DNA of 55,941 nt from a virus (taxonomy: Duplodnaviria; Caudoviricetes): the IMG/VR virus record IMGVR_UViG_3300021087_000017, positions 1 through 55,941 of that record; one strand, 5' to 3'. A model generated the notes under the pieces. That model was not told where the DNA came from and did not search any database. It was given only the letters and a program-made list of their open reading frames with translations. Below, piece after piece: positions 1 to 55,941 of the stretch (its first letter is position 1; each line of letters starts with the position of its first letter). The translations under genes were made by a program, and so were the position numbers.

Positions 1-201
1 ATGTTCTGCTTGCGTAATTGCATCAGTTCCAGTAAGAGTTACTAAATCTCGTACAAACGATCCCCCAAGAGTAGTAGTACCTGCAGTGACAGTAACCCCA
101 CCGGCAGTAACCGTTAAACCACCTGAAGTTACCGTCATGCCATCTTCAACAAAAACATCTTCAGGGACACGAGATACTCCTTGTGTCATTTTAAAACTAG
201 C
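1..201. repeat. Terminal direct repeat from circular assembly (copy 1)
   Basis: 1-201 matches 55740-55940 and lies inside a coding gene; implies a complete circular or permuted genome of 55,739 bp. Confidence 0.95.
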
Positions 202-229
202 CATTTATATATTCCTTTCTTTAGCTAAG

Positions 230-715
230 TTATGATACAGTAGCACTAAACATCGTGGCGATATTAGAACCTGCGGCACAAGTAACCATACCGCTTACTG
301 CATATTGATTAGATGCTATATCAATAAGTTCAACATAATCACCTATCGCACCCCCACCAGTAGTCGTACCATTTAATGTAATGGTATCTGAAGCAGCAGC
401 AGTTACAAAAGAAGTAGCCGCTGTTCCGTCAGCATCAGTAATAATAATCTGACCGTCTATAGTGTCTGTTGCATCTGCTACTTTAATTAAATAATTAGAA
501 GTATTTACTACAGATACAACAAATTTAAATACACTACCCGTGCCTGTTGCAGCAGGAAGCGTAAAAGTTGCAGCGGCATCGCCACCGACTTCGCCCATAA
601 GAAGTGTTCTACCTACATGGTCCGCCGTAGTTATAGAGGCAGTTGCAGTTAGAGTTACAATATCGGCAGTATGCCTATCAACATTTTCACTTATAAGTCC
701 TTGTAATAGAGGCAT
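230..715 (-). CDS. Virion structural/decoration protein, paralog of 55347..55928
   Basis: Thr/Ala/Gly-rich 161 aa in the structural arm; shares LLMGEVGGDAAATFTLPAATG and SVVNTSNYxIKVADATDTIDG with the neighbouring gene across the junction; AGGAG RBS. Confidence 0.65.
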   Translation of the reverse strand: MPLLQGLISENVDRHTADIVTLTATASITTADHVGRTLLMGEVGGDAAATFTLPAATGTGSVFKFVVSVVNTSNYLIKVADATDTIDGQIIITDADGTAATSFVTAAASDTITLNGTTTGGGAIGDYVELIDIASNQYAVSGMVTCAAGSNIATMFSATVS

Positions 716-726
716 AGGCTTTCTCC

Positions 727-1026
727 TTACGACAACACTAGTCGCATTGTTACATCCGTACCGCCTACACGCTGGTAATTTAAGTATTGAGCATCACCTG
801 CTTGTTTAGGTACAGTAAGTGAATGTAGGCCAGCAGCTAATTTAATGTCATTAGCCGTACTAATAGCAGCAGTACTAGAAGCGCCAAAATTAACATAAAT
901 TTCACCATTTAAATGAACCGTTGCCAAATTATAATTTGTAACATTTGTTCCTGCTGCAGTTGAGGCAACGGTTACAGCCGACTGCACATCCCAGAACATG
1001 TTATTTCCTTGCGGTACTTGCGTCAT
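727..1026 (-). CDS. Small putative virion protein
   Basis: AGGAGA RBS, colinear in the structural operon, beta-rich composition. Confidence 0.6.
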   Translation of the reverse strand: MTQVPQGNNMFWDVQSAVTVASTAAGTNVTNYNLATVHLNGEIYVNFGASSTAAISTANDIKLAAGLHSLTVPKQAGDAQYLNYQRVGGTDVTMRLVLS

Positions 1027-1040
1027 AATCTTCTCCTATA

Positions 1041-1976
1041 TTAAAAAGTTGCCGAAGAGGCATAAACAGAATGGCTTGATCTGGGGATATAAGTAGATCG
1101 TACATAATCATACCTGTTAATAAGTAAAGTTTGCATATGTTTTATGCCCTCATTAAATAAGGCAAAACTACGTTCATACAAAGGTACTTCACTTCTGTAC
1201 AAATAAGCATAAGCAATAGCACCATCTGTAATAATATAACCGAACCTATCTGGAATTGAAGTCGTATCACCGTGAGCAGAAAGGTCTGTACTAGGATGTG
1301 TATAGTAATCAAATGTTAATGTATACGCCTTATCAGGAAAAGGCCATAGACCATACGTATTATCTGGGTGTCTGAATACATGAGTAGGTACACCCCCTGC
1401 ATCAATTTGAGCTACAGTATCTGCACTTGAATGACTGGCAGCAGTTGTACTTTCTGCGCCTCTTGTAGCCCCTGTAAACGTAGTAGAGGTAGTCCCCGTA
1501 TACGTAATACTTTCTGAATTAATAATTATAGTTCCTGTAGAATCAAAGGATGAAGTACTAGATACTGGAATTGTTGTATCGTCATCGTCAATACCACTAG
1601 TTAATGTAGTAGTTACTGTATCGTCTTCCTGCTTAATAAATAAATTTAAATATTCTTTATAATCTAAGTACGTTAAATGGCGGGCAGCATTACCAAAGGT
1701 TTCACTTTTTCTAATTCTAAATGTAGCATAATCTACGTGCTTTGTATTTGAAGGCAATGCATACTTAACTACTCCTGCTGTAAGCGTCTTACTAACTTCT
1801 GCAGCATTAAAAGGCCAACCAAATTCCCGTTGATTAATATAACGGATAGATTGATTGACCGCATTTTTTACTTGTATTTGAATACCACGAGCATCACTAA
1901 AGTCTGATGAGGTAAGTTGTACTTCATTCAGTTTAGCTAACGCCTCATTTGTATATGTTAGAAATGAATTTGCCAT
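1041..1976 (-). CDS. Tail tubular protein A / head-tail adaptor (T7 gp11-like) with an inserted Thr/Ser-rich domain
   Basis: N-terminal FLTYTNEALAKLNEV, WPF and WPFPDKAY motifs; lies just downstream of the capsid genes. Confidence 0.75.
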   Translation of the reverse strand: MANSFLTYTNEALAKLNEVQLTSSDFSDARGIQIQVKNAVNQSIRYINQREFGWPFNAAEVSKTLTAGVVKYALPSNTKHVDYATFRIRKSETFGNAARHLTYLDYKEYLNLFIKQEDDTVTTTLTSGIDDDDTTIPVSSTSSFDSTGTIIINSESITYTGTTSTTFTGATRGAESTTAASHSSADTVAQIDAGGVPTHVFRHPDNTYGLWPFPDKAYTLTFDYYTHPSTDLSAHGDTTSIPDRFGYIITDGAIAYAYLYRSEVPLYERSFALFNEGIKHMQTLLINRYDYVRSTYIPRSSHSVYASSATF

Positions 1977-1992
1977 CTATTCTCTTTTCTAT

Positions 1993-2029
1993 AAAGTTAG
2001 TGAGGAGGACTTTTATTGTCCCCCTCACC
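1993..2029 (-). terminator. Intrinsic terminator after the capsid genes
   Basis: Minus strand GTGAGGGGGAC-aataaaa-GTCCTCCTCAC followed by TAACTTT; position is analogous to T7 Tphi. Confidence 0.65.
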
Positions 2030-2042
2030 ATACTCTAACTAA

Positions 2043-2576
2043 CTACGCAAGCTGATCACGATCAACTTCCACAGTGTCTTCAGCCCAACCATTACAGTCA
2101 ATAGCACAAGCGTAAACTCTTAGACGACCTTCCGTAACATCTGCAGAAGCCGCAATCAACTTAACGTCAATCGTATCTGCACTAGTTACAAAACATTCAA
2201 ACAAAGAGTCAGCACCAGTAATAACATCATTAGATTGACCATTACTTCCTTCAGCAAGAATACCTGTTGAAGTAACGTCACCAGCATCAATGATGTCATC
2301 GCCAGCCGCAAAGTCAATATCTACCGTTGGTGAAGAGCCATCAAAAGCTTTCAAAACTTCCGCACCCGCAAATAAAACAAACGTATTTGCAGGAACTTCA
2401 AGAAGTTGAAAGATATCACCGTTAGTACAAGAGTAACCATCAGCGGTTAGCATATCCATGTCGAGGACAGCTTCAATCATCCTCATCTTCTGACCGCCAC
2501 GATCACCCTGATTAATAGCACTGGAGCTGGAACTTACGCCAGTGGTAGCTTTAGCTGTCATATCAAAAGTTGCCAT
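2043..2576 (-). CDS. Minor capsid/decoration protein
   Basis: Directly follows the major capsid gene with a GGAGG RBS; acidic, beta-rich. Confidence 0.6.
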   Translation of the reverse strand: MATFDMTAKATTGVSSSSSAINQGDRGGQKMRMIEAVLDMDMLTADGYSCTNGDIFQLLEVPANTFVLFAGAEVLKAFDGSSPTVDIDFAAGDDIIDAGDVTSTGILAEGSNGQSNDVITGADSLFECFVTSADTIDVKLIAASADVTEGRLRVYACAIDCNGWAEDTVEVDRDQLA

Positions 2577-2592
2577 AGTGTATATCCCTCCC

Positions 2593-3666
2593 TTATGCTA
2601 TGTTGTACTTGGCATTAGCAACTGCTTCTGGGCGAAGGATTTTCCGACCATAGAGATGCATACCACGCACGATATCCGCAAAACTATCAGGATCACGATA
2701 AGATTCAGTTTTCGTGATCTGACTTGCAGTGGCAATAGCAGAAGCATGACCCGCAACAATAACACCATAGTTAGAGTTCTGGTTAGCGGTACCACTTGTA
2801 CCGGGACCAGTACCTACAGAAGGTAGATTGTTGGAGACATACACCTTAAAGCCGTAGTAGTTGTTTAGAACCAGCCCATTACGCAACGCACCAGATTCAC
2901 CGAAGTCTGAATTTAGAAAACGTGAGTCTTCGTCCATTAGAACTTCCATAAAGTGAGGCGAAATAACAAGCCAGCGACCATCCTTGTCCACAAACTGCGT
3001 GTCCAACAGACGGCCCATACGAGCCACAACCATGTTTGGAGATGCCGTAGCAGTGGGAAGGGCACTAGCACCGGGAAGTCGGGGAGCAAGCGGAATAGAA
3101 TGCGTACCCGCCGAAGTCGTAGTGATGCTACCGAAATCACCCTTCTTTAGCTGCATGGAAGATAGCAACTCATTTGAACCAGCAGTCGAAACAGCCTTAG
3201 TTCCAGATACCGTAGTATTAGCGGTACTGGATACAGCACTGAGAGAAGCTTGAGCAAAACCAGAAAGGTAACCCAAAACTTCCATGTCATACTGATCCTT
3301 CAGACGATAACCCGCCCGATCAGATGCCATCGACTGAAAATTCACATGCGAATGCGCCTCTTCAATGTCATCTACCTTGAAAGCAAAGTAGTTTGCCTTG
3401 TCTACGACAAGACTAAAATCTTCATCATCAAGGTCTTGTGGAGTAACCTGAGCACCACGGGCATATTCTTTGACCGTGATTTCAGGCTCTTTAATAATGC
3501 GGACAGTATCGCCCATACTGGCGATCTCACCAAAGTAATCATTATTGGTGATGTCCTCTGCGACAGACGACTTACGAAAAGCAAGCTGGGTCTGTTTGGA
3601 ATAAATTACAGGGCTAAAATTACCGTTAGGTAAATTGTTATAACCTGCAGCACGAGTAAAAGCCAT
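2593..3666 (-). CDS. Major capsid protein
   Basis: NFSPVIYSK, GDTVRI, FAFKVDDIE and FADIVRGMHLYGRKILRPEA motifs typical of this HK97-fold capsid family; follows the scaffold gene. Confidence 0.92.
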   Translation of the reverse strand: MAFTRAAGYNNLPNGNFSPVIYSKQTQLAFRKSSVAEDITNNDYFGEIASMGDTVRIIKEPEITVKEYARGAQVTPQDLDDEDFSLVVDKANYFAFKVDDIEEAHSHVNFQSMASDRAGYRLKDQYDMEVLGYLSGFAQASLSAVSSTANTTVSGTKAVSTAGSNELLSSMQLKKGDFGSITTTSAGTHSIPLAPRLPGASALPTATASPNMVVARMGRLLDTQFVDKDGRWLVISPHFMEVLMDEDSRFLNSDFGESGALRNGLVLNNYYGFKVYVSNNLPSVGTGPGTSGTANQNSNYGVIVAGHASAIATASQITKTESYRDPDSFADIVRGMHLYGRKILRPEAVANAKYNIA

Positions 3667-3719
3667 ATTAGCTCTCCCTTTCTCGTATTTAACAGACGCT
3701 AACTTACGATTGTCTTGTA

Positions 3720-3868
3720 GAGGCTATTTTTTCAGGGTGCATTAATTAATATATTTGGCCTAACATATTAGTAATGGGCCTAAAGTAAAATAGGTAAATC
3801 ATTAAGATAATAGTAGTTGCATATTTTAGTTCGACGTATGAGTAGTCCTGTAATAATAGGAGGTCATA
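3720..3868 (-). promoter_or_regulatory. Structured 5' leader of the capsid gene (two hairpins with CC/YAC internal loops)
   Basis: 3868-3837 reads TATGA-CC-TCCT-loop-AGGA-CTAC-TCATA. 3800-3720 reads GA-TTTAC-CTATTTT..TTAGG-CC-CATTA...TAATG-CAC-CCTGA..AAAATAG-CC-TC. Confidence 0.65.
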
Positions 3869-3882
3869 AAATTATACTTATA

Positions 3883-3910
3883 GTTATATAGATATATTAC
3901 GATTTGTCAA
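3883..3910 (-). promoter_or_regulatory. Sigma70-type promoter for the capsid operon
   Basis: Minus strand TTGACA-N16-TATAAC just after the scaffold stop codon. Confidence 0.65.
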
Positions 3911-3913
3911 GGA

Positions 3914-4774
3914 TTATCTTGCTGATCCTGAAATATCGTAAATAAATTTATCAGTACGAATAGCTTCCATAATAGCATCTTGATTCTCTTCGTACTCATC
4001 ACTTGACATGTCTTGTACACTAGACTCTCTAAAGTAATCTGAAGTCTCATCTGATTGGGGGCGGCTTCGTTCAGTCTTTTCAGATACAGCAAAAGCAGCA
4101 TCCTTATTACTTTTCTTTTTAGTAGCTTTAATACCCTTATCAGATTTATATAGATCAATTGCTCTGGCTGCAGCTAAGGCATCTACATCATTTTCGTATA
4201 AAACATCTTGAATCCACTTAGGTTGTTCTTCTGCCCATTCGTGAAATTCATCCTGATTTCGTATATCAGCAAAGTCTGGATGTAGTTTCATTAAATGTGC
4301 TTCTGCTTTATTACGCTCTACCTCTTCCTGCATTTCATCTATTTCTTGTATACGATCTTTTAATCCTTGTGATTGTTCTTGGGCTTTTCTTATTGCTATT
4401 GTCTCAATAATACCCGCTACGTCTGGGTATTGCTGTGCCCATGCTTCTATCTCTTCTTCTGTTTTAGGTAGCTTTATTGATTCTTTAGTTGAAGCATCTA
4501 GCTGTGTTTCTAATTGCTTAACCTTTGCTTGTAATTCATCTGTTTGTTTTTGACTATGCCTACGTAAATCACCGTATCTCTTTTTAAATGTTTTTTCTTC
4601 AGAAGACTTAGGGGTTTCTTCTACTTGTTGTTGCTCTTCTTCCTCTGAGTTACCTTGTTCAGAAAGTAATTCTTTTAGCTCTTCTTCTTCTCGCTCAATC
4701 TTTTCTTGATTAGAGTTAGGTTTCTGCATAAAAGTTTTCTTAGGTATTTCTTTAACTTCTTCTAATTCAGGCAT
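3914..4774 (-). CDS. Capsid assembly scaffolding protein
   Basis: Highly charged coiled coil with FKKRYGDLRRH and LHPDF motifs; lies directly upstream of the major capsid gene. Confidence 0.8.
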   Translation of the reverse strand: MPELEEVKEIPKKTFMQKPNSNQEKIEREEEELKELLSEQGNSEEEEQQQVEETPKSSEEKTFKKRYGDLRRHSQKQTDELQAKVKQLETQLDASTKESIKLPKTEEEIEAWAQQYPDVAGIIETIAIRKAQEQSQGLKDRIQEIDEMQEEVERNKAEAHLMKLHPDFADIRNQDEFHEWAEEQPKWIQDVLYENDVDALAAARAIDLYKSDKGIKATKKKSNKDAAFAVSEKTERSRPQSDETSDYFRESSVQDMSSDEYEENQDAIMEAIRTDKFIYDISGSAR

Positions 4775-4789
4775 CGTAAGTCTCCTTTA

Positions 4790-4843
4790 CCGGGGCCACC
4801 GTAGCTGTATAAATAAATATAAATACAGGGGATGAGTAGCCAG
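4790..4843 (-). promoter_or_regulatory. Structured leader hairpin abutting the scaffold RBS
   Basis: CTGG-CTAC-TCATC-CC-CTGTAT-loop-ATACAG-CTAC-GGTGG-CC-CCGG, followed directly by TAAAGGAGA and the ATG. Confidence 0.7.
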
Positions 4844-4855
4844 CCTATGGGTTTA

Positions 4856-6505
4856 TTACACTCGTCTGGCAAAACCCTTACCATTACTACGTAATCTTTT
4901 AGTTGGTTTCTTTAGTTTACGTCTAGCAGCTAAACCGCCTAAAGACCAACTTGGATCACCAAACTCACCGCCGTCATCGGATTCTCCGGGCGTACCTTCG
5001 CCTTCACTGTCTTCACCTTCCATACCACTATTGCTTGCTGCCTCTCCCGGTGCTGCGTCTGCATCCACACCCGGTGTATCGGGGTCTTCACCTTGTGATG
5101 GATTACCTATGTTTCCAAAGCCCTGACCTTGACCTGCACCTTGTGATGCAACACCTATGTTTCCAAAGCCCTGACCTTGACCTGCACCTTGCGACGATAA
5201 TGATGGCGCATCAAAGCCAATGGTATCTTCATCAACATCAACTCCGGTAACACCGAAGCTAGGGGTACCCGGAGGGGTTGCGCCGGATAGATCAGCACCA
5301 AATAAGGCATCTACATCTACATCATCTGGAAGGCCCGGAGGGGTTGTATCCTCACCTTTAGAAGTAACATCTGTCCCATATAAAGCCTCATCTTCTGCTT
5401 CTGTTGTTCCAAGTGGTCCCCACATACCATAAGTAGTGCCCCGACCAATTGCATCAAATAATGCCTCAAGACTTGGTAAGTCACCAGCACCCATATTAGG
5501 ATCACCTGTACCTTCTGGCCCGGATTCAGGGCCATCCGGCCCACCAACAGCACCGGGGCCTTCTGCTAGTGTCTCATCTGGTTTTTCTTCTTCTTCTGGT
5601 TCATCTTCTACTTCATCTGGTTCATCGGGCGTCCAAGGATTAGCACCGGGATTATCTGGATCAAACCTTTGATAACCATCTGGCTCATCATATATTTGCC
5701 TACCATTAAGAACAGGAATTTGTAAAATTACACCGTCTTCATTCCTAAAGAAATTAAAGGAAGTCACACCACCAGTAACATCACCAAAATTAGGTAGTGT
5801 AGGTAGTATTCCGGGCGGGGTAGTACCTGCAACTGGTGCTCCTGTACGAACCGGCCCCGGATTAATACCGGCCATTGTAGTATTAGTAAAAGTAGTTGGA
5901 GTAGTAATTTGTCCTACATTTGCTGGTGTAACTGTTGGTTGGGCAGTTACTTGGGGTTGTCCTGTAGCAGGGTTAATAGTATTAGTATACATAGTTTGTG
6001 CAGGTGGTAAATAAGAAGTATTAGGAATAGTTTGTTGAGTAGAAGGATTAACGTAACCACCTGTTTGAAAATTCCGATTATCCTGTTGCATAGGCATTCC
6101 ACCATATCTAGCAGCAGGTTGTTCTTCTGGCATACCTTCTTCGTCTTCTACGTATTCCATATCAACTACAGAAAAGGGTAGCCCACCGGGATTAAACATA
6201 GCAGTATCAGGAATACTGGCTTCATCTGGATTCCCCATCTGGCCCATAGCTTCCATCTTTTTGTAGCCCATCTTAGCTTCATCACGCAGCTTCATAAAAT
6301 GTTCTACCCCGTGATAGCGAACTACATCTTCTGGAATAACCATCTCTCCTTCGCTGACATTTGCTTCAATGTCATCGCGTACTCCCTCTTGAGTACCTCC
6401 GGGTGGAACTGCATTGCCAGAAACAGAATCAACCTCTCCACCTTCTTGCATCAATTCCATATTATTTTCTTCTTTAAACATTTCCATTTGATCATCTAAA
6501 GCCAT
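4856..6505 (-). CDS. Acidic low-complexity head-associated protein of unknown function
   Basis: N-terminal RDDIEANVSEGEMVIPEDVVRYHG domain, long Gly/Pro/Asp/Glu-rich region and basic C-terminal tail; lies between portal and scaffold genes. Confidence 0.6.
   Translation of the reverse strand: MALDDQMEMFKEENNMELMQEGGEVDSVSGNAVPPGGTQEGVRDDIEANVSEGEMVIPEDVVRYHGVEHFMKLRDEAKMGYKKMEAMGQMGNPDEASIPDTAMFNPGGLPFSVVDMEYVEDEEGMPEEQPAARYGGMPMQQDNRNFQTGGYVNPSTQQTIPNTSYLPPAQTMYTNTINPATGQPQVTAQPTVTPANVGQITTPTTFTNTTMAGINPGPVRTGAPVAGTTPPGILPTLPNFGDVTGGVTSFNFFRNEDGVILQIPVLNGRQIYDEPDGYQRFDPDNPGANPWTPDEPDEVEDEPEEEEKPDETLAEGPGAVGGPDGPESGPEGTGDPNMGAGDLPSLEALFDAIGRGTTYGMWGPLGTTEAEDEALYGTDVTSKGEDTTPPGLPDDVDVDALFGADLSGATPPGTPSFGVTGVDVDEDTIGFDAPSLSSQGAGQGQGFGNIGVASQGAGQGQGFGNIGNPSQGEDPDTPGVDADAAPGEAASNSGMEGEDSEGEGTPGESDDGGEFGDPSWSLGGLAARRKLKKPTKRLRSNGKGFARRV
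5089..5194. repeat. 48-bp in-frame tandem duplication (SQGAGQGQGFGNIG x2)
   Basis: acctatgtttccaaagccctgaccttgacctgcaccttg occurs at 5105 and 5153. Confidence 0.9.
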
Positions 6506-6723
6506 TATTTATTCCCCATTACGTTTTGTCGTAAGCCCTTAATATGTTTCAATACTTCAATAGCACCTTGAGCTTTATATAAAGTTATGTGTTCTTGAGA
6601 TTGCTCCAAAACTTTATGCTGCTGTTCAATTAAAAAATCTAAGTAGTTACTTAAATTAACCCATTGGCGGTTGTTGTTGAATAGGGGGTGGAGCTTGCCC
6701 CATAGTTCCTCCTGCTTGTTCAT
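6505..6723 (-). CDS. Small hypothetical protein downstream of portal
   Basis: Overlaps the portal end; TAATG-coupled to the next gene; helical with LYKAQGAIEVL. Confidence 0.65.
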   Translation of the reverse strand: MNKQEELWGKLHPLFNNNRQWVNLSNYLDFLIEQQHKVLEQSQEHITLYKAQGAIEVLKHIKGLRQNVMGNK

Positions 6724-8782
6724 TACCTGTAAATCCTTGTTCTTGTGGTGCAGGTGCCTGACCAGTTCCTATAGCTCCACCACCTGTACCTGCTGTATCT
6801 TGCGGGTTCATTCCGGGGGGAACTTGCTGTGGTTGTTGGGGCTGTTGAGGTTGAGTAGCCTGAAATTGTTTAAGAAGCTCTGCTTGTATAGCTGCATCTT
6901 CCATACTATTTGTAACTTTTTCAGGATCAAGCCCCATAGATTTTGCAATCTCAGCAATGATGTAATGAAACTTAGCAAAAGGAGCTAGTGCTGGATTACT
7001 TGCGACACCTAAGAATTGCATTAATCTCTGGCTTCTAACCTCATTTGCCATTAGACTTTCAGTTCCACGCGCTTTAACTTCTAAGTCTCCTCTAAGTTCA
7101 GGATCAAAATCAAATTGCATATTAAACTGAAAGAAACCTTCACCCAATGGGTGTAACAAATAATCATCTACATTCTTAATAATATTTTTAATTGCACCAG
7201 AAGCAGCACCCATTAACATACTAATGCCACTTGCTGTTCTACCTGTTCCTGCTACACCAGTTTGACCATGTGCAAAAGAAGGAAAGCCTGTACTTTCATC
7301 TGCAAGCTGCCTAGCCTTATCAAACAACTGTAAATTTTCATTTGACACATTGGGGAACTTAGTTCCAAAGATAGCCTGTCCCGGTGCCCCACCCTGCCGT
7401 CTAAATATCTTACCGGGATATACAGACAAGTCTTGCCCCGGAACTAAATTAGTTTCGTCTACCTCTATAATTAAATTACCTGACAATACAGCGTTATCTA
7501 CTGACATACGCATAAAGCCATTCATAAGAGATTGTGTATCCTCCATGTTTTCTGCTATACCTACACCAAAGAAACTATATGGATTTAACTCATAAGGAAC
7601 AGCCATGTAAGGAATACGTACAGGCTTAAATGGATTTATTACAAGCCGGATTATTTTATCTTGACATAACCATATGTTAGCTTGTACTTGGTCCGCATCT
7701 TCAAACTCTTTAGGTAAATCTACTTCTTCTGAATCGAGGTAATCTCTATCTAAAATACCCCAATATTCTAATACTTCAAACCTATTTACATCGTGATGCA
7801 TATCATAATCAGCTAGCGTATCTTCCCACGATTCTTTTAAGTAGGATTCACCCATCGCAACGCATTCTTCAATTACCTTTTCTCTAAAGAAGGGCCTACG
7901 TTTTAGTCCTCTTAATTGTGTCCTGCTTAGTTTATGTCGCTCGACTACATACTGGGCCTCATCCATATTATTTGCATCTGGATCGGGATAAAAATTCCAC
8001 ACACTTACATGGTTAAGCTGTGGGATTATCTTAATTCTAGGAGTGTACTCTCCTTCTTCTGACCAATCTGGGTATTCTTTATTAACCGCAAATGGGCCTT
8101 TAATAATACCTGTTCCAAATAAAGCCATTTCAAAAGCGGTACTGCGAAGATGCTTGGATGCATTGCTTTCCTCAAGCTGATCCATGATTTTCTTTTCCAT
8201 CTTCTTAGCAGCTACCATAGCGGGGCTAAACGTAGCAGAAGTAGGAGTACGGCCTATACCTTCTTCAACATCAATACCTTCTAGTTTCTCTTCTAGCGCA
8301 CCCAGTTCTAAGTTATTAAGTGTTGAGCCGGGAGGTAATTCTTTACCATCATCTTTATGACCATAGGGATTAGTCATCTCTTTTAATTGTTCTGGCTCCT
8401 TCGGATCAAAAGTTACATTTGCTGTAACACCTTCAGGAAGAGTAGTAGGCTCAATACTTAGGGGAAATTTCTGACCAGCAAAAAGTACATCTACAATTTG
8501 ACCATACGCAGCTAGTGTTTTAGTTTTAGTTACTTTAATAAAAGTCCGACATTTTTCTGAATCTGTAAACTTAACATCTTGTCCATACAAACCTCTATAG
8601 TTACGATATGCACTTAACCAACGATCTTCATCGGAATCTCGATAATCTTTTGCACGAGAATACCTTTCCTGCACAAATCTGACAATAGGACTATTACCAT
8701 AATCCTCCTCATCTGAAGAAGTTTTTACATCCTCCATAACCAGTGCACTGTCTTCAATTATTACATCTTCTTCTTCGGCCAT
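6656..8782 (-). CDS. Portal protein
   Basis: 708 aa following TerL; ALFGTGIIK, VSVWNFYPDP, FFGVGIAE and RTASGISML motifs. Confidence 0.9.
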   Translation of the reverse strand: MAEEEDVIIEDSALVMEDVKTSSDEEDYGNSPIVRFVQERYSRAKDYRDSDEDRWLSAYRNYRGLYGQDVKFTDSEKCRTFIKVTKTKTLAAYGQIVDVLFAGQKFPLSIEPTTLPEGVTANVTFDPKEPEQLKEMTNPYGHKDDGKELPPGSTLNNLELGALEEKLEGIDVEEGIGRTPTSATFSPAMVAAKKMEKKIMDQLEESNASKHLRSTAFEMALFGTGIIKGPFAVNKEYPDWSEEGEYTPRIKIIPQLNHVSVWNFYPDPDANNMDEAQYVVERHKLSRTQLRGLKRRPFFREKVIEECVAMGESYLKESWEDTLADYDMHHDVNRFEVLEYWGILDRDYLDSEEVDLPKEFEDADQVQANIWLCQDKIIRLVINPFKPVRIPYMAVPYELNPYSFFGVGIAENMEDTQSLMNGFMRMSVDNAVLSGNLIIEVDETNLVPGQDLSVYPGKIFRRQGGAPGQAIFGTKFPNVSNENLQLFDKARQLADESTGFPSFAHGQTGVAGTGRTASGISMLMGAASGAIKNIIKNVDDYLLHPLGEGFFQFNMQFDFDPELRGDLEVKARGTESLMANEVRSQRLMQFLGVASNPALAPFAKFHYIIAEIAKSMGLDPEKVTNSMEDAAIQAELLKQFQATQPQQPQQPQQVPPGMNPQDTAGTGGGAIGTGQAPAPQEQGFTGNEQAGGTMGQAPPPIQQQPPMG

Positions 8783-8792
8783 TTAATTATCC

Positions 8793-10346
8793 TTAATACC
8801 CAAATGTTGCATCTGCAGGTGTGTATCCTTTAGTTAATAGGCTAGCATCAAAATCAAATATGTTAAATCTTGGTCTTGTCATTACACCATAGCGTAGTGC
8901 ATCGTATAAATGATCTTCTGATTTTGTGTCTACATCTTCAGAATTATTCTTATCTAATGGAATGGACGGTAATTGTGATATAAGATTTACACAGTTACTA
9001 AAAAATACTAGCCTTGGTTCTTCTGTAAAATCATCTACCTGTAAACGTCTATGTATTTCGTTTTTACCAGATACTCGACTACCTTTACTTCTATCTGATG
9101 GACGCCATCTACAGCCTTTCATAATCATTTGTTCAGCTAGGCTAGGTCCGGTATCACCTCTTTTGTGCCACAAGGAACTATCTAATACTCCATACTTAAT
9201 TGTACCATCGCCCTGTTCCATATCTAAAACCATGTCTGCTAAATCTGTAGCTAAAACTTTAGATACATACAACTCTCTATAAACAATTAATTGTTCATCT
9301 GGTGAAACCGTAAACCAGACTACTGCACTGTATGAGCCATACCCGTAATCACATGCTCTAAACTTAACCCAGTTAGAAGGAACATCAAAGGGTTCAATTA
9401 CATGTATCTCTCTATTAAACTCTGTAAAGGCTGCACCTTCTTTTATATCCCAATCACCATTTAACAATTGCCGTCTTTGCTGTTCTGGCAGAGACAGAAG
9501 CATCGCTTCATAATCACCTGACTCTGATAAGTAAGGATTATCCGCTAAACTAGCAGGTATAAATTTACGTTTAAATAAAGCAACTCCCTCTTTACTGTGC
9601 CCTTCAGGATAAAGCATTGGATTACCTGTCTCAATATCTGTGGCATTAAATGCTTTATTTGGTACAGCAGGATCAATAAACATTTTTTTAACCCAGCCGT
9701 GCCCCCTACCTCCGGGGTTAGTAGTTGCCCTCATATAGATAGGCAAATCGGGAGCAGTGGATCGTAGACGAGAACGCATGTAATTCCAAGCAAATGGAGT
9801 AGACCATTGTGTCAACTCATCAAAGCCTATCCAGCTAAACGCTAGACCCTGATAACGCGCTACATCTTCGTCTCTATCTAAGTAAGACATCCATAGACGC
9901 GCACCAGATGGCGCGACCCACTGCATCTTTCTTTCTGACCACTTAATTCCCGGCCAGATTTGCGGATACAGTTCCTGCGACTTAAATATTAGCTCTCTTA
10001 GTTCTTCCGTTGTATGGCGTAATAGTAAGCCGCTAAAGCTAGGATGACCCATATAGCGTAATGGATCAGCTAACATCGCATATGATTTACCACCTCCTGC
10101 TGCGCCTCCGTATAGTACTTCTCTTTCACCTGCAGCTAAAAATTCGGTCTGTGGTCCCTCATTAGGTTTAAAGATAACAACATGTGTATCTTCTATTGAG
10201 TCTTTTTTATCTATATGTATCTTACTCTGCTGTGCTTCTTGCACCCGTTCTTTCTTCTTCGATGGCTTGCGCTTTGAGGATTGCCTTTTCCGCATAGTCT
10301 GCCCATCTGCGGAGGCTTGTAGCTTGATCTTTACGCTGTCGCTCAT
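8793..10346 (-). CDS. terL: Terminase large subunit (start uncertain)
   Basis: Walker A YGGAAGGGKS, Walker B IGFDE, coupling motif ATTNPGG, nuclease DYGY and EDHLYDALRY. Confidence 0.95.
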   Translation of the reverse strand: MSDSVKIKLQASADGQTMRKRQSSKRKPSKKKERVQEAQQSKIHIDKKDSIEDTHVVIFKPNEGPQTEFLAAGEREVLYGGAAGGGKSYAMLADPLRYMGHPSFSGLLLRHTTEELRELIFKSQELYPQIWPGIKWSERKMQWVAPSGARLWMSYLDRDEDVARYQGLAFSWIGFDELTQWSTPFAWNYMRSRLRSTAPDLPIYMRATTNPGGRGHGWVKKMFIDPAVPNKAFNATDIETGNPMLYPEGHSKEGVALFKRKFIPASLADNPYLSESGDYEAMLLSLPEQQRRQLLNGDWDIKEGAAFTEFNREIHVIEPFDVPSNWVKFRACDYGYGSYSAVVWFTVSPDEQLIVYRELYVSKVLATDLADMVLDMEQGDGTIKYGVLDSSLWHKRGDTGPSLAEQMIMKGCRWRPSDRSKGSRVSGKNEIHRRLQVDDFTEEPRLVFFSNCVNLISQLPSIPLDKNNSEDVDTKSEDHLYDALRYGVMTRPRFNIFDFDASLLTKGYTPADATFGY

Positions 10347-10626
10347 GGGCTAATCTTTTCCTTAATCCTACATGCGAAATATAGCGTCCTGTGCGGGTAC
10401 TTAACCAGTTAGCTACTTCTCTATACGAGTATTGCTTTATATACTTTCTAGCTTGTTCTATTGCCTCTAATTCTATGGTTATAGGTAGCAATAAGTCCTT
10501 ATCTTCTGCATCTAGCACGTATCCAAAGGGAATTGTTCTAGCAATTCGTGGTATCTTTAACCATTCGCCCTCTTTTTTTAAATCAGTAGGCTGTGGTAAT
10601 TTCCAAACGCCTATTTCTCTAGTCAT
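10222..10626 (-). CDS. Putative DNA-binding protein resembling the recombinase DNA-binding domain
   Basis: IPFGY motif followed by helix-turn-helix-like SYREVANWLS...ISHVGLRKRL; lies between TerS and TerL. Confidence 0.55.
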   Translation of the reverse strand: MTREIGVWKLPQPTDLKKEGEWLKIPRIARTIPFGYVLDAEDKDLLLPITIELEAIEQARKYIKQYSYREVANWLSTRTGRYISHVGLRKRLAHERQRKDQATSLRRWADYAEKAILKAQAIEEERTGARSTAE

Positions 10627-10990
10627 CGTCCGAAGTATTTTTAGCAGGTAGTAGCATTATACCACCAGAACTCTCTACTTGCAACTTTTCAGTTTTAACT
10701 AGCCCACTTCGATCCAATAATTCTTTTGCTGCAGACATTTTTTCCTTTATACCTAGTTCTGTTGGGTCTGTAATGCCACTAACCATAGCCATAGCTGCTC
10801 TAGGAGCGTTACGAGCCATGAATAACTGCGTAGCATCTAGTACTTCGTCCCGTAGTCCCCGAATAATCTCTGTAGTACTGGTACTTTCCGCATATCCAGC
10901 TAGTAATTTAGCTTTTACTACGTCACCACCGGCTTCATCAAAGAGTACAGAGAGGAAAGAGGACTGTTTTTCTGTTAAATTCTTGCTCAT
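10619..10990 (-). CDS. Putative terminase small subunit
   Basis: LTEKQxxF...A..LAGYA N-terminal HTH pattern and AAKELLDR; upstream of TerL. Confidence 0.65.
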   Translation of the reverse strand: MSKNLTEKQSSFLSVLFDEAGGDVVKAKLLAGYAESTSTTEIIRGLRDEVLDATQLFMARNAPRAAMAMVSGITDPTELGIKEKMSAAKELLDRSGLVKTEKLQVESSGGIMLLPAKNTSDDD

Positions 10991-11172
10991 TTTATTCTAC
11001 CTTTTTCTTAGGTTTATCTTCAATACTACCATATCTACTTATCATCCAAGAACAACAATCAAACTTAAATAATCCTTCTGTTGCATATATACGCATATTA
11101 ATTAATATACCGTAGACACTAAAAATTAGTAAGACTGCTGCTATTATACTATATGAGGTTTTCTTACCCACT

Positions 11173-11616
11173 TTATTTCATCCTTGTAGCCGTGCCACCA
11201 TTACGATAATCTTTGTGCCCATGTCGATACTTCGGACCTATGAGTGCACCCTTTGCTGCACCTTTACGCTTTTTAGGTGGCGTAGTTAATTCAGGCCCCG
11301 TAGCTTTTTTCATCCTAATTTGCTTTTCAGCCTTTGCTACACGAGCTAAATACTCCTCTTCTGACATATCTAGGCCGTATTTTTTCTTCATTGTAGTATT
11401 AAACCACTTCGTAAATTTTGGGCCAAGTTTTTGGTCTGACCCATATTGTTTACTACTCCGGGAGGTATAAAAAGTTTTTGCGCCCATGTAATCGCCAGTC
11501 TTCTTATCATAAAATTTTGCTGGAATAAGACCGGCATCTTTATATGCCTTTATATCAATAGTATCTTCCATATGTCTTGCTTCCGCAGTTTTGGCTCTCT
11601 TTTTCTTTACTGCCAT
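11173..11616 (-). CDS. Lys-rich basic protein with GHKDYRNGG tail motif
   Basis: AAAGGG RBS; shares its C-terminal motif with neighbouring basic proteins. Confidence 0.65.
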   Translation of the reverse strand: MAVKKKRAKTAEARHMEDTIDIKAYKDAGLIPAKFYDKKTGDYMGAKTFYTSRSSKQYGSDQKLGPKFTKWFNTTMKKKYGLDMSEEEYLARVAKAEKQIRMKKATGPELTTPPKKRKGAAKGALIGPKYRHGHKDYRNGGTATRMK

Positions 11617-11634
11617 TTTAACTATCCCTTTTCT

Positions 11635-12120
11635 TTAATATATATATGTACCATGCTGCATAGAATTAGCTAATTTAATTGCTCTTGTTTTTACTTGTCT
11701 TGCCCACCTAGAATCTAGCATCTCTTCTGCTGCTTTATAATAATCGTGTTGTTCTAATGCGGCCCACATATTAATAAACTTACACAGTCTAGGTACACCC
11801 ATGTTAAATGCCATATCCATTAATACTAATTGTCTTATAACACCTATGTCATTAGTGATAGGCTTTACTTTAAATAATTCTTTTTCTACGATAGCAATAT
11901 CATTTTTTAAAAGAAAGTGTGCATCTTTTTCTGTAATACCATTTTCATAAACTTCTTCTATGGTTTTATTCAATATACCTAATTCAAACTTTGATATACC
12001 TCTGTCTTTAAGATTTCTTCCAATTCCGATTGTATCAATACCTAAGCTATCTTTATATACATTTAGAATGATACCTTCATGTATTGTAAGCTGCTTAATT
12101 AAAATATCTTCATTGAACAC
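11635..12120 (-). CDS. Endolysin, T4-lysozyme-like (GH24)
   Basis: HEG....YKDSLGIDTIGIGRNL catalytic pattern, MAFNMG, AAEEMLDSRWARQV. Confidence 0.9.
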   Translation of the reverse strand: MFNEDILIKQLTIHEGIILNVYKDSLGIDTIGIGRNLKDRGISKFELGILNKTIEEVYENGITEKDAHFLLKNDIAIVEKELFKVKPITNDIGVIRQLVLMDMAFNMGVPRLCKFINMWAALEQHDYYKAAEEMLDSRWARQVKTRAIKLANSMQHGTYIY

Positions 12121-12450
12121 TTATTTCTTTCTCCGCACCTTTGATACAGGAGAGGGAGCTTTCCCTACGTATAAACCAAAGAATGCTGCACCAGCACCTA
12201 CTATAGTAGAAATAAAAGCTGCTTGTGCATTAGTAGGATCAGTCAAGGCCATGAACCATGTAGTAGATTGATAGAAAGCATAAATGTAAGCCAGCATAAT
12301 AAGGCGAGGTACAGTGCGAAAGCTATCCAGTACCATAGCTACTTTACCATACCACGTAGAAACTTCATCCTCTGTATCGGGTACCAGATCAGAAACAGCA
12401 AGTTCATACTCTTTGGTAGTCTCGACTACTTTTACTTTATCTTTCGCCAT
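12121..12450 (-). CDS. Holin-like membrane protein (2 TM)
   Basis: Two hydrophobic segments and a basic C-terminal tail; adjacent to the endolysin. Confidence 0.65.
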   Translation of the reverse strand: MAKDKVKVVETTKEYELAVSDLVPDTEDEVSTWYGKVAMVLDSFRTVPRLIMLAYIYAFYQSTTWFMALTDPTNAQAAFISTIVGAGAAFFGLYVGKAPSPVSKVRRKK

Positions 12451-12463
12451 TTATTTTCTTTCC

Positions 12464-12763
12464 TTATTTTTTAGCAAAGGCAGAACCAGTTAAGATAGCT
12501 CCGAATGCTAAGTGGAATAGGCCCCCTCCCATAAGAGTAAAGGGATTATGTTGACCTGTAAGTTTTTTCATTAGTTCCATTTGCACCATAGGTTCAGAAG
12601 TGCTATTGATAATATCCATAAATAAACTTATATCCGGGCGATTAATACCATACCATATAGGCACAAACATAAAATCATAAAAGCATATTAGTAGATATAT
12701 TATAAGTGCTGTCCATCGCCATGTCATTGTGGCTTTTTCGTGTGCTGTTAATGTATCTTCCAT
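12464..12763 (-). CDS. Membrane protein, holin-like
   Basis: WRW...YLLICFYDF...PFTLMGGGLFHLAFGAIL; two hydrophobic segments in the lysis cluster. Confidence 0.6.
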   Translation of the reverse strand: MEDTLTAHEKATMTWRWTALIIYLLICFYDFMFVPIWYGINRPDISLFMDIINSTSEPMVQMELMKKLTGQHNPFTLMGGGLFHLAFGAILTGSAFAKK

Positions 12764-12868
12764 TTAAATACAAGGAGCAACACATCGCATGTCATTTGTT
12801 AGCATTATTATAGCCACAACACTTATAACTATGATAGCTAATATACTTGCTACCTTTTTAAAACTCAT
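12764..12868 (-). CDS. Small single-TM peptide (34 aa, not in ORF track)
   Basis: MSFKKVASILAIIVISVVAIIMLTNDMRCVAPCI fills the gap between two lysis-cluster genes. Confidence 0.5.
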   Translation of the reverse strand: MSFKKVASILAIIVISVVAIIMLTNDMRCVAPCI

Positions 12869-12870
12869 TG

Positions 12871-13254
12871 CTATTTCTTTCCAAAAAACTTAGTAGCACC
12901 CCGTACACCGAATGAGGCAGCTATAATAACACCTAAACTATACTGATACCATTCCGGCATAGTTTCTAGTTGAGCAAAGCCACTCTGTACAATATGTTCT
13001 GCACCGGGAACAAAAGCTAGAATTAATGGTATAGAAAATAGAATTACTAGCCACTCATCTTTCCAGCTATTCTGTGATCCTTTGATTGCCTCTAAGTCCC
13101 AATCAATTTCACCAGTAGCTTGCTTCTCCATGATAGTTGCTTTAGCCTTAGCTTCGGCAACCTTGACTTCGTTGTTTGCTTTTGATGCAGCTACCCGTCC
13201 TTCTAAAAAGGTATTAGCTAAACTGGCAACTGGGCCTATTAGCGCACCTAACAT
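12871..13254 (-). CDS. Holin, 3TM/GTA-holin-like
   Basis: SWKDEW...PLILAFVP...PEWYQY...IAASFGVRG pattern. Confidence 0.7.
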   Translation of the reverse strand: MLGALIGPVASLANTFLEGRVAASKANNEVKVAEAKAKATIMEKQATGEIDWDLEAIKGSQNSWKDEWLVILFSIPLILAFVPGAEHIVQSGFAQLETMPEWYQYSLGVIIAASFGVRGATKFFGKK

Positions 13255-13425
13255 TATTCATTAAACCTAAGTTCATCAGCATGTTGCTGCGCCATGTGTA
13301 GCGCCTTCTTATGTTTATTATGAAACATGATATTAACCCAACCAAAAGGTTTAGCCAAAGCTAGATACACTTTGGTTTTGCATTTATAGTACATGATTTT
13401 AATTTTAATATGCATATTCAATACC

Positions 13426-13737
13426 TTATAATTTAGAATCTTTTTTCTTGGGAGTAACGTGTGATGAAGATTCTCCTCCAGACACAACACATGTTATATT
13501 TCTTTCCATGTCATAAAAAGCAATTGTCCACCCTCCTGTTTCGGGGTTCTCATACAGGAAAGTAAGTTGTTGCGTTTTGTCAGTTTTATTAGTAATTCCT
13601 ACCCATACTTTCTCTTCTTTAAAAGTAGTTGATAAATACTCATCTATTTCTTCAGGAGATGCACAAGGTGCAGAAACAGCGTAAGAAGCGGAAGCAATTA
13701 CGCATAGTAGGATACTTAATATGAATGTTTTAAACAT
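13426..13737 (-). CDS. Secreted/periplasmic small protein
   Basis: N-terminal signal-peptide-like segment, then two Cys and the motif YENPETGGWT. Confidence 0.6.
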   Translation of the reverse strand: MFKTFILSILLCVIASASYAVSAPCASPEEIDEYLSTTFKEEKVWVGITNKTDKTQQLTFLYENPETGGWTIAFYDMERNITCVVSGGESSSHVTPKKKDSKL

Positions 13738-13822
13738 TTTAAATATTATCCAATTTTAATTGTTTTTCTACTCCTACGCTTTTCTTTTAGAAAGCTAATA
13801 CTAATAGTATAATTGTAAATAT

Positions 13823-13851
13823 AATATAGCATTTTATTACACGATTGTCAA
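13823..13851 (-). promoter_or_regulatory. Sigma70-type promoter upstream of the lysis cluster
   Basis: Minus strand TTGACA-N17-TATATT with a TGn extended -10. Confidence 0.6.
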
Positions 13852-13862
13852 GTCTTTTTTTT

Positions 13863-14138
13863 TTACCATTTAACTTTATTAGCCCAATATGCAGCACTGA
13901 GTTTTCCTCTTTTAATATTAGCTGCATGTCTGGCTTTGAATGATTTACGTCTAGCTTTATTCTTAGAAGTTGAGGGATTCTTACCTGCCCCACTTACTCC
14001 CTGCTGACCAAAGCGTATTGTCTTTACGGTACTTCCTACTTTAGCTACAACAACGTGAGATTTAGTAGGATGCTTAGGAGTGCGCTTTGGTTTATTATAA
14101 CCCGACACTCCTATGCGTTTTAGTATACTGTCAGACAC
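13863..14138 (-). CDS. Basic phage protein (KSFKARH...AAYWANKVKW type); likely GTG start at 14138
   Basis: The ORF-track start at 14207 overlaps the Cys-rich peptide; the GTG at 14138 overlaps that peptide's end (GTGTCTGA). Confidence 0.7.
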   Translation of the reverse strand: MSDSILKRIGVSGYNKPKRTPKHPTKSHVVVAKVGSTVKTIRFGQQGVSGAGKNPSTSKNKARRKSFKARHAANIKRGKLSAAYWANKVKW

Positions 14139-14256
14139 TCCAGCCTTCTTCAGCTTCTTCCATAGGTACTCTGACGCACTCACACATTTCAGGAGTACAG
14201 TTTTCACAAGAACAATCTTCTGGGCATTGATTGCAAGTACAGTTTTTACATGCCAT
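14131..14256 (-). CDS. Metallothionein-like Cys-rich peptide (41 aa, not in ORF track)
   Basis: MACKNCTCNQCPEDCSCENCTPEMCECVRVPMEEAEEGWSV; AAGGAG RBS upstream; tightly packed between neighbouring genes. Confidence 0.7.
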   Translation of the reverse strand: MACKNCTCNQCPEDCSCENCTPEMCECVRVPMEEAEEGWSV

Positions 14257-14267
14257 ATTAATTCTCC

Positions 14268-14417
14268 TTATTTCTTTTTTGACTTATTATTATTATTTTT
14301 ATTATGGAATAAACCACCCTTACGATAGTCAGTATGACTCATTTTCTTTTTAGCTGTGGCAGCAGCTTTATAACCCGCCTTTGTATACGGGTAGTGTTTA
14401 TCTCCTACTTGTGGCAT
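14268..14417 (-). CDS. Small basic peptide with HTDYRKGG motif (49 aa, not in ORF track)
   Basis: MPQVGDKHYPYTKAGYKAAATAKKKMSHTDYRKGGLFHNKNNNNKSKKK; TAATG-coupled to the upstream gene. Confidence 0.7.
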   Translation of the reverse strand: MPQVGDKHYPYTKAGYKAAATAKKKMSHTDYRKGGLFHNKNNNNKSKKK

Positions 14418-15250
14418 TAGTAAAACATCCCTCCTTTACGGTAGTCTTTATGTCCAGTTTTAATTATTCCACCCCTATTATTTTTCCGGGGTCGTCTAGG
14501 ATTTGGTGTAAATATTTCCGGTCCACCATGTCCTCTGGGTTGACCCATAGACCTTCTACGAGCCATCTTGGGTTGGCTAGCATCTTCCGCTATAGCCTGT
14601 CTTACAGCTTGTGTAGTAGGTCGCTTATTTAATGCTTGTCTTGCCTCAAAATTTCGTACCGCTGTTTCTATTTGATTAGGAGTCATACCCTCAGAAATCA
14701 CTCCTGTTTCAAGCATTTCAGCATAATCATCTCTTTCATTTAACCTACGTCTTTTCTGGGCTTCTGATTTATTTTGTCTACTTTTTATACTCCTACCTGC
14801 TTGTGCTTCAGCAGATGCAGCATCTTCTGCATCATAACGTCTTAGCTGTGCCCAATCTCTTTTACTGAGGGTTCCAGCTTTTCTCTTTGCTTCAAGTTTA
14901 ATAATATTATTTGCTCTTTTTCTTGTAGCTGCAGTTTGCTGTTCTTTAGTAAAACCTTGTGCACGAGAACCAGCACCAGTACTAACTCGCTCTCCTTTAG
15001 TACCAACTCCACGAGCTACGTCAAAAGAACCTTCTGTATCTGGATCAAGAGCAGCACCTTCTGCCTCTGCATTTTTACTAGGTACCCCTTTTTGAGCGGG
15101 CATATCACCCTCGTGTTCTTTTTTCCTAGCAGCTAATGCATCTACCCTAGCCTTTTCTTCAGCCTTAGCAGCCCTATTTTTATTTTTCCTTCTTGTCGCC
15201 CAGCCTTTTTTAGCTGCAGCCCTCCGCGACAAAGCTGTTATTATACCCAT
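14417..15250 (-). CDS. Arg/Lys/Ala-rich basic protein ending GHKDYRKGGMFY
   Basis: AAGG RBS; colinear with the late operon. Confidence 0.7.
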   Translation of the reverse strand: MGIITALSRRAAAKKGWATRRKNKNRAAKAEEKARVDALAARKKEHEGDMPAQKGVPSKNAEAEGAALDPDTEGSFDVARGVGTKGERVSTGAGSRAQGFTKEQQTAATRKRANNIIKLEAKRKAGTLSKRDWAQLRRYDAEDAASAEAQAGRSIKSRQNKSEAQKRRRLNERDDYAEMLETGVISEGMTPNQIETAVRNFEARQALNKRPTTQAVRQAIAEDASQPKMARRRSMGQPRGHGGPEIFTPNPRRPRKNNRGGIIKTGHKDYRKGGMFY

Positions 15251-15274
15251 GTTTATTTACCTTTTATTTCTTAA

Positions 15275-15802
15275 CTACTTACGAATGCTACGTTTTTTAG
15301 CTAGGCCACCCCTATTCATTACCATACCAGTTTTAGGATCATATTTACGCTGACCAGAATCCATAAGATACTTCATATTCTCCTCTGTACTTTTTTTCTC
15401 TTTAGAAGATTTAGAAGTAGCTTTCTTTTTTGGTGTACCATACACCGTTTTTTTAGCTGTTGGCGTTGCTTTAGCCTCAGCTTCTGCTCTCGCTGCCGCA
15501 GCTTTACCCCTAGGAGAATTTTTAAATTTCGTCGCATTGGCTTTTCTTTGTTTAGCCAACATAACTTTATTTTGTTTAGCCAACTTCTGATCCCGCAGTG
15601 CCTCCGCCGCATTTCTAGCTTCTGCTTTTTTTGCCGCAGCTTTGTATTCAGGAGATTTTTTATATTTAGCTGCTTTGGCTTTTTTATTTTTACCATTAGT
15701 AGGTGGTTTTTTACCGCCGCCAGCCGCTGCTGCTTTAACAGGTTTTTTCTTTTTCCTTGCCGCTGCACCGGCTATTTTAGCTAACCCTTTAAGTATACCC
15801 AT
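15275..15802 (-). CDS. Lys/Ala-rich protein of histone-H1-like composition
   Basis: Very K/A-rich; ends MNRGGLAKKRSIRK. Confidence 0.7.
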   Translation of the reverse strand: MGILKGLAKIAGAAARKKKKPVKAAAAGGGKKPPTNGKNKKAKAAKYKKSPEYKAAAKKAEARNAAEALRDQKLAKQNKVMLAKQRKANATKFKNSPRGKAAAARAEAEAKATPTAKKTVYGTPKKKATSKSSKEKKSTEENMKYLMDSGQRKYDPKTGMVMNRGGLAKKRSIRK

Positions 15803-15803
15803 C

Positions 15804-16010
15804 TTAAATCATTCCTTCTAATTTTAAGGCGCTCTCTACGTGCGCTAATGTATAACGAACACCTGTGTCCGCCTCTATAGCTGCTCTCACGTAGAATACA
15901 TCACTCTGTGGTATGTGTAACTTATCAAAGGAGCCAGCATGAGCAGCCACATAGAAATCTTCTAATACAGTTTCTGTAGCTGTAGGGTATAGTTTTACTG
16001 ATTTTTTCAT
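15804..16010 (-). CDS. Small hypothetical protein, first gene of the late arm (ATG at 16010 preferred)
   Basis: MKKSVKLYP...HIPQSDVFYVRAAIEADTG...LEGMI; abuts the next gene. Confidence 0.6.
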   Translation of the reverse strand: MKKSVKLYPTATETVLEDFYVAAHAGSFDKLHIPQSDVFYVRAAIEADTGVRYTLAHVESALKLEGMI

Positions 16011-16108
16011 AAATGTCAATCTTTTTTTCTACAAATATAAAAATAATTATATATTAAGTATACTCACTTAATATGTAATAAACGATTTTTATTTTAGGGG
16101 GGATTAGG

Positions 16109-16194
16109 TATCACTTAAAGTGATCACTTCAGTGTTTCTTTTCTAGTATTTTTTAATTTTTTGAAAACATCTAAGTGAATCACTTAAAGTGACT
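16109..16194. repeat. Nested CACTT/AAGTG palindromes forming a long inverted repeat
   Basis: tcacttaaagtga occurs twice, with further cactt/aagtg half-sites and tgtttc/gaaaaca arms. Confidence 0.8.
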
Positions 16195-16199
16195 GTACT

Positions 16200-16228
16200 G
16201 TTATACCACCTTTTAGTTACCTTGTCAA
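16200..16228 (-). promoter_or_regulatory. Sigma70-type promoter heading the late arm
   Basis: Minus strand TTGACA-N17-TATAAC with a TGn extended -10. Confidence 0.75.
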
Positions 16229-16871
16229 GATAAAAATACATAATATATAAATTATTTTAATTAGAGGATATAAATTTATATTAATACATATCTCTCATTA
16301 CTAGGACGTTTTCATCGCACACTAGTCATATACGCGAGAACAGTTATCTTCGTGGTTAACAGTCTCATTTTCCTGATCTGTGTACGTATGTGTATATAAT
16401 AACGCACGGGTGCCGGGTGGCCCACGCCCCGCCCGTGACATGATGCGCGTGAGGGCTGCGCGCCGATCCCGCTACATTGTGAGCGTATGTGCCTCACGAC
16501 CTGCCACATAATACGTGATAAGGCGTTGCATTATGAGCATATTATACCGATGGGCAAACTGAATGTGTAACAGTTACCCCGATAATCTGGCCTTGTGAAG
16601 TCAAGCATTTGCGGCGAGGTCAAACCAACGATGCCGATGCATAATTAGTTAACCCCAACATTGGGCTAAAATACCCTACCCCCCTCTCTTACCTGCTACC
16701 TCGTGCGAAGCTACGCTTTCCCGCGAAGTTCGCGCTAAGAGTGGAATAGCTAAATCAATCCCAATCAGCCCTTGACACCGAACTGCTAACCCCTTACGTT
16801 GTTCTTACGTGATTTCACTCTCAAACGTAGTGAGAGAGTTAAATCACTTAGAACAACTAGGAGAACGTACA

Positions 16872-17462
16872 ATGACCACCGAAACCACCACCACCGAAAT
16901 CATCGTCAGCCTTGACCTACAAGCCGAAGGCAAAGCCTTGGCAGACATCAACTCGAAACGTGAGAGCAAAGCTCGCCGTGATTTCCATAAGGACATCGCC
17001 GTTGGCACCGAAGATACCGTAGGTGGCTTTGATGTCCGGCTTGGCAATCTCATGGTTGAGCTTCGCTCTGATATGGCAGAGGGAGAACGCATCTCAACGA
17101 AGTTGATTAAGGCGGCAAACATCGCTTCGATCCCATCACAACGTAGAAGCGAAGCTTTGCGGTTAGTGACCCAACGGGATGCAATCGACACCTTCCTAAA
17201 GGAAACCGGCAGCAAGTTCACCTCGCTTACAGCGATGTTTGCAGCTATCGACAAACAAGCGAAGCTCGATGCAGCGGATGACACCGAAAGCGATGGCGAC
17301 GGCGAAGAAGAAGCCGTTGATGCAGAAGCACCAGCCCCTACACTAGACGATATCGTTGCGGCTTTCGTTGCCAAGGTAACCGACAACGGCTTCTCAATGG
17401 AAGAAGCGATGGACATGGTGATGGCGAAGCTTTCCGGCGATGACGTAGCGGTCGCCGCCTAA
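16872..17462 (+). CDS. First early gene; hypothetical protein with acidic C-terminal linker
   Basis: AGGAGA RBS before the ATG at 16872; GC-richer codons than the late arm. Confidence 0.75.
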   Translation: MTTETTTTEIIVSLDLQAEGKALADINSKRESKARRDFHKDIAVGTEDTVGGFDVRLGNLMVELRSDMAEGERISTKLIKAANIASIPSQRRSEALRLVTQRDAIDTFLKETGSKFTSLTAMFAAIDKQAKLDAADDTESDGDGEEEAVDAEAPAPTLDDIVAAFVAKVTDNGFSMEEAMDMVMAKLSGDDVAVAA

Positions 17463-17557
17463 TGACCCACTTGGGGATACCACGTGAAGCAATTTGCGTG
17501 GTATCACCAAGTCGATCATTTAACCCCAACCTTGGGCCTAACTTAGGGAGTTACATC

Positions 17558-17776
17558 ATGGCACACAAAAAGACCCGCATGTTCAAGCTTACGCCGCATA
17601 TAGGCAATGCGTGGAACCGCATAGAGCAAGACCCGGATACGGACATGCAAGCGGTCATGGACATGACGCATAGGGCGGATATGCATAATGAACGGGCCAT
17701 GCAGGATTGGGAGCGCCAGCAGATGGTGGCACGTATGCAAGCCAAGCTTGCTCAATTCAAACAAGCAATGAAATAA
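17558..17776 (+). CDS. Early hypothetical protein (72 aa)
   Basis: ATG follows repeat copy 2 and its AGGGAG RBS; the stop codon lies inside repeat copy 3. Confidence 0.65.
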   Translation: MAHKKTRMFKLTPHIGNAWNRIEQDPDTDMQAVMDMTHRADMHNERAMQDWERQQMVARMQAKLAQFKQAMK

Positions 17777-17809
17777 CCCCAACATTGGGCTAAACTAGGG
17801 AGTTACATT

Positions 17810-17965
17810 ATGTTCTATCTGTTGTCTCACTATTTCAATGTGTTAATCTCAAATGTAGTCGAGTACCTGCTACATCATCCAGAATTTGTTGTGTTTGCTA
17901 CACTCAATCTGTTAGGCATATTCTTATGCCTCGTCGCGTATGTAGTTTATAGCTGCAATCGGTGA
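17810..17965 (+). CDS. Early small membrane protein (51 aa, not in ORF track)
   Basis: MFYLLSHYFNVLISNVVEYLLHHPEFVVFATLNLLGIFLCLVAYVVYSCNR, following the repeat copy 3 RBS. Confidence 0.55.
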   Translation: MFYLLSHYFNVLISNVVEYLLHHPEFVVFATLNLLGIFLCLVAYVVYSCNR

Positions 17966-17978
17966 TGCTAATCTGATT

Positions 17979-18026
17979 TATATAAAATAATTACTTGAAC
18001 TCTTGTGAAAGTAATTATATTATATA
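17979..18026 (+). promoter_or_regulatory. Hairpin-embedded early promoter 1
   Basis: ATAATTACTT-GAAC-TCTT-GTGA-AAGTAATTAT inverted repeat containing TTGAAC-N17-TATTAT. Confidence 0.55.
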
Positions 18027-18080
18027 TATACACGAGGCAACTTAACCCCAACATTGGGCTTAACTTTAGGGAGTTACACG

Positions 18081-18818
18081 ATGATTATCTACGAAGGTCC
18101 ATCGCTACTCGACGGTCAACAGATCGTTGTGATTGCAACGGGCATCAAGCTCAAGTCATCCAATGGCAAGACGGGCAGCATGATCCAGACATGGATACTC
18201 TTGCGTGACATTGATCCACGCGAGGCCAATAAGACTGGCGCTGACTATGCCATCTGCGGTGAATGTCCACATCGTGGCAAAGCTACTACGGCATTGGACA
18301 AGGTGCTGGCCGTGGAGCGGACATGCTATGTCATCCTATTTCAAGCGCCATTGAACGTATGGAAAACATACCATCGTGGCAACTATGACCGTGCTGTTGA
18401 TAGCGAAGCTATTGCCAGTGTAGGTGCTGGCCGCAAGGTGCGCTTGGGTTCCTATGGTGATCCTGCTGCCGTGCCAGCCTATGTGTGGCAAGCTCTGTTG
18501 TCCAAGTCTGCCGGTCGTACTGGATACAGTCACCAATCTGGCCTAGCCAATGCCGATTTTGTGGCTGACATTATGATGGTGTCGGCTGACAATCTGGCAA
18601 TGGCACAATCTGCATGGGCCAAAGGCCAGCGCACGTTTCGTGTCATTGACAGCTTGGACGCCATCACAGATGATGAGGTGCTATGTCCTGCCAGTGAGGA
18701 AGCTGGTCGGCGGACTGACTGCGAGAATTGTGGCCTATGTGCTGGCAGCAGCATCAAGGCGAAGTCGATTGCAATAGTGGCTCACGGCAATGGTGCCAAG
18801 TACGCCACAACAACGTAG
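18081..18818 (+). CDS. Cys-rich phage protein, Gp88-like / radical-SAM-like
   Basis: NGKTG, ICGECPH..TCYV, RLGSYGDP, GYSHQ and CPAS...CENCGLC motifs; start corrected to the ATG at 18081 after the RBS. Confidence 0.6.
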   Translation: MIIYEGPSLLDGQQIVVIATGIKLKSSNGKTGSMIQTWILLRDIDPREANKTGADYAICGECPHRGKATTALDKVLAVERTCYVILFQAPLNVWKTYHRGNYDRAVDSEAIASVGAGRKVRLGSYGDPAAVPAYVWQALLSKSAGRTGYSHQSGLANADFVADIMMVSADNLAMAQSAWAKGQRTFRVIDSLDAITDDEVLCPASEEAGRRTDCENCGLCAGSSIKAKSIAIVAHGNGAKYATTT

Positions 18819-19179
18819 AAACAGCGTCAACATTGACGCTAATATGGGGAGAATATTGTTATGGCTTATTGCTCAAGGCCGGTAACTGACGAAGAGCTTC
18901 GTCGGGCCGCAGTACTTACAACTATTGAATTAAATAGTTGGCAAGATAGGATTGACGCCAGAACACAGGCTGTCTTTGATAAATACACAAAAGAACAGCT
19001 TGACATGGCTCTTGAAATACAGAGCGAAATGAACGGTATTAAATACGAGTATCGTAGCTGGAAAGCTGCCAAAGAAAAAATACTAAAAAGTTAATTGCTT
19101 TGGCCCTTGATTTATAAATATAAATTGGGGGCCTTAGCTATTTACTTTGAAACAGCGTCAATGTTGACGCTAATATGGG
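18818..19179 (+). repeat. 31-bp direct repeat containing the palindrome AGCGTCAA-NN-TTGACGCT (18818-18848 and 19149-19179)
   Basis: GAAACAGCGTCAA(CA/TG)TTGACGCTAATATGGG, each copy running into a GGAG RBS. Confidence 0.92.
18861..19094 (+). CDS. Early hypothetical protein flanked by the 31-bp repeats
   Basis: GGAG RBS supplied by the repeat; followed by a hairpin at about 19102-19133. Confidence 0.65.
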   Translation: MAYCSRPVTDEELRRAAVLTTIELNSWQDRIDARTQAVFDKYTKEQLDMALEIQSEMNGIKYEYRSWKAAKEKILKS

Positions 19180-19191
19180 AGGAATAGAACG

Positions 19192-19509
19192 ATGGGCGAG
19201 GAAAAGGGTGCTAATGGTTGGTCAATACTTGATCAACCTCGCCGGAGAGTTCGCAACAAATTGAGGGATAGAAAGATGACCCAAGTTATACTGACAGGCA
19301 AAACCAAGCACGGCAAGGACCGCATACGCCAGCACGGCAACGTCTGGAATGTGACATCCATGTCTATGCCGGTTGCTCCACATAAAATGATGCTGGAAAG
19401 TCTGCATGAAACGACCACCCTTCGTGTGTCGGGTGAAACCCTACGGTTTAAGGATGCCCGCAACATCGACAAGGTAGATGATAAGGACTTCGACTGGCAA
19501 TTTATATAG
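19192..19509 (+). CDS. Early hypothetical protein (start 19192 or 19276)
   Basis: GGAGG RBS before 19192; the segment LTGKTKHGKDRIRQHG..W follows a second ATG with a GAGG RBS. Confidence 0.55.
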   Translation: MGEEKGANGWSILDQPRRRVRNKLRDRKMTQVILTGKTKHGKDRIRQHGNVWNVTSMSMPVAPHKMMLESLHETTTLRVSGETLRFKDARNIDKVDDKDFDWQFI

Positions 19510-19551
19510 ATATAGGGTACTTGAACGAAGTGAAAGTACCTATATCATATA
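19503..19551 (+). promoter_or_regulatory. Hairpin-embedded early promoter 2
   Basis: GATATA-G-GGTACTT-GAAC-GAA-GTGA-AAGTACC-TATATC containing TTGAAC-N16-TATCAT. Confidence 0.55.
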
Positions 19552-19602
19552 TACATGAGTAAGATTAACCCCAATGTTGGGCTAAACTTTAGGAGTTACG
19601 TT

Positions 19603-19872
19603 ATGAAAATTAAACCTCACATGTTTGCAGATCAAAATGCAGATGCAATTGCGGAATGCACGGAGGGCCTCAGCGATTTGGCCCGCCGTGAGTTGTGGAA
19701 CGTAGTTGTTCCGCGAATGGAGAAGCTAAATGCAGAGAACTTTGGTAGCCCCGGCGAATATTACAGCGCCGACCCAGTGACTAAATACTGGGACTTACTT
19801 AGCGAACAAGCCCAGCGCGATATTAATGAAGCCCTCGAAAACCAAGCCAAAGAATGGCAATTAAACACTTAA
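19603..19872 (+). CDS. Early hypothetical protein
   Basis: ATG follows repeat copy 5 and an AGGAG RBS. Confidence 0.65.
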   Translation: MKIKPHMFADQNADAIAECTEGLSDLARRELWNVVVPRMEKLNAENFGSPGEYYSADPVTKYWDLLSEQAQRDINEALENQAKEWQLNT

Positions 19873-19890
19873 CAAACTGGAGAATATCAA

Positions 19891-20322
19891 ATGTTGTATA
19901 CATATGACGATCAAACATATAGCGATTTGCATAAGGATGCATATGGCTATAGGCCACGGGACGATGGCTGGGAATATCTCAGCCCTGTGGGGAAACAGAT
20001 CAAGTGGGACAGCGTGATGGAGGATGTTGGCTTGCGCTGGGAGCAGGAAGCTGCCGACGAAGCCGCCGCTGTTGAGCGGTTTGAAGCTCGTGCTCACGAT
20101 CTTGTGGCATACTATGGTGCCCATGATCATGCCGCAGCTATCCGCTGGATAGTTGAGGGGCTTATGCTATCTGCCGATGACCTCGCCCATTATGGCGGTA
20201 CGTATGTGTGCCATAAGCTTGGCTTGCCCTTCTATATGCAGGACATCTTTACCCCTGCATGTGAGGACATTCTTCGCTACGAACTTGATGATGATTTTGC
20301 TGATGGAGACTATGATGAATAG
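19891..20322 (+). CDS. Early acidic hypothetical protein (YSDLHKDAYGYRPR type)
   Basis: GGAG RBS; the N-terminal motif is one I recognise from phage early proteins. Confidence 0.7.
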   Translation: MLYTYDDQTYSDLHKDAYGYRPRDDGWEYLSPVGKQIKWDSVMEDVGLRWEQEAADEAAAVERFEARAHDLVAYYGAHDHAAAIRWIVEGLMLSADDLAHYGGTYVCHKLGLPFYMQDIFTPACEDILRYELDDDFADGDYDE

Positions 20323-20506
20323 AGATATTATGATACAAGCGGGCTTCTCTAAAGAGGTAGCTCGTGTAGATGCGGGTTTATGCCCAACGTGTGATGAAGA
20401 GGTTGGTCCCTTCAGGGATGACCTTAGCCGCAAGGAATACGGGATATTTGGTATGTGCCAGCCCTGTCAGGATATGCTGTTCGATTCCGAAATTGGGGAG
20501 GATTAG
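20312..20506 (+). CDS. Small zinc-finger-like protein (CPTC...CQPC)
   Basis: ATG overlaps the upstream gene's end, with a GGAG RBS; two CxxC pairs. Confidence 0.6.
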   Translation: MMNRDIMIQAGFSKEVARVDAGLCPTCDEEVGPFRDDLSRKEYGIFGMCQPCQDMLFDSEIGED

Positions 20507-20520
20507 AAAGGCAATGGGCT

Positions 20521-20700
20521 ATGAAAACAATTAACACCAACCTTGGGCTTAATTTTACCCCATTTGAACGGGATATAGATCAACGGGTAAGGGAATACTT
20601 TGATGACTACCTGCCGTGGGGCATTGAACATTACCGCCCAGAGGAGATGCAAGGTCTGTATGGGCAATGGTGGGCTAAACAACTGGAGGAGCAGACATGA
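20521..20700 (+). CDS. Early hypothetical protein
   Basis: ATG at 20521; ATGA-coupled to the next gene; contains repeat copy 6. Confidence 0.5.
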   Translation: MKTINTNLGLNFTPFERDIDQRVREYFDDYLPWGIEHYRPEEMQGLYGQWWAKQLEEQT

Positions 20701-20918
20701 AAAAGATTATTCATGTGAACCAGCATGTGATCAAGTCTAACCGTAAGCATGGCGAGGATAAGCCTGTGCTGACTTGCAAGACTTACAAGGATAACATATA
20801 TGCACATGAAGTGTATGTCGAGGGGCCATGCCGCATAGTGTATCGACCTGACAAGCCTCTATCATGTGGCGCTCATGTCTGGATAGAGACTGATGCCACC
20901 ATAACAGTGGAGAAATGA
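20697..20918 (+). CDS. Small phage hypothetical protein
   Basis: GGAGG RBS; IIHVNQHVI...DKPLSCGAHVWIET pattern. Confidence 0.75.
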   Translation: MKKIIHVNQHVIKSNRKHGEDKPVLTCKTYKDNIYAHEVYVEGPCRIVYRPDKPLSCGAHVWIETDATITVEK

Positions 20919-20919
20919 T

Positions 20920-21129
20920 ATGTATAAACACCATCGCTGGGTACCAGCATGTGGCGGCACAGAGCAGCCATTCAAGGCTATGTCTGGGCATGAACTACAT
21001 TATATGTGGTGCCCATCTACGGGGGAACATGCCTACTATGACATGTCTGCCGACCTATTCCTATCAGACCGGGATGCCCATATACATATGTGGGGGGAGG
21101 TGGACAACGAAGAAAGTCTGTGTGTGTAA
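20920..21129 (+). CDS. Small phage hypothetical protein
   Basis: GGAG RBS; WVPACGGTEQPF...YMWCPSTGEHAYY. Confidence 0.65.
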   Translation: MYKHHRWVPACGGTEQPFKAMSGHELHYMWCPSTGEHAYYDMSADLFLSDRDAHIHMWGEVDNEESLCV

Positions 21130-21137
21130 ATTAGCTA

Positions 21138-21166
21138 TTGACATAGTTATATGACTAGTGTATAAC
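21138..21166 (+). promoter_or_regulatory. Sigma70-type promoter
   Basis: TTGACA-N17-TATAAC in an intergenic gap. Confidence 0.8.
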
Positions 21167-21201
21167 AGTTCTATTGAAACCAACCAAACCATTAGGAGAA
21201 T

Positions 21202-21615
21202 ATGATGTTACAGATTATTAAGATGATTAAGGTTAAGCTGGCCCTTCGCAAGTTCAAGCAAGCGGGTAGGCAAGATGCCTTTCGCCGGGTCACTGATAAG
21301 TATCAGGGCTACGGTGTCGAGGTGACACCAGTCCGTGCCTTCTTCAGTAAGAAGTCTGGCTGTATAAAATTTACAGGTGGACAGTTCATTAAGGTCCGTA
21401 ACGGACATGAGGTTCGCTACTTTGAGCGGGATGCAAAGGGCCTGAAGCAAGCCTTTGCCAAGCGCAAGGCACTACGTGCCCGTAGTGTCGATCACACGGG
21501 GACGGGTACTGAGGTATCCAAGAACCCCATCTGGAATATGTACCGTATGGTAACAATTAACGGGACAAAGGATCATGTCACAAAACCGACAGGTAAAAAG
21601 AAGAAAGCGGCGTAG
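21202..21615 (+). CDS. Basic hypothetical protein
   Basis: AGGAG RBS directly downstream of the promoter. Confidence 0.7.
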   Translation: MMLQIIKMIKVKLALRKFKQAGRQDAFRRVTDKYQGYGVEVTPVRAFFSKKSGCIKFTGGQFIKVRNGHEVRYFERDAKGLKQAFAKRKALRARSVDHTGTGTEVSKNPIWNMYRMVTINGTKDHVTKPTGKKKKAA

Positions 21616-21643
21616 CCCTGTCGCTCATGCAATCGCAATCAAT

Positions 21644-21679
21644 CGTCCTCGCAGACAAATCATACAGTCTGCGAGGGCG
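21644..21679 (+). other. Strong 13-bp hairpin (terminator or processing site)
   Basis: CGTCCTCGCAGAC-10nt-GTCTGCGAGGGCG; no U-tract follows. Confidence 0.5.
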
Positions 21680-21837
21680 TATAAACGGAGAGACAAACAT
21701 GCAGTCAGGAGACAAGGTTATGAAGAAACCTGATGATAATAAACGTCGGAAGCCCGCAAGCAACAAGCGATCTGACGATTGGAAACGGACTAGACGCGAA
21801 CAACGTAAGCGTCGGAGACAGGAAAAGGAAAGTTATA

Positions 21838-22029
21838 ATGCTGTATCATATAGCTCTTGACGTTAACTACGACTTTGGTTTTGTTGAGACTTCCCAGACA
21901 ATCCAGACAGAGGTGAAGGGAGACATGCCTTGGCATGAGGCAGTGGAGCAGGAGATTAATAATCTCAAGTCCAATCTTGCTGGCCTCGACTACAGCATTG
22001 AACTGCGCTGGGTTAAGGAGTACGACTGA
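21838..22029 (+). CDS. Small hypothetical protein
   Basis: AAGGA RBS, ATG at 21838; TGATG-coupled to the next gene. Confidence 0.55.
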   Translation: MLYHIALDVNYDFGFVETSQTIQTEVKGDMPWHEAVEQEINNLKSNLAGLDYSIELRWVKEYD

Positions 22030-22361
22030 TGACTAACGATTTGCTGACTATACCTGACTGGCTGCGCCGTCCTCACAAGAGGGGGCGTAAGCCAAAGGTG
22101 CTAGTCTTAGATGGCGATAGAAAATATATCATGCCCGATACACCTGAAGAGTTCAGCGGCTGGCCTAAGAACTGGTCGAAGGGCCAGACTTTCTACATGT
22201 ATGTGCAGGGTAACATGTCCATCTGTGGCTATCGCCGTGTCCGTGCTGTCATAGGTAGGAAGTGGGTCCGTCTATGCACTGACAACAAGGACAGTCGTAT
22301 GAGAGTGAAGTGGAAGATGTCCCGTAAGGCATGGGACAGGGTGGACGCTCATGCTTGTTGA
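22029..22361 (+). CDS. Hypothetical protein
   Basis: AAGGAG RBS; translationally coupled. Confidence 0.6.
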   Translation: MTNDLLTIPDWLRRPHKRGRKPKVLVLDGDRKYIMPDTPEEFSGWPKNWSKGQTFYMYVQGNMSICGYRRVRAVIGRKWVRLCTDNKDSRMRVKWKMSRKAWDRVDAHAC

Positions 22362-22779
22362 AGCATCGTTGATCTGCCTTGCCCTCAACGTGTACCATGA
22401 GGCACGGGATCAGCCATTGGTTGGGCAGTATGCCGTAGCGGAGGTGGTGGTCAATAGAGTATACGATACTCGATTCCCTCACACAGTATGTGAGGTGGTC
22501 AAGCAAGGGCCAACGTATACATGGACGGATGACTTCCCTGTGCGGCATAGATGCCAGTTTAGCTGGTATTGTGATGGGCTTTCCGACAAGCCTAAAGACA
22601 AAGCGGCATGGGGCATAGCTCTGTCCGTTGCTCGTGATACCTTGACGGGTAGGCCAGCAAGTAATATAGGCTATGCCACGCACTACCACAGCATACACGT
22701 TAAGCCAAGCTGGGCTAGGTCGAAGGTGTTAATTGGTAAGATAGGTGACCATATCTTTTATCGCTGGTCACTTAAATAA
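22351..22779 (+). CDS. Cell wall hydrolase, SleB/Hydrolase_2 family
   Basis: CLALNVYHEAR..GQYAVAEVVVNRV...CQFSWYCDG...ATHYH...IGDHIFY. Confidence 0.9.
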   Translation: MLVEASLICLALNVYHEARDQPLVGQYAVAEVVVNRVYDTRFPHTVCEVVKQGPTYTWTDDFPVRHRCQFSWYCDGLSDKPKDKAAWGIALSVARDTLTGRPASNIGYATHYHSIHVKPSWARSKVLIGKIGDHIFYRWSLK

Positions 22780-22798
22780 TAACTGAAAGGAAAATGAA

Positions 22799-23668
22799 AT
22801 GAATAATGTAATCACACTACCCAATGTAATCCCGCAACGTGTGTTCGGAGACATTGACCCTCGCATTGATTTTGATGTGCAGTTTGAGCCTACCAAGGCC
22901 CCCTCAAAGAAGTATGTTATCAACGATACTACGGGTGAGTACCTTGACACCGTTGGTATGTCCTTCAAGTGTGCATCCCATCCCAATTACTTTCGGGGTG
23001 TACAAGGCTGCATGATTGAGGAGATGCCGGGGCATGATCTTGAAGATATTACCTGCAAGTATCGTACTGCCCGTAACAATGCATGGGCTATGATGGACTG
23101 CACTCTACCCAATGCCAAGGTGACTGTACGTACACCTGTGCATGAGTCGGAGATATCGCAGCGTATCATTGCACTGCATGGTATTGATGGGTCATGCAGC
23201 AATCAGGTATTCTTTGGAGGTATTGATTTCTTCTGCACCAATGGTCAGATCAGTGGCGATTGGGACACAGTACGCAGGAAGAATACCTCTGGCTTTGTTC
23301 TGGAACGTTTCATTGATGAGCTACGTGTAGCTAAGGTTGCGTTCTATGAGCATGGTGAACGTATGCAAGAGTGGGCTGACACGTTGACCCAGACGTTTGA
23401 AGTGAAGGAGATGCTTACTTCTTTGCTGGCATCAGAGCGTAAGGCAGAGAAGATGTTAAACCTGTACCATGCAGAGGTAGCTGTACGTGGCGCTAATAAG
23501 TACGCATTGTACAGTGCCTTCACAAACTATGCGACCTATGCAGATGAGCGTAACGGCTTTGAGCTTCGCAATACTGGCAATGATACCGCCAGTGTTTCCA
23601 TGTGGAAGAGAGAACATGAGGTGAGCAAATGGATCAGCAGTCCACAGTTCCTGCAACTAGCAGCTTAG
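22799..23668 (+). CDS. DUF932-family protein
   Basis: HGIDGS...FCTNG and YALYSAFTNYATY patterns. Confidence 0.7.
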   Translation: MNNVITLPNVIPQRVFGDIDPRIDFDVQFEPTKAPSKKYVINDTTGEYLDTVGMSFKCASHPNYFRGVQGCMIEEMPGHDLEDITCKYRTARNNAWAMMDCTLPNAKVTVRTPVHESEISQRIIALHGIDGSCSNQVFFGGIDFFCTNGQISGDWDTVRRKNTSGFVLERFIDELRVAKVAFYEHGERMQEWADTLTQTFEVKEMLTSLLASERKAEKMLNLYHAEVAVRGANKYALYSAFTNYATYADERNGFELRNTGNDTASVSMWKREHEVSKWISSPQFLQLAA

Positions 23669-23817
23669 TCAGCGCCCGTACCTTCTGGGAGATGAAGGTG
23701 CAGCGTGTCATTCAGAAGCTAGAGTATGGTCAGATCAATGAGGCGCAAGCCAAACATGATCTGGCCCTACTTGGCTACGACGAAGAGGTTCTTGAGGATA
23801 TATTTGAGGAGTGAAAA

Positions 23818-24318
23818 ATGAATATCTTTAGATTACATGATGATCCAGAGATTGCTGCACAGATGCACTGTGATAAACATATACCCAAGATGATCTTGGA
23901 AACAGCACAGATGCTATCAACTGCATGGCGCATGTCAGACAATGACTATGCAGATAAACATGCTTTGTATAAGGCAGCATACAAGAACCATCCATCAACT
24001 GTGTGGGTACGGCATGGTATTCTAAACTACTTGTGGACACGCCGCTTGTTTAAATATCTGTGCAAAGAATATACGTTTCGATATAGCAAGCACCATGCAA
24101 GTGAGAGACTACTTGAAGCCTTTGCCGATGTTCCATATGAAACACGCCTTATAAAAAAACCGATGCCCTTTCCCCAATGTATGCCTGACCAGTACAAAGT
24201 AGACGCTGATCCCGTTACAGCATACCGCAATTATTACAAGGGAGAGAAAGCGTACTTTGCTAAGTGGAACAAGGGTACTGAAGCACCCGTATGGTGGCAG
24301 GAGGAATATGCAGCATGA
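23818..24318 (+). CDS. Pyrimidine-dimer DNA glycosylase-like protein (DenV-related family)
   Basis: MNIF...HCDKHIPKMILETAQML...NHPSTVW...EYTFRY.KHH...QCMPDQYK...AYRNYY. Confidence 0.8.
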   Translation: MNIFRLHDDPEIAAQMHCDKHIPKMILETAQMLSTAWRMSDNDYADKHALYKAAYKNHPSTVWVRHGILNYLWTRRLFKYLCKEYTFRYSKHHASERLLEAFADVPYETRLIKKPMPFPQCMPDQYKVDADPVTAYRNYYKGEKAYFAKWNKGTEAPVWWQEEYAA

Positions 24319-25394
24319 CCTTACCCCGGTACGTACAGATGTATCGGGCAGCAGATAACACTAAACTCTATCGCTTCAACCCTCCGCAAAATGCAATACT
24401 TGCGGGTGTGGTTGAGCGTGTGGGCTTAGGTAGTGTGCGGTCTGATGCCTATGCAAAAGCGCAGGAGTTGAATGCTAAGATAGATGCTTGGCGTCTAGCT
24501 CTAAACACAATCATAAGTAGTAAGAGTAGGTTGTCTGAATTGGCAGATGACTACTTTGAAAGCAACAACTTTAAGTTGTTAAGGGAGGGTACACAAAAGG
24601 ACTACCGTTATTTTATTGGGATAGCTGTTGCTACGCTCAATGATTGTAGGTTCCACAGCGTTACCTCGCGTCAAGCTAAGGCTTCATATGAGGAGTGGGT
24701 AGATCAGGGTGTATCGTTTGCCAATCACGTATATTCTACAATTAATATGTTATATAACTATGCTATTGATAGAGAGTATTGTATAACTAATCCCTATGTT
24801 GGAGTGAAGCGTAAGCAAGCTGCCCAGAGGAAGGTTGTATGGGAGCATGAACATGTCATGCAATTCCTTGACACAGCCTACAGTGAGTGGAAGTGGCGCA
24901 ACGTAGGGCTGATAGTACAGATGGGATACGAGTGGGTCCAGCGCATAGGTGACATGCGTAACCTGACATGGGAAAGCATCGACATGAACAACAAGATACT
25001 AAACCTTGAACAGTCCAAGCGTAGGGCATCTGTTAGTCTACCTATATCGGATGGTCTACATAGTATGTTGATTACACAGCAGGATGACTTTGGCTTTCAG
25101 CAATACGTTGTACCTATGCTGCAACCACGTGCCGGTAAGTACCTGCCTTACACTAAGACAAACATAAGTAAGATTGGCAGAAGGGTGATGACAGCAGCCA
25201 AGTTACCCAAAGAACTATGGCTCATGGACTTGCGTAGGACAGGCACTACCCAGATGAATGATGCTGGTGTACCTATGGGACAGATCATGTCTGTCACTGG
25301 TCATGCTAATCCGCAAAGCGTCAAGCCTTACATGAACCATACCTATACATCTGCTAATTCTGCATTGACACAACGACAACAGGATATAAAATAA
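24315..25394 (+). CDS. int: Tyrosine integrase/recombinase
   Basis: QRIGD, DLRRT, TGH and catalytic Y (VKPY); ATGA-coupled start at 24315. Confidence 0.88.
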   Translation: MTLPRYVQMYRAADNTKLYRFNPPQNAILAGVVERVGLGSVRSDAYAKAQELNAKIDAWRLALNTIISSKSRLSELADDYFESNNFKLLREGTQKDYRYFIGIAVATLNDCRFHSVTSRQAKASYEEWVDQGVSFANHVYSTINMLYNYAIDREYCITNPYVGVKRKQAAQRKVVWEHEHVMQFLDTAYSEWKWRNVGLIVQMGYEWVQRIGDMRNLTWESIDMNNKILNLEQSKRRASVSLPISDGLHSMLITQQDDFGFQQYVVPMLQPRAGKYLPYTKTNISKIGRRVMTAAKLPKELWLMDLRRTGTTQMNDAGVPMGQIMSVTGHANPQSVKPYMNHTYTSANSALTQRQQDIK

Positions 25395-25449
25395 TGACTA
25401 GCTGGCATGACTTTATATTAGGCTTTTTATGGGGGGTTGTAACTGTATC

Positions 25450-26226
25450 ATGTTTGATATCTTACACTACGTAGAAGACTTAGAACTAGCTAACGAGGCT
25501 ACTGTACGTAGGGATTGTCCTATCTGCCGGGGCTTCAAGACTTTTACCGCATCAAATCGTGATGGGTTCTTGGTGTGGAATTGCTACAAGGCAGGGTGTA
25601 AAGTACACGGTGGAACACAGACTCACATGACAGTAGCAGACATCAGGGCTAGGCTCATGGGCAAACAAAAGGCTAACTCTGAACTGTTCACCAAGCCAGA
25701 GTACATTGTCTCAATTAGAAGTGCTAACACTGAAGTCCAACAGTGGATACAGCAATGGGACTTAGGGGTTGAGCTTATGTGGGATGTGAAAGAAGATCGT
25801 ATCGTGTTCCCTATCTACGAAGGTAACGTCATGGTTGACGCTACAGGTCGAGCATTCGGTAGACGCTTACCTAAGTGGAAACGTTACGGTAGCTCCGCTA
25901 TACCCTATGTGGTAGGTGATACTAACCAAGCTGTGATCGTTGAAGATTGCATAAGTGCAGCCGTAGTTGCACAAGAAATATCTCATGGATCAGGTGTAGC
26001 TATCATGGGTACATCATTATCGGATGGACAATATCGCTTCTTGTCTCGACAAAAGTATTCGTGTATAGTAGTAGCACTAGACCCAGATGCATTACCTAAA
26101 ACGCTAGGCATGGCAAAAGAACTACATAATGTAGCAGAGACTATTAAGGTATTGAAACTAAACGACGATCTAAAGTATCGCAACCTTGAGGATATAAATA
26201 AATTGGAGAATATGTTATGGAACTAG
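25450..26226 (+). CDS. DNA primase (Zn ribbon plus TOPRIM)
   Basis: CPIC...CYKAGC zinc motif; VIVEDCISA and ALDPDA TOPRIM motifs. Confidence 0.88.
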   Translation: MFDILHYVEDLELANEATVRRDCPICRGFKTFTASNRDGFLVWNCYKAGCKVHGGTQTHMTVADIRARLMGKQKANSELFTKPEYIVSIRSANTEVQQWIQQWDLGVELMWDVKEDRIVFPIYEGNVMVDATGRAFGRRLPKWKRYGSSAIPYVVGDTNQAVIVEDCISAAVVAQEISHGSGVAIMGTSLSDGQYRFLSRQKYSCIVVALDPDALPKTLGMAKELHNVAETIKVLKLNDDLKYRNLEDINKLENMLWN

Positions 26227-27452
26227 CTCTGCTAAGGTCTTTACTAGATAAAGAATTTTATGACAATCACATTGGTGTGAAGTGTCCGCCAAGATTATTC
26301 ACTAAGGACGCACAGAAAATTAAAAGCGTAGTTGACTATGCCATGAGTACCTACAAGCGTAACCTCACTGTTGATGAGGTGGAAGCTGTGTTCATGGTGA
26401 GCAACCCTACACTGACCACTGCACAGAAGGAAGGCTACACTAAGCTGTTCTCTCAAATTAAGATAGAGACACCTATGGGTAATGATGTAGCAGATGATGT
26501 GTTATCTAAGTTGTTTCAACAAGTCATAGGTGAGGATATAGCTAACTTAGGGTTCGAGTATGTCAATGGGACACAGACAAGTCTTGAACCCCTGCGTCAA
26601 TTGCTTGAAAATTACAATGATAACTTTCTACCTGACTTAAATGTTGAGTGGGATGATATATCTATTGATGCAATCCTTGCAGCTAACACACTTGAATCCC
26701 GCTGGTCCTTCAACATCCCGGTGCTTAACTCACGTATCAAAGGCGTGAATGCTGGTCACCTGATTGAGGTGGGTGCGCGTCCCAATACAGGTAAGACTTC
26801 CTTCCATGCCAACGCTATAGCTGGACCGGATGGTTTTGCAAGGCAGGGTGCTAAGTGTGTGGTGCTTGTAAACGAAGAGGCATACTCTCGTGTCGGAGCA
26901 AGGTATTTAACAGCCTGTTCAGGTATGAGCCTTGAACAGATACATAGTAACAGAGACATGGCACACTCATCGTATAACGAAGTGCAGGGTAATATCTTTA
27001 TGAAAGATTCCACGGGTAAGGACATGTCATACGTAGAGAGTGTATGTAAGAGCCAGTCACCCGACATTGTTGTGCTAGACATGGGAGATAAGTTTGCCCG
27101 CTCAAGTGCAACGGCCCGTATGGATGAAGTGTTAAAGGAGAATGCTATCCACGCTAGACAGATCGCAAAGATATATGGCTGTGCTATGTTTTATATGTCA
27201 CAGTTAAGTGCAGATGCAGAGGGTAAGATACTATTGAACCAAGCTATGATGGAAGGCAGTCGTACAGGCAAGGCAGCGGAAGCTGACCTGATGATACTGA
27301 TTGCTAAGAACCCACAGCTTGCGGTAGGCCCCGGAGATGCAGCAGAGGAAGACCCAATGCGTCATTTGAATATCGCTAAGAATAAATTAACTGGCTGGCA
27401 TGGTACTGTTCACTGTAACTTTGACCATAAGACAGCTAGGTATACTGCATAG
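26217..27452 (+). CDS. Replicative DnaB/gp4-like helicase
   Basis: GARPNTGKT Walker A, VVLDMGDK, SQLS and NIAKNKLTG. Confidence 0.92.
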   Translation: MELALLRSLLDKEFYDNHIGVKCPPRLFTKDAQKIKSVVDYAMSTYKRNLTVDEVEAVFMVSNPTLTTAQKEGYTKLFSQIKIETPMGNDVADDVLSKLFQQVIGEDIANLGFEYVNGTQTSLEPLRQLLENYNDNFLPDLNVEWDDISIDAILAANTLESRWSFNIPVLNSRIKGVNAGHLIEVGARPNTGKTSFHANAIAGPDGFARQGAKCVVLVNEEAYSRVGARYLTACSGMSLEQIHSNRDMAHSSYNEVQGNIFMKDSTGKDMSYVESVCKSQSPDIVVLDMGDKFARSSATARMDEVLKENAIHARQIAKIYGCAMFYMSQLSADAEGKILLNQAMMEGSRTGKAAEADLMILIAKNPQLAVGPGDAAEEDPMRHLNIAKNKLTGWHGTVHCNFDHKTARYTA

Positions 27453-27463
27453 GAGAGGATACA

Positions 27464-27628
27464 ATGAAACATTTAGTTGCTAAAGTTACTAAGCTTACTA
27501 ATCAATTACAGAGTAATAAAAAAGTATTAGAGGTTTACCAAGCGAGGTGGGTGTGGTATCATACGATCCTTGCAGTGGAACTACTCATCTTGATTATTGT
27601 TCAACTATTAATATTGGCAAAGCTATGA
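27464..27628 (+). CDS. Small membrane protein (54 aa, not in ORF track)
   Basis: AGGAGAGG RBS; ends ARWVWYHTILAVELLILIIVQLLILAKL; ATGA-coupled to the next gene. Confidence 0.65.
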   Translation: MKHLVAKVTKLTNQLQSNKKVLEVYQARWVWYHTILAVELLILIIVQLLILAKL

Positions 27629-27849
27629 CAGAGGAAGAGGAGGAACCCCTGCCCTCTATTACCGGGGCTTCTGATGAGGCTATAGCTTTAGCAGAGCTAT
27701 CGTTTATTATGCTAAGGCGTTTTAATAAACAGGAGAAACTTACTAAACAAGACTTCGATGCTGTGTGGTATGCTCATGTTAATTTAACTACGTTCTGGAA
27801 AGCTGCTCTGTCTACTGAAGGGGCACCCCGAAATGGAAAACTTAATTAG
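27625..27849 (+). CDS. Small hypothetical protein
   Basis: ATGA-coupled start at 27625, in the frame of track ORF 27547..27849. Confidence 0.55.
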   Translation: MTEEEEEPLPSITGASDEAIALAELSFIMLRRFNKQEKLTKQDFDAVWYAHVNLTTFWKAALSTEGAPRNGKLN

Positions 27850-27864
27850 TAATAGGAGACAACT

Positions 27865-29868
27865 ATGAAAGTTGTATTGGACATAGAGAATAGCGTAACT
27901 AAACGAGGAGGTAAGACACACTTCGATCCCTTTGAGCCTACCAATGAATTAGTTTTAGTTGGTACTCTTACAGAGATGGGAGAGGAAGAACACTTCTCCC
28001 CTGCTAAGAGTTCCGGTCTTCAAAGTATTCTGGATAAGACCACGCTACTTATAGGACATAACATAGCCTACGATCTGGTATGGTTGTGGGAGTGTGGCTT
28101 TGTGTACGACGGTGTAGTGTTTGATACAATGCTAGGTGAGTACCTACTACAGCGTGGACAGAAGCAACCCTTGTCATTAGAGGCTTGTGCTGAGAGGTAT
28201 GAGTTAGAGACACAGAAAGAAAGTACCCTTAAAGATTACCTAAAGAAGGGTGTAAGCGTAGCAGACATACCTACAGAAGAACTATCCGCTTATCTTAGTG
28301 CAGACTTACATGCTACCCAGCAGCTATACAATAAAATACAGGAGCGTTTGCAAGGAGAGAAAGATTGTAAGCTATACAAAACAATTGAGATGACTAACAG
28401 GGTAGCGTGTGTACTGGCACATATCTTTCAGCGTGGGTTCACTGTCAATAGGGATGAGTTACTGCGAGTTAAAGATGAATTTGAAGCAGAGAAACTACAG
28501 CTACAGACTACCTTAGACCAACGGGTTAGTCAGCTAATGGGTGACACACCTATTAATCTTAATAGCCCTGAACAATTGTCATGGGTAATCTATTCTAGGA
28601 AGGTGTATAATAAACAGACATGGGTTAATGACACTAGCTTTGTTACAGGTACAGAGTTTCAACAAAAGATTAAAGAGAACTCAACCATTATGTATAAGAC
28701 AGCAGCCACTAAATGTTCAGGCTGTTACGGGAATGGTAAGATAAAGAAGACACGTAAGGATGGTAAGCCCTTTACCAAAGCAACCAAGTGTGCCATGTGT
28801 GCTGGTGCTGGGTACACCCTGAAACCTACCAAAGAAGTAGCGGGCCTGAAGTTTAACGTGCCCAATAATAGTTGGGTAACTGCCGGGGGATTCACCACTA
28901 ACAAAGGTTACCTCGAAACCCTTGAGGCTACTGCACGAGGCAGGAAGAAGATGATTGCAGTTAGTTTCCTACATGATGTTCGTAGGCTTAGTGCATTGGA
29001 CACTTACCTGTCTTCCTTTGTGGACGGCATTGACCTGTACACCAAGCCAGATGGTAGGCTGCACGTACAGCTAACCCAGCACATGACAGCTACAGGCAGG
29101 TTCAGTGGTCGTAATCCTAACATGCAGAACATGCCTAGAGGTGGTACCTTTCCTATCAAACGTGTGTTTGTCAGCCGCTTTGAGGGAGGTAAGATACTTG
29201 AGGCAGACTTTGCCCAGCTAGAGTTCAGGACAGCAGCGTACCTATCACAAGATAAGCTAGCTATGCAGGAGGTTAGGGAGGGCTTTGATGTACACAGCTA
29301 TACCGCTGATATTATCAGTAGGGCAGGTCAGCCTATAAGTAGACAGGAAGCTAAGGCCCACACCTTTGCTCCCTTATATGGGGCCACTGGCTTTGGGCGT
29401 AGCCCAGCAGAAGCTACCTACTACAAACACTTTATAAATAAGTATACTGGTATAGCTAGATGGCACAGTGCCTTGGCTACTGCCGTTCTATCTAGTGGGC
29501 TTGTAACTACACCGTCTGGCAGAGAGTTTTCCTTTCCAGATTGTGAGCGTAGGCGTAACGGTACACCTTCGCACTTCACACAGATAAAGAATTACCCCGT
29601 GCAATCCTTTGCCACAGCAGACATCGTACCTTTGGTACTACTGTATATTGAGGAGTTGCTTGAGGGTATGAAGACATGCATCGTTAATACGGTGCATGAT
29701 AGTATAGTACTTGATGTTCATCCAGAAGAAGAGGAGTATGCCCTAAGTGTAATAGATGAGGTCAATGACAATCTTCACGACTTGATCCAGCAGCAGTGGG
29801 AAATAGATTTTAATGTACCACTACTGTTAGAAGCAAAAATAGGTGAGAATTGGCTTGACACTAAATAG
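27865..29868 (+). CDS. polA: DNA polymerase family A with DnaJ-type zinc-finger insertion
   Basis: Exonuclease LDIE and GHNIAYD; polymerase TATGRFS, DFAQLEFR, AKAHTFAPLYG, NYPVQS and VHDSI; CSGCYGNG...CAMCAGAG insert. Confidence 0.96.
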   Translation: MKVVLDIENSVTKRGGKTHFDPFEPTNELVLVGTLTEMGEEEHFSPAKSSGLQSILDKTTLLIGHNIAYDLVWLWECGFVYDGVVFDTMLGEYLLQRGQKQPLSLEACAERYELETQKESTLKDYLKKGVSVADIPTEELSAYLSADLHATQQLYNKIQERLQGEKDCKLYKTIEMTNRVACVLAHIFQRGFTVNRDELLRVKDEFEAEKLQLQTTLDQRVSQLMGDTPINLNSPEQLSWVIYSRKVYNKQTWVNDTSFVTGTEFQQKIKENSTIMYKTAATKCSGCYGNGKIKKTRKDGKPFTKATKCAMCAGAGYTLKPTKEVAGLKFNVPNNSWVTAGGFTTNKGYLETLEATARGRKKMIAVSFLHDVRRLSALDTYLSSFVDGIDLYTKPDGRLHVQLTQHMTATGRFSGRNPNMQNMPRGGTFPIKRVFVSRFEGGKILEADFAQLEFRTAAYLSQDKLAMQEVREGFDVHSYTADIISRAGQPISRQEAKAHTFAPLYGATGFGRSPAEATYYKHFINKYTGIARWHSALATAVLSSGLVTTPSGREFSFPDCERRRNGTPSHFTQIKNYPVQSFATADIVPLVLLYIEELLEGMKTCIVNTVHDSIVLDVHPEEEEYALSVIDEVNDNLHDLIQQQWEIDFNVPLLLEAKIGENWLDTK

Positions 29869-29883
29869 AAAATGTGTTAAAAC
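29855..29883 (+). promoter_or_regulatory. Sigma70-type promoter for the SSB/nuclease cluster
   Basis: TTGACA-N17-TAAAAC with TGn, spanning the polA stop codon. Confidence 0.6.
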
Positions 29884-29919
29884 TAACAATCTTTCTAACC
29901 ATAAAAGGAGAAACACAGA

Positions 29920-30822
29920 ATGAATCAGGTAGCAACAATTGATACGACGAACTACGAAGCTATGGCTAAGGTAATGGGCATGGTAGGAGAACAGAACTCT
30001 GACAAGGCCAAGAGCACCTTAGCTAGGCTGCGTATTAATCACTCTGCTATCATGGGCACAGCCGAAATTAAAGGTAAGTCCATGAACTTAGAAGTAGTGG
30101 GTGGTGGAACGTATCGTCTTGAGGTTCCAGATACAGACGAAACCTACTATGCTTCTAGCATTAGCATTCGACCATACATGCAACGCTTTATGTATAAGCG
30201 TTTTGTAAAAGGTAGGGGTACTATCAAGAACATGTTTGTAAAAACCGTGATGGCTGACAGCCTGAACGTAGACTTAAAGGATAACACGGGTGGTCTTAAT
30301 TGTGGTAAGCCCGCTGGATACATCGAAGACTTCAAGGCTCTCCCTGAAGACATGCAGAATTTAATCAGGCAGATTAAAAGAGTGCGTGTTATTTTTGGGA
30401 CAGTAAATTTGACTAACCCTACCAATGCAAATGGTGATGCTTTAAACAGAGAGATGAATGAAATCCCATTCATCTGGGAAGTAGATCAGCGTGAAGCATT
30501 CAAGCACGTTGGAGAACCATTTCAGGCTCTACTGAAGCAGCGTCGGTTGCCTGTGCAGTACAGGATAGGCTGTGAAACTGATGAGCGTAAGCTGCCCAAC
30601 GGTAACACATACTATGTACCTAATGTAAACCTAGACACAACGGAGGTACTCCCTATTGGAGAAGATGTACAAGATACCTTCCGTTCTTTCGTTGATTGGG
30701 TTACCAATTACAATGAGTATATAACTTCTGAATGGGAGGATAAGCATGTTAATAACCTTTCATCTGAAGATGCATCGTTAGTAGAAGAGTTCATCACAGT
30801 TGACACATCCGTAGAAAACTAA
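29920..30822 (+). CDS. Putative single-stranded DNA-binding protein
   Basis: Lies between polA and the exonuclease; acidic C-terminus; strong RBS. Confidence 0.55.
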   Translation: MNQVATIDTTNYEAMAKVMGMVGEQNSDKAKSTLARLRINHSAIMGTAEIKGKSMNLEVVGGGTYRLEVPDTDETYYASSISIRPYMQRFMYKRFVKGRGTIKNMFVKTVMADSLNVDLKDNTGGLNCGKPAGYIEDFKALPEDMQNLIRQIKRVRVIFGTVNLTNPTNANGDALNREMNEIPFIWEVDQREAFKHVGEPFQALLKQRRLPVQYRIGCETDERKLPNGNTYYVPNVNLDTTEVLPIGEDVQDTFRSFVDWVTNYNEYITSEWEDKHVNNLSSEDASLVEEFITVDTSVEN

Positions 30823-30833
30823 GGAGATTTAAT

Positions 30834-31682
30834 ATGCAACACCCTGCTGAACTGGCGGTGCATCAGTACCTTGATGACGCCACTAATAATAAAACAGAGA
30901 TGTCTGAAGACACAATAGAGGCTGTGTGTACACAAATCGGGGATGCTCTGCGCCGTCAGTTTGGCAAGGACTCCAGTAACAGAAAGGATTTTAAACTACG
31001 TATGTCTAATGTTGGGCGTCCCTATTGTCAGCTTTGGTATAGCAAAAACAAACCGGAGGTAGCAAGACCAAAGGCAACAACATTCGTAATGAACATGATG
31101 ATAGGTGACATAGTAGAAGCCGTGTTTAAAGCGGTACTTACCGAAGCAGGAGTAAAGTATGAAGATAGTGAACAGGTTACTCTTAAACTTACAGACGGCA
31201 CCACTATATCTGGAACTACTGATCTTAGTATTGATGGTGCTGTTGACGACATCAAGTCTGCCTCGAATTGGTCATACCGTAATAAGTTTTCTTCTTATGC
31301 GGACCTAGAAAAGTCAGACTCGTTTGGTTACGTTGGTCAACTAGCTGGTTATGCTAAGGCTTCCAACAAAAAAGCCGGTGGCTGGTGGGTCATTAACAAG
31401 GCTACTGGTGAGTTTAAATATGTTCCTGCTTCAGGATTGAATACGGAGGAAGAGTTTGCTAAAATAGAAACAGTAAAGACTAAGCTGGATGATAACAAAT
31501 TCAGCAGGTCGTTTGATAAAAAACCAGAGTTCTTTAGGGGTAGGTCTACAGGTAGGTATGTGTTAGGGATTACATGCGGGTTCTGCGATTATAAAACAGA
31601 TTGTTGGCCCACATTAGAGGAGCTTCCTTCCATACCCTCCAAAGCTAAAGACCCTAAAGTAGTTAATTACATTACGGAATAG
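30834..31682 (+). CDS. PD-(D/E)XK Cas4-like exonuclease
   Basis: RMSNVGRPYCQLW, GTTDL, DDIKSAS, QLAGY and C-terminal CGFCDYKTDCW. Confidence 0.82.
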   Translation: MQHPAELAVHQYLDDATNNKTEMSEDTIEAVCTQIGDALRRQFGKDSSNRKDFKLRMSNVGRPYCQLWYSKNKPEVARPKATTFVMNMMIGDIVEAVFKAVLTEAGVKYEDSEQVTLKLTDGTTISGTTDLSIDGAVDDIKSASNWSYRNKFSSYADLEKSDSFGYVGQLAGYAKASNKKAGGWWVINKATGEFKYVPASGLNTEEEFAKIETVKTKLDDNKFSRSFDKKPEFFRGRSTGRYVLGITCGFCDYKTDCWPTLEELPSIPSKAKDPKVVNYITE

Positions 31683-31692
31683 TCTTTCTGGT

Positions 31693-32136
31693 ATGAATTA
31701 CAAACAGTATAGTGCTGCCAGAAAGCATGGGTATAGGTCCGGGTTAGAAGTTAAAGTCTCACAATACCTCGACACTAAAAAGATAAGCTTTAAATACGAG
31801 GCTATTAAAATAGAGTGGGAAGACTTGGCTTACCGGACCTATACACCCGACTTCATATTGCCTAACAATATAATCATAGAAGTTAAGGGCAGGTTTGTTA
31901 CACAGGATAGGAGAAAACATAGAGAGATACAACGTCAACATCCACACCTAGACATCAGGTTTATTTTTGAAAACAGTAACAGAAAGCTTTACAAGGGAGC
32001 CAAGTCCACGTATAAAGAGTGGTGCGAAAAGTATGGCTTCCTTTGTTATGATAGGATCATACCCGAAAGCTGGCTGAAGGAGAAGCGTCTTCCTAAGCTG
32101 AATAAATTTATAGCCTGTAAGGAGAAGAGGATATAA
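31693..32136 (+). CDS. T7 endonuclease I-like Holliday junction resolvase
   Basis: YRSGLE, YTPDF, IEVKGRF and DIRFIF. Confidence 0.92.
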   Translation: MNYKQYSAARKHGYRSGLEVKVSQYLDTKKISFKYEAIKIEWEDLAYRTYTPDFILPNNIIIEVKGRFVTQDRRKHREIQRQHPHLDIRFIFENSNRKLYKGAKSTYKEWCEKYGFLCYDRIIPESWLKEKRLPKLNKFIACKEKRI

Positions 32137-32139
32137 GGA

Positions 32140-32487
32140 ATGACAACATATGAAGTAGACCCTAATGATTTCCTCATACAGATAAGTCCTAGCGTTGATG
32201 AGGAGCATAACTGGACAGGAGAAATATCTATTGACTTAATTATAAGTACCTCTGCATCTTTATGTGACGCTGATCATAATAGAATACTAACTCTAGCAAA
32301 AACTATATGTGCTGCTGTGCCTATGTATGAAGATGATCCAGATTTATATGACCGGGCAATGGAATACGTTGCTATATCAGAGGGTGTAGCTAATGATACA
32401 GCTAAGGATGACCCCTACTTTTTTAAACAGAACTACACATCAGAAGGTAACATAATAAGTGTTAACTTCAATAAAGAAGGAAAATAA
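32140..32487 (+). CDS. Hypothetical protein
   Basis: Acidic; C-terminal GNIISVNF; tightly packed. Confidence 0.7.
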   Translation: MTTYEVDPNDFLIQISPSVDEEHNWTGEISIDLIISTSASLCDADHNRILTLAKTICAAVPMYEDDPDLYDRAMEYVAISEGVANDTAKDDPYFFKQNYTSEGNIISVNFNKEGK

Positions 32488-32488
32488 G

Positions 32489-32728
32489 ATGGATAACCTA
32501 GATGATATTGTACGTCCACCCCATTATAAAAAGGGCGTTATAGAAACGATTGAGCTAATTAAATCTAGTATGTCTATAGATGAATACAAAGGATATCTTA
32601 TGGGTAACATCTTAAAATATATCTGTAGACATAAGCATAAAAATCCAGCGGAGCCGTGGAAGGATTTGAAGAAAGCCGAATGGTATCTAACGGCTCTAAT
32701 AAAAGAGGAAGCTAATGATGGCGACTAA
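32489..32728 (+). CDS. DUF3310-family protein
   Basis: PPHY...IETIE...GNILKYICR..HK...DLKKAEWYL. Confidence 0.85.
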   Translation: MDNLDDIVRPPHYKKGVIETIELIKSSMSIDEYKGYLMGNILKYICRHKHKNPAEPWKDLKKAEWYLTALIKEEANDGD

Positions 32729-33716
32729 TAGAAAGCAACGTAGAGCAAAGAATAAAAAAAAGGTGGAGGAAAAGGAATACGATCCCTTAGATAATTCCAA
32801 TGACCAACCCTTTAAAGAACACATGCTGCATATGAAAGAGGCGCATGATGTGGGTCACCTTCTGTGGTTACTAAACACGGGTAAGTTAATTCTCCCCCAC
32901 CATGAGCATCAAGAGGGTGCCCTTAATTTGAAGTTACCCTTTGATGAAATAGAGAACAACTATAACAATACAAATCCAAACATCGTAGTCATAGACGACT
33001 TTATGAACCCCGAAGCCCTACAAAAACTAAAGACGTATTGCTTAGAGTTTCCTTTTTGGAATACCATTTATGGTAGGGGGTACTTAGGTGCATTCAGAGA
33101 GAACGGTTTCTCACCGCAGACATTATCTACTCTGTCTCTGGAGATGGTAACTCACATGCCAAACATATTTGATGATGTGAATAAACGAAACCTATCACAG
33201 ATGTGGGCATTTAAGTATGAGTCCAAGTGTCCCGGCATTGATATCCATGCGGACTTTGCAGCCGTCAATGTAAACTTTTGGATCACGCCTACAAAAGCAA
33301 ACAGAGATTACGACGAAGAGAAAGACATAGGTAAGACAGGGGGCATGTGGATTTGGGATACAGGTGCTCCTCCTGACTGGGACTTTACTCGTTACAATGG
33401 GGATGATAAGACAGAGGTATTAAAATTCTTAGAAGAAAAGGATTCTAGTGCAGTATACGTACCATATAAATATAACAGGTGTGTTATGTTTGACTCTAAT
33501 CTGTTTCATAAAACAGCAGACGTAAACTTTCTTCCCGGCTTTGACAACAAAAGAATAAACGTAACCATGTTGTTTGGTCAACGCGAACATACAGGAGTGG
33601 AACCACAAGACATGGTAGAAGCTGACGCATTGAGGAAGGCTACATCAACGCCTGTTTTAGATACGATTGATGAAGACTCGATCAAGGAGTACGTGGGAAT
33701 TAGGGATGGAGGTTAA
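32715..33716 (+). CDS. Putative 2OG-Fe(II) oxygenase-fold protein
   Basis: IVVIDDF start, HAD (HxD) motif, YNRCVMFDSNLFH and RINVTMLF. Confidence 0.65.
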   Translation: MMATNRKQRRAKNKKKVEEKEYDPLDNSNDQPFKEHMLHMKEAHDVGHLLWLLNTGKLILPHHEHQEGALNLKLPFDEIENNYNNTNPNIVVIDDFMNPEALQKLKTYCLEFPFWNTIYGRGYLGAFRENGFSPQTLSTLSLEMVTHMPNIFDDVNKRNLSQMWAFKYESKCPGIDIHADFAAVNVNFWITPTKANRDYDEEKDIGKTGGMWIWDTGAPPDWDFTRYNGDDKTEVLKFLEEKDSSAVYVPYKYNRCVMFDSNLFHKTADVNFLPGFDNKRINVTMLFGQREHTGVEPQDMVEADALRKATSTPVLDTIDEDSIKEYVGIRDGG

Positions 33717-33870
33717 ACTTAAAGTGACTTTAAGAATTGATATAGAGGAGTACCCTATACCAGCAGATGAACTTGTTATACCTGAATTAAAAGATTATAT
33801 TGAGGATATGTTTACTGATGTAGATGGGGTTACTGTTCATAGGATAACAGCCACACAAAATTCTTTATAG
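33706..33870 (+). CDS. Small hypothetical protein
   Basis: ATG at 33706 overlaps the upstream gene's end; EEYPIPAD motif. Confidence 0.6.
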   Translation: MEVKLKVTLRIDIEEYPIPADELVIPELKDYIEDMFTDVDGVTVHRITATQNSL

Positions 33871-33879
33871 GAGATCAAC

Positions 33880-34038
33880 ATGGAAATACCAATCAATCTC
33901 GTGAACGAAATTATAAACTACCTAGCCCGACAGCCCTATAAGGACGTTGCTAATATAATAGGGGCAGTAATACAACTACAGGCAAGGGAACAGTCCAGCA
34001 CAGAACAGACAGAGCAGAAGGAGCTACCCTTAATATGA
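33880..34038 (+). CDS. Small hypothetical protein (52 aa, not in ORF track)
   Basis: AGGAG RBS; begins MEIPINLVNEIINYLARQPYKDV; ATGA-coupled to the RNR gene. Confidence 0.65.
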   Translation: MEIPINLVNEIINYLARQPYKDVANIIGAVIQLQAREQSSTEQTEQKELPLI

Positions 34039-35948
34039 TAACAGACTATCAGGCATTCATCCATCAGTCACGTTATAGTCGCTGGCTTGATAAGGAGGGG
34101 CGTAGAGAGACATGGGAAGAGACAGTGCGAAGGCTACTAGATTTTTACAAGTCTTTTCTTAAAACAAATCACGGCTATGACATGCCTAAAAAAACGTACA
34201 CTGATCTATACGTAGCTATCGTAACTATGCAGATCATGCCCAGCATGAGAGCTATGATGACGGCTGGCCCTGCATTAGAGCGCAACCATATAGCTGCTTA
34301 TAACTGCAGCTACCTGCCTGTGGACAGCCCTCGCTCCTTTGATGAGTGCCTCTACATCCTGATGCATGGCACAGGTGTAGGCTTTAGCGTGGAGCGTCAG
34401 TTCATCAACCAGCTTCCCACTATCCCTGATCAGTTTGACTCTAGCGAAACTTGTATCGTTGTACAGGACAGTAAGGAAGGTTGGTTCAGATCATTTAAAG
34501 AACTGATTAATCTGTTGTATGCTGGACAGGTTCCTCAATGGGATATGTCTAAGGTACGTCCGCAAGGTGCCAAGCTAAAGACCTTTGGGGGCAGGGCAAG
34601 TGGTCCTGAACCTTTGAATGAACTGTTCAAGTTCACCTGCAACCTATTCAGGAATGCCAGAGGCCGTAAGCTTAATAGCTTGGAGTGTCACGATCTGATG
34701 TGTAAGATTGCTGACGTTGTGGTTGTTGGAGGAGTACGTAGGTCTGCACTGATTAGCCTGTCTAACCTTAGTGATGATCGAATGCGTCATGCTAAGAGTG
34801 GGGATTGGTGGAACACAGAACCTCAACGATCCTTTGCCAATAACTCTGTATGCTATACAGATGGCTTAGATACAGGTTCCTTCCTGCGTGAGTGGAGTGC
34901 CTTGTATGACAGTAAGTCAGGTGAGCGAGGTATCTTCAACCGTCAGGCTGCACAGAAGCAAGCTGCTAAGTATGGACGCCGGGAGTCTGATGTTGACTAC
35001 GGTACAAACCCATGCAGTGAGATCATCCTTAGACCTAAGCAGTTCTGTAACTTGAGTGAGGTTGTTGTAAGGGCAGACGATACGGCAGAATCCTTGCAGG
35101 ATAAGATTGAACTTGCAACTATTCTGGGTACGATCCAGTCTTGCTTCACTGATTTTAAGGGACTAGGTAGGCAGTGGTCTAAGAACACAGAAGAGGAACG
35201 TCTCTTAGGTGTGTCTCTTACAGGCATACTTGACAACGCTATGCTGGCTAATAAGACAAGAGATAGCTTACCTGCGCTGTTAGGTAGTCTTAGGACAGGT
35301 GCAGTTAATACTAACCGTAAGTGGGCAACTATGCTAAACATAGAGCCGTCCGCTGCCATTACTTGTGTTAAGCCTAGTGGTACGGTTAGTCAATTGGTTG
35401 ATGCTGCATCAGGTATACATCCTCGACACTCTGAGTACTACATCAGAACAGTACGTGCAGATAAGAAAGACCCACTGACTTTGTTTATGACGGATGCTGG
35501 GTTCCCTGTCGAGGATGAGAACAAGAAGCCTGAATCAACTGCTGTATTCTCCTTCCCTATTAAAGCACCGAAGGGTGCAATAACAAGGCACGATATGACA
35601 GCTATTGAGCATCTTGAGGTATGGAAAATTTATGCAGAGTATTGGTGTGAACACAAGCCATCCATCACAGTTAGTGTTAAGGAGGATGAGTGGCTAGAGG
35701 TTGGGGCATTTGTATATAAGAACTTTAATGATATGTCAGGTGTAAGTTTTCTACCTATGTCTGAACATATCTATGAGCAAGCGCCTTACCAAGATTGCAC
35801 TAGACAAGAGTACGAAAATCTGTTAGAGTTAATGCCTAGTAAAATAGATTGGAAGAAACTTAGTGAGTATGAAGGTGATGATAATACAATCGCATCACAG
35901 ACGTTTAACTGTGTTGGTGATTTTTGTGAAGTAGTTGACTTAGTTTAG
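34035..35948 (+). CDS. nrdJ: Class II (adenosylcobalamin-dependent) ribonucleotide reductase
   Basis: YNCSY, GGVRRSA, GTNPCSE, TCVKPSGT and C-terminal CVGDFCE; no beta-subunit gene recognised. Confidence 0.9.
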   Translation: MITDYQAFIHQSRYSRWLDKEGRRETWEETVRRLLDFYKSFLKTNHGYDMPKKTYTDLYVAIVTMQIMPSMRAMMTAGPALERNHIAAYNCSYLPVDSPRSFDECLYILMHGTGVGFSVERQFINQLPTIPDQFDSSETCIVVQDSKEGWFRSFKELINLLYAGQVPQWDMSKVRPQGAKLKTFGGRASGPEPLNELFKFTCNLFRNARGRKLNSLECHDLMCKIADVVVVGGVRRSALISLSNLSDDRMRHAKSGDWWNTEPQRSFANNSVCYTDGLDTGSFLREWSALYDSKSGERGIFNRQAAQKQAAKYGRRESDVDYGTNPCSEIILRPKQFCNLSEVVVRADDTAESLQDKIELATILGTIQSCFTDFKGLGRQWSKNTEEERLLGVSLTGILDNAMLANKTRDSLPALLGSLRTGAVNTNRKWATMLNIEPSAAITCVKPSGTVSQLVDAASGIHPRHSEYYIRTVRADKKDPLTLFMTDAGFPVEDENKKPESTAVFSFPIKAPKGAITRHDMTAIEHLEVWKIYAEYWCEHKPSITVSVKEDEWLEVGAFVYKNFNDMSGVSFLPMSEHIYEQAPYQDCTRQEYENLLELMPSKIDWKKLSEYEGDDNTIASQTFNCVGDFCEVVDLV

Positions 35949-35956
35949 GAGGGGAC

Positions 35957-36127
35957 ATGGCTTGGTCGAAAGAATTACAGGAGAGTTGGAAGGCACAACA
36001 TGATATTAAAAGTCAACAGAAGGAGTGTGTAGTTTGTGGTTCACCTATTACAAAGGATGAATACAATGAATATAAGATGTGCTCTTGGTGCTATGCAGAG
36101 TCTGTTTTCAAACCGGAAGAACTTTAA
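35957..36127 (+). CDS. Small CxxC...CxxC zinc-finger-like peptide (56 aa, not in ORF track)
   Basis: AGGAGG RBS; contains ECVVCGSPITKDEYNEYKMCSWCY. Confidence 0.65.
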   Translation: MAWSKELQESWKAQHDIKSQQKECVVCGSPITKDEYNEYKMCSWCYAESVFKPEEL

Positions 36128-36214
36128 TGTTTTTAAACAGATACGGAAAAAGTTCAGACAGTGGCTCAACAAGAGTGATCAACCTAGATACCTATCCGGT
36201 AAGGGGAGACTTAA

Positions 36215-36586
36215 ATGACAGCAGCAACAGATAAACTAAAACTTCTTAGGGAGAAGATCAAAAGGGAAAAGGATATATCACTTCCTATAGATAAACAGCA
36301 CATCATAAACAATCTCAAGGAGGTGTATGATCCAGAGATGTCGGGAGTTAGTGTGTATGATTTGGGTCTGATCTATAAGATAGATACAGATGAGGAGGAA
36401 GGGGTAGTTGACATTACGCATACTCTCACCAGTGCATTTTGTCCTTATGCGGATGAGATTGTCCACGCTATTCACAAGGCGGGGGAGGTGGAGAATGTTG
36501 AATCAGTTAATGTCATTACAACATTTGATCCACCATTCAATATGGATAAGGTTCCGTATGAAACTAAACTAATGTTAGGGTGGTAA
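36215..36586 (+). CDS. DUF59 / SufT-MIP18-PaaD-like Fe-S cluster assembly protein
   Basis: LKEVYDPEM..SVYDLGLIY...TLTSAFCP...TFDPPF signature. Confidence 0.88.
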   Translation: MTAATDKLKLLREKIKREKDISLPIDKQHIINNLKEVYDPEMSGVSVYDLGLIYKIDTDEEEGVVDITHTLTSAFCPYADEIVHAIHKAGEVENVESVNVITTFDPPFNMDKVPYETKLMLGW

Positions 36587-36587
36587 G

Positions 36588-37265
36588 ATGGAAGTTAAAT
36601 ACATTAACCATATGGGTAGTGATTTGTCAGTAGTTAATGCTGCCCGTGTATCTTTTGGTAAGCGTTCTGTAGAAGAATGTTATGACCAGATAGATGTAGA
36701 TGGCTACCAACTTACTATCCCACATATCAACAGCAAGGATAGGGGGTTGCTTAGGTACCTTGCTTTACATGAGCACTGGACACCCTTTGCACATACTGCT
36801 TTGACCTACTATATCAAGGCTCCTATTTTTGTAGCTAGACAATTGGGTAAACATCAGGTAGGGTTGGTATGGAATGAGGTAAGCCGAAGGTATGTTGACT
36901 ATACACCAGAGCTTTATAGTCCTGAAGAATGGAGGTTAGCTTCTAAAGATAAGAAACAGGGTAGCTCTGATGAGACTACAGAGTACAGTGTACAGCCCGC
37001 TCATGTGTTCGCTCTTCAATGCTATCAGAATATGATAGAGACAGGTATAGCACCTGAACAAGCCCGTATGGTCCTTCCTCAATCCGCCTATACGGAATGG
37101 TACTGGACAGGAAGTCTGTCTGCATTTCATAGAGTGTATGCACAACGGATTGCAGAGGATGCACAGAAAGAAACTCGTTATGTTGCCCAGCAAATTGGAG
37201 AGGTGTGTGCTAAGTTGTTTCCTGTTAGCTGGAGAAATCTTATTGAAACCGGAGAGTATTTATAA
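36588..37265 (+). CDS. thyX: FAD-dependent thymidylate synthase ThyX
   Basis: VVNAARVSF, HWTPF, RQLGKHQ..WNEVSRRY and EQARMVLP. Confidence 0.95.
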   Translation: MEVKYINHMGSDLSVVNAARVSFGKRSVEECYDQIDVDGYQLTIPHINSKDRGLLRYLALHEHWTPFAHTALTYYIKAPIFVARQLGKHQVGLVWNEVSRRYVDYTPELYSPEEWRLASKDKKQGSSDETTEYSVQPAHVFALQCYQNMIETGIAPEQARMVLPQSAYTEWYWTGSLSAFHRVYAQRIAEDAQKETRYVAQQIGEVCAKLFPVSWRNLIETGEYL

Positions 37266-37276
37266 GGAGTAATAAA

Positions 37277-37759
37277 ATGAAACAGGTAGACATTACACTT
37301 GATATGATTGACAACGCCCGACAGAAGGCAGCAGAGATGGGCCGGTTAAATAATTCTATATTATATGGAGGAGGAAATATCGCAGGTTTTGTGGGAGAGC
37401 AGTTAGCTCTAGCCTGTCTAGGAGGTACGTGGGAAAATACCTATGAGTATGATCTCGTAATGTCTAACGGTACTAAGGTAGATGTCAAGACTAAACAGAC
37501 ATCAGTAGAGCCTCTGCTACACTACGACTGTAGCATTGCTAAGTATAATACTAAGCAGGACTGCGATGTCTATGCCTTTGTCCGGGTCAAAAAAGACTTG
37601 ACAGAAGGCTGGTATTTAGGTATGCTAGGCAAGGATGAATATTTTAAGAAGGCTACTTTTTTAAAGAAGGGGGATGTTGATCCTAGTAATAACTACACAG
37701 TCAGGGCAGATTGCTATAACCTAAAGATTAACCAATTAAATGAGGAACTACATGGCTAG
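37277..37759 (+). CDS. Hypothetical protein, PD-(D/E)XK nuclease-like
   Basis: GE...YDL...VDVKTK spacing. Confidence 0.55.
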   Translation: MKQVDITLDMIDNARQKAAEMGRLNNSILYGGGNIAGFVGEQLALACLGGTWENTYEYDLVMSNGTKVDVKTKQTSVEPLLHYDCSIAKYNTKQDCDVYAFVRVKKDLTEGWYLGMLGKDEYFKKATFLKKGDVDPSNNYTVRADCYNLKINQLNEELHG

Positions 37760-37991
37760 GAGTAAAATTTATTACGAGAAGTATTCTATGCCTCCCTTGA
37801 AGATACAGTACAAGGCAGGTTATGAAGCTTTTAAAAGCAGACGACAGTGGACTAGGAAGTCCCGTAGGGGTGCAACTATAATCATCACCGCTAATCCCTA
37901 CCCTAAAGAAACTATGCAGTATAAGGAGTGGGAGAGGGGCTATAGCCGTGCCTACTTCGATAAGTTAAAAGAGTGGGAAACAATTAGATGA
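37752..37991 (+). CDS. Small hypothetical protein
   Basis: GAGG RBS; NPYP...EWERGY motif. Confidence 0.65.
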   Translation: MARSKIYYEKYSMPPLKIQYKAGYEAFKSRRQWTRKSRRGATIIITANPYPKETMQYKEWERGYSRAYFDKLKEWETIR

Positions 37992-38368
37992 GAAGCCTAG
38001 AAGATGAAGCGGAGGAATTTATGAAAGAAAAAGGAAGCGCCTTTACGTTCGATGCCTATCAGGCAGAGGCTAAGGAGACAGCTATCTATCCTCACAATAT
38101 GAAGATACTATATCCTGCACTTGGCCTGACAGGAGAGGCAGGAGAGGTAGCCAACAAGGTAAAGAAGATTGTGAGGGATGGACTAGATAACATGCCACCT
38201 GATTGGAGGGAACAAATAGCGGGAGAGTTAGGTGATGTACTGTGGTACTGTTCAGCCATAGCCACTGATCTTAATATGTCTCTAGGTCAGATAGCCATGA
38301 GCAACAGGAATAAACTAAGCTCACGTAAAGAAAGGGGAAAGATAGGTGGATTTGGAGACACTCGTTAA
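37988..38368 (+). CDS. mazG: MazG-like nucleotide pyrophosphohydrolase
   Basis: LGLTGEAGEVANKVKK...ELGDVLWY. Confidence 0.9.
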   Translation: MRSLEDEAEEFMKEKGSAFTFDAYQAEAKETAIYPHNMKILYPALGLTGEAGEVANKVKKIVRDGLDNMPPDWREQIAGELGDVLWYCSAIATDLNMSLGQIAMSNRNKLSSRKERGKIGGFGDTR

Positions 38369-38612
38369 AAAGATAACACCCTATAAAGATAGAAGCTGGT
38401 ACATCAAATGGTGCGCCAGCTTCATTCTTTTAGGGGCCATTGCTATTAGGTCAGCAGGTATCCATCACGAGTTAGATATCATACTTAGTTGTATAGGAAC
38501 AGCTATGTGGGGTTACGTAGGTTTTATATGGCACGATAGAGCGTTGATAGTTGTTAACTCTGTGGCCTGTGCAATGCTTATAGTGGCCTTATTAAAAATG
38601 TTTTTGTTGTAG
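38346..38612 (+). CDS. Small 3-TM membrane protein
   Basis: Three hydrophobic segments; WHDRALIVVN. Confidence 0.65.
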   Translation: MDLETLVKKITPYKDRSWYIKWCASFILLGAIAIRSAGIHHELDIILSCIGTAMWGYVGFIWHDRALIVVNSVACAMLIVALLKMFLL

Positions 38613-38617
38613 GAGAG

Positions 38618-41600
38618 TTACCTACTTCTACGGCCAAGTCCTGTCCCTATAGCGTAAGAAGCTAGGTCTGATAAATCCTCTGCCTTACTGAATGTAGGGT
38701 AACGGTTTTCCTCTTGATAAAATAGCTTAACTGCTGCTACTCTTTGATCTTTAGAAAGTCTACGATATGCTTTTTGTGCTTCAGCTATTTCTGCAGCCAC
38801 ATCGTCCCCCATATAAGCAGCTATACTAGTCTCTGCAATTATTGCTTTCTCTTCTCGTAACATATCATTGACCAAAGGTCTTTGTGCCGCACGGACATGC
38901 TGATCCTCTGTAGTATTTTCTTTATATGCGGGCCGTTGTACTTTATATTCAGCCCTTAACTCAATTTCGTTATCTCTTAAAAACTCTACAATGCTAGGCA
39001 ACGCCTCTTGTATAAGTGTATTTTCAAATCTTTTTATGGTAGGATTTTTAGATTTACTACCTTGTGTCCATTCAGAATAGCCTAACTTATTTAGATACTC
39101 CATATCTTTTGAGTCTCGCTTCCTGAATGATAGTCCGGTTAATGCTTTTATTCCAGAGTAAAGTCTCTTATCATCTGGTTGTCCAATACGAACCCGTTCA
39201 GGTAATAGCCTCTCTTGCTCTGGGGTTAGGCCAAAACCCCTAGCCTGTATTGGACGCTTTACATTTTGGATAAGTTGATCTGAGAAAGATGCACCTAATT
39301 TAGGGTCTTTAGCAACATCCCCAAACGCGTCTGGTCGTACACCAAACCATTTCCCTGCTTCACCCTCATCTCCCAGAAGATCGGGGCTACCCAACCACCT
39401 CTGTGCCTCTTTAATTTGCACAAAGGGTGTCAACCATGATACCGCATAGCTACCTATAGCTCTACCTAATGTTCTAGCTGCCTTCTCTGTAGCTACCAAG
39501 TCTGTTTTATCTACATCTCCTAAGCCTAGACCCTCAATCGTCTCAACTAAATCTGTCATCAAGCCAGCACCAGTACCAGTCCTAATGTTTGTTCCTAAGA
39601 AGGTTTCAGCCAGTTCTTTTATATTATTTTTTCTGCTTAACCACTCCCCTAAATCTCCTTGCATTGCTTGCTTACCTAGTTCAGCAACCATAAGCATCTG
39701 CCTCATTGGAAACTGAGGCGTTGTATCTATTACTTCTCCTTCACTAGTCTTCATCATCTTGTAATCAGCGGGGGCGTCATCCATTGTACGGTACTTGTAC
39801 ATAGCATAAAAGGCTCCAAGCCCTGCTAGATTACGAGATATTCTCTGTCTATCCTTAGTTGTTAATTTCATTTTAGGCAAGTTGGCCCACTTGATAGGCT
39901 TGCCATCAAGCTTCATCGTTCCATAATCCATACCGGGTATGCCATCAAACTTAGTAGAAGGCTTACCTCCCTTCATTAAACTAATGACTTTTTTAGTAAG
40001 GGGTATAGATGCACCGGCCCCATATTGGCCCATTAATTCTAGGGCATTCATCATAAATCTTGGAAAGGGTATTACCCAAGTTGCACGAACCGGACCAAAG
40101 CTTGCGTTTGTTATCCAGTGAGCAACCGCTCTGCCCATCTTAGTATCTGGTTGTTTAGCGTATGTAATATCCGTTGCTAAACGTGTGCTGTCTTCAAGAA
40201 GCTCATAGAAAGACCGCTTACCTTCTGGTTTTAATGAATCATTTAACATACCAGTTAGTTTGCCCTCATTCAATGCTTCAATAAGATCAATGCCCCATTC
40301 ACGCTTTGTTAAATTCTCTAGCTGACCAAAAAACACACCTCTTCTAACTGTAAATTCTTGTAGCCTATTAAATACATTTAAATCTCCAACAAAATCTTCA
40401 CCAACCGATAGGACATTATCAACTACCTTACCTGCTCTAGTGGTAGATTGACCTCTGCCTGTTAGCATTTGAATTTCATTAAGATTACCAAACAAGCGAT
40501 TAAAAGTAGGGGCCAATTCAGGTCTATTTAAAATTAAATCTACATATTCCTTGGCTTCTCTAGGATTTCTAAATGTATGATACATAGGTTTAAAGGCACC
40601 TCTCCATGCATCACTAGACTTAAATGTCCCTAACCCTTTTCTGAAACCACCATGTTGTAAATTATACATTGCAGTTTCAGCTACACTTTGAAGGGCCTCT
40701 AGTGGCATACGTCCACCAGCAGAGGTTAAGTTACGTGCAGCCGTTGCTATCTGAGAAACCATGCCACCCCTACGAATATTCTCTATTCGCTGAGATACAT
40801 TTTTAAGTGCTGAATCCATTGCTGCTGCTGCAGCCTTGTTGGCTAAGTCTACTTCTGTTTCAGGTCTAGCTCTACGGATGTCTGATAGCTTCTTTAAAAC
40901 CTTACCTGCTTCAGAACCAGTGCCTACTATAGTCAGGACGTAATCATCAAAAGAAAATCCATACTTATTCATAGTGTCCGCAATTTCTTGAGCGCCTTGA
41001 CCTGTAAGTTTTTTCTGTACAGTTAGGTCAAATAGATTATCTATTACAGTCTTACTGTCATCCCAAAGATCAGGACTTGCCTTTCTTAAATCACTGGCTA
41101 TACCCACAATGGCATTGAACTTATCTGGATTTAACATGGGGTTGGTTAAGGCATCTATTTGAGAATCAAATTTCCCTGCTGCTAAAGCCTCTTCAGTTTG
41201 TAGAATCGCCGCCTGAAGTTTAGTTGGCTTACCCTCATATTGTTTAGTTAATTCTTCAACACGTTCTGCATGGTATAATTGTCTGGCTCTTTCTTTACCC
41301 AGCCCACGAACCTTCTCAGGATCAATCTCCAATAAACCCGTTTGCTTATTAAGAGTAGATATTGAGGTAGTTGGATCGCCTTCTTTCCAACCTTCTGGCC
41401 TAAGAGAGATTTCAAATTCTTTAATTGTTTGCTGTGCTATATCTTGGTTAGCTGCCGCCGCCTCATCTGCTAATCTGCTAGCTTTTTCTGCTACTTCACT
41501 TCCTGCAGCAAGCATACGCATAGGACTAGGCCCTTCCATACGTGCCCTTGCCCGTGCTGTACGTGCGCCTTCTCTCTTTGCTATCTTAGCTTCTGATCGT

Positions 41601-42691
41601 GCTGCACCTGCTTTTGTTAGTCTGCCTGTTTCAGCAAGTCTCTCTGCTGTTTTTCTAGCACCTACCGTGGCTGCTAGGGTTGAAGCTATTGCTCTTGTAG
41701 GTGTAGTTGCTATTCTGGAAGCTAGAGTCAAACCCCCAAGCGGTGCAACATAATCACTTGCTTCTAATATTGACATTAGCATATCGCCAAACCTGTCAGT
41801 ATCTATATCCGTATCACCAGTTAGTACTTCTTTACCCGCTATAAACTTACCTGCTGCATTAATTCTATCTCTAAGTTCTGGATTTTTATTTATGGCTTGT
41901 ATAGCAGGTGCAGCCATATCCACTATATCGCCACCTGTTTCCATTAGTATTCCTAGCCCACCCAATATGCCACTAAATAAATTTGGGGAAACTTCGGCTA
42001 TAGAAGTTAGTAGAGAGTCCTCTTTGCCCCATCCACCCGGACCATAGTACGCTGCTGCTGCTTCTGCAACAGTTAATTTACGGCCTGTCTCAGCATCAAT
42101 TCTAAGATCAGAATTAGGATTATTAAAGTCAGCCCGCAGATTACGTATATCTTCACTATACTTTTTGCTCTTATCATCTCTTGCTATAGTCCTATCTGTA
42201 TTTGCATCTATCTGAGTTGCTTTATATCTTTTGATAGCTGCTTCCTGCGTATCGTTATTCCCAACAGGTATCTTAGCTTCGGGAGGAAGCTTATCAAATT
42301 CTGCTTGAACGGATGGGGATGGGGGTGCAGGGGGTTCTACCTGTCTCAGCACTGGGGCTAGAACCTGTTTTCTTGGCGTAGGGGCCGACACTACTTTTGT
42401 TTCTGGTTGGCTATCCTCTCTAGTAACAGGTTCCTCTACTACAGTATCCTCACCACCCTCTCGTGGTGAACTATACTCATCTCGTGATGTCCTTCGGCTT
42501 CGAGAAGGCAGTTTAACTTCGGGTAAACCTGCTGCTCTTAGTTCCTTGTTTCTTTTTTCAAAACCTTGTCGAGAAGCATCTATTGATCGCTGCGCTCTAG
42601 CACTAACTCTATTAGCCTGTTCTACTTTTGGATCAAAGACAACTCTTGCACCATCATCTCGTGGTGAACTATACTCATCTACTTTAGCCAT
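38618..42691 (-). CDS. Large internal virion (ejection) protein
   Basis: 1357 aa, helical; last gene of the structural arm, in the position of T7 gp16; PFPRF motif. Confidence 0.7.
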   Translation of the reverse strand: MAKVDEYSSPRDDGARVVFDPKVEQANRVSARAQRSIDASRQGFEKRNKELRAAGLPEVKLPSRSRRTSRDEYSSPREGGEDTVVEEPVTREDSQPETKVVSAPTPRKQVLAPVLRQVEPPAPPSPSVQAEFDKLPPEAKIPVGNNDTQEAAIKRYKATQIDANTDRTIARDDKSKKYSEDIRNLRADFNNPNSDLRIDAETGRKLTVAEAAAAYYGPGGWGKEDSLLTSIAEVSPNLFSGILGGLGILMETGGDIVDMAAPAIQAINKNPELRDRINAAGKFIAGKEVLTGDTDIDTDRFGDMLMSILEASDYVAPLGGLTLASRIATTPTRAIASTLAATVGARKTAERLAETGRLTKAGAARSEAKIAKREGARTARARARMEGPSPMRMLAAGSEVAEKASRLADEAAAANQDIAQQTIKEFEISLRPEGWKEGDPTTSISTLNKQTGLLEIDPEKVRGLGKERARQLYHAERVEELTKQYEGKPTKLQAAILQTEEALAAGKFDSQIDALTNPMLNPDKFNAIVGIASDLRKASPDLWDDSKTVIDNLFDLTVQKKLTGQGAQEIADTMNKYGFSFDDYVLTIVGTGSEAGKVLKKLSDIRRARPETEVDLANKAAAAAMDSALKNVSQRIENIRRGGMVSQIATAARNLTSAGGRMPLEALQSVAETAMYNLQHGGFRKGLGTFKSSDAWRGAFKPMYHTFRNPREAKEYVDLILNRPELAPTFNRLFGNLNEIQMLTGRGQSTTRAGKVVDNVLSVGEDFVGDLNVFNRLQEFTVRRGVFFGQLENLTKREWGIDLIEALNEGKLTGMLNDSLKPEGKRSFYELLEDSTRLATDITYAKQPDTKMGRAVAHWITNASFGPVRATWVIPFPRFMMNALELMGQYGAGASIPLTKKVISLMKGGKPSTKFDGIPGMDYGTMKLDGKPIKWANLPKMKLTTKDRQRISRNLAGLGAFYAMYKYRTMDDAPADYKMMKTSEGEVIDTTPQFPMRQMLMVAELGKQAMQGDLGEWLSRKNNIKELAETFLGTNIRTGTGAGLMTDLVETIEGLGLGDVDKTDLVATEKAARTLGRAIGSYAVSWLTPFVQIKEAQRWLGSPDLLGDEGEAGKWFGVRPDAFGDVAKDPKLGASFSDQLIQNVKRPIQARGFGLTPEQERLLPERVRIGQPDDKRLYSGIKALTGLSFRKRDSKDMEYLNKLGYSEWTQGSKSKNPTIKRFENTLIQEALPSIVEFLRDNEIELRAEYKVQRPAYKENTTEDQHVRAAQRPLVNDMLREEKAIIAETSIAAYMGDDVAAEIAEAQKAYRRLSKDQRVAAVKLFYQEENRYPTFSKAEDLSDLASYAIGTGLGRRSR

Positions 42692-42703
42692 ATGCCTTAC
42701 CCC

Positions 42704-44383
42704 TTATTGAAAAAATTTATTTTGTGCGGGCCTTTGTCCAAAGTATGTTGGTCGATTTGTTTCATTAGACAATCTCTTTCGTTGAATAATTCCCTTCCCA
42801 GTCCATACCCCAAAATTACCAGTCTCTCTATAGCGTTCCCAGTTTTGATTAAGGGCATATCTACTATTCATTAATACAACAGTACCGGGTTTTAACTTTT
42901 GCAGGGTAGCGTAATCGGTTTTACCATCTTTCCATACACCATCTACTAGTTTTCCCGGTTTAAATGCTTTAGGTATTGTATCATGGGTAGTCTTTCCACG
43001 CCCAACTTCTTTAAAATGCTTATTAACATTGTTTGTTACATATGTACTTTGAGCATTATACATAGACTGTTTCATAGCCTCACGTTGTTGTAAAACTTGG
43101 GGTGCGTTTGAGTCTTCGAAAGCCTTCCGAAAGTTATTATATGCATTTCTACTTGCTTGGTAAATTTTATCTGCTGTACCACCTTTTAGTATCCTAAACC
43201 GTCCATCTCTATCTAGTTCATATTTAAGACCGGCATCTCGTATAGCATCGTTTTTAATAGAAGTAGCAAAACTTACTACATTAATTTTACTAAAACGATC
43301 AGTCGTTGCTGCAGCTATAGTTGGCATTAACTCTTCCTTTGAGACTTTAATATCTTTAATCTGGTCTTGCCATTCTTGTACTTTGCGTCCAGTTGGCATA
43401 CTACCAGCATCAGTAGCCGCTTCTCTTATTTGCCGACGATAATCTCTTTCCTGTGAGTCTAATAAATTCCACTGTTCTTCAGCATCTGTACCTGATTCAG
43501 CCTTGATAGTCTTTGCTATTGTAAACCTACGATTAAGTTTAACCATTTCAGGTGTATTTTCTTGCTCAAAAATACGCAGCCTTTTACTCCTTTCTTCCAT
43601 ACTACTTCGTTTATCTTGCATACTTACTTGATGTGCTTCTATTATTCGATTATTAGCTTCTGATAAATTCTTAACTTTATCTTGAGTGATCTTTAGCTGT
43701 GATTCAGCCCCGCCGATCTGGGCCTCTTGTAGCCTAGCCGCTTGCTGCTCTTTTTTACCCAGTGCGCCCCATTGAATTTGTACTTGTCTATCACCTGCTC
43801 TGGCTTGCATAGCTTGTCCTGCTGCTTTACCACCAGCACGAGTTGGATTATACCCTCGCGCTTTCATTTCTTGCATAATCCGCTGTTGACTGTTCTGTCT
43901 AAATCCTTTAAACCCTAATGAAGATAAGAAGCCTTGATCTTGTTGTTTAGGATCAATAGCAGGAAGCTCATACGAAAATGGCGTTGCCATATTACTCATC
44001 GCTTGAGTCTGAGTCATGTTACCTTGCTGTTCGCCAGTATAATTAAGTACATCTTGTACCTTTAAATTAGGATTTTCTTTCAGTGCATTTTGATAATCCT
44101 GAATAAATGTAGTTATATTCCCACCATCTTTTGATACACCTCCAAGAGCTTCAATAGCTACTTGGGCATCATTCCAATCACCAGTAAGACCATACATAGC
44201 TTTAAGAGCTTTCCCTGCTTCTCGTTTATCCTTATCATAAATAGTACGTTTTGATGTAGCATCTTGCAATAGAAACTTCATTCTATCATCAAATCTATTG
44301 TTTTGTCTTTCTATATGTTCATCCAACTGCTTTTTAGTTGCAGTAGAAAAACCTTGAACAACGCCTAATCCAAAAGCCCCCAT
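42704..44383 (-). CDS. Internal virion protein
   Basis: MGAFGLGVVQGF N-terminus and helical composition; position. Confidence 0.6.
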   Translation of the reverse strand: MGAFGLGVVQGFSTATKKQLDEHIERQNNRFDDRMKFLLQDATSKRTIYDKDKREAGKALKAMYGLTGDWNDAQVAIEALGGVSKDGGNITTFIQDYQNALKENPNLKVQDVLNYTGEQQGNMTQTQAMSNMATPFSYELPAIDPKQQDQGFLSSLGFKGFRQNSQQRIMQEMKARGYNPTRAGGKAAGQAMQARAGDRQVQIQWGALGKKEQQAARLQEAQIGGAESQLKITQDKVKNLSEANNRIIEAHQVSMQDKRSSMEERSKRLRIFEQENTPEMVKLNRRFTIAKTIKAESGTDAEEQWNLLDSQERDYRRQIREAATDAGSMPTGRKVQEWQDQIKDIKVSKEELMPTIAAATTDRFSKINVVSFATSIKNDAIRDAGLKYELDRDGRFRILKGGTADKIYQASRNAYNNFRKAFEDSNAPQVLQQREAMKQSMYNAQSTYVTNNVNKHFKEVGRGKTTHDTIPKAFKPGKLVDGVWKDGKTDYATLQKLKPGTVVLMNSRYALNQNWERYRETGNFGVWTGKGIIQRKRLSNETNRPTYFGQRPAQNKFFQ

Positions 44384-44920
44384 CTAACTTCTCCTTGCCA
44401 TTAATCCAGTAGGTATAACTGGCTCTTCTACATCAGCCATTTCATTTTGTACTTCTTCTGGCTCTACCTCTTCCTCATTTTTACCAAGATTGTCTAGCGT
44501 TTTATCTTGAAGTTCTTTTTCTAATCTTAGTTTAGCACCCCGAACTACTGAATTATGAATCCTTTCTGGATCATCTTTCTCTGTACCCATACTGTAATCA
44601 ATACCGGCAGTGTCTCCTATTAATGCAATTACCTCCATAAGTACAGGAAGTATAAGCATACTTACATCTAGTGTATGTTTACCTTCCATGATACCATGCG
44701 TCTGCATAATATTAGCTAGATCAGTTACAGGAACTCCCATATCTAACACACTAACTACTTGATTTGCCACTTCATCTGAAGATAGCCTAGTTACATAATA
44801 GTCTACAGCATCTTCAACAGAAGAATACTGAGGAGGATTTTTCCATGATCTACTTCCCGGCTCTGCTGTTAAGCCGCTACCGGGAACAGGAGCGTCGAAG
44901 ACGGGTTCAGGTGCTGCCAT
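44384..44920 (-). CDS. Putative internal virion/assembly protein
   Basis: APVPGSGLT..PPQY motif; ends GLMARRS. Confidence 0.6.
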   Translation of the reverse strand: MAAPEPVFDAPVPGSGLTAEPGSRSWKNPPQYSSVEDAVDYYVTRLSSDEVANQVVSVLDMGVPVTDLANIMQTHGIMEGKHTLDVSMLILPVLMEVIALIGDTAGIDYSMGTEKDDPERIHNSVVRGAKLRLEKELQDKTLDNLGKNEEEVEPEEVQNEMADVEEPVIPTGLMARRS

Positions 44921-45110
44921 TAAATTCTTCCCTCATCTTTCTTATCTTACCGAAATACTTTGCCATTGATTTTCTGGGATCATTTAAATCTTCTACAGCT
45001 ACCTGTTTCTGTCGGCGTAGTAAACCTTTTCCACCTGAAGAATCAGTAGCACTTTGATAAAATTCATCTTCATAAGCTTTATGCAAATAAGGTGCGCGAT
45101 TTGTAATCAT
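44907..45110 (-). CDS. Small hypothetical protein
   Basis: ATGA-coupled start at 45110; contains GKGLLRRQK. Confidence 0.55.
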   Translation of the reverse strand: MITNRAPYLHKAYEDEFYQSATDSSGGKGLLRRQKQVAVEDLNDPRKSMAKYFGKIRKMREEFNGST

Positions 45111-47275
45111 GTCAAAAGTGCCTTCCATGTATTAACTTTATAGTAACCAGTATCCCTATCTTTCCATACTAAATCAGGGAGATACTTCATAACATCCTGT
45201 GCTATAACGCCTTTAACCCTTCTACTTTTTGCACCAAGTCTTTCAGCGATATCGTTCCATTCCCATGTAAATAGGCCAATGCCAGAATCTAATCTCTTTA
45301 CTAATTTTATGTTTTCTTTTAATCTCATATCTGAAAAAAAGCCACCACTAATAAATGCTGATCCTAGTGTACCTATCAAACCACCAACAGCTTGACCAGC
45401 AGCACTATCCCTATTGGCTTCAGCGGTATCCGCTTTTGTTTGTGCAGTTAATTCAGCAATAGCCATTGCATTATTTCTATCTAACTCACTTTCTGCACTA
45501 GTGTGTGCCCACTCAATGACATCATCATAATATTGCCACACATTATTATATGCAGTATTGGATATATCTAACACCGCCTTTGCATTAAGTTCGTTGGCGC
45601 GATTTACCTGTGAAGTAGCAGCAGTGGCAACATTTCTTCGCCATACTGCATTACTTTGATCCACTACCAATTGGTTTCTTGCATTAAACTGATCTCTTTG
45701 ATTAGCCACTTCCTGATTAAATCGGCTAATAGTATTCACTTGCCCTGAATTAAATTGCTGTTGAGCATTAGCCTGTGATGTATTAAACTGGTTAGTCTGC
45801 GTAGCTAGTTGAGAAAAGAATTGGTCTACTTGATTATCACTAGAAGCATTAAACTGTCTTGATGCATTCTCTGCTGCTGTATCAGTAAGAGTAGCCGCTG
45901 CCCTTTGCTGGGCTTTAAACATATCAGTTTGTTGCTGTATAGATGCATTCGTCATATCTACCTGTAGAAAGTTCTGAGCATTCTGTACTGCAGCTTGCTG
46001 CCTATTATTTAAACTACTAACTTCCAACTGAGCAAGTGAAGCAGCCTCTGCCATAACCGTAGCCTGATTATTACTAAGATTACTTAAATTCATCGTGTTC
46101 GCATTACGTGAATTTTCAAGCTGTATCTGTTGATCTGCTGTAAAATTCATGTTGGCAATGTCACCAATTCTAGCAGAGTTCTGGACACGAGATTGAAAGG
46201 CTTGATCAAACTCTTGCCCCATAAAAACTGCCCGCTGTTGAGCAGATAGCATAGCCCGCTGTTGTCTATTAGATAAATTCTGACTTTCAAACTGTGCTAC
46301 CGTAGCTGCATCTGCTGCAGCTATAGGAGTGGCTGCTTCTAATGTAGCCTGTATAATAGCCTGTCCAGCCATACTAGAGGCTCCTAAACCTCGTTGAGCC
46401 ATCTTAGCTGTAGCTGCACGTAATGCCCCTGCTGCCCATGCAGGAGGATTAGCAGCATCAAAATCGGCTGTTAATATTCCAAGTTGACCTTGAACAGTTG
46501 CCTTATCACTGGGGGTTGCCGTAGCTGCTTGTATCTGTTCCGTAAAGGCGGCTGCTTTTTCAGCATCTGCTACGCCGCTTATAAGTTCACCGTCTTGAAT
46601 ATCTCTTTGTATTTCATTCTGAGTAACAGTAGCTGTACCTTGAGCAGCTTGTATATCAGATACTGCTGTAGTATCCTGTTCTTGCCCTGTTATTCCTACC
46701 TGCTGCCCTACCTGTGCAGCGTCGAAGGGCTGTATAGCGCCCTCAATACCTGCTGCCGCTGTTTGAGCCGTTGTTTTAGCAGCCTCAAATTGGGGTGCCA
46801 TACCAGCCTGTGATGTCTGAGCTAATACTGCTCCTGCCGCTCTATCCCCCACTACCTGACCAGAAGCCGGATCAACAAATTGTCCTTCCTGTAATTGTGT
46901 ACCTACAGGAGTTACCGTTCCTCCAAAGGGAGTAGAAGGCTGGAAGATACGCCGTGTACTTTCATCCTGAATTGATCTACCTGCGGCTGTCTGTGGAGGT
47001 AGATACTGTGGAGTACCTACTCCTGTTACCTGTGGTGCTGCTAGCCCACCTGTCTGATAATTCTTTCTTGTCTTAACCATGCCACCCTTAGCCATCTGCA
47101 TAGCTTGAGTTTTATAATGTTTCATTAACTGATCAGCTTCAGGATTATTCCGTAAAAATTCTCCATACTCTTTTATCGCTGCTGGTGATCCATCTATAGA
47201 ACCAGTATATCCTACAGACTTAGCTAATCTTTTACTTGCTTCATCCGTAAACCTTAATGTTTTTTTCTTTGGCAT
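45107..47275 (-). CDS. Gln/Asn/Ala-rich internal virion protein with C-terminal peptidase-S74-like chaperone domain
   Basis: QFN-type repeats; C-terminal FSDMRLKENI...GVIAQDV...YYKVN. Confidence 0.7.
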   Translation of the reverse strand: MPKKKTLRFTDEASKRLAKSVGYTGSIDGSPAAIKEYGEFLRNNPEADQLMKHYKTQAMQMAKGGMVKTRKNYQTGGLAAPQVTGVGTPQYLPPQTAAGRSIQDESTRRIFQPSTPFGGTVTPVGTQLQEGQFVDPASGQVVGDRAAGAVLAQTSQAGMAPQFEAAKTTAQTAAAGIEGAIQPFDAAQVGQQVGITGQEQDTTAVSDIQAAQGTATVTQNEIQRDIQDGELISGVADAEKAAAFTEQIQAATATPSDKATVQGQLGILTADFDAANPPAWAAGALRAATAKMAQRGLGASSMAGQAIIQATLEAATPIAAADAATVAQFESQNLSNRQQRAMLSAQQRAVFMGQEFDQAFQSRVQNSARIGDIANMNFTADQQIQLENSRNANTMNLSNLSNNQATVMAEAASLAQLEVSSLNNRQQAAVQNAQNFLQVDMTNASIQQQTDMFKAQQRAAATLTDTAAENASRQFNASSDNQVDQFFSQLATQTNQFNTSQANAQQQFNSGQVNTISRFNQEVANQRDQFNARNQLVVDQSNAVWRRNVATAATSQVNRANELNAKAVLDISNTAYNNVWQYYDDVIEWAHTSAESELDRNNAMAIAELTAQTKADTAEANRDSAAGQAVGGLIGTLGSAFISGGFFSDMRLKENIKLVKRLDSGIGLFTWEWNDIAERLGAKSRRVKGVIAQDVMKYLPDLVWKDRDTGYYKVNTWKALLT

Positions 47276-47517
47276 TATTCACCTGCTCCTTTAGTACTTA
47301 ACATTAAGTCAAGCTTATCTTCTAAACGTCTTAATGAGGTCATTATCCTATCTTGAGCATCGCGCATATCTTCTTTGGTAGTATACTCTTCTCGTGTTCT
47401 GGCTACTAGAATATCTATTCTTTTAACTTCCTGTTGTATTGCACGAAAAGCAAATAGTGCTGGGGCAATAACAAGAGTTAATAAAACGTTCCAAAAAAGC
47501 ATTGCGGTTATTTCCAT
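47275..47517 (-). CDS. N-terminal TM plus coiled-coil protein
   Basis: Hydrophobic N-terminus followed by TREEY...LRRLEDKLD. Confidence 0.65.
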   Translation of the reverse strand: MEITAMLFWNVLLTLVIAPALFAFRAIQQEVKRIDILVARTREEYTTKEDMRDAQDRIMTSLRRLEDKLDLMLSTKGAGE

Positions 47518-47560
47518 GATATAAATAATTTCCTATTACTAAAAATCTAAAACACTATTA

Positions 47561-47800
47561 TTAATTAAACGTAATAACATTTTCTATAAATTTATATTCT
47601 GAAAACGTACTAGAAAAATCAACTCTGTGTATCCGTGCTTCTATGTTTTTACGCCAGAACTTAATAAATTTAGTTAGCTTAGGATACTCTGGCATTACAT
47701 CGTATTGTTGAAATACAAACTCCTGAAGAATGCTATCATAATCAGGAAGGTAGTAAATCACTTTGACAGTAGTAAGGTCATTTCTTATTAAATAGCTCAA
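47561..47800 (-). CDS. usg: Usg-family protein
   Basis: LTTVKVIYYLPDYDSILQEFVFQQYDVMPEYPKLTKFIKFWRKNIEARIHRV matches the alphaproteobacterial Usg pattern; exact start uncertain. Confidence 0.75.
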   Translation of the reverse strand: MSYLIRNDLTTVKVIYYLPDYDSILQEFVFQQYDVMPEYPKLTKFIKFWRKNIEARIHRVDFSSTFSEYKFIENVITFN

Positions 47801-47927
47801 AGAGTACCTGCACTTTATCCTCTAGTACTTTTACACGCACTAGTATCTCTGCCCTGAAGGCTACTCCTACCGCTGCAACAGCGATTACCCCAGAGAGAAT
47901 CGGCCATATATCTACTACTTGCTCCAT
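47778..47927 (-). CDS. Small TM plus coiled-coil peptide (49 aa, not in ORF track)
   Basis: MEQVVDIWPILSGVIAVAAVGVAFRAEILVRVKVLEDKVQVLFELFNKK; TAATG-coupled. Confidence 0.65.
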   Translation of the reverse strand: MEQVVDIWPILSGVIAVAAVGVAFRAEILVRVKVLEDKVQVLFELFNKK

Positions 47928-48223
47928 TATGATTTTGGATTAGCGTCTTTAACTGCTTTTAATTTAGCAGCCATCTCATCGGAGAAGACACCTTTATGAT
48001 ATAAATCATCTAACTGGTCGCCTATTGATGGGTATGTCCTGCGTCTAATCTCATCATATGGGTGAGCAGATCGGCTGGCAGCAATAATTGCAATCTTAGT
48101 TTCAAGACCATCAATACCGGCACTAGCAACTACGTTTGTGACCCAATTATCTATAGTGTCTTCACGCATCTCTCGACCAAGAATTTCTCTTTGTTCGTCA
48201 GTTAAATCTTCTGGATATGCCAT
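47927..48223 (-). CDS. Tail fibre assembly/chaperone-like protein
   Basis: Y...RR..YPSIGDQLDDLYH...VKDANPK motif following a fibre gene. Confidence 0.65.
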   Translation of the reverse strand: MAYPEDLTDEQREILGREMREDTIDNWVTNVVASAGIDGLETKIAIIAASRSAHPYDEIRRRTYPSIGDQLDDLYHKGVFSDEMAAKLKAVKDANPKS

Positions 48224-48235
48224 CTATACTCTCCT

Positions 48236-49237
48236 TTAACCCACCAAAAACCCAGTCATCCAAGTTGTTGGGTATGCTGCCCCGAAAACGTCTATAACTT
48301 TTGAACCGTTACTCACTTGAAGTTGCATAACAACTTCAGCAGCGGCAGCTAGTTTAATTGTTGCCGCTAGAGGTAAATATAGATTATTGCCGGCATTAAA
48401 AACATTTCCTGCATCTAGATTATATTGATACCAGTTATCTGTTCCATCAAAGAAGAAAGCATCTAATATAGTATGGTCTGTTGCTACTTGCAGCATCGCA
48501 ATTCCACCTTGAAAGCAATAAGTTCCTGCAACAGGCGCAACAAACTTATTATTCGCAAGATCAAAATCGCTATTAACATCCCATTCAGCAGCGTCAAGCG
48601 CAATTGTGTACCGTGTGCCATCTCCCGTAACATTGGCTACGTTTGCACTTACCCTGACGCCAAAGGAACACGATAATGGTTTACGAACATGCCCAGCAGC
48701 GTCAAATGCCATATGAGTTGTAGTGCCTAAAGCTGATCCTAGACCAAGTACAAGTTCATCAGCAGTATCATCTAAGCCGATATGAAAATCTTGGGCATTA
48801 CCATCAAATACAATCTTAGCATCCTCTGCACCAGCATCGCCAATCGTCAGTGTCGGCGTGGTGCCGGAAATAAGCGCACTATTTGTAACAGTTAGCGTAC
48901 CCGGTGTAGTGAGATTGCCGCTAAGTTTAGCTGACGTAATAGTAGCATCTGAAGGCGTACCAATCTGAAGCTGTTCACCCATCGCTACGCCAAAGAAGTT
49001 ATCACCAGCAGTAGGAGCAGTCGTAAAGGTAATGTTTGTACCGCTTACCGTGTAATCAGTTGTGGGTTCTTGAATAACACCATTGATGCTAATGATCAGA
49101 GCTTCTGGACGAACAGGCGTAATCGCAATGCCGTTACTGGCTATAGCATGAGTAGCATCGCTACCATCAAAGTCTCCTGAAAAGTCATCCAGCTTACTAT
49201 AGTTTCCGTGCTGGGGTGATTTACCTAAATATGGCAT
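48236..49237 (-). CDS. Tail fibre / receptor-binding protein with C1q-like tip
   Basis: MPYLGKSP start, INGVIQEP..DYTVSG...FTTAP module, FVAPVAGTYCF and terminal GFLVG. Confidence 0.72.
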   Translation of the reverse strand: MPYLGKSPQHGNYSKLDDFSGDFDGSDATHAIASNGIAITPVRPEALIISINGVIQEPTTDYTVSGTNITFTTAPTAGDNFFGVAMGEQLQIGTPSDATITSAKLSGNLTTPGTLTVTNSALISGTTPTLTIGDAGAEDAKIVFDGNAQDFHIGLDDTADELVLGLGSALGTTTHMAFDAAGHVRKPLSCSFGVRVSANVANVTGDGTRYTIALDAAEWDVNSDFDLANNKFVAPVAGTYCFQGGIAMLQVATDHTILDAFFFDGTDNWYQYNLDAGNVFNAGNNLYLPLAATIKLAAAAEVVMQLQVSNGSKVIDVFGAAYPTTWMTGFLVG

Positions 49238-49251
49238 ATATTATTTCCTTC

Positions 49252-49521
49252 TTAATCTCTAGCACTTGCTTCGGCAATCCGAAAATCAGACATCTTTTTG
49301 ATTATCTCGTCTGTCCAAACTGCATCAGCAACAACCTTCACATCGTCTGGTTCATTGCTATAATCATCGCCAGCATGAATAACCTTACGGTGAATATTAT
49401 CTTTTGCTTTTATTTCGCCAGTTACATCATCAATAATCTGGTTGTCTGTCTGTATTTGGATATGTTTGAAATCAGACACAACTTCTACTTTTGTAACAAC
49501 TGTTCTTTCAACTAATGCCAT
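49252..49521 (-). CDS. Small fibre-associated protein
   Basis: KVEVV..KHIQI...HRKVI...AVWT; follows a fibre gene. Confidence 0.6.
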   Translation of the reverse strand: MALVERTVVTKVEVVSDFKHIQIQTDNQIIDDVTGEIKAKDNIHRKVIHAGDDYSNEPDDVKVVADAVWTDEIIKKMSDFRIAEASARD

Positions 49522-49533
49522 TGTTTTTTTCCT

Positions 49534-50211
49534 TTAAGATTCTGACCTATAAGTAATAGAGCCATAGATCAGACTTGTGTCTGTCCAATCGCTATCTACT
49601 AAACCGCTTGTTGCTGTAGCATCTGGATCAAGATTTAGCATCACTATGTTGGTGCCATTCTTCTCAGCGTAGCCGCCGGGATAATGATCAGCAGAAAAAT
49701 TTCCACGGTAATTTGTTACAAGTGACGATCCGTATGCAGCATTAGATACATTAGAGACAGTGAAGGGCAATCCTGTTATATTGCAAGCGCCGGTGGAACT
49801 GCCATTGTCGCTTGTTCGTAGATAGAAATTGCAGTGAACCATCTTACCAATTTTAACGTAAGCACCAAGGGCACTCATATAGCTTATACCTACTGCATTG
49901 CCGCCGAATGATAGAGCGGGCGTCCATGTGCCTTCCTCATAGTCAGCTAACAGATTTGCAGCGGTAGCAGACGTTACACCTAGATAGATGCCTTTATCGG
50001 CAGTGCCGAAGAAGATGTTTCCACCAGTAATCTCAATATCACTCTGACCTGTAGCTACTTCTAAGACAGCGGTGTCGTCGTCCCGCTTGATTGTTATGTC
50101 GTTTGTGCTGCCTTGTCCGGTTAAAATAAGACCCTCTGCTGCGGTGTATCCAATGTTAGCGTCATCACCAGCAGCGGTATCAGACCGGTAAGTTACTTTT
50201 GTTACTGCCAT
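49534..50211 (-). CDS. Tail fibre-like protein
   Basis: DYEEGTWTP...GAYVKIGKMV...ITGLPF head module. Confidence 0.7.
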   Translation of the reverse strand: MAVTKVTYRSDTAAGDDANIGYTAAEGLILTGQGSTNDITIKRDDDTAVLEVATGQSDIEITGGNIFFGTADKGIYLGVTSATAANLLADYEEGTWTPALSFGGNAVGISYMSALGAYVKIGKMVHCNFYLRTSDNGSSTGACNITGLPFTVSNVSNAAYGSSLVTNYRGNFSADHYPGGYAEKNGTNIVMLNLDPDATATSGLVDSDWTDTSLIYGSITYRSES

Positions 50212-50227
50212 TTAATGATCCTCTTTG

Positions 50228-50983
50228 TTAAGACTTACATAATCCGTATCTGTGAATTGTTCCAGAAGCTATATTCCCCGAACCAAAATAAAATTGAATT
50301 GCATCCATATCTGCTGCTGCGTTGTAGATGCCAACCAGTTCCGTACTAGTTAAAGCATCGCCAGTAGTAAAACCAAAAACATGCCCCTGAACCATTGGTT
50401 TTCGGGCAGAATCACCGGGAGAAAATAGATATATTGTCCCAGATAAGCCCTCTGATGATTGATTGCCAATTGTTGTAAAGCTAGAAAAAATTGTGGATTG
50501 GCCTGTTTCATCTAAATGTCCTTCAGTTCCCATCCGCTGACGTAAGATGCTGTAGCTGGAACTTGAGATAAAGGAAGAGCCGTTATCAGTAGAAATGCGA
50601 ATATTGAAGTTTTGTCCATCAGTTGCTGGAATAATATTTTCAAGTGTAAACATATAACGATCATAAGTAGTATCAATATCGTCAAATTCCAGAGTGGCTG
50701 AACTTGAAGCCGTAGCTGATTCCAAATATATCCAACCAAAACCAGTAGCTGTACCGGAATTTGCTATGGTTGCACCTGAAGCAATGGCTACGGTACTACC
50801 TGATTTAGCTGTAAAGGTATTAGCAGTAAACTGAAAGTCGTCAGCACCAGCTATGGAAATATCAATAGTATCATCTGTATCCGCTGTTATATGCGTATCC
50901 GCATCAGCATCTAAGATTAGAGATTGACCATTCAAATCTGCGCCAGCAAGACCAGATGAAGGTGAAGTTCCAATATAAGGCAT
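50228..50983 (-). CDS. Tail fibre-like protein
   Basis: MPYIG start, LILDADADTHI shaft and IASGTIHRYG terminal module. Confidence 0.7.
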   Translation of the reverse strand: MPYIGTSPSSGLAGADLNGQSLILDADADTHITADTDDTIDISIAGADDFQFTANTFTAKSGSTVAIASGATIANSGTATGFGWIYLESATASSSATLEFDDIDTTYDRYMFTLENIIPATDGQNFNIRISTDNGSSFISSSSYSILRQRMGTEGHLDETGQSTIFSSFTTIGNQSSEGLSGTIYLFSPGDSARKPMVQGHVFGFTTGDALTSTELVGIYNAAADMDAIQFYFGSGNIASGTIHRYGLCKS

Positions 50984-51330
50984 TAAGTTATCTCCATAAT
51001 TGACAGAATCACATCTGTTGCACCAGTACCTGTGACAGATAGTGTATCCGTAGTCTCCATAACGACCTTATTTCCTGACAGCAATTCTAATGAACTATTA
51101 CCGGGAATAGGTGTAGTAGTTAGTAATTCAACATCTTGGTTAGATTCATTATTAGCACCCGCTCTATTACTTGTATCTGTCCCTAAAGTAACCGTAGCAT
51201 TAATAGAAGCACTGGTTGTGTTACCTAATATTAAACCTAATACAACTGTAGTAGTGCTACCGGCAACAGTGTATATTACATCTGCGGATGTCACTCCCGC
51301 CTTAGTTACAACTTTAAATGTGTTAGCCAT
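50983..51330 (-). CDS. Fibre connector/adaptor protein
   Basis: MANTFK...KVVMETTD...SIMEIT; follows the fibre ending LAIALG; resembles 54923..55264. Confidence 0.6.
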   Translation of the reverse strand: MANTFKVVTKAGVTSADVIYTVAGSTTTVVLGLILGNTTSASINATVTLGTDTSNRAGANNESNQDVELLTTTPIPGNSSLELLSGNKVVMETTDTLSVTGTGATDVILSIMEIT

Positions 51331-51347
51331 GTTGTCCTTCCTTTATA

Positions 51348-53408
51348 TCAGCCCAAAGCAATTGCTAAAGCAGTGGCATCTCCACTAGTGTATGTAACAA
51401 TATCAGAAGCAGGAATTTGCTTTGTAGTAGTTCCATCAATTACAATAAAAGCATCAGCATCTGCTAGTGTAATTGAAGATGTAGACTTAGCAGAACCATC
51501 TAGTATATTTAATTCATCCGTTGTAACATTAGCACCATCAAGTATTTCTAGTTCCGCCTCTAGTATAGCAGCAGAACCAATCGTAATTCCTCCAGCAGTA
51601 ATAACTCCTGTAGTTGTAATAGTAGATGACCCAGTATCAATAGTACCAAAGCCAGAAGTTATGGAACCACTATTCAGTGCTCCTACGGTAGTTGCTGCCG
51701 TGGTTACTAGATTTGGCATTGCTGTAATTTCATCATCAAAGTACGCAGCTAGATCAGTAACAGCCACTTGTTTCATTGTACCTGCGTCATTAAATACAAC
51801 CCTATCTGCATCAGCAACCGTAGTGGCTGAAGCAGAAGTATCACCATCTATAATATTAAATTCAGTAGTAGTAACCGTAGCACCGTCCAGTATCTCTAGT
51901 TCTGTTTCAGAGATACCTGCACTACCGATTGTCACAGTTCCTGCAAAGGTTACATTAGCACCACTCATTGTCATAGCAGTAGTTGCAGAAGAACCGGACT
52001 TAATTAAAAGTTCACCACCAGATTGAGATAAAGCACCAAAGACAGTTCCATTATCCTTTAGAGTAACATCTGCTCCATTAGCATCCAGAATAATATCGTC
52101 TTCAGCATCTATAATAACATCTCCACCAGATGTCACAGTTAAATTTGTATCGTCGCCTTCAATCTTTTCCCCTGAACCAAACGTAATACCAACATCTGTA
52201 GGTACTACAATATCAGTAGTAGCTGTAAGATTGATAGCACCACCAGATGTTACTGTAAGATCAGTACTGTCACCCTCAATTTTCTCACCAGTACCGAAGG
52301 TTACTCCTACATTAGCTGGAACAACAATGTCAGTAGTAGCCGTAAGGTTAATGGCACCACCAGAGGTTACGGTAAGATCAGTACTATCTCCTTCGATCTT
52401 TTCGCCAGTACCAAAAGTAATACCTACATCAGCGGGAATAACCACATCAGCAGTAGCAGTAAGATTAATATTGTTACCTGAAATAGTAAGGTCAGTACCA
52501 TTACCCTCAATCTTCTCACCGTCATTTCCGAAAGTAACCCCGATATCCGCTGGGATGTTAATGTCGCCACCACCCCCAACTGTGATTGAAAGGTCTGTGC
52601 CATCAGATTCGATTTTCTCTGTTGTAGCAAAAGTGATACCCACTCCACTAGGAATATTAACATCGGCAACAGCAGTGAGATTGATATTATTTCCCGAAAT
52701 TGTAAGATCAGTTCCATCGCCCTCAATCTTTTCTCCGTCATTACCAAATGTAATACCAACATCCGCTGGAATATTAACATCACTTGTTGCTGTAAGATTA
52801 ATGTCAGCACCAGATGTTACGGTTAAGTCTGTGCTATTACCTTCAATCTTCTCTCCTGTACCGAAAGTAATACCTACATCTGCAGGTACCACAATATCGG
52901 CTGTAGCAGTAAGTTTAATGTTGTTGCCGCTAATTGTTAGATCAGTGCCATCCCCTTCGATCTTCTCACCATCATTACCAAAAGTAAGCCCAATATCTGC
53001 TGGAATATTAATGTCCGCACCAGATACTAGATATAAATCTGTACCGTCACCGTAAATATATTCACCACCTTCGTCATACAGATATAATCTTTTTGAACTG
53101 TCTAGTACTACATCATCGCTAAACTTAAAGTGGTCTTCATCTTCCATCCATGTAAGCAGACCATCACTGGTTTCTCCATCGAAGGTTACAGCAATATCAG
53201 TACCAGAAGTACCATCACCAATAGTGATTGCAGTACCCAATAGTTTGGTAACATTGCCGCCTTCTGCTGCAGTACCATCATGTGAATGACCCGTAGATGC
53301 AGCAAATGCAGAAAGAAGTTGTGCAAACTCGTTATTAAAATCCGCAGCATTAATTACTTCGCCAGTTACAATTTCTGTACTGCTTTGTCTTGTATAGGTT
53401 GCCCCCAT
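51348..53408 (-). CDS. Proximal tail fibre with nine 32-40-aa repeats
   Basis: N-terminal anchor YTRQS...NNEF...GHSHDG; GEKIEGDxTDLT repeats; ends ATALAIALG. Confidence 0.8.
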   Translation of the reverse strand: MGATYTRQSSTEIVTGEVINAADFNNEFAQLLSAFAASTGHSHDGTAAEGGNVTKLLGTAITIGDGTSGTDIAVTFDGETSDGLLTWMEDEDHFKFSDDVVLDSSKRLYLYDEGGEYIYGDGTDLYLVSGADINIPADIGLTFGNDGEKIEGDGTDLTISGNNIKLTATADIVVPADVGITFGTGEKIEGNSTDLTVTSGADINLTATSDVNIPADVGITFGNDGEKIEGDGTDLTISGNNINLTAVADVNIPSGVGITFATTEKIESDGTDLSITVGGGGDINIPADIGVTFGNDGEKIEGNGTDLTISGNNINLTATADVVIPADVGITFGTGEKIEGDSTDLTVTSGGAINLTATTDIVVPANVGVTFGTGEKIEGDSTDLTVTSGGAINLTATTDIVVPTDVGITFGSGEKIEGDDTNLTVTSGGDVIIDAEDDIILDANGADVTLKDNGTVFGALSQSGGELLIKSGSSATTAMTMSGANVTFAGTVTIGSAGISETELEILDGATVTTTEFNIIDGDTSASATTVADADRVVFNDAGTMKQVAVTDLAAYFDDEITAMPNLVTTAATTVGALNSGSITSGFGTIDTGSSTITTTGVITAGGITIGSAAILEAELEILDGANVTTDELNILDGSAKSTSSITLADADAFIVIDGTTTKQIPASDIVTYTSGDATALAIALG

Positions 53409-54913
53409 TAGCGTCTTCCTCCAACTGTAAATTCTAACTGATATGAATGTATGGTAAATGGATTATCTGAACTATCGTGATTAACTCTTACAGCAACAAG
53501 AAAACCTGATCCTTCAATTGCTCGTCTAAAAATAGGTGCTCCACTTGAATCATACACAGCATTTCCGTATGTAGAAGAAGAACTACCAAATATAGCTATA
53601 CCACCGGGAGAAGAGATATCAAAAAATGTAGGCTGTGGAACATCCCTAGAATCAGAATCATATCTTACTCTTAACTGTGCCGATACTGTTCCTTCTACTT
53701 CATAATTTAAAATTACTCTTTGCATTAACTTACGAATACCTGTATCTCCAAGAGATAGATCAGGTGATCTATAAACCGCTACAACATTATCTCCATCAAA
53801 CGTATCCCCACTTTCCTGCCTTCTAACATAACCATCATAGCCACCCTCAATAATATATTCTGTATTACCGATAAACCCAGAATCAGAAGCAGAAGGTTTT
53901 AGTCCTTTAATATCAGCAAACTCATAACCAACTCCTTGAGCAGTACGTTTAAGGGTAGCTAAAATTCCCCTACTATCTGCAGCAGCAGCAGTTGTTGTAG
54001 GATAAAATAATCTATACTGACTTTTATTTCTTACAATAACAGAAGAAATATTATCAAAGCCTATGTCTTGTATTCGTTTTTGTATAGGCTTAGATACTGA
54101 ACCTAATTCTATATCACCAATTCTAGCTGTAGCTGCAATAGTTCTTAATCCATCGGGTGATAAAAATAACAAATCACCACCAATTTCTTGAACTGAAAAT
54201 CCGTCTGCACAACCTAGTGTACGAGTTACAGGTGCTACTTGCCAGTCTGCTATACTTGTTCCTTGTAATTGATAAATTTTATCTTTACCAAAAATAAACA
54301 AAGCCTCACGAAAAACTTTTAATGCTACAATATTAGTATCTACTTTAATAGAACCTGCACCATTAGCTGCTGTAAAATCTGCTTCATTAAAAGGTGCAGA
54401 GAATACTATTTCTTGTGGATTTGTAGACATCCCTGCAAAGAAAGCATGATCTCTAAATATTTGTACAGAGGCAGGATCAGAAGGAGCGCCTGTAGCATTT
54501 AAAAGAGTATACGTCGATCCATCATAAGTAGCTGCATTATTAACATCATCAACCATAATAATTTTTAAGGCATTAGAAAAATTAAAATCATCAAACTTAT
54601 AACGACCAGCAGAAGTTCGTGTAGCTATCGAAGAACCCCAGCCTGTACCAGTACTAAATTTTAATACATTTCCTGCTGCTGCCAATACACCACTATTAAA
54701 AATCTTGACACCAAGTATTTTATTACTACTATCTACTTGGGCACTATCAAACTTAGCAGAACCCGTAAGCCTTCTATACCCACCCTGAATACTTGGCTCA
54801 AAGTTTTGTAACTCTGTAGCCGCTCCCGGTGGCAGTGAGAAATCATCTTTATCAAGAATTAAACCACCACCTAAAGAAACTGTTACAGGAGATATTGCTG
54901 AAGTATCTGGCAT
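53408..54913 (-). CDS. Tail tubular protein B / nozzle (T7 gp12-like)
   Basis: NFEPSIQGGYRR, beta-propeller-like composition and QEIGGDLLFLSPDGLR; position. Confidence 0.8.
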   Translation of the reverse strand: MPDTSAISPVTVSLGGGLILDKDDFSLPPGAATELQNFEPSIQGGYRRLTGSAKFDSAQVDSSNKILGVKIFNSGVLAAAGNVLKFSTGTGWGSSIATRTSAGRYKFDDFNFSNALKIIMVDDVNNAATYDGSTYTLLNATGAPSDPASVQIFRDHAFFAGMSTNPQEIVFSAPFNEADFTAANGAGSIKVDTNIVALKVFREALFIFGKDKIYQLQGTSIADWQVAPVTRTLGCADGFSVQEIGGDLLFLSPDGLRTIAATARIGDIELGSVSKPIQKRIQDIGFDNISSVIVRNKSQYRLFYPTTTAAAADSRGILATLKRTAQGVGYEFADIKGLKPSASDSGFIGNTEYIIEGGYDGYVRRQESGDTFDGDNVVAVYRSPDLSLGDTGIRKLMQRVILNYEVEGTVSAQLRVRYDSDSRDVPQPTFFDISSPGGIAIFGSSSSTYGNAVYDSSGAPIFRRAIEGSGFLVAVRVNHDSSDNPFTIHSYQLEFTVGGRR

Positions 54914-54922
54914 TTATTATTC

Positions 54923-55264
54923 TTATCCTGCTGGTCTAATTTGTTCTTCAATAAAGATAGAAACAGTTAAGTCATTTGCTGCAGAAGCTTGCGCTTTAAA
55001 TATATCGCCTGTTTCTAAGAATATATTAGCATCATTTATACGAAGATAATTATCTGCTGCTACACTAAATGTACTAACTAAATCGAAAGTAGCACTAGCA
55101 GAAGTATCAGTCCATTTAAGTGTTATATCTGCAGCACTTGAACCATCAATATTAGTAACCCATACTTCTTTTATAGTAGCTGAAAAATTAGCAGGGCAAG
55201 TATACACCGTTGTTAAGCCAGTGCTAGACAAAGCTGAAGCAGCATTTATAATTCTTACAGCCAT
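54923..55264 (-). CDS. Small virion protein of the fibre-connector type
   Basis: TTVYTCP...VTNIDG...LETGD; similar pattern to 50983..51330. Confidence 0.6.
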   Translation of the reverse strand: MAVRIINAASALSSTGLTTVYTCPANFSATIKEVWVTNIDGSSAADITLKWTDTSASATFDLVSTFSVAADNYLRINDANIFLETGDIFKAQASAANDLTVSIFIEEQIRPAG

Positions 55265-55286
55265 GTGCTAGCCCCTTTTATTAAAG

Positions 55287-55335
55287 GCATAGAATACTTG
55301 CTCACCTAATATTAAAGATGAGCAAGTATTTATGC
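55287..55335 (-). terminator. Intergenic hairpin (terminator or processing site)
   Basis: AATACTTGCTCA-14nt-TGAGCAAGTATT extended by gcata/tatgc. Confidence 0.5.
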
Positions 55336-55346
55336 ATACTTAGTTA

Positions 55347-55940
55347 CTAGGAAACACTAGCACTAAACGGCGTAGCCTCTGTACCAGAAGCATTAAGCAA
55401 ACCACTAACCGTGTACTGGTTAGTAGCAATATCCGTTAATAGGAGATAATCCCCAATTTGTACACCACCCTGCGTAGTACCATTAAGAGTAATAGTATCT
55501 GTAGCAGCAACGGTAGGCCAAGAGATAAGAGAGGCCGTTCCACCAGCCGTAGTATCATTTGTAACAACTACCGAACCATCAATCGTATCAGTCGCATCAG
55601 CAACCTTAATAACATAGTTAGAAGTGTTGACAACAGATACAATAAATTTATACTCATCACCTGAACCCGTAGCCGCTGGCAGCGTAAACGTAGCTGCCGC
55701 ATCACCGCCGACTTCTCCCATAAGAAGAATACGACCGGCATGTTCTGCTTGCGTAATTGCATCAGTTCCAGTAAGAGTTACTAAATCTCGTACAAACGAT
55801 CCCCCAAGAGTAGTAGTACCTGCAGTGACAGTAACCCCACCGGCAGTAACCGTTAAACCACCTGAAGTTACCGTCATGCCATCTTCAACAAAAACATCTT
55901 CAGGGACACGAGATACTCCTTGTGTCATTTTAAAACTAGC
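55347..55940 (-). CDS. Virion structural/decoration protein; true start is the ATG at 204 across the circular junction
   Basis: The frame continues as MASFKMTQGV with an AAAGGA RBS near 214-219; paralog of 230..715. Confidence 0.7.
   Translation of the reverse strand, partial: ASFKMTQGVSRVPEDVFVEDGMTVTSGGLTVTAGGVTVTAGTTTLGGSFVRDLVTLTGTDAITQAEHAGRILLMGEVGGDAAATFTLPAATGSGDEYKFIVSVVNTSNYVIKVADATDTIDGSVVVTNDTTAGGTASLISWPTVAATDTITLNGTTQGGVQIGDYLLLTDIATNQYTVSGLLNASGTEATPFSASVS
55740..55940. repeat. Terminal direct repeat from circular assembly (copy 2)
   Basis: Matches 1-201. Confidence 0.95.
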
Positions 55941-55941
55941 A

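Follow-up and report, generated by a model that had tools for sequence, protein, structure and literature searches.

A recurrent CC/YNAC internal-loop module in the scaffold and capsid mRNA leaders of HMO-2011-type phages

Organization of the head locus and its leaders

The head locus of the phage studied here comprises a scaffold-position gene and a major capsid gene on the minus strand, each preceded by a leader containing structured elements (Table 1). The sequence analyzed, referred to below as the window, is the complete 55,941-nt IMG/VR record IMGVR_UViG_3300021087_000017; its assignment to the HMO-2011 type, made in the original prediction, was confirmed. Phages of this type rank among the most abundant viruses of surface seawater. 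The capsid open reading frame matches phrog_267, a major head protein (E 3e-64), and the 286-residue product of the scaffold-position gene matches phrog_13678 (E 8e-59), a PHROG of unknown function. The latter protein has no Pfam family and no recognizable RNA-binding domain, and it is called ‘scaffold’ by gene position only; in relatives, its homologues also sit between the scaffold element and the capsid gene. Pfam searches with the neighboring proteins returned no family for the 549-residue protein encoded upstream, and, for the 177-residue protein encoded downstream, only a DUF5013 match that, at 13.9 bits, fell short of the cut-off (28.5 bits).

Table 1. Coordinates of genes, signals and RNA elements at the head locus of the window
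Feature	Positions	Strand	Basis
Scaffold-leader element, type A double module	4790..4844	-	sequence, model R1, covariation in alignments A1 and A3
Scaffold element P1, CUGG/CCGG	4843-4840/4793-4790	-	sequence
Scaffold element M1, long strand CUAC opposite CC	4839-4836/4795-4794	-	sequence
Scaffold element P2, UCAUC/GGUGG	4835-4831/4800-4796	-	sequence
Scaffold element M2, CC opposite CUAC	4830-4829/4804-4801	-	sequence
Scaffold element P3, CUGUAU/AUACAG	4828-4823/4810-4805	-	sequence
Scaffold element apical loop, 12 nt	4822-4811	-	sequence
Shine-Dalgarno AGGAG of scaffold-position gene, 3 nt past element	4782..4786	-	sequence
Scaffold-position gene, 286 aa, putative scaffolding protein, ATG at 4774	3914..4774	-	ORF
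Sigma-70-like promoter, 16-nt spacer	3883..3910	-	sequence and relatives
Promoter -35, TTGACA	3910-3905	-	
Promoter -10, TATAAC	3888-3883	-	
Capsid hairpin 1	3837..3868	-	MFE fold
Hairpin 1 outer stem, UAUGA/UCAUA	3868-3864/3841-3837	-	
Hairpin 1 module, CC opposite CUAC	3863-3862/3845-3842	-	
Hairpin 1 inner stem, UCCU/AGGA	3861-3858/3849-3846	-	
Hairpin 1 loop	3857-3850	-	
Capsid element 2, double module	3720..3800	-	MFE fold, model R2, covariation in alignments A4 and A5
Element 2 P1, GA/UC	3800-3799/3721-3720	-	sequence
Element 2 M1, long strand UUUAC opposite CC	3798-3794/3723-3722	-	sequence
Element 2 P2, CUAUUUU/AAAAUAG	3793-3787/3730-3724	-	sequence
Element 2 P3, UUUAGG/CCUGAA	3784-3779/3736-3731	-	sequence
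Element 2 M2, CC opposite CAC	3778-3777/3739-3737	-	sequence
Element 2 P4, CAUUA with partner strand UAAUG, then apical stem and loop	3776-3772	-	sequence
Apical hexaloop AGGCCA, self-complementary GGCC core	3756..3761	-	comparison with relatives
Shine-Dalgarno GGGAG of major capsid gene, ATG at 3666	3674..3678	-	sequence
Major capsid gene	3666-2593	-	ORF, phrog_267

The building block of all the elements is a small asymmetric internal loop with CC on the short strand and a long strand of 3–5 nt that ends in AC (CUAC, CAC, UUAC or CAAC). Five such CC/(N)YAC loops had been predicted on the minus strand (within 4844-4790, 3868-3837 and 3800-3720), and each was found in place when the letters were re-read. 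The scaffold-leader element contains two modules separated by 5–6 bp, a spacing that is kept in relatives, and closes on an apical loop that varies among them in length and sequence. It ends at the ribosome-binding site, as had been proposed; across the leaders of 53 unique relatives and the window, this end lies ~12–22 nt before the ATG. The sequences GGCTAC and CCCC occur as direct repeats in this leader.

In the window, the nearest-neighbor model assigns the proposed scaffold-leader fold -9.4 kcal/mol, against -14.0 for the minimum free energy (MFE) structure, which pairs GGCUACU with GGUGGCC in a shifted register. We rejected this register: the shifted helix has no compensatory pairs in relatives, where three of its seven pairs depart only through unpaired cells. 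Also set aside was a possible anti-Shine-Dalgarno pairing in the main clade, in which CC and the 3′ strand of P1 (CCUCU) could face AGGAGG; by eye, it misfits the window and the clades of L007 and L014. Within the capsid leader, hairpin 1 and element 2 are each the MFE structure of their segment.

The capsid leader follows a putative sigma-70-like promoter that starts 4 nt past the scaffold stop codon. Among 66 unique capsid leaders, TTGACA is present in 54, TATAAC in 49 and the 16-nt spacer in 54, and this conserved candidate promoter is new to the present analysis. Our promoter scan demands T at the last -10 position, and the capsid promoter is therefore absent from its output. Hairpin 1 begins ~15 nt past the -10 hexamer in the window and 12–20 nt past it in most leaders, placing it close to where the capsid mRNA is predicted to begin, ~170–200 nt from the start codon. 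Element 2 ends ~45–64 nt from the start codon in 48 of the 50 leaders that were parsed. Both leaders are represented in RNA libraries, by contigs that match the window without mismatch at 4632-4882 (X15), 3682-3832 (X17) and 3775-3929 (X18) and with one mismatch at 4719-4837 (X16); these come from four runs in three studies, carry no strand, start or level, are uninformative about the stretches that they leave uncovered and may derive from DNA carry-over, hence they are not proof of transcription.

Judged from this genome alone, the five loops do not stand out from chance. With a loose motif, the two strands gave 7 + 6 CUAC-type matches against 4.2 + 3.4 per strand in 30 dinucleotide shuffles, and the fold z-scores in the window are -0.25, -0.74, -0.90 and, for element 2, -2.28. 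The case for a real feature therefore rests on relatives. The models built for the elements do identify them in the window: R1 scores 48.1 bits (E 1e-10) at the scaffold leader, its single significant match, R2 scores 70.8 bits (E 3e-19) at element 2, and R3, run with filters off, scores 25.4 bits (E 5e-4) at hairpin 1, its sole match below E 1. The motif scan, R1 and R3 found no further copies in the complete 55.9-kb genome. Matches of R1 at 48619, 38121 and 23765 (E 0.6–2.4) and a weak match of R3 at 29398-29422 (E 1), inside a 667-residue open reading frame (27865-29868), were set aside as chance or partial matches.

Conservation and covariation among related phages

Recurrence of the element in both leaders, as originally claimed, is borne out by the relatives. 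In 32 of 83 sources, R1 has exactly one match, located 5′ of the scaffold gene; R2 likewise has a single match, in the capsid leader, in 64 of the 83. Across 168 distinct loci (1.35 Mb), every cluster of sense-strand motif matches falls in a scaffold or a capsid leader. An apparent third site, ~1,900 nt ahead of the capsid start, turned out to be the scaffold leader of loci in which the two genes are 600–700 nt further apart. A pattern scan, with matches in at least 120 contigs, added at least 112 that carry the motif; among the matches listed, 110 of 119 new loci have it directly 5′ of a scaffold homologue. Both elements are present in HMO-2011 itself, in CRP-1, in Rhizobium phage RHph_N3_13 and in Sinorhizobium phage phiM6. 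A short, invariant loop is reused five times in precisely these two leaders, and it is kept in phages that range from those of marine SAR116 and Roseobacter to soil rhizobiophages. In marine viromes, the covariance models could help to mark head modules and the promoters of capsid genes.

The letters of the loop are strongly conserved. The CC strand is present in 55/56 and 54/56 capsid sequences, in 21/22 sequences at scaffold M1 and in 17/17 of a second form of the scaffold element (type B). The long strand reads CAC in 52/56 at capsid M2 and CUAC in 18/22 and 20/22 at the scaffold modules and in 15/17 of type B, and at capsid M1 it takes the form N-CUAC or N-UUAC. A flanking G-C pair is near-invariant (54/54 at capsid M2, 22/22 in the scaffold element), and the CC/YNAC loop is kept while capsid proteins diverge down to ~59% identity. 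When 64 capsid and 58 scaffold leaders were folded independently, CC/CUAC, CC/CAC, CC/UUAC and CC/ACAC were among the commonest internal loops of the MFE structures. Loop variants such as CAAC and CCAC show no evident correlation, by eye, between the two leaders of one genome.

The helices around the loops covary, which had been posed as a check on the original prediction. Compensatory changes occur at 23 of the 24 pairs of element 2 (56 distinct sequences), where each of five measures was reached in 0/500 shuffles; 91.3% of its cells are paired, against 69.5% in shuffled alignments and 34–43% in slid controls. In hairpin 1 (alignment A7, without L006), all seven pairs show compensatory changes and the covariation score is 0.953, against 0.270, around apical loops that differ in length and sequence. 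The scaffold element of type A (22 distinct sequences, 94.2% of cells paired) has compensatory changes at 6 of 11 pairs, a count reached by 9/500 shuffles, and a covariation score of 0.404 against 0.239 when shuffled (0/500). Type B (17 sequences) is 100% paired, with a covariation score of 0.246 against 0.111 (0/500), but shows compensatory changes at only two of seven pairs, a number equalled in 182/500 shuffles. The outer 2-bp helix of type B (GG/CC) is invariant and thus without covariation support, and type B elements, with 7–10 bp in total, are thermodynamically weak. In the type B alignment (A2), L078 and L080 are misaligned and were counted as gaps. The sequences of A4 and A7 were preselected by a parse requiring pairing and those of A3, A5 and A6 were fitted to the model, so that the percent-paired figures lean towards structure.

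The 5′ strand of element 2 spans 12–16 nt between its modules (15 in 35 of 50 leaders), despite differing sequences. L050 was left out of this parse as mis-parsed; 15 of 66 leaders had no strict parse, eight of which were later matched by R2. In 39 of 56 relatives, AGUA faces GAA between P2 and P3, as in sarcin-ricin (bulged-G) modules; element 2 of the window contains no such module, this stretch being helical there. A 195-residue open reading frame inserted in the leader of L067 has no Pfam match.

Retention of the loop letters while the stems covary indicates a real RNA element. The original reading of the flanking helices, that they differ in sequence and still pair at the level of RNA, holds in the relatives: G-U pairs are frequent in the covarying helices, and the motif matches over the 168 loci number 279 sense against 40 antisense, the latter at background, which together identify a sense-strand RNA element. 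A search of Rfam 15 with positions 3400-5200 of the window at E values up to 10 gave only noise (best 19.6 bits, for a gathering score of 76), and 20 related loci (139 kb) gave no matches at Rfam gathering thresholds. Conserved in structure, confined to the two leaders and absent from Rfam, these elements form a single uncatalogued family of structured elements in mRNA leaders, shared by HMO-2011-type marine podophages and related phages that infect Alphaproteobacteria.

The apical loop of element 2 is a further conserved feature. Among 105 distinct element-2 sequences, 87 have a hexaloop, and 83 of these contain a central 4-nt palindrome (GGCC in 63, GCGC in 9, GUAC in 6 and UGCA in 5). The four exceptions are one change from GGCC, a GAUC palindrome is seen in longer apical loops, and purines flank the core (A....A) in 36 of the 87 hexaloops. 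Adjacent bases in one hairpin loop cannot pair with each other, and the palindrome was accordingly counted for pairing between two leaders. The stems below it covary, G-U pairs included, which marks it as a feature of RNA and not of DNA. These observations, new to this analysis, suggest that the capsid leader may dimerize. Kissing-loop sites of the retroviral DIS type likewise have a palindromic, often purine-flanked loop core that changes only to other palindromes; here, the core is 4 nt in a hexaloop of a phage mRNA leader, and the dimerization is predicted. We know of no function for mRNA-leader dimers in phages.

Relation to C-loops and known operators

The original prediction compared the module to C-loops, and in size and letters the CC/(N)YAC block does fit the descriptions of such motifs. 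In PMC9516175, PMC2952876 and PMC4551918, the C-loop is described as a protein-binding, twist-adjusting module with a long strand of C-N-C/A type and a short strand of 0–2 nt (the latter range from PMC4551918). C-loops form RNA 3D Motif Atlas group IL_73276, with examples in 16S h15, 23S H38 and H50, the stem of the Escherichia coli thrS operator (cited in PMC9516175) and PSTVd loop 26. All five copies in the window are likewise asymmetric loops in hairpin stems (2 × 3–5 nt). In the phage module as in C-loops, the long strand usually starts with C and has another C or A two or three nucleotides further along, with an unpaired A between them, the short strand has at most 2 nt and the Watson-Crick flanking pairs are conserved. 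The phage modules differ in that the short strand is always 2 nt (CC), at the top of the described range, and in that the long strand is often 4–5 nt, compared with a described core of 3 nt with one insertion known in H38. The base triples that define C-loops, in which two bases of the long strand make crossing, non-Watson-Crick contacts with the flanking pairs, and the greater helical twist that goes with them are traits of the three-dimensional structure; the near-invariant G-C flank of the phage module is compatible with such triples.

The thrS operator, like the other protein-mRNA operators named below, resembles the scaffold element in being a structured element that adjoins the Shine-Dalgarno sequence. 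The thrS operator also carries a C-loop in its stem, has two similar domains and is bound by a dimeric protein. Operators such as thrS, ribosomal protein leaders, T4 gene 32 and regA and the MS2 coat site mimic the primary RNA substrate of their protein and have conserved apical loops, whereas in the scaffold element and hairpin 1 only the internal loop is kept and the apical loops are free to vary. To our knowledge, no known C-loop serves as a repeated unit of invariant sequence in the leaders of two mRNAs; for RNA biology, the family would offer a natural C-loop-like module employed as a repeated, sequence-specific unit, together with a covarying palindromic loop that predicts mRNA-leader dimerization.

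Phage P22 had been invoked as a precedent, and this stands as a functional analogy only. The N-terminus of the P22 scaffold is implicated in translational autoregulation (bioRxiv 10.1101/2022.12.13.520362). The two systems share a head-assembly gene and a P22-like coat fold, and P22 tunes synthesis post-transcriptionally. In P22, only 13 nt separate the portal gene from the start of gene 8, and gene 5 begins before gene 8 has ended, so P22 fails as a structural precedent: neither gene has a leader able to hold such an element, and no RNA operator is defined.

A bulk catalogue (PMC10690425) that lists 8,495 structured RNA candidates in the intergenic regions of IMG/VR draws on the same source and the same type of evidence, covariation, as our analysis; its accessible text names no capsid or scaffold leader motif of this kind, and the leaders described here could well be among its unnamed DNAVirus_N models. 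Our literature search found no description of the element, a negative that does not extend to the unnamed models in the supplements of that paper.

Proposed function and alternatives

No proteins are required by a phage in larger or better-balanced quantities than scaffold and capsid. Autoregulation of the P22 scaffold was described without an operator, and the conserved loop provides a strong, directly testable handle on how a tailed phage balances its head proteins. We propose, with confidence that is about evenly poised, that the module docks one trans-acting factor that coordinates scaffold and capsid expression. The module occurs singly or as two copies in opposite orientations directly 5′ of the ribosome-binding site that serves the scaffold-position gene, and three times in a ~200-nt capsid 5′ UTR presumed to start at its own conserved promoter. 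The factor, most likely a protein, would act jointly on the two most abundant head proteins, adjusting the translation or the fate of their mRNAs. In the scaffold leader, it could compete with the 30S subunit, since the element abuts the Shine-Dalgarno sequence. The capsid copies, ~45–64 nt (element 2) and ~170–200 nt (hairpin 1) from the start codon, are too far away for simple steric occlusion of the ribosome; there, the bound or folded leader may act at a distance on mRNA stability or on access to a standby site.

The scaffold-position protein is one candidate for this factor, although a doubtful one. More speculatively, the leaders could act as a modular RNP switch in which C-loop-like modules dock unassembled scaffold or coat and the capsid leader self-pairs through its apical loop, coupling the synthesis of scaffold to that of capsid, and both to the free-subunit pool. 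We regard this version as improbable; if true, it would be the first case in a tailed phage of a defined RNA operator that sets the stoichiometry of head proteins, with C-loops and a kissing loop as a natural phase-setting assembly device.

Among the alternatives to a trans-acting factor, the strongest, although we consider it rather unlikely, is a self-contained cis-acting leader in which the modules only shape a compact fold that protects the 5′ end of the capsid mRNA against decay, insulates the ribosome-binding site from sequence upstream of it or serves as a ribosome standby or enhancer site. The position of hairpin 1 at the predicted mRNA 5′ end, the strong Shine-Dalgarno sequences left unpaired and the restriction of the elements to the leaders of the two genes in greatest demand are all consistent with this, as is the architectural, twist-adjusting role given to C-loops in PMC9516175 and PMC4551918. 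Mere protection, however, would need no invariant CC/YNAC loop in five places across such divergent capsids, and the short type B elements are thermodynamically weak.

Assembly between RNAs, with a capsid-leader homodimer whose modules set the helical phase, or binding of a metabolite or ion in riboswitch-like pockets, we think improbable. The palindromic hexaloops of four kinds (83/87), GAUC in longer loops and the covarying, G-U-containing stems below them argue for the former, but the scaffold elements, hairpin 1 and two rhizobiophage leaders have no palindromic loop, so dimerization cannot be the shared function of the module. Repeated small modules do occur in some riboswitch classes; here, we saw no conserved alternative pairing with the Shine-Dalgarno sequence, by eye, and no Rfam riboswitch matched.

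The intergenic positions in a polycistronic late region would also suit sites of RNA processing, by RNase III or otherwise, as well as intrinsic terminators or attenuators acting between the head genes, and T7-type RNase III sites are hairpins with internal loops. These roles are very unlikely: none of the elements is followed by a U-tract, and the terminator scan has no entry at these sites, while RNase III needs roughly two helical turns, more than type B provides.

Hardly credible, finally, is a signal at the level of DNA, such as repeated protein-binding boxes, operators or a cruciform, for which one could cite the direct repeats of the scaffold leader, the promoter ahead of the capsid leader, the near-palindromic DNA of the apical hairpin and one weak antisense match (L075, E 0.088). 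Against it, the helices change freely yet pair, antisense matches stay at background, and the many G-U pairs would be A-C mismatches on the other strand; one scaffold pair is UG in 9 sequences and UA in 6, and one capsid pair is GU in 20. The seven listed pattern matches outside a scaffold context are plain coding sequence or tandem direct repeats, with no pairing.

Gene order and the leaders within one genome

The record is a complete phage genome of 55.9 kb of the HMO-2011 type. In blastn, its head region matches Roseobacter phage CRP-1, Puniceispirillum phage HMO-2011 and their relatives at ~66-70% identity. The 286-aa ORF upstream of the capsid gene belongs to a phrog of unknown function and has no Pfam family, so that 'scaffold' is a name given by position.

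Features of the head region and its leaders (window coordinates)
Feature	Position	Strand	Family, sequence or location
Portal gene	8782-6656	-	phrog_332/1216
549-aa ORF	6505-4856	-	without family
Scaffold element	4844-4790	-	type A double module, 5' of SD
286-aa ORF, scaffold position	4774-3914	-	phrog_13678 (function unknown); no Pfam family
Promoter-like site	3910-3883	-	TTGACA + 16 nt + TATAAC; adjoins scaffold stop codon, 3' side
Hairpin 1	3868-3837	-	capsid leader
Element 2	3800-3720	-	capsid leader
Apical hexaloop of element 2	3761-3756	-	AGGCCA
Small hairpin	3682-3712	-	between element 2 and capsid SD
Major capsid gene	3666-2593	-	phrog_267

The original prediction described a recurrent module, an asymmetric internal loop with CC opposite (N)YAC, in the leaders of both genes; its letters and coordinates for all loops agree with the minus-strand sequence. 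Within the single genome, the non-randomness of this pattern is not demonstrable. A loose scan, which required CC opposite CUAC with at least 3+3 and 7 flanking pairs within a span of up to 120, gives 7 and 6 matches on the two strands, against 4.2 and 3.4 in 30 dinucleotide shuffles. The fold z-score is lowest for element 2 (-2.28); it is -0.90 for hairpin 1, and the scaffold leader has values of -0.25 and -0.74. With 9-11 flanking pairs, the three leader copies rank highest among the 13 CUAC-type matches.

A scan of IMG/VR with the capsid protein matched at least 600 stretches, 596 of those listed encoding a relative. The best 80 (capsid identity 74-96%) yielded 64 unique capsid and 58 unique scaffold leaders. 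The gene order is kept: a scaffold homologue, a spacer of 206-330 nt at most loci, then the capsid gene. In some relatives (L108-L112, L125, L130, L146, L149, L182, L185, L197) the gap is 600-700 nt larger, and in L067 a 195-aa ORF (325-912) that matches no Pfam family lies within the capsid leader, its end overlapping element 2. When leaders were folded singly, CC/CUAC (29), CC/CAC (19), CC/UUAC (9) and CC/ACAC (8) were among the commonest internal loops of capsid leaders, and CUAC/CC (16) and CC/CUAC (5) among those of scaffold leaders.

Covarying stems in the scaffold and capsid leaders

The scaffold element occurs in two forms among relatives. Type A, found in the window, has the arrangement P1-[CUAC]-P2(5-6 bp)-[CC]-P3 hairpin-[CUAC]-P2'-[CC]-P1'. 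In a MAFFT alignment of 19 sequences, with which a model-fitted alignment agrees, 93.8% of cells are paired versus 86.3% when shuffled, changes on both sides occur at 6/11 pairs (reached by 1/500 shuffles), and the covariation score is 0.405 versus 0.238 (0/500). A covariance model derived from the MAFFT alignment, R1, matches 32/83 sources exactly once each, HMO-2011 and CRP-1 among them, and every match is just 5' of the scaffold gene. A shifted register preferred by ViennaRNA in the window (-14.0 kcal/mol versus -9.4 for the proposed fold in the nearest-neighbour model) was rejected, as its shifted helix lacks any compensatory pair among relatives. Type B is the simpler GG-[CUAC]-hairpin of 5-8 bp-[CC]-CC. 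All cells are paired in 17 sequences; the inner helix covaries and the 2-bp outer helix is invariant, with compensatory changes at 2/7 pairs, a number that is not unusual (182/500). In the clade of L010, L011 and L020, a plain hairpin replaces the scaffold-leader module, and the capsid-leader modules are kept with the outer CC changed to UC. At loci L007, L014, L028, L042 and L053 the scaffold element is preceded by additional plain hairpins, one or two in number, and by a sequence resembling a promoter; scaffold transcription may start from a separate promoter in these clades.

The promoter-like site adjoins the scaffold stop codon, ahead of the capsid leader. Across 66 unique leaders, TTGACA and the 16-nt spacer are each found in 54, and TATAAC in 49. 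The site was absent from a promoter scan because the scan requires T at the last -10 position; the -10 hexamer of alphaproteobacterial housekeeping promoters often ends in C. This predicted promoter would supply the capsid gene with a separate transcript. Hairpin 1, with the arrangement stem-[CC]-stem-loop-stem-[CUAC and variants]-stem, was parsed in 58/66 leaders; in most leaders its start is 12-20 nt past the -10 hexamer. In 37 distinct sequences, preselected by a parse that demanded three inner outer-stem and two inner-stem pairs, compensatory changes are seen at 7/7 tested pairs and the covariation score is 0.953 versus 0.270 (0/500); only the two outermost pairs are free of selection, and these are paired in 28/37 and 34/37.

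Element 2 contains two opposed modules, as in scaffold type A but more widely spaced: P1-[N-YUAC]-P2-internal loop-P3-[CC]-P4/apical hairpin-[CAC]-P3'-internal loop-P2'-[CC]-P1'. A strict parse found it in 50/66 leaders, with 15 lacking a parse and one mis-parse removed. In a MAFFT alignment of 23 parsed leaders, 87.2% of cells are paired versus 70.2%, and 21/24 pairs are compensatory; every measure is at 0/500, and slid controls give 32-45%. In 56 distinct sequences, pairing is 91.3% and 23/24 pairs are compensatory. Its model, R2, has one capsid-leader match in each of 64/83 sources, plus one weak antisense match; the clades it misses (L001-L004, L007, L010 and L012 types) share this architecture when judged by eye or by a parse. 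R2 has no match in L001-L005, to whose capsids that of the window is 91-96% identical (2593-3913 region compared). The window leader has the architecture of more distant clades although its capsid is near L001-L005, and leader and gene seem to have separate histories.

Invariant loop letters and restriction to two leaders

The short strands of element 2 are CC in 55/56 and 54/56 sequences. The long strand of its inner module is CAC in 52/56, and that of the outer module reads N-CUAC or N-UUAC, or varies slightly from these. Among scaffold type A sequences, 18/22 and 20/22 have CUAC as the long strand and 21/22 have CC as the short strand; for the inner CC the count is 17/22, owing to misalignment of 6-bp P2 variants. 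A G-C pair flanking the inner module is invariant in both leaders (54/54 capsid, 22/22 scaffold).

Across the whole window genome, scoring matches are confined to three sites (R1; R3, the hairpin 1 model, with filters off; loose scan). In 168 distinct loci (1.35 Mb), CUAC-type matches number 279 on the sense and 40 on the antisense strand, and all sense-strand clusters fall in one or other of these leaders. The cluster near -1,900 is no separate site but corresponds to the scaffold leader at loci with a larger scaffold-to-capsid distance. The strand bias, together with covarying stems that contain G-U pairs, bears out the original reading as RNA. At the scaffold RBS and in the capsid 5' UTR, these data show an RNA structure of the sense strand that is conserved and has an invariant loop; they strongly support a real, conserved RNA element.

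An exact type A pattern scan matched at least 120 contigs. Among 119 new loci in the matches listed, the pattern immediately precedes a scaffold homologue with 43-64% identity to that of the window in 110 and sits at a contig end in two; the other seven are unrelated direct repeats. Capsid identity among the listed loci is as low as 59%. The 68-kb genomes of Rhizobium phage RHph_N3_13 and Sinorhizobium phage phiM6 carry the double module 5' of the scaffold-position gene and element 2 before the capsid gene; hairpin 1 is absent from their leaders. The named carrier phages all infect Alphaproteobacteria. This may reflect a host factor or may simply accompany the head module that these phages share.

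Structural likeness and putative function

PMC2952876, PMC9516175, PMC3273805 and PMC4551918 describe the C-loop as an asymmetric internal loop within a hairpin stem. Its long strand, usually starting with C, has two bases that cross-pair with the flanking pairs and one unpaired base between them; the short strand has 0-2 extra nt, and one instance has a single insertion on each strand. CC/CAC fits this description directly and CC/CUAC fits given one insertion. The module is classed here as C-loop-like, short of a proven C-loop. Rfam gave no family match in the window or 20 relatives. We found no published description in the literature, although a bulk catalogue of 8,495 candidate RNAs from IMG/VR (PMC10690425) may list the element unnamed.

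A regulatory role is plausible. One common trans-acting factor would recognise the loop, and scaffold protein is a candidate by analogy with P22. The scaffold element ends ~12-22 nt 5' of the ATG (53 unique leaders of relatives and the window), P1 extending into the SD in some clades, a placement resembling that of classical translational operators. The capsid copies lie at too great a distance from the start codon to occlude it; they would need to act via mRNA stability, folding or standby access. A serious alternative is a factor-free leader with an architectural, stabilising or enhancer role.

Of 105 distinct element 2 sequences, 87 have an apical hexaloop. Its central four nucleotides are self-complementary in 83/87 (GGCC 63, GCGC 9, GUAC 6, UGCA 5), and the other four differ from GGCC by a single change; GAUC is present in longer apical loops. 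Reading the palindrome as a DNA operator is excluded by the covarying stems with G-U pairs beneath it. Going from one palindrome to another takes at least two coordinated changes, and adjacent loop bases are unable to pair intramolecularly, which argues for pairing of two RNA copies and suggests, from sequence, a predicted kissing-loop dimerisation of the capsid mRNA leader. Hairpin 1, the scaffold element and the leaders of the rhizobiophages have no such palindrome, which makes it an add-on to the shared module rather than its explanation.

In 39/56 relatives (columns 16-21 and 97-104 of alignment A5), the P2-P3 internal loop of element 2 is xAGUA opposite GAA... and resembles a sarcin-ricin (bulged-G) module, whereas this stretch is helical in the window. 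The small hairpin preceding the capsid SD (UCGUA...UACGA) is replaced in relatives by another, GCUU...AAGC.
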